Virus record (IMG/VR): IMGVR_UViG_2061766007_000718
Strand: one strand, 5' to 3'
Source: an uncultured virus (IMG/VR IMGVR_UViG_2061766007_000718)
Taxonomy: Duplodnaviria > Heunggongvirae > Uroviricota > Caudoviricetes
Length of the DNA: 20,000 nucleotides
Under the pieces are notes generated by a model. The model was not told where the DNA came from, did not search any database, and worked only from the letters and a program-made list of their open reading frames with translations. The stretch's first letter is position 1. The number at the start of each line of letters is the position of its first letter. The position numbers and the translations under genes were made by a program. Shown here piece by piece: positions 1 to 20,000 of the stretch.

Positions 1-703
1 TCAACNNNNNNNNNNNNNNNNNNNACCACTATGAGCAGTTGTAACATCACCGCCGTGGACAGAACCAGTTGCAATTGTCCAGTTGACATTTCCTGATAAT
101 ATGCTGGTTGTACAACCGTTACTTCCAAAACTTCCGCTNNNNNNNNNNNNNNNNNNNNNNNNNNNNNNTCGATTGGTGTCCCCACTATACTTTCTTCGAA
201 ATCAAGCGTAACATCATCGAGCAAAAAACCGTAGCCATATTTTGGCACCCCGACAAAACCTATTTGGAAAGTTTCGGCAAGACCGGATACTGGCAAGTCG
301 ACAGTTGCCAAAGTCCAATCATAGGTAATTTCTGAAATAGTCAATAGNNNNNNNNNNNNNNNNATATATTTAACTATTAACTCATCGAAGTCGCCACTCC
401 AGTCTGGACTCGCATAATAGAACGATATTTTTATCGTGCCATTAGCACTAGGACGCGCAAAAACAGGAGAAAGTAACAAAGCAGTATCTCCTTCATATTC
501 GCTATTACTAATAATTGCATTAGTTGTTCCACTATGAGCCGAAGGCAACGTACCTTGAGTATCACCTGTACCTAGACCCCACTCAGCACTTCCTGTTATA
601 ATGCTGGTAGTCCAACCGTTAGTTCCAAAACTTCCGCTCTCGAAATCCTCACTCCACGGATATGTATTCACCTGAGCGAAAGCGCACTGCACAAACATAA
701 GCA
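1..703 (-). CDS. Partial secreted Bacteroidetes surface protein with tandem cleaved-adhesin/MAM-like domains (likely T9SS cargo); start masked, runs off the left edge
   Basis: Manual translation (not in the ORF track): ...LMFVQCAFA|QVNTYPWSEDFESGSFGTNGWTTS...SAHSG...LLLSPVF...ISFYY...WTLATVDLP...FQIGFVG...YGYGFLLDDVTL. A second copy SGSFGSNGCTTS...TTAHSG follows at 26-138. The AFA-Q site looks like a signal peptide cleavage point. N gaps interrupt the frame. Confidence 0.75.
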
Positions 704-810
704 NNNNNNNNNNTCTTTTTTTGCAAAAAAATCACCATAAACCTTAACCCCAACAATGATTCCTTTCTCTATATTCAGATGAATTTCAATATTTCCTCCT
801 TTAGTCCTTA

Positions 811-1669
811 TCATCTTCGAGTACGAATATTTAGGAGAANNNNNNNNNNNNNNNNNNNNNNNNNNNNNNNNNNNNNNNNNNNNNNNNNNNNNNNNNNNNN
901 NNNNNNNNNNNNNNNNNNNNNNNNATGCTTTGTATCCATTATATGCTTCATTATCAAATCACTGAACTGCAATACAGTAAGAGGTTGATTCAGATGCTCG
1001 CTGATATTTGTTACACGTTTGCGCACCGATTTCACTGCCTTATCCTCGAACTTAAGCGGATTCACTTTCAAAGCATTAGACANNNNNNNNNNAAAGCAAA
1101 GTCCCATGATGCAAAATACGTCCGTTGCTCACGCACTGTGCATTGCCAGAAAACTTACGTCCGTCAATCATAAGGTCGTTGCGCCCTTCGAAACGGGCAT
1201 CAACGCCAAGACCGTTAAGCACTTCGAGTATCGGCTGCGTAAAAGTTCGGAAATTNNNNNNNNNNCATTACCAGAAAACTTCCGTCCGTCAATCATAAGG
1301 TCGTTGCGACCTTCGAAACGAGCATCAACACCTAAACCGTTAAGCACTTCAAGTATCGGTTGCGTAAAAGTCCGAAAATTGCCTGTGCTATTGCTTTCAC
1401 AAAAAGTAAAGTTCAAGTTTTGCAAATCGTGGAACACNNNNNNNNNNAAAGTTCAAGTTCTGCAAATCGTGGAACACAGCCCCTCCTCCTGTGAGACGGC
1501 GAACCACCTTAATTCCTTTTTCCTTGACAAAATCGAGATTTATCTCGGCAAGCGAATTCTGGAATCGCCCCACAATAATCGCCGGCTCGTTGCGCCATAG
1601 CATAAAAATATCTTCAGAAAAATGAGTAAAAACATATTCCTCAACAGCCATATTGAAATAGGCATCGTT
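811..1669 (-). CDS. lplA: Lipoate-protein ligase A (fragmented by N gaps and duplicated haplotype segments; ends uncertain)
   Basis: Motifs NDAYFNMAVEEY, LWRNEPAIIVGRFQN, VVRRLTGGGAVFHDLQNLNF, GRNDLMIDGRKFSGNA and KAVKSVRKRVTNI are spread over ORF pieces 1397-1651, 1168-1437 and 811-1107. Confidence 0.9.
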
Positions 1670-1713
1670 NNNNNNNNNNTGTAATCGTTTCGTACACTTT
1701 GGAAAATTTTGCG

Positions 1714-1721
1714 CAAAAATA
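1714..1721 (-). promoter_or_regulatory. Bacteroidetes -7 promoter element (TATTTTTG) upstream of lplA
   Basis: Matches the TAnnTTTG consensus just upstream of the lplA 5' end. Confidence 0.45.
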
Positions 1722-1728
1722 CAATATT

Positions 1729-1760
1729 ATTTACGATTTACGATTTTAGATTTACGATTT
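1729..1760. repeat. Short 7-bp tandem repeat (ATTTACG/ATTTTAG) in the intergenic region
   Basis: atttacgatttacgattttagatttacgattt. Confidence 0.7.
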
Positions 1761-1868
1761 ATTAGGCACAAAGCATACCCTATGAACATATCGAACGAAA
1801 GCCAATCTTCTGTAAATCATTTCACTTTCAATCTTACTCAAAAAAATCGACATTTTTTGAAATAAAAT

Positions 1869-1899
1869 TTTGCCAGTTCAAAAAAATGCTATACCTTTG
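1869..1899 (+). promoter_or_regulatory. Bacteroidetes primary-sigma promoter for the tRNA
   Basis: TTTG (1869-1872), 19-nt spacer, TACCTTTG (1892-1899), directly upstream of the tRNA 5' end. A second haplotype copy is at ~2029-2057. Confidence 0.8.
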
Positions 1900-1916
1900 C
1901 AACCGCAAAATTGACT

Positions 1917-1940
1917 GGTACCTTAGCTCAGTTGGTAGAG
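1917..1940 (+). tRNA. tRNA 5' fragment (probably tRNA-Phe); the rest is lost in a gap
   Basis: GGTACCTTAGCTCAGTTGGTAGAG is an acceptor stem plus D-arm and resembles Bacteroidetes tRNA-Phe 5' ends. The anticodon is not visible. Confidence 0.75.
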
Positions 1941-2077
1941 NNNNNNNNNNTCATCCTTCATATAAATACCTAGAAATAAACATCATAAAGTTACATTTCA
2001 AAAATTTAAACATTTTTTGAAATAAAATTTTGCCAGTTTCAAAAAATGGCATACCTTNNNNNNNNNNNNNNNNNNNN

Positions 2078-2150
2078 NNNNNNNNNNNNNNNNNNNNNNN
2101 NNNNNNNNNNNNNNNNNNNNNNNNNNNNNNNNNNNNNNNNNNNNNNACCA
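2078..2150 (+). tRNA. Masked tRNA (same gene, second haplotype copy); its 3' end is the probable prophage attachment site
   Basis: A duplicate promoter ends at 2057 and is followed by an 89-nt N run, then ACCA. This fits ~20 nt of leader plus a 73-nt tRNA ending ...GGTACC-A, complementary to the GGTACC 5' end. Confidence 0.55.
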
Positions 2151-2172
2151 AGGTTGAAAATCAACAAGTTAC

Positions 2173-2202
2173 AAATAGTCCGGACTAAAATCCGGACTAT
2201 TT
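2173..2202. terminator. Bidirectional intrinsic terminator between the tRNA and the tail operon
   Basis: AAATAGTCCGGA-ctaaaa-TCCGGACTATTT, a perfect 12-bp stem with A/T flanks between convergent transcripts. Confidence 0.75.
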
Positions 2203-2220
2203 TGATTTAGTTCCCCTGCT

Positions 2221-4644
2221 TTACATCTTACTCAGACGATCATAGATGTCACTTATTTGCCCAGCCATCTTGTCAACTTGTGATTCTAAATTATCATGTC
2301 TTAACACAAGAACAGACTGGTTGTCATCAACACCTTCTATTGAACTTTGAAGTTGCAGTTTCGTACTTTCAAGATTAGCATTATTCGCAGAAATCATTTC
2401 ATAGTTATTTGTGACAGCAACGCCTAAATCAATTATCGAATGTGTAAATTCGTCAATCCTGCTTTTCTTTCGCTTTACATTGCTAATCTCTATTGTCGGA
2501 GAGTTTTCATTGTTATAGGGACGCTTAACATTGACTATTCTGAAAGTACGCGCTGGCGTCATAAACGAACTGTCCTGTATCTTCAAGCATAGTCCGGAAC
2601 TTAGTCCCTGATTGATTGTATCGTTGTTGTTCATGAACGTGCCGTCAACTTCAACAGAATAGGTTGTGCCGTCTGCCTGATACTCTGCCAACTGCTTTAC
2701 TGCTTCCTTGAAAAGTTTTAACTCTGATGCTCCGATATATGAAGCTGGCATTTCACAATTAACTATTACATAGTGGTCGCCAACTGCTGGGTGCAATGTA
2801 GCATTGGGTACATCGACTCCGCCAATTTGAATTTGTCCAATCGTGAAATTCTTGGTATATTCTTGAATATTGCCAGTTACATAAGTTCTTATATGCGCTC
2901 TATACGCATTTGTCAATGTTCCTGTTACTACTAATGTAAAGGTAAGCTCTATTACCAATTCGTATGTTCCTGATGTTAATTCTTCTGTTCTTACAATGGC
3001 ATACCCATCATCAATTTTACATGAAGTAGGCCAATAACTATTGGGGTTGAGGTTATATGGTAGATTCTGGCTGAATACCTCACTATTACCCTTCTTTAGA
3101 TAACATCTTGCAGATAAGGTCGTTTGTGGAAGAAATTCCGTAACAAAATTCAAATTGAAATAAGGATTGATATTGAAACTTACACTCTTTGTTCCACTAA
3201 CGGTAAAACTATGTACAGTTCGGCTATAAGTGTATTGAGTGTTTTGTGCCATAGGATAAAAGATAGTTCCATCCGAACTATCTGGTGCTGTCTTTAACAA
3301 ATGATAGTTTCCTGTGTTGCCATACTCCACATTAAACTCCATGCCAGCCAATGCTCCGTCCTGGAAGATTATCTTCATGCTCTGTTCTCTCAAAGCGGTG
3401 TAATCAAAATTTAATGAAGAATCTGTGATAACATATAAGTCTCGATTATCGGTTGTCACTCCCGAAACCGTACCTACTCTGCTTGGATATACATCTGGGA
3501 AACTGGCGGTTTCCTCCCTTTCAAATCCGTTCATAGTTCCGAGTTTCATCACAGCCGTTCCATTCTTAGAAGCAACATACTCAACATATCCAGCAGGGAC
3601 AGAATAATTGTCATAACGTTCCCTATATACACCTGATACTGGAAGAAAATCTACTCCGTTATAGAGCAAAATCGCCCTGCACATAAAACTACCACCGTTA
3701 ATATTATGGTCCACTGCAACTGGCATGTGAAGCACATTGGATTCATAATCGTTTGTTCCGTATGTGATAATGTTCTTTTCAGAGCCTACTACATGCAGAA
3801 CACCAACAATATCTTGTGCGCCTGTTGCCTTGATTGACTTCAAGCCATTGTACTTGCCATACATTAAGGCTGTGCTGTTCTCTGCCGTGTCCGAATATAA
3901 CCTTATACCATATCTGCCGCTTTCATCTACCCACGGAATACCACCGCCATTAGGAATGTAGAAATAGTCAAGCAATTCGAAATTGTAGTTGTAGGCGTGT
4001 CCGTATAGTTCCGACAACTGTTCAAGCGCATCTGCACAAGTTATGCTGTCGTAGGATATGGTCTTTAAGTCGCTACTTGCCTGCCAGAACGGAGAAGCAT
4101 TGTAAGTTGATGCACCGGCATAATTGGACCTATATGCAGTTCCAGAGAACTGACCCAAATATATTTTCAAAATGTTATCATCGTTTATATCCCAATCAAC
4201 GACACTTCTTATTACACATTCGAGTTGCTGCAACTCAGTACCAGTAAGAGAGAATGTAACGCTTTTGGTCTGCGGATCCTTTACGAACTTTCGTCTATAT
4301 TTCTCTCTCCAAGCATTATAAAACTTCAATGTGTATTCGTAATGGGTTTCCGAATACTTTGTAAAAGTAGGCTCTTCAAGTGTAACTATGTTGTCTTTTC
4401 TTGACAGACTGCCGCCAAGACCTACTTTGATATAAAGATGATGCTCCAACCGCGAATACTTCTTGAAGTCGTAGTAGTGGTCTAACTTGAAGTGCAACTC
4501 AATGAATGTGCTGTTCTGGTAGCTGTCCTGATAATAGGAACTATCGTCTGCTTCAATCTCTACTATTTCGTAGCCTTGCGGAAAAGTCGGCTCATTGTTC
4601 GCCATGCCAGTTTCCAAATACTTAGGCGGATAAATCTTTGTCAT
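2221..4644 (-). CDS. Phage tail-tip/baseplate hub protein with C-terminal coiled coil
   Basis: 807 aa, second gene after the tape measure. Motifs VVGSEKNI, VYPSRVGTVSGV, IIFQDGALAGMEF and PAVGDHYVIVNCEMPASYI resemble Bacteroidetes phage tail proteins. The C-terminus is heptad-like. Confidence 0.75.
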   Translation of the reverse strand: MTKIYPPKYLETGMANNEPTFPQGYEIVEIEADDSSYYQDSYQNSTFIELHFKLDHYYDFKKYSRLEHHLYIKVGLGGSLSRKDNIVTLEEPTFTKYSETHYEYTLKFYNAWREKYRRKFVKDPQTKSVTFSLTGTELQQLECVIRSVVDWDINDDNILKIYLGQFSGTAYRSNYAGASTYNASPFWQASSDLKTISYDSITCADALEQLSELYGHAYNYNFELLDYFYIPNGGGIPWVDESGRYGIRLYSDTAENSTALMYGKYNGLKSIKATGAQDIVGVLHVVGSEKNIITYGTNDYESNVLHMPVAVDHNINGGSFMCRAILLYNGVDFLPVSGVYRERYDNYSVPAGYVEYVASKNGTAVMKLGTMNGFEREETASFPDVYPSRVGTVSGVTTDNRDLYVITDSSLNFDYTALREQSMKIIFQDGALAGMEFNVEYGNTGNYHLLKTAPDSSDGTIFYPMAQNTQYTYSRTVHSFTVSGTKSVSFNINPYFNLNFVTEFLPQTTLSARCYLKKGNSEVFSQNLPYNLNPNSYWPTSCKIDDGYAIVRTEELTSGTYELVIELTFTLVVTGTLTNAYRAHIRTYVTGNIQEYTKNFTIGQIQIGGVDVPNATLHPAVGDHYVIVNCEMPASYIGASELKLFKEAVKQLAEYQADGTTYSVEVDGTFMNNNDTINQGLSSGLCLKIQDSSFMTPARTFRIVNVKRPYNNENSPTIEISNVKRKKSRIDEFTHSIIDLGVAVTNNYEMISANNANLESTKLQLQSSIEGVDDNQSVLVLRHDNLESQVDKMAGQISDIYDRLSKM

Positions 4645-4645
4645 A

Positions 4646-5812
4646 CTAAACTAATGTTGGTGTGTTATAAACTTTGAATGTCAACGAGAAATCCCAGTAT
4701 ATCTGAGTGTAATTGCCATTCTTCTGTATGTGGAATTTTTTGCTGTTGCACGATTCGTAGTAGCATTGGAGTTGCAAGGTCTTTTTATACCCTATGTCTA
4801 AACGAATATACTGCCAAAATCCGAACAGATTTTCCGTTGTATCTCCGTCAGAAACTCCACCAGTATATTCTGTTGGAACTAAACCTCTGAACAACTCCCA
4901 CAGCAAGGCTTGGTAGTTAATCCAGAAAATCAGTCGCGATGGTGCCCGTAGCAGGCAGTTGAGAGTTATCGAATAACCTGCCGTGCTTGTCAATGCCCTT
5001 ATAGTCTGCCCTGCTGAAAATTCCGATGTGATGTCGTAGCTTGTTTTCAACGATGGCTTTCCCTGCACCGATAAACTTGTCCCTCGTAGCAAACACACGC
5101 CATACCTCAACGAATTTATCAAGGCTACACCTCCATTAGTTACAGATCTGCCAATATAAAATGGCTGTCCGTTATACTTCAAGTGATTTCCTGTCTGCTG
5201 GTCTATTACATCGCTGTCGAGCCAAGCAGGATTCAGACTAAACGCAGCTCTGTATCTGCTTGCATTCGAATCCCAGGTCATAGACATAACATTGACAGGT
5301 ATAGTCGGCTTGTCAATCGTGAAAGTGTAGGTAATGGAATGCTGTGTGGCGAGTTCTTGAAATTCGCTCACATAGTTAACCTTGGGGGTTACAATACGCA
5401 ATGTGATAGGCGGAAACGCATCAACGGAAGTTGCACCAAAGTAGGTCAAGGTATGTGTTGCACTTGCAGTCATAAACGAATGAAATGCTTCAAAGCTGTC
5501 GTACTGACTTTTCTTGCAGTAGAATGTCAGGTCGAATGTTTTGCTTGCTGGGAGCAAGACTCTGTTGAAATCAACATCAAGTCCGCTGTGTTCGTCCCAT
5601 TCGTTGTACTGAACTCCTTTCGAGTTTGGAAACTGCAATATCTTCGCATAACTGCCATCGGCAAGGTAAACGCCATATTCCTGCGCTATGTCGTAGCCGT
5701 CTATAAGTATTGCAGGAATGTTCTCTGCCGGCAATACAGGAATTACAGGTCTGATTTCCTGTAGCAAATCCTGACTGCTGTCGTATATCGGGTAAATGTT
5801 AATAGCCGCCAT
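4646..5812 (-). CDS. Distal tail (Dit)-like protein
   Basis: 388 aa directly downstream of the tape measure gene. LIDGYDIAQEYGV...YNEWDEHSGLDVD resembles Bacteroidetes siphophage post-TMP proteins. Confidence 0.6.
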   Translation of the reverse strand: MAAINIYPIYDSSQDLLQEIRPVIPVLPAENIPAILIDGYDIAQEYGVYLADGSYAKILQFPNSKGVQYNEWDEHSGLDVDFNRVLLPASKTFDLTFYCKKSQYDSFEAFHSFMTASATHTLTYFGATSVDAFPPITLRIVTPKVNYVSEFQELATQHSITYTFTIDKPTIPVNVMSMTWDSNASRYRAAFSLNPAWLDSDVIDQQTGNHLKYNGQPFYIGRSVTNGGVALINSLRYGVCLLRGTSLSVQGKPSLKTSYDITSEFSAGQTIRALTSTAGYSITLNCLLRAPSRLIFWINYQALLWELFRGLVPTEYTGGVSDGDTTENLFGFWQYIRLDIGYKKTLQLQCYYESCNSKKFHIQKNGNYTQIYWDFSLTFKVYNTPTLV

Positions 5813-5813
5813 A

Positions 5814-8800
5814 TCAGTTCATTCTTATTCCGTTGTTAACAATATCTTGCATATAACCGTTCATCGCGTCAATCTTTCCGCTGATGTTCTCTTGGAATCC
5901 TCGTATGTCGGACACATCGCGCATTATGCTTGTGCTGTTCTGGTAGAGCCTTTCAACCGAACCGCTAATGCTTGCCGTGAACATCTGAACAGACAAGAAC
6001 CTGCCGTTANNNNNNNNNNNNNNNNNNNNNNNNNNNNNNNNNNNNNNNTTCCCTTCGTTCCTTCAAGCGCTATGTCGTTGGCAAGTCCCATAGATTCCAT
6101 AAGGTTGGCGTAGAACTTTTCTCCTCGTTCTGCTAATGCCGTAATCTTGTTTTGGAATTCCACTTGCTCCGCTTCAGAAAGTCCATCACCGGTTATCTGT
6201 TCGTAGTAGTCGTTGAATATGCCCTCGAACTGCTTGCTCATAAAGTCTGACAGAAACTTCTGCTTGGCAAAGTTCTTTAGCATATCCTCCCAAGTACCCA
6301 TCGCTTCATCAGCAGCACTTGTTCCGTTCTCCCACGCCTTGATTATTGCATTGCCGAATGCAGTGACAGCATCAGAACTTGTGGAATATCCAGTAAGCAT
6401 TTCCATACGCCTTTCCTGTTCGTCTGTAATCTTCTTCTGGGTTTCAAGGATTCTTTCATCTATTTCGGCAATCTCACCTTCCAGTTGTTCCCTTTGCTCT
6501 GTGGTAAGATTTCCTTTTAGCAACTCCTTCAACTCTTCTTTTTCTTTATTGAGAGCCTCGATTTCTTCATTAAACTTTCTCTCAATGAAATTGGAATAAG
6601 CGACAGCGGTCAAGCCTACGCTATTGTCGCGAACATTTGATAGCCTTTCTATCATATCTGCAATCTTGTCAACCGCCTCGTTACCTTTTTTTTCTAGAGC
6701 GTCAATATGTTCTGTAAACATAGCATCAGACCATTTGATAGTATTGCTAATCAGATTAGTGACCATTCCAATAGCGGAAGCTGCTGCTCCGACATAGTTG
6801 CCTTGTGCTGCATTCTGAATGATATTAAGACCATCGGAAAACATCTGGAGACTTGTTTCCATTGCCACCTTTTCAGAATCTGTCATATCATCAAATGCTC
6901 CGGCTAAATCCGCTACGGCATCAGTCATTTCCTTGATTTTGCCTATGGTTTCGTCTGTCGTCTTGCCAAATATCTTCTCCGAAATAGACGTATCTTCTTC
7001 TGTCTCCTCCTGAGTATTTGCTATCGCTTCATTTACCGCATTCAATGCCACTGTCAATTTATTAACTTTCTCTACATCATCTTCATCTGTACAATTTTCG
7101 AGTTCTTCAGCTAAATCATTAGCAAGTTCTATCATGCTTTCTAAACTAACTCCAAGTGTTCCAGTAAGTATTAACGATAATTGTCTCACCTGCTCTGGAT
7201 CAAGACTTTCATTCAATGCTTCTACTTGCTTGTTGTAATCTTTTGTAACTGCATCAATAACTGACTTATTTGCTCCATTCTTTTCAAGTTTAGCAATCTT
7301 ATCATTCTTTTCCTTGGTCAACTGGACATACTTGTCGGCATAGGACTTGTATTTGTTCAACTGCTCATCATAAATTTTGGCAGTCTCTTCCTTAATTTTA
7401 TTTGCAGTTTCAACCTCCTTGTTGTTAGATATTTTTTCGTGCATTTCTTCTTTTGTAAATCTGCCTTGCTTCTCCCTCTGTTCCGAAATGTACTTGTCTA
7501 TTTCCGACTGCACAGCAAGCGGGTGCTGCTTCTTATAGTCGTATGTGAGAAGTTCAACCCACTTGTCATCTATCTCCTTGTAGGTGGCATCAAGAGCTGC
7601 AATCTCCTTGTCCTTTGCCTCGTTGAGTTGGTCCGTAATCTGCTTTACCCTGTCGGCTAGATACTTTGCAGTTTCACTCTTCTTGTTCTTCAATGAAGTT
7701 TCAAAGAATTTATCCTGCCTTGCTGCATTGTCTTCCAGTGACTTCTGATACCTTGATGTTTCTTCGTCAAGTCTCTTCTGTTCTGCCGTTATACGCTGGT
7801 TGAGGTCTTCAAGTTTCTCTTTATCTTTTTTCTTTCCGCTATCAGCAATATTGTCCTCGTTGGCATCTATCTTGGCTCTTTCTTTTTTCAAATAGTCAAG
7901 ATAATCGGTGCCGTATGCTTTTAGTTTCTCATATTTCTGACGACCACTTTCTGCAATCTGCTTGTCAGAAGATGCCATTTGCTCAAAGGCTTCCTTGTAA
8001 GCCTTTGACATCTTATCCAATTCATTTTCATTCTGCTTGGTACTTGCAGTAAACTTGTCGCTTGCATCCCTCGCCTCGTCAAGCGGTTGCCTTAGATTGG
8101 AGAGTGTTTCCATTTCCGATTTCAACCCTGCTTCAAATGCTTCTGCAGTACGACCTAAATCGGCTTTGATATTCGATACTACACCTTGAATTCCATTGGT
8201 AGCTGCCCTATATTCTTTTTCATCAGTAGTCCTCTGGGCGTGCATATAATGAGCAAGCAAATCTACCTGATCTTGCGTAACACCATATTCTTCCTTGAGG
8301 TTTTCTAATGCTTCCTCCCTGTCATCATAACTAAGACCGTTGATTCTTCTGATTTCTGTTTCAACAGCAAGCTGATCTGCTCTTGTTTCTGCAAGCCTCT
8401 TGGCATATTCATCGGCAATGGCTTGAGACTTTGCGACTTGCATCCATACAGTTGCCAAATCCTTTACCTTGTCAATATTTTTGATGAGCCAATCGCGAGA
8501 AACCCCCAACTTTTTTGCTGTACTATCTACGGCATCAGTCCATTCCCTTGTTCCTTTCTTAGCCTTGTCAATTGTGGTAATGTTTCTCTGCATCTCAACT
8601 ATATCCTGCTGGACGCTTCGTACACCTTCCGACCTTGCTTCGTTGAGAAGTTGCTGATTCTTTATCCTCTGCTGTTCAAGATAATCGCCACGCTCTTCCT
8701 CGTCGTTTGCTTGAACAATAAGTGTAATGAGAGTAACTAATGCCGAAATTGCCGCCAATATCCAACCTATCACAGGTATAGACTTAATGGCAACTCCTAC

Positions 8801-9795
8801 TGCCTTGATACCACCGACCAATCCGACTGATGAAGCTGTAGCGACATTCTCTCCGGCTGCAAATGCCGTGGTTGCTGCCGTTCCCGATGCTGTTNNNNNN
8901 NNNNNNNNNNNNNNNNNNNNNNNNNNNNNNNNNCAGTTTTCATTTTGGTCCACAGAGTACTCAGTTTCATTCGCAAAGCACTCTCTTTCTGCAGTTGGTT
9001 CTGGATGACTGTTAGGGAATTTGTCAAGGCTAATACTCCCTGCAACTTTGTCATAACAACAGCAAGTTCCTCCGAGTCTTCACCAAACAGAGCCATAGAA
9101 CCCTGAACAGCGCCAAACGAAGCTGCCATAAGGTTTATTCCTCCTACAGCAGCATCCAAGTTGCCAGTATCACTTGCCGTGTTCTTTATCGTTGAGTTGA
9201 CATCATCCATTGTGTCGCGAAGAGCACCAGCCTTTTGTGTGAGTTCATCAATCTTCATTTTTAGAGCCTGACCTTCCGCACTTGCCTGTTCTGCAGCAGA
9301 CATTTCTCGGTACTTCATAAGCAGATTGCCAAGTTCTATTGTGGTTTCACGCAACTTTGCCTTTAAGGTTTCATCTGCACTACCCGAAGCCATCTTGTCC
9401 CGTTGAGCATTGAGTTCTTTAAGCTTGTCGTACTGCTCATCGTATTGCCCGGAGAGTTGTATTTCAGATTCTATCAGATTCTTGATGGCGTCTTCCGTTT
9501 TCTTCATATCGATATAAAGGACACTACCAGCATCAAAGTCCCCTGCTGCAAATGCAGACTGCAGTTCTCCAAGTCTTTTTTGAAGCCTCTCAAGTTCCTT
9601 GTCCTTATTCTCCAGTTCTGTGCTTGTGGCACTCATAGCATTCTTTACTGATTCTATTTCCTTGTCAAGTGCCTTGAATGCATTAGAACCGGAAGTTCCT
9701 ACAGAATCAAGATTCGCCTTTATTCCAGCGATTTCTTCCTGCATTTTCTGTATGTCGAACTTAATTTCAAATATGAGTTCATTTGAATCTGCCAT
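5814..9795 (-). CDS. Tape measure protein (~1325 aa; appears as three ORFs because two N gaps shift the frame)
   Basis: ATG at 9795 (MADSNELIFEIKFD). Long helical coiled coil with hydrophobic IKSIPVIGWILAAISALV and GNYVGAAASAIG segments, ending NGRFLSVQMF...IVNNGIRMN. Frame changes coincide with the N runs at 8895-8933 and 6010-6048. Confidence 0.88.
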
Positions 9796-9819
9796 CTTCG
9801 TAATGTTTAAATTTCCCAA

Positions 9820-9857
9820 CAAAAGTAAAAGGACGGTGTTTTAAAGTCAAACACTTT
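9820..9857 (-). promoter_or_regulatory. Phage promoter for the TMP operon, carrying the shared box
   Basis: Minus strand AAAGTG-TTTG, 20-nt spacer, TACTTTTG. Shares AGTCAAACACTTT (+ strand) with 15952-15964 and 16415-16427. Confidence 0.75.
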
Positions 9858-9858
9858 C

Positions 9859-10052
9859 AAAAATGACGGACGACACTATATTATGGGTAGCCGTTAATAT
9901 ACATTAATAGCCTTTAATAGCCTTTAATAGCCTCTTCAAAACAGGCTATTTAACAATAACACCACACAATTGCCCATTGTGGGGGTAATGTAGGGTAAAA
10001 TGTAGGGGTAAATGTAGGGTAAATGTAGGGTAAAAAATGACGGACGACACTA
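9859..10052. repeat. Repeat-rich intergenic segment: 20-bp direct repeats enclosing two tandem repeat arrays
   Basis: AAAAATGACGGACGACACTA at 9859-9878 and 10033-10052. (TTAATAGCCT)x3 at 9904-9933 with an inverted near-copy at 9943-9953. About five TGTAGGG(G)TAA(A) units at 9978-10034. Confidence 0.85.
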
Positions 10053-10068
10053 ACAAAAGCATCGTCCG
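10032..10068 (-). terminator. Intrinsic terminator after the tail chaperone genes
   Basis: Minus strand CGGACGATGCT-tttgtt-AGTGTCGTCCG (with G-U pairs) followed by TCATTTTTT. Confidence 0.7.
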
Positions 10069-10111
10069 CCGTGATAATTATGGAGATACATCTACTGGTA
10101 AGAAAGCCGTA

Positions 10112-10387
10112 TCAGTTGAACAGCGACAGGTACGCGCTACGGCCTTCCTCGCTGTCTATGTCAACGCTATCGTCCTTGTCGTAATCGTAACTCGGCAACA
10201 CCGATTCGTACAATATCAGATTGGCGTATGAAACTTCGTACAACGCATAGTCGAAACTTACATTGAACGACTTTACAAAACCTGCGACTACTGCCCAGAT
10301 ACTGTCGTTTGGTTCGTCTTTCCGTCCACTTCCCTTCTTGCCTTTAGAAGATTTATTTCTATCAGGGAAGTGGTAGTTACGAAAAAA
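10112..10387 (-). CDS. -1 frameshift extension of the tail assembly chaperone (gpGT-like)
   Basis: Slippery T TTT TTC at 10381-10387. The -1 frame is open from there to TGA at 10112 (…DEPNDSIWAVVAGFVKSFNVSFDYALYEVSYANLILYESVLPSYD…), has no ATG of its own, and is closed by TGA just upstream of the heptamer. Confidence 0.75.
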   Translation of the reverse strand, partial: FFRNYHFPDRNKSSKGKKGSGRKDEPNDSIWAVVAGFVKSFNVSFDYALYEVSYANLILYESVLPSYDYDKDDSVDIDSEEGRSAYLSLFN

Positions 10388-10779
10388 TACTCAACCTGCA
10401 AACCGTCGAGAAGTGCGCGAAGAGCAAGGTTGATTTCTATCTGCGTAGCCTTGTCTGTTATTATTCTAACAATCCTACGGAATCTAATCCTGTATAGCAG
10501 TCCCTTGTGCTTCTTTCCTCCAAGCAGCATTGCTGCAATCACCTTTGCTATGGACGAGCAGTCGGAAGCAATAGACAGGCTGTCGAATACTGGATTTTTA
10601 CCTTCCATCTTGAACTTCGGAAGTTCCGATATATACCTGCTCGCATCTATCAGCGTTGCAAGTGTCGGCTTGGCGGNNNNNNNNNNNNNNNNNNNNNNNN
10701 NNNNNNNNNNNNCCTGAAGTATGGCACTCGCCACCTTGCTTTCAAGCGTTTCTTTTTCCTTGTTGATTTCCTTTTGCAT
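10288..10779 (-). CDS. Tail assembly chaperone (gpG-like)
   Basis: 163 aa between the major tail protein and the TMP; KPTLATLIDASRYIS and YFFVTTTSLIEINLLK motifs; overlapping -1 frame extension. Confidence 0.8.
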   Translation of the reverse strand: MQKEINKEKETLESKVASAILQXXXXXXXXXXXXXAKPTLATLIDASRYISELPKFKMEGKNPVFDSLSIASDCSSIAKVIAAMLLGGKKHKGLLYRIRFRRIVRIITDKATQIEINLALRALLDGLQVEYFFVTTTSLIEINLLKARREVDGKTNQTTVSGQ

Positions 10780-10808
10780 ATTCGGTCATTTTTGATTTTT
10801 GAAATTGT

Positions 10809-10835
10809 AAAAATCTTGGGGATTGCTCCCCAAGA
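10809..10835 (-). terminator. Intrinsic terminator/attenuator after the major tail protein gene
   Basis: TCTTGGGGA-ttgc-TCCCCAAGA, a 9-bp stem followed on the minus strand by TTTTT. Confidence 0.75.
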
Positions 10836-10866
10836 CAAAATAATAGTTATGAGAAAAGAAGTACTC

Positions 10867-11613
10867 CTACTGAGATGCACCAGCCTGTGTCACTTCAATG
10901 ACAACTTCGCTTCCCCAACTGTCTTTTAGTACAAGTTTACCTGTACGCGGACTGGTTGACGAGTTGCCACCAGTGCTTGCTTTGGCTTTTGGCGTTACGC
11001 TGTTGGTTGATATTGTAGCATCGAGCCAAGCATCAGTTTTGCTTGTGTCAACAGAAACAGTACCAACAGCATCGCTCATAGTGATTGCCGGAGAAGCAGA
11101 AGAACCTGCCGCGGCTGCTACACTTGCTGAATATGCACTTGCCGACATAGCCTTGAACTTCTGCATCATAGTTCCTGTAGTAGGAACGAGAGCATCAAAG
11201 GTATATGTGGTTGTAGTACCGTCTGCTGGCGTGTACTGGTCTGTTGCTGATACAGATGCACACTTGAAAATGAAGCCTGGCAATGTCCCGTCCTCTGGAA
11301 TCAGACGAAGAGCATAGTTGTCGAGGATTACACCGTCAACATCTTCTATTGGTTTCACAAAGTCCTTACCATAGTGGTAGATGTCAAACGCCAACGAATA
11401 GGTTGACTTGCCGTGCTTGGTATCAATTACTGCACCACCTTCTTCTTTTGCCTCGGTCTTGTCTCCAGCCGTAGTTGTCAGGCTTGTAGAATTTTCCTTT
11501 ATCTTGTAGTTATTGGAAATGTCAGTCCATACAGCGTTGTCTGACGGGTGCGTTTCCGCAGGTCCCAACTTTGTAATGAAAATTTTGGGTTTGCCCCATG
11601 TTATTTTTGACAT
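10867..11613 (-). CDS. Major tail tube protein with C-terminal BACON-like Ig domain
   Basis: MSKITWGKPKIFI...KENSTSLTTTAGDKTEAKEEGG...YALRLIPED. The C-terminus AWLDATIS...NSSTSPRTGKLVL...IEVTQAG has the BACON W/N/R/Q pattern. Synteny fits. Confidence 0.82.
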   Translation of the reverse strand: MSKITWGKPKIFITKLGPAETHPSDNAVWTDISNNYKIKENSTSLTTTAGDKTEAKEEGGAVIDTKHGKSTYSLAFDIYHYGKDFVKPIEDVDGVILDNYALRLIPEDGTLPGFIFKCASVSATDQYTPADGTTTTYTFDALVPTTGTMMQKFKAMSASAYSASVAAAAGSSASPAITMSDAVGTVSVDTSKTDAWLDATISTNSVTPKAKASTGGNSSTSPRTGKLVLKDSWGSEVVIEVTQAGASQ

Positions 11614-11634
11614 AATTCTATAAATTTTAAGTTA

Positions 11635-12039
11635 CTAAATCAAATTCTTGAATCTCAATTTCAACGAAACGAAATGCTGTTTTATCTCTCTCTCCTCAAT
11701 GGTCATAATCATTCCGCTCTTTTCAAAACGCACATCGTTGCCGATATTCATTTTGTCTGGAAGCGAAATGAGAACCTGTTCAAGTTCCTTGCACCGTGCA
11801 GTGTCCTTGTAGAACATTCCGTTGCCAGCCTTGATGTCTGGAACATACACATTGACTACGACAGCGCCCTGTTGCATCTGCTCTGATGTGCCTGTGACGA
11901 ATGCGACAACGCAGTCTTCCTGCTTGCTGTCGAGTGGTCTGGTATCGCGCTTGTAGCAGTCTCCACCGATTGCCGAGGCAAGTTCCGACCTTACCCTTGC
12001 AAATACCAAGTCCTCTATCATCTGTCCAGTGTACTCCAT
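11635..12039 (-). CDS. Tail terminator/completion protein
   Basis: 134 aa directly before the tail tube gene; RPLDSKQEDCVV...VVVNVYVPD...QHFVSLKLRF. Confidence 0.7.
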   Translation of the reverse strand: MEYTGQMIEDLVFARVRSELASAIGGDCYKRDTRPLDSKQEDCVVAFVTGTSEQMQQGAVVVNVYVPDIKAGNGMFYKDTARCKELEQVLISLPDKMNIGNDVRFEKSGMIMTIEEREIKQHFVSLKLRFKNLI

Positions 12040-12043
12040 AGCC

Positions 12044-12538
12044 TTATGCCTCCGTGTCCTTCAAGTCAATTGTCATACCGCCATTATTTAAGCCTTGCAC
12101 AAGTCTCTTTGCAACTTCGGAAGCCTCTATTGATGCTCCTTCAATCACATCGTAGCCCCTGCGCTCAACCGCTGCTGCATAGTTCATTCCAGCAACAACG
12201 ACAAGTACGAATGGTGCAGTTTCCTGCTGTGCAACCTTCTGTGCAAGTGCAAGTCCGACTTCTCCGCCGTTAAGTTCAACATTGTTCTTGTTGTTCTTGG
12301 CCGGAACTTGCTCGAAAGCACTTCTCAATGCAAGTTGCCCGTTCTTGTATATGACATAGCCAATAGAAGAACGCAAATTGCCAGTCTGGTCCTTATAGGT
12401 GTCAAGTGTCTTCGCATACGCAATGGCCTTTTCCCCAGCATATTCTAGGAGATTGATAATTCTCTCCTCAACACTCGCCACATACTGGAGAACCGTTTGT
12501 TCCACCTTGTCAGTTCCTTTCAGGTTGCACTCAATCAT
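12044..12538 (-). CDS. HK97 gp10-like neck/tail-completion protein
   Basis: YKDQTGNLRSSIGY and VVVAGMNYAAAVE motifs; ATG at 12538. Confidence 0.8.
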   Translation of the reverse strand: MIECNLKGTDKVEQTVLQYVASVEERIINLLEYAGEKAIAYAKTLDTYKDQTGNLRSSIGYVIYKNGQLALRSAFEQVPAKNNKNNVELNGGEVGLALAQKVAQQETAPFVLVVVAGMNYAAAVERRGYDVIEGASIEASEVAKRLVQGLNNGGMTIDLKDTEA

Positions 12539-12540
12539 AA

Positions 12541-12879
12541 TCAGATCCAAATTACTATCGTCCTTGTCAAGTCGTAGAACTCTATCCTTTGCACGGTAAA
12601 CGAACCCAAGTCGCCTTTCCTGTCGTGAATTATGGAAATGTCGGTAGGTTTGAATTTCACTGGCACATCGTCATAGTCAAGACTGACCTCGTAACTTGCG
12701 TTTGTGTATCGCCCGTCATCATAGCGACCTTTCTTGTCTTCTGAAAGAGCATCTATGAAAACACGAACTTTGCGCAAATTGCCTTCTTCCTTACGCATAG
12801 GATTACCATCAGCGTCAAAGGAGATTTCGCGGTCTGTTGACCTGCCGTAGTTCATTATGCCGTTTGTGAACAACTTCAT
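12541..12879 (-). CDS. Putative head-closure protein
   Basis: 112 aa, beta-rich, between the connector and gp10-like genes; ATG at 12879. Confidence 0.6.
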   Translation of the reverse strand: MKLFTNGIMNYGRSTDREISFDADGNPMRKEEGNLRKVRVFIDALSEDKKGRYDDGRYTNASYEVSLDYDDVPVKFKPTDISIIHDRKGDLGSFTVQRIEFYDLTRTIVIWI

Positions 12880-12881
12880 AC

Positions 12882-13208
12882 CTACCAAGTATCCATAATT
12901 ACTACTTTCGGAGAATTGCCGCTTTCCCCAATCAAAGGTTCGCCATACTCTTCATATATGGCGTTGGCAGTGCCTTCAAGAGCACTTACGCTCGCCTGCG
13001 TTACACTTCCACCCTGATTGAGATTTACCATCGTGACTACATAGCGAAGCATATCAGCGTATGCAAGCCTATATGCACGGCTGTTGGCAATTTCCTCGGT
13101 AAAGTCTTCCTCCGTATCGGAAAATCCGCGAGCGATGAGACGCGATTCCGCATTCCCATCACTCAACGGATAATTGACCGAATATTTAAGGGCTTCAAGA
13201 ATAGTCAT
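12882..13208 (-). CDS. Head-tail connector/adaptor protein (DUF6706-like)
   Basis: 108 aa right after the MCP; MTILEALK...YPL...ARG...AYADML...ANAIYEEYGEP. Confidence 0.7.
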   Translation of the reverse strand: MTILEALKYSVNYPLSDGNAESRLIARGFSDTEEDFTEEIANSRAYRLAYADMLRYVVTMVNLNQGGSVTQASVSALEGTANAIYEEYGEPLIGESGNSPKVVIMDTW

Positions 13209-13229
13209 TCCGTTCCGCTTTAATTATTA

Positions 13230-14771
13230 CTATCCAGCCTGTTCAACTGTCAAGGTTGCAGTCTTTGTTCCAACGGTTACTGTGATGTCACCAGTACGCT
13301 TTGCAGAAGTGCCGTTTGCACCTACTGTTACGGTAACAGCTCCAGTTGTTTCATTGCGGCTTGCACTCAACCACGAAGAAGCTGCTGCTGCAACTGCTAC
13401 GCTTGGAGTATTAGTCTTGTCGTTGGTACCAACTGTGAAAGTCTTGCCAGTAGCATCCGCACTAGCAGTGAACGACAACGAAGTTGGGTTCAATTCTGGC
13501 AGATATACAAGCGATGCAATCAAAGCATCCTTGCTCGACTTGTTCAGGCTGTTGATAGCCTTCTGCAAGTTGGCATCAGTAATGTCGTTTGCCAAAGTTG
13601 CGCCAGTTACGGCAGCGTAAGCTGTCATTACTTCGCTCTTTACATACTGGTGTCCGCCAAAGTCGAAGTTGCTGTCATTTTCAGTCTGCTCCGAACCATC
13701 AGTCATTGTAGCATCGAGAATATAGATTGCATCTACATTTTCGATTACTGGAAGTACGAGAGCCTGACCTGCTGTGATTTCTTCCATCGGGTCGGTGTTG
13801 CCGAAACGGCTGATGAGCTTGTACTGGTCAACTGTTTGGTAGATTACACCTTCTACAGGGTGGTTCATCTCTGCGAGAGTACCCCATACGAGCTTGCCGA
13901 CATTCTTGCTAGGAATGAAGACCATTCTGTTGACATTGAACGGCTTCCAAGTTGTCTGCTGTCCGTTCTTCTCGCTGATTACCTGACGGTCAATCTCATC
14001 AATCTGGATTCCGTTGAACCTGTCGGCAAAAGCTTCCTTGAAGATTGCAAGACCAGGAGTCTGCAACTGAGTTTCAGCCGTAAATGCCAAGCCTCTGTAC
14101 GAAGCAACCATTTCCTGTGCCCATCTTTCGTGGCGGATCTTGTTCAGCAACGCCTTGCTTACTTCAACAAAAGCGAAAGAACGACCCTTTGCTTCTGCTG
14201 CGTCAATAATGCGCGAAATGTCATTCTCGCTGATATGACCTGCGGTTTCTACACCAAAGGTGTTTTCAGGACGATAGCCGAAGTCGATGCGAAGACCAGT
14301 TCCAGTATTGTTGCCGTCATCAACAAGGACAACACCATCGGACAATGCCTGCAGGAAGTTTGCCTCGTTCTTTTCGTCAATACCTACTGCTACCTTTACC
14401 GGGTCTTCTGCAAGTTTCGACACTATAGTAGTAAACGCATCGCCACGCGACCTCATAAGGTCAACTGCATTAAAGTCGCTTTCGGTCATTCTGCGCTTGC
14501 TACCAACCTTCGGCAACTTACCGCTTGCTACAGAGATTCTGTCGCGCTTCTTGATTGGAAGTGGAGAATCCATTGCAACTACATCTGCAGTAACATAGGT
14601 GGTGTCTGCGCTTCCGCTGTTCCACTTCTGGTCAACAGAATACTCCTTGGTCAACATCTGCTTGTGCAAATATACAGGGGCATTCGGTTTGCCATTGATT
14701 TTCTCAACAATGTTTCCAAGTGACGGAAACATCTTTTCGATATATTCGCTAAAAAGTGATTTTTGTGCCAT
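13230..14771 (-). CDS. Major capsid protein with C-terminal helical linker and BACON-like domain
   Basis: Core motifs ADVVAMDSPLPIKKR, SGKLPKVG, FLQALSDG, RIDFGY, VGKLVWGTLAE and QALVLPVIENVDAIYILD. The C-terminus SWLSASR...ANGTSAKRTGDITV...LTVEQAG is BACON-like. Confidence 0.88.
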   Translation of the reverse strand: MAQKSLFSEYIEKMFPSLGNIVEKINGKPNAPVYLHKQMLTKEYSVDQKWNSGSADTTYVTADVVAMDSPLPIKKRDRISVASGKLPKVGSKRRMTESDFNAVDLMRSRGDAFTTIVSKLAEDPVKVAVGIDEKNEANFLQALSDGVVLVDDGNNTGTGLRIDFGYRPENTFGVETAGHISENDISRIIDAAEAKGRSFAFVEVSKALLNKIRHERWAQEMVASYRGLAFTAETQLQTPGLAIFKEAFADRFNGIQIDEIDRQVISEKNGQQTTWKPFNVNRMVFIPSKNVGKLVWGTLAEMNHPVEGVIYQTVDQYKLISRFGNTDPMEEITAGQALVLPVIENVDAIYILDATMTDGSEQTENDSNFDFGGHQYVKSEVMTAYAAVTGATLANDITDANLQKAINSLNKSSKDALIASLVYLPELNPTSLSFTASADATGKTFTVGTNDKTNTPSVAVAAAASSWLSASRNETTGAVTVTVGANGTSAKRTGDITVTVGTKTATLTVEQAG

Positions 14772-14788
14772 AGTTCTTTTTCCTCCAA

Positions 14789-15181
14789 TTAATCGTGTTC
14801 AAAAATTAAGGTTGGTACAGCAGACTTCAAAGCACTCTTGATGCTCGATACAGGATAAGGACCTGCAACCTCGTTGACGCTTCCTGCGGTCATAATGCCA
14901 GCGAATGGCTTCGATACTGGAATGTCGTTTACGAGAACACCAATGTACTCGTGATTTGCTGGTAGTGAATCGTAAGACGAGCCACTAATAGGCATCGGCT
15001 TNNNNNNNNNNNNNNNNNNNNNNNTAATCACGTGACCTGCTTTGAGAGTGTCAAGTGAAACATTGTCGCAATCCAAAGTACGACCGCCCTTGATTCCATC
15101 TACATACTTTCTAATTACCACAGAACCAGAACCCATGTGCAGTTCTGTTCTTTCTTCGTTTAAATTTACAATCTTAGGCAT
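14789..15181 (-). CDS. Head decoration/capsid cement protein
   Basis: 130 aa between scaffold and MCP; VVIRKYVDGIKGGRTLD...KPMP...YIGVL...KPFAGIMTAGSVNEVA. Confidence 0.7.
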   Translation of the reverse strand: MPKIVNLNEERTELHMGSGSVVIRKYVDGIKGGRTLDCDNVSLDTLKAGHVIXXXXXXXXKPMPISGSSYDSLPANHEYIGVLVNDIPVSKPFAGIMTAGSVNEVAGPYPVSSIKSALKSAVPTLIFEHD

Positions 15182-15203
15182 AATTTTAGATTTAAGTTAC
15201 ACA

Positions 15204-15893
15204 TTAGAAGTTGCCAGCAATCTGGTCAACTTCACCTTCTGATAATTTGTTGGTCGGTGCATTGTTGCTCCTTCCCATCGGTTTCATGCTCCCCAAACCT
15301 GCATCAGTACGCTCTTGCTTCCACGCATCAAGGTCAGTCTTGGTTTCGTTGAAGAATGAATCAAAATCTTCATCATCCTTGAACGACATACGTTCAAAAG
15401 CCTTTAAGGCACGAGTTCCGAACATACCGCTGTCCTTGACCAGTTCTTCAAGTTTCTGTTTACGGTTTGTGGAAGTCTTTTCTGCCGTCATAGCAGTCAG
15501 TTTCTCAATCAGAGCATTTGTCTTCTTGTCGTTTTCTTCCTTGTAAACCTTGAACCAGTCCGGCATTTCTGGCTGTTCGTTCTTCTTGCCTTCATCAGTT
15601 TTGGGCGGCTCATTTTTACCTGCACCAGCTCCAGCTTCTTCTGCTTTCTTCTGTTGCTTCTTTGCTTCTTCCTCAGCCGATTTCTTTGCCTTTTCGATTA
15701 CCCTGTTTGCTGCTTTCTGGGACAATCCCAATACAGGCAACATAAGGTCAACCTTAGAGGTAATCTCTTCGTCTGTGGCTTCTGCATTGTTGATAAATGA
15801 GGCTATCGTTTTGGCAGCCTCTGATAATTCAGTTTCGCTAAAACCGAAAGCCGTCGCCTTCGTTTTCAGCATTGCTAAAATCTTTTCTTCCAT
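15204..15893 (-). CDS. Capsid scaffolding protein
   Basis: 229 aa, charged and helical; MEEKILAMLKTK...PEMPDWFK...FKDDEDFDSF; first gene of the head module. Confidence 0.75.
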   Translation of the reverse strand: MEEKILAMLKTKATAFGFSETELSEAAKTIASFINNAEATDEEITSKVDLMLPVLGLSQKAANRVIEKAKKSAEEEAKKQQKKAEEAGAGAGKNEPPKTDEGKKNEQPEMPDWFKVYKEENDKKTNALIEKLTAMTAEKTSTNRKQKLEELVKDSGMFGTRALKAFERMSFKDDEDFDSFFNETKTDLDAWKQERTDAGLGSMKPMGRSNNAPTNKLSEGEVDQIAGNF

Positions 15894-15926
15894 TGAATTG
15901 AAATTTCGTTTATACTAATTTTGCAA

Positions 15927-15966
15927 CAAAATTACACGGCTGATATTTAACAGTCAAACACTTTTA
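15927..15966 (-). promoter_or_regulatory. Phage promoter for the head operon, carrying the shared 23-bp box
   Basis: TTTG (15955-15958), 20-nt spacer, TAATTTTG (15927-15934). Box TATTTAACAGTCAAACACTTTTA at 15944-15966. Confidence 0.8.
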
Positions 15967-16176
15967 TTTTTCTATGAACCAGCCATCGTGAAGCATCTGT
16001 GCACGGCTGATGTTTTCAGCGAGCAGTTTGGACTCTAATTCCTTTCCACACCTGTCACAGAATCTTCTTTCAACTATATCATACCTGTAATGGCTGACCT
16101 TTATTGCAAATCTCTCGACATAAACCTTGTGTCCGAACAAACGGCAAACAAGTTCCTTTAATCTGTACTTCAACAT
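15964..16176 (-). CDS. Small Cys/His phage protein (DUF1660-like)
   Basis: 70 aa with CRLFGHK...CDRCG motif. Confidence 0.65.
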   Translation of the reverse strand: MLKYRLKELVCRLFGHKVYVERFAIKVSHYRYDIVERRFCDRCGKELESKLLAENISRAQMLHDGWFIEK

Positions 16177-16179
16177 ATA

Positions 16180-16371
16180 TTATGGTTTTAATGAATAATT
16201 CCTGCAATCATTCTCTTTGTCAAGAAACTGCGACCATTGCTCATATTCGCATTTGCAAAGGAACGGCTCACCGTTGCAGTCTAGTTCATGGAGACAATAT
16301 GAGTGAACACAACTGCGGCAAGTCTGGTGTTTCTTATTTTCTATATGGCTTTTCGTCATTGCCTTTGGCAT
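16180..16371 (-). CDS. Small Cys-rich hypothetical phage protein (possible Zn-binding)
   Basis: MPKAMTK...CRSCVH...LCKC...DCRNY; ATG at 16371 lies just downstream of a promoter. Confidence 0.6.
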   Translation of the reverse strand: MPKAMTKSHIENKKHQTCRSCVHSYCLHELDCNGEPFLCKCEYEQWSQFLDKENDCRNYSLKP

Positions 16372-16388
16372 TGTTTTTAATGTCACGG

Positions 16389-16429
16389 CAAATTTAAGGG
16401 TAATAGTATTTAACAGTCAAACACTTTTA
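16389..16429 (-). promoter_or_regulatory. Phage promoter carrying the shared 23-bp box
   Basis: TTTG (16418-16421), 21-nt spacer, TAAATTTG (16389-16396). The box at 16407-16429 is identical to 15944-15966. Confidence 0.8.
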
Positions 16430-16470
16430 GATTTAAGAAAAAGAAAGCCACCTCACTCTAATGTGGAAAT

Positions 16471-16496
16471 AAAAAAGCCACAGCAAAGCCGTGGCT
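16471..16496 (-). terminator. Intrinsic terminator closing the kinase-STAS-PIN operon
   Basis: Minus strand AGCCACGGC-ttt-GCTGTGGCT followed by TTTTT, 27 nt after the PIN stop. Confidence 0.8.
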
Positions 16497-16522
16497 AATA
16501 TGAATTATAAAACCGCTGGCAA

Positions 16523-17059
16523 CTACGCCTTAACCAAAACTATCGAACTTGATATTGAACCAATGTCCTTATCATCAGAAACAAAGCAAATGCCCCTCTT
16601 ATCACAATAGTTGACAAGATAAGCATCGTTGAAATCAGCAAACTTGCTCATTGAATTCATGACAGATTTGACGTTGATACTATTAAAATCATCAGGCATC
16701 TTGTCTGGAACATTTGATAATATATCGTTTACCTGAGCTTTAACATCCGCCAACGAATCCTCGTATTCCTTTGTCTGTCTGAAATCTCTTTTGTAATCAG
16801 CAAACGGATTTGAAGTACTTCTCTTCCATTGCTCAAATCCGATACGGAGAACCCTGTTTATGTATTCAGACAGAACCATCGATGTAATGAATAAACCTGC
16901 CTTATGGTCAACAATATCACGAAGCAACTTGGAATACTGCTGTTGCTTTTTCTTTTCTGTGTCTGCCATAGGTCCGTAGATGTATAGCCATACGTTGGTG
17001 TCGAACAGATAACAATTAGACGGACTTACAACATGGTCTCTAATTTCCTCAATGTTCAT
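16523..17059 (-). CDS. PIN-domain (VapC-like) ribonuclease
   Basis: FDTNVW, LSEYINR, DFNDA and SDDKD supply the acidic catalytic set. ATG at 17059 has GGAGG upstream and overlaps the end of the STAS gene. Confidence 0.88.
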   Translation of the reverse strand: MNIEEIRDHVVSPSNCYLFDTNVWLYIYGPMADTEKKKQQQYSKLLRDIVDHKAGLFITSMVLSEYINRVLRIGFEQWKRSTSNPFADYKRDFRQTKEYEDSLADVKAQVNDILSNVPDKMPDDFNSINVKSVMNSMSKFADFNDAYLVNYCDKRGICFVSDDKDIGSISSSIVLVKA

Positions 17060-17402
17060 TGATAACCTCCCCAATCATTTTAGAATACCCATTCTTATCA
17101 GAATAGAAAGATTTTGCATTGGTCGTAACTCTCTTTATACGTAAAGCCGTATCTTCGTCAAGATTTTCAAGTTTGAGCATATTTTTCAAATCCTCGCTTG
17201 AATAATCTTTATACAAGTTTCCTATTGCGACATTAAGGAATGCCGTGGTTAACATTTCTACTCCAGCAAAATCCAAAACGACATTCATTCCGTTACGGAA
17301 CGCCTCCATCTCCATCGTGTAGATTGGTTCCGCTTCATCTGGAGTAATGCCCTTATTAAGCGAAATGTGGTCTGTAATCTTTATTATCAACGTATTATCC
17401 AT
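17049..17402 (-). CDS. STAS-like domain protein (DUF4325-like), putative antitoxin/kinase substrate
   Basis: VVLDFAGVEMLTTAFLNVAIGNLY is a STAS/anti-anti-sigma signature; 117 aa from ATG 17402. Confidence 0.85.
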   Translation of the reverse strand: MDNTLIIKITDHISLNKGITPDEAEPIYTMEMEAFRNGMNVVLDFAGVEMLTTAFLNVAIGNLYKDYSSEDLKNMLKLENLDEDTALRIKRVTTNAKSFYSDKNGYSKMIGEVINEH

Positions 17403-17409
17403 TTTTGTA

Positions 17410-18300
17410 TTATAAAAGGTCATTAAAATCTGGTTTTTCAGAAGACATCAAGTAACGCTTTGAATCGTTAAAGTTAAACTTGATATTTACTATTGTTCCA
17501 GGAAACACTTTGTCTAGATTGTGATAGTTGAATTTTCCATTCGCGTACTCTACAAAACCACCAGCAGAAACCAAATGGAGTGCTCCTTTGTTAAGTTCAA
17601 TAAATTCCTTTAACAATGAAAGCCCAAGTCCTCCAGTATTCTCCTTAGTAGTGTTTCCTTCAATAAACGCCCATGCTATGGCTTTGCAATCCGTAACCCT
17701 TTGCATTCCTTTCTTTTCAAAGAAAGTGTTCACATTGTGCGGAATAGTTTCTCCAAGGTCAACAATAGCCATATCAAATGTTGTGGTTTCCTCCTTATAC
17801 TCTCCGCATGAATATACGAAATTCGTTTCTCCATGCATTGCCGCATTGGCATAAATCTCATATATACTTGCAACGAGACTATTACCGACAGTCTTTGTAT
17901 GCGCAGGAAACTTTTGCTTTCCAATCAGCCATTCATCAATATATTTTTTAAATCCTTCCGAATCATTTGTTCCGAAACGAAAATATTTTACAAAATTTTC
18001 TCTTTCAGCCGGATCAGTTGTCTCTTTAAATGCTTGCAAAAAATGATTTCTAGAAAGAATGCTCCTGACTTTCCTGTTAGAAAATCCTATTATCGCAATG
18101 CTTGCTTTGCTGGAAAACCTGTCGAATATTGCACCGACAGCAGCACACAAGTTTCCATCAAACTCCTTACACAAGGAAAAATCAACTTTGACTTCCTTAT
18201 TATGCTCCACTAACTCGGCCATATTAAAATATAACCTTGAAAGTTCATTATAACCGTCTAACGAACTTGTTATCTTATATGGCAATTGTAGTGTACACAT
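17410..18300 (-). CDS. GHKL/HATPase_c anti-sigma-factor-like kinase with N-terminal STAS-like domain
   Basis: N box EIYANAAMHG, G1 IVDLG, G2 TTKENTGGLGL, C-terminal FPGTIVNIKF. N-terminal VKVDFSLCKEFDGNLCAAVG. No His-phosphoacceptor (DHp) domain or TM segment is visible. Confidence 0.85.
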   Translation of the reverse strand: MCTLQLPYKITSSLDGYNELSRLYFNMAELVEHNKEVKVDFSLCKEFDGNLCAAVGAIFDRFSSKASIAIIGFSNRKVRSILSRNHFLQAFKETTDPAERENFVKYFRFGTNDSEGFKKYIDEWLIGKQKFPAHTKTVGNSLVASIYEIYANAAMHGETNFVYSCGEYKEETTTFDMAIVDLGETIPHNVNTFFEKKGMQRVTDCKAIAWAFIEGNTTKENTGGLGLSLLKEFIELNKGALHLVSAGGFVEYANGKFNYHNLDKVFPGTIVNIKFNFNDSKRYLMSSEKPDFNDLL

Positions 18301-18397
18301 GTATTACTTCCGTACAGAAAATAAGGGTTGCGAAAATACAAACAAAGTACGACACAGCAAAAGAAAATCACAAAAATATTTCGGGTGCAGATAACAA

Positions 18398-19576
18398 CTA
18401 AAAATCCGTATGGCTAATGTCATCTTGGATTTTATTATTACTCTGGAGGGCATTATCGCGCAAGTCGTTGAGAATTGCTGTTCGGTCAACCTCGCTGTAT
18501 ATCTGCGTGGTTTGCAGTTTCTGATGCCCGAGCAATCTTTGTATGGTTGTAAGCTGTACTCCCTTTTGCCCAAGCAATGTAGCAAATGTATGGCGTGAAG
18601 AATGGAAGGTTATCTTGACATCCGCACCTATGCTGTCGAGCAGGACGCGAAGTGTAGCGTTTACCTGCGAGTTTACGCCAAGATTCTTCGCCAACTTTCC
18701 AATGTCGCCATACTTGCCTATTATTCCTGACATCTTGTCGCTTATAGGAATTTCAACCTCGTAGCCTGTCTTTACCATCTTCTTTACAATCCAGCCATCG
18801 TGTATGTCTGACTTTCGCAAGGTTCTGATGTCGGAGAACCTTAAACCAGTGTAGCAGCCGACAAGAAACGCGTCACGCACTATGTCATCGTTGCCACTGA
18901 GTTTCATCGCTTCGAGTTTGCGTAATAGGTCTGCTGGCAGATAGCCTTTCTTCGACACCATCTGCTGTATGCGGAAGCGGTCGAATGGATTGGTGTCAAT
19001 TATATCGCGCTTACGCGCCTCGTTGAGCAAAGCGCGTAGAAGTCGCAGACGACTTACACGAGTATTGTGCTGCACACCTATACCGCGCAGATACTTGTCG
19101 TAGCCAACTACATAATTATAGTCTATATCTGTGATATATGTTCCGCTACGGTACTTGTCGAGATCATTAAACAATGTGAGATAATTCCTTTTGGTAAGCT
19201 GCTTGCGTGCACTGTCTTCTATGACATTCATACCAAAATCGCGCAATTTAGCACCAGGCGAAAGGTGACTACGATACGCTTCACGCAACATTGGCAAGGT
19301 CACTACTACACCTCGCTTTATGTATTCCAATTCGATATTCTCAACCTCATGCATAATTTTGTACAATGCATAATTGAGATTGTCGGCAAGTTCGTGATTT
19401 ACTACACAACCATGATAAAACTGGTTTGGCTGCAAATATGTATGGGTACTGAAATAAATGCGACGACCGTTCTGCGTACACTCTATTTGAACGAGTCCTT
19501 CGCCAGACTGATTGAGCCTACCGCCTCTGTTAAAGACGAGCTTGTATCTTACCTTTGTCATGATTTTGGTTAACAT
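18398..19576 (-). CDS. Tyrosine recombinase (Bacteroidetes Arm-DNA-binding + SAM-like + catalytic domain); integrase or invertase
   Basis: Catalytic motifs TGLRFSD, KTG, FHSSRHTFAT, LLGH and TTQIY. N-terminal YKLVFNRGGRLN...VQIE...RIYFST. Alternative ATG at 19561. Confidence 0.92.
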   Translation of the reverse strand: MLTKIMTKVRYKLVFNRGGRLNQSGEGLVQIECTQNGRRIYFSTHTYLQPNQFYHGCVVNHELADNLNYALYKIMHEVENIELEYIKRGVVVTLPMLREAYRSHLSPGAKLRDFGMNVIEDSARKQLTKRNYLTLFNDLDKYRSGTYITDIDYNYVVGYDKYLRGIGVQHNTRVSRLRLLRALLNEARKRDIIDTNPFDRFRIQQMVSKKGYLPADLLRKLEAMKLSGNDDIVRDAFLVGCYTGLRFSDIRTLRKSDIHDGWIVKKMVKTGYEVEIPISDKMSGIIGKYGDIGKLAKNLGVNSQVNATLRVLLDSIGADVKITFHSSRHTFATLLGQKGVQLTTIQRLLGHQKLQTTQIYSEVDRTAILNDLRDNALQSNNKIQDDISHTDF

Positions 19577-19714
19577 ATCTTATTTCTTTTTTGCAAAATG
19601 CAAAAGTGAAGAATAATTCGGGAACAATTAGTAAAAAAACACTTTATCATTGCTATAATCCATTATTCTTCAATATGTTAACCTATACTACACTTTTCTT
19701 TTACATTATAATAA

Positions 19715-19751
19715 TTGCATATTGCTGCAATATTTGTGCAGCAATATGCAA
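19715..19751. terminator. 15-bp perfect hairpin, probable terminator after the upstream ORF
   Basis: TTGCATATTGCTGCA-atatttg-TGCAGCAATATGCAA, 10 nt after the stop at 19761. Confidence 0.7.
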
Positions 19752-19760
19752 ATTTTGGAA

Positions 19761-20000
19761 TTATACAACTAAATCAGCGGCATACCAAACCTTGAGTGTT
19801 CCGCTGCTATTTTGGGCAGCACATTGCGTACTGTTTGAATTAGCGACAAAGGTGATAGTGAGCAGGTTGTTCTCGTTATCGCCCTTCGTTCCGTTAAGAA
19901 TTTGAGCGTTCTGGACATACGAACTTGCGTCACTTCCGCCTACTATTGCACAATACATAACACCTTCAAAAACAGTAAGTTGTCGCACATAGTTCCCGAA
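19761..20000 (-). CDS. Partial ORF (3' end), beta-rich; possibly a tail-fibre C-terminal cassette
   Basis: The frame stays open to the window edge: FGNYVRQLTVFEGVMYCAIVGG...LKVWYAADLVV*. Function is inferred from context only. Confidence 0.5.
   Translation of the reverse strand, partial: FGNYVRQLTVFEGVMYCAIVGGSDASSYVQNAQILNGTKGDNENNLLTITFVANSNSTQCAAQNSSGTLKVWYAADLVV

Follow-up and report, generated by a model that had tools for sequence, protein, structure and literature searches.

Organization of the locus

The window analyzed here is a stretch of 20,000 nt assigned to an uncultured virus of the Caudoviricetes (IMG/VR record IMGVR_UViG_2061766007_000718), and it contains three co-oriented genes on the minus strand that encode a protein combining a STAS-like and a GHKL domain, a STAS-like DUF4325 protein, and a PIN protein, with a hairpin terminator at the end (Table 1). 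The genes are referred to as vapK, vapS, and vapC, after the system to which we assign them below. All three ORFs are intact and contain every residue that is invariant in the respective family. The original prediction described the genes as tightly coupled, with a 7-nt gap followed by an 11-nt overlap, and these junctions hold if vapS starts at ATG 17402 and vapC at ATG 17059; the longest-ORF starts give overlaps of 14 and 26 nt instead. The shorter starts of vapS and vapC are favored by alignments of homologues, and reading of the sequence places a GGAGG 7-8 nt ahead of ATG 17059.

The cassette had also been credited with its own terminator (16471-16496), and a scan bears this out, with a stem at 16496-16476 of 9 pairs (6 G-C), a loop of 3 nt, and the T-rich tail TTTTTATTTC. 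Because 3 terminator-like sites in 3 kb is about the level of shuffled sequence (2.2 +/- 1.9), what supports this element is that it lies 27 nt beyond the PIN stop, and not the count of such sites. The -7 element proposed upstream of vapK fared less well: TATTTTTG, a candidate Bacteroidota -7 promoter element, is indeed present at 18371-18378 on the minus strand, but the motif is no commoner than chance, with 19 occurrences of TANNTTTG in the window versus 18.2 expected, and no -33 TTTG was seen upstream of it when the sequence was read, so that it carries no statistical weight.

Table 1. Features of the cassette and of its upstream neighbor
Feature	Position	Strand	Description
vapK	17410..18300	-	296 aa; STAS-like domain ~residues 1-93 and SpoIIAB-like GHKL kinase/ATPase domain ~101-280 (predicted)
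vapS	17049..17423	-	Longest ORF 124 aa; likely start ATG 17402 (117 aa); STAS-like DUF4325 antitoxin with short C-terminal helix region
vapC	16523..17074	-	Longest ORF 183 aa; likely start ATG 17059 (178 aa); VapC-like PIN nuclease toxin
Intrinsic-terminator-like hairpin with T tail	16466..16496	-	27 nt past vapC stop
Candidate Bacteroidota -7 promoter element TATTTTTG	18371..18378	-	In the 97-nt integrase-vapK spacer; weak
Tyrosine integrase	18398..19576	-	Immediately upstream, co-oriented; context, outside VapKSC; Phage_integrase E 1.3e-18, Phage_int_SAM_5, Arm-DNA-bind_5; phrog_1

The prophage carrier

The carrier is a gut Bacteroidota prophage, and the cassette is cargo. Together with the integrase, it occupies a variable slot between the terminase and scaffold genes, where context beyond the window was taken from the nearest genome (G001, 89% of sampled words shared); it has the integrase on one side and the head genes on the other, in agreement with the original prediction, which had placed it between the recombinase and the head module. 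None of the 80 related viral contigs examined has the cassette, which is therefore dispensable for this type of phage. No match came from a search for distant DNA similarity in which 8 kb was compared with 50,697 phage records, direct repeats bounding an integrase-vapKSC mini-element were looked for and none was convincing, and no tRNA gene was found either within the window or in the flanks taken from G001. In the RNA libraries, one run has contigs on vapC (16602-16856) and on vapS (17069-17312) at no less than 99%, which attest to presence only; no contig lies on vapK, and those from other runs lie on neighboring genes only, which is uninformative on the level or the absence of expression. 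The tape-measure gene of the prophage is apparently split into two overlapping ORFs.

Assignment of the three proteins to VapKSC

The VapKSC system has been described by Chambers, Rani, Min, Villa, and Corbett (EMBO J 2026, PMC13373217; preprint 10.64898/2026.02.02.703251; structure PDB 9z7o), whose report presents VapS as the antitoxin of VapC and proposes that VapK phosphorylates a conserved Ser/Thr, thereby freeing VapC on DNA damage. According to that report, VapC of the Escherichia sp. E4736 operon is toxic and is neutralized by VapS, with the S48E form losing binding, and the operon protects against phage Bas42 by ~2 logs, an effect that depends on VapK, VapS S48, and VapC D28, with VapS S48A abolishing protection (PMC13373217). 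The Escherichia VapK was reported to be insoluble, and VapS phosphorylation and the ssDNA trigger are there based on CapK and on predictions (PMC13373217).

The PIN protein of the window matches the Pfam PIN family with E 1.3e-5 (26.2 bits compared with a cut-off of 23.6), and on its own it matches Escherichia VapC (PDB 9z7o_C) weakly, at E 0.011; the VapC family profile reaches the same chain at E 4.1e-12 over nearly its full length. Residue D25 of the window protein aligns with Escherichia VapC residue 28 (LVDTNVW / LFDTNVW) and is an aspartate in 75 of 80 relatives, the other 5 having gaps. The remaining acidic positions are similarly well kept among the 80, with E70 found in 79, D147, D150, and D168 in 78, and D170 in 77, which agrees with the earlier statement that the PIN protein retains its acidic catalytic residues.

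In VapS, the sole Pfam domain found is DUF4325 (E 8.1e-15). The window protein matches Escherichia VapS (PDB 9z7o_A) at E 5.3e-11 across window residues 26-123, a range that includes the C-terminal region, and the VapS family profile covers 114 of 117 positions at E 2.2e-27. Residue T60 (in the 124-aa numbering) aligns with residue 66 of the 9z7o chain, which is native S48 if 18 extra residues of that chain are an N-terminal tag. This position is Ser in 44 and Thr in 42 of 86 relatives, so that all 86 have a Ser or Thr, as expected for a phosphosite, and T60 is the phospho-acceptor that we predict from the alignment. The motif TTAF had been singled out for this role, and its second Thr, T60, stands as the candidate, but the first, T59, is variable (Thr in 69, Ile in 15, and Ala in 2 of the 86).

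The 296-aa VapK protein alone has no Pfam match at E <= 0.1, and HATPase_c is matched by 25 of 48 members of its family; the protein does match phrog_3364 (E 6e-39). Its predicted structure (pLDDT 90.4) was compared with known structures, and residues 101-280 of the model match SpoIIAB with Z 12.8, RsbW is matched as well with Z 9.3, and residues 1-93 match the STAS proteins RsbS and TM1442 with Z 9.3 and 9.2, consistent with the N-terminal STAS-like domain that had been proposed for the kinase. The N, G1, and G2 boxes, described at the outset as intact, are present in the window protein and are kept in 85 to 90 of 90 relatives: E148, N152, H156, G183, G224, and G226 are found in all 90, D181 in 87, and G223 in 85. 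The STAS domain begins directly at residue 1, leaving no room for a preceding HTH. Residue F47, which is Phe in 74 of 90 relatives, is a candidate for the counterpart of Escherichia VapK F54, an aromatic residue that is conserved in the predicted groove for ssDNA; when the protein collection was searched with a profile, no Escherichia VapK was listed among the best 120 of 255 matches. We infer a kinase activity for VapK, an ssDNA trigger, an RNA target, and a function in this host.

It is conceivable, though very improbable, that VapK is here no kinase but an ATP-dependent competitor or sequesterer of VapS, acting by partner switching without phosphotransfer, or that the locus is no longer expressed and is a remnant of a prophage in decay. 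The first possibility would fit the published basis of the kinase role, namely CapK and predictions (PMC13373217), and the failure of the window VapK to match Pfam HATPase_c, and the split tape-measure gene could be taken as a hint of the second. These possibilities are opposed by the three intact ORFs with their complete sets of invariant residues, by the Ser/Thr at the acceptor position of every relative, by the loss of protection in the Escherichia VapS S48A mutant (PMC13373217), and, weakly, by the RNA-library contigs on vapS and vapC.

Conservation of the triad in other genomes

A synteny survey covered 92 related loci, in which the kinase ORF was callable in 90, the second gene in 86, and the third in 84. 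The kinase is present in all 90, the second gene matches the window VapS in 86 of 86, and the third matches the window PIN protein in 80 of 84, with one more being PIN by Pfam. The three genes are conserved together elsewhere, as the original prediction would have it. Entries in Dataset EV3 of the VapKSC report include Flavobacterium cutihirudinis DSM 25795, Poribacteria MSPOR6, Bacteroidetes GWA2_30_7, and Deinococcus gobiensis I-0 (PMC13373217). The triad is present, with matches to the window proteins, at the loci that we recovered from those four genomes (L067, L069, L070, and L176); that these loci are the EV3 entries is an assumption based on genome names. By BLASTP, the D. gobiensis I-0 triad matches the window kinase, STAS, and PIN proteins with E 4.5e-34, 7e-11, and 3.5e-16, and the kinases of the three further EV3 genomes (L067, L069, and L070) match with E 2e-45 to 1e-44; the window proteins are ~25-35% identical to the EV3-listed members compared. 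The published catalogue comprises 289 operons (PMC13373217), and the family extends well past these, with a broad spread and strict synteny.

The triad lies in very different neighborhoods among its relatives, with most copies outside phages and one on a plasmid. In 80 other loci, the largest ORF upstream is never an integrase; integrase linkage is thus not a general trait of VapKSC, and the window copy, in a Bacteroidota prophage with the integrase directly upstream, stands apart from them.

The scatter of neighborhoods, including the plasmid, is like that of a selfish cassette, and the window copy is by homology a toxin-antitoxin pair on mobile DNA beside an integrase. Both observations would suit a device whose main role is addiction to, or stabilization of, the prophage or the integrase-linked segment; on its loss, cured cells would be killed by the stable VapC that remains once VapS is gone, and defense would be incidental. 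We regard this as unlikely, since addiction in its classical form relies on a labile antitoxin and has no need of a kinase, and the kinase is kept in 90 of 90 callable loci; the ~2 logs of protection that the Escherichia operon is reported to give against Bas42, with its need for VapK, VapS S48, and VapC D28 (PMC13373217), also speak against it.

A kinase and STAS pair without a PIN gene lies between the repressor and the integrase in Streptococcus phage Javan172, and probably has the same placement, again without PIN, in Francisella phage KIRK.

Comparison with related systems

We consider the cassette to be a genuine and intact VapKSC, that is, a three-component toxin-antitoxin and anti-phage module, with a probability of about 0.8. 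The K-S-C architecture is already known and is not new; the kinase/STAS/VapC triads resembling CapK/CapS that the original prediction mentioned are those of PMC13373217, and the route it envisaged, from kinase through STAS phosphorylation to PIN release, is essentially the model of that report, with VapS and VapC homologous to the Escherichia pair. The likeness extends to the gene order, to the domains (STAS+GHKL, STAS with a brief C-terminal segment, and PIN), to the similar sizes (296, 117-124, and 178-183 aa in the window), and to the residues mutated in PMC13373217, where window T60 corresponds to the acceptor S48 and D25 to the catalytic D28. A difference is that the predicted window acceptor is Thr rather than Ser, as in 42 of 86 relatives.

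CapK and CapS are a DNA-damage-activated kinase and a STAS-wHTH repressor found upstream of immune operons, CBASS and Bub among them (PMC13373217). They resemble the window pair in joining a STAS+GHKL kinase, for which the published trigger is ssDNA, with a STAS substrate bearing a conserved Ser. However, CapK begins with an HTH, CapS ends in a wHTH, and their output is transcriptional, whereas the window kinase is without HTH, the 124-aa STAS protein has a short helix where CapS has the wHTH, and a PIN toxin serves as output. The SpoIIAB-SpoIIAA and RsbW-RsbV pairs are similar in that SpoIIAB is the best match of the kinase domain and the STAS Ser/Thr is at the start of helix 2, but the window kinase carries a STAS-like domain of its own and the third gene encodes a PIN protein, not a sigma factor; neither a sigma factor, the output that is sequestered in those modules, nor a PP2C phosphatase, which there resets the STAS protein, was found among the 21 window ORFs scanned. 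With type II VapBC systems and the PIN.4 group (Matelska et al. 2017, PMC5499597), the cassette shares a VapC-like PIN toxin and a neighbor that neutralizes it by direct binding, but its antitoxin has the STAS fold (DUF4325) in place of a DNA-binding VapB (AbrB, RHH, Phd/YefM, or HTH), and release in VapKSC is by a dedicated kinase instead of proteolysis of the antitoxin.

Proposed mechanism and possible beneficiaries

In the mechanism that we propose for the window copy, VapC would be an Mg-dependent nuclease toxin that VapS binds 1:1 within a 2:2 complex, where the C-terminal helix of VapS would block the active site. Single-stranded DNA formed through DNA damage or phage replication may activate VapK, which would then phosphorylate the conserved Ser/Thr of VapS, here T60, in the VapS-VapC interface. 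Phosphorylated VapS would dissociate, and the freed VapC would arrest the cell. The most likely benefit of the cassette is to shield the lysogen population from other phages.

DNA damage is the usual trigger of prophage induction, and for this reason it is not obvious that a toxin triggered by damage serves purely for defense when a prophage carries it, which poses the question of who benefits when the prophage is itself damage-inducible. One answer would be that the cassette serves the lytic switch of its own prophage, with the inducing damage activating VapK and VapC shutting down host RNA so as to favor, time, or abort phage development. The published trigger of DNA damage or ssDNA (PMC13373217), the location inside a phage genome between terminase and head genes, and the PIN-less pairs of Javan172 and, probably, KIRK are all compatible with such a role. 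It is nevertheless highly unlikely, given that the cassette is missing from all 80 related viral contigs, that most copies lie outside phages, and that a PIN toxin would hit phage transcripts too.

A broader possibility, which we hold to be unlikely, is that the kinase and STAS pair is a phage-borne sensor of DNA damage with swappable outputs, and that VapKSC is here wired into the decision-making of the phage. As the published ssDNA or DNA-damage trigger is also the usual prophage-inducing signal, the cassette could gate, time, or abort the induction of its carrier or of competing prophages, and its role would then go beyond defense against phages that enter the cell. Two observations hint in this direction, namely the position of cassette and integrase in a variable slot of the late region, and the occurrence of PIN-less pairs in unrelated temperate phages (Javan172 and probably KIRK).

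What is modestly new about this copy of VapKSC is its setting, which adds temperate phages of gut Bacteroidota to the carriers of the system; phage-borne VapKSC is not discussed in the main text of PMC13373217, which uses "prophage" a single time, in connection with another system, and does not use "mobile" at all. The window copy also provides one more natural homologue for assays of VapK kinase activity, ssDNA activation, and the RNA target. Its identification has some value for annotation, as PADLOC v2 and Pfam miss the window kinase, and PADLOC v2.0.0 and NCBIfam gave no relevant match for any of the three window proteins. In RefSeq, the names in use are "ATP-binding protein," "STAS-like domain-containing protein," and "PIN domain-containing protein."

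Membership of the cassette in VapKSC

The three proteins encoded by the cassette are those of VapKSC, a kinase-STAS-PIN toxin-antitoxin system that has already been described (Chambers et al., EMBO J 2026, PMC13373217), and we put the probability that the cassette is a member at about 90%. Among solved structures, the best match of the window VapS is Escherichia VapS (PDB 9z7o_A, E 5.3e-11, residues 26-123), a chain that the VapS family profile matches at E 2.2e-27, and the best match of the window PIN protein is Escherichia VapC (9z7o_C, E 0.011), which the VapC family profile matches over nearly its full length at E 4.1e-12. The available text of Chambers et al. catalogues 289 vapKSC operons and describes VapK as a CapK-like STAS+GHKL protein, VapS as a STAS protein whose C-terminal region is short, and VapC as a VapC-like PIN protein. 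Among the genomes in the accessible part of its Dataset EV3 are Flavobacterium cutihirudinis DSM 25795, Poribacteria MSPOR6, Bacteroidetes GWA2_30_7 and Deinococcus gobiensis I-0, and the loci from these genomes in our comparison (L067, L069, L070 and L176) contain the triad, with kinases matching that of the window at E 2e-45 to 4.5e-34 and with STAS and PIN proteins that are matched too. A full-text literature search for 'VapKSC' returned only this paper and its preprint, and the main text, in its available part, has no discussion of phage-borne copies. What is new here is a prophage-borne Bacteroidota copy; the genomic context is the sole new part of the finding.

Positions of the cassette genes, flanking integrase and associated signals
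Feature	Position	Strand	Description
vapK	17410-18300	minus	296-aa ORF
vapS	17049-17423	minus	124-aa ORF, DUF4325
vapC	16523-17074	minus	183-aa ORF, Pfam PIN
Terminator-like hairpin	16496-16476	minus	9 pairs and T tail, 27 nt past vapC stop
Candidate -7 element TATTTTTG	18371-18378	minus	sequence match, positional hint
Tyrosine integrase	18398-19576		upstream of vapK; Phage_integrase E 1.3e-18

Domains, fold and conservation of the triad

The HMM searches proposed with the original prediction recovered DUF4325 on VapS (E 8.1e-15) and PIN on VapC, above the Pfam threshold (E 1.3e-5, 26.2 versus 23.6 bits), but gave no Pfam match for VapK itself, for which HATPase_c was reached through 25 of 48 aligned relatives and HATPase_c_2 through eight; VapK is assigned to phrog_3364 (E 6e-39). 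An AlphaFold2 model of VapK built on the 48-relative alignment is confident (pLDDT 90.4, pTM 0.89), and Foldseek places it with GHKL ATP-binding domains (TM about 0.7 normalised to SpoIIAB). In a wide structural search, residues 101-280 have SpoIIAB as their top match (Z 12.8, rmsd 2.7, 133 aligned), and residues 1-93 match the STAS proteins RsbS (Z 9.3) and TM1442 (Z 9.2), confirming the proposed GHKL kinase with an N-terminal STAS-like domain and no DHp. Each of the related systems differs in a defining feature: CapK/CapS has an HTH and a wHTH, SpoIIAB/RsbW a sigma factor and a PP2C, and VapBC a DNA-binding VapB, whereas the window cassette has none of these.

The three genes form a conserved unit. 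A scan covering one genome for each prokaryotic species gave 210 vapK relatives among 302 candidates, and the best 80 of the 210 were joined by 12 viral-contig loci to make 92 loci, in 90 of which an ORF script could call vapK. The following gene was called in 86 loci and matched the window VapS in every one, and the third gene was called in 84, of which 80 matched the window PIN protein (E < 1e-3), counts that describe the nearer part of the family rather than its most distant relatives. The four misses comprise one PIN by Pfam (E 1e-6), one weak partial PIN and two short ORFs near contig ends. The genes are thus kept together elsewhere, as the original prediction had needed, in Bacteroidota, Spirochaetota, Poribacteria, Nitrospirota, Neisseriaceae and others.

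Residues and mechanism

VapS T60, within the TTAF that had been singled out as the phosphoacceptor position, aligns with 9z7o_A chain residue 66, which is native residue 48 provided that the 134-residue chain is an 18-residue tag plus a 116-residue protein. This column is serine or threonine in 86/86 relatives (S 44, T 42), whereas T59 is variable (T 69, I 15, A 2), so only the second threonine of the motif holds up. In VapC, D25 aligns with Escherichia VapC residue 28, and the acidic catalytic residues, as predicted, are kept in 75-79 of 80 relatives; the exceptions are gaps in short ORF calls or, at D170, two glycines. VapK F47 (F in 74/90 relatives) is a candidate counterpart of Escherichia VapK F54.

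According to the available text of PMC13373217, VapC of Escherichia sp. E4736 is toxic and its D28A variant is not; VapS neutralises it, which requires VapS C-terminal residues 94-116. The S48E substitution abolishes both neutralisation and co-purification with VapC, S48 is buried at the interface in the 3.4 Å VapS2VapC2 structure, and the operon protects against phage Bas42 by ~2 logs, an effect that requires VapC D28, VapS S48 and VapK F54. Escherichia VapK is insoluble, and for this reason its kinase activity and activation by ssDNA are deduced there from CapK and from predictions. The originally proposed mechanism, in which STAS holds the PIN protein until the kinase phosphorylates STAS and the PIN protein is released, is essentially the same as the VapKSC model and is supported by it, with the kinase step drawn from those same sources. 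Alternatively, VapK may be non-catalytic. In VapK, residues E148, N152, H156, G183, W210, T218, G224 and G226 are identical in 90/90 relatives, with D181 kept in 87/90 and G223 in 85/90. The full phosphorylation-release mechanism probably operates in this cassette.

Gene junctions and signals

The three genes are closely packed on one strand. Homologue alignments favour starts at ATG 17402 for vapS and ATG 17059 for vapC, the latter preceded by GGAGG, and with these starts the predicted 7-nt gap and 11-nt overlap are obtained. The hairpin past vapC agrees with the claim of an own terminator. The proposed -7 element is present, but with 19 copies of TANNTTTG in the window and 18.2 expected it amounts to no more than a positional hint. 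Contigs of 257 and 244 nt from one animal-gut RNA library lie on vapC and vapS at at least 99% identity, and record presence in that library only.

Prophage setting

The cassette lies between recombinase and head module, as predicted: downstream of it, two small ORFs are followed by scaffold-like, decoration-like, major head and tail genes, and together with the integrase upstream these make the prophage setting real. In such a setting the cassette could alternatively be a prophage addiction device, or have a part in the phage's own induction by damage. The same cassette is found within a 1.1-Mb contig of the nearest genome (G001, 89% shared words). Upstream of the integrase and co-oriented, that contig has genes for a ParB-like protein, a large terminase and an endolysin, as well as an 820-aa ORF (L094:9664-12126, in G001:C3:630000-643600) whose final 79 codons are the right end of the window (19761-20000, minus strand) and which has no Pfam or PHROG family match. 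These phage genes place the integrase and vapKSC within the phage genome, with terminase on one side and scaffold on the other, rather than at a prophage end, and a repeat search found no att-like flanking repeat around the integrase-cassette segment.

In a set of 80 viral contigs whose major head protein is related (44-54% identity), the scaffold occurs in 77 and the terminase in 34. The integrase, vapK, vapS and vapC, both small ORFs, the endolysin and the 820-aa protein are missing from all 80, as is every part of the endolysin-to-DUF1660 block. The terminase-to-scaffold interval is a variable cargo slot, ~1.8 kb in most of the 34 terminase-bearing relatives, longer in a small number (L142, L143, L162 and L163 among them), and ~8.3 kb in G001; in L102 it contains nothing but small ORFs.

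Several features of the surrounding DNA were also observed. The two small ORFs (15964-16176 and 16180-16386, minus strand) are Cys-rich and match DUF1660 (E 4e-5) and phrog_34745 (E 1e-9). They are flanked, between vapC and the scaffold gene, by a 28-nt direct repeat (15944-15971 and 16407-16434, 93% identical) with TTTG in each minus-strand copy and TAnnTTTG ~20 nt further on (16389-16396 and 15927-15934), which resembles a Bacteroidota-type promoter in duplicate, with one copy just past the vapKSC terminator and the other ahead of the scaffold gene. A 25-nt inverted repeat (19705-19761, 84% complementary) follows the 820-aa ORF just before the integrase promoter region. Minus-strand ORFs 5924-8953 and 8797-9822 overlap by 157 nt and match one tape-measure-like family, phrog_21917, at positions 7-274 for one and 999-1296 for the other; the gene is either frameshifted, through prophage decay or sequencing error, or truly split. 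Within the decoration-like ORF 14789-15181 (phrog_38330), a stretch of N (8 X in translation) marks a gap in the record's assembly.

Neighbourhoods of the triad elsewhere

Elsewhere the triad is not integrase-linked: in 0/80 loci was an integrase the largest ORF of the 2.6 kb upstream, and a further 10 loci lacked such an ORF. Housekeeping genes were among the upstream ORFs, together with four Methylase_S, five N6_N4_Mtase, one each of RloB, AbiJ, AbiEii, DUF4435, SLATT and Schlafen-like, and some phage genes, consistent with the 36% of vapKSC operons near known defence genes given in the available text of PMC13373217. In Streptococcus phage Javan172 (L177, MK448860.1 1891-3169), a 307-aa 'ATPase-like protein' resembling VapK and a 114-aa protein resembling VapS (E 3.8e-54 and 1.9e-24 against the family profiles) lie, with no PIN, between a repressor-type regulator and the integrase of this temperate streptococcal phage. 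The accessible table for Francisella phage KIRK (PMC7924643) has a 293-aa hypothetical protein and a DUF4325 protein adjoining a cI repressor; a kinase+STAS pair coupled to different outputs may be a recurring part of lysogeny modules.
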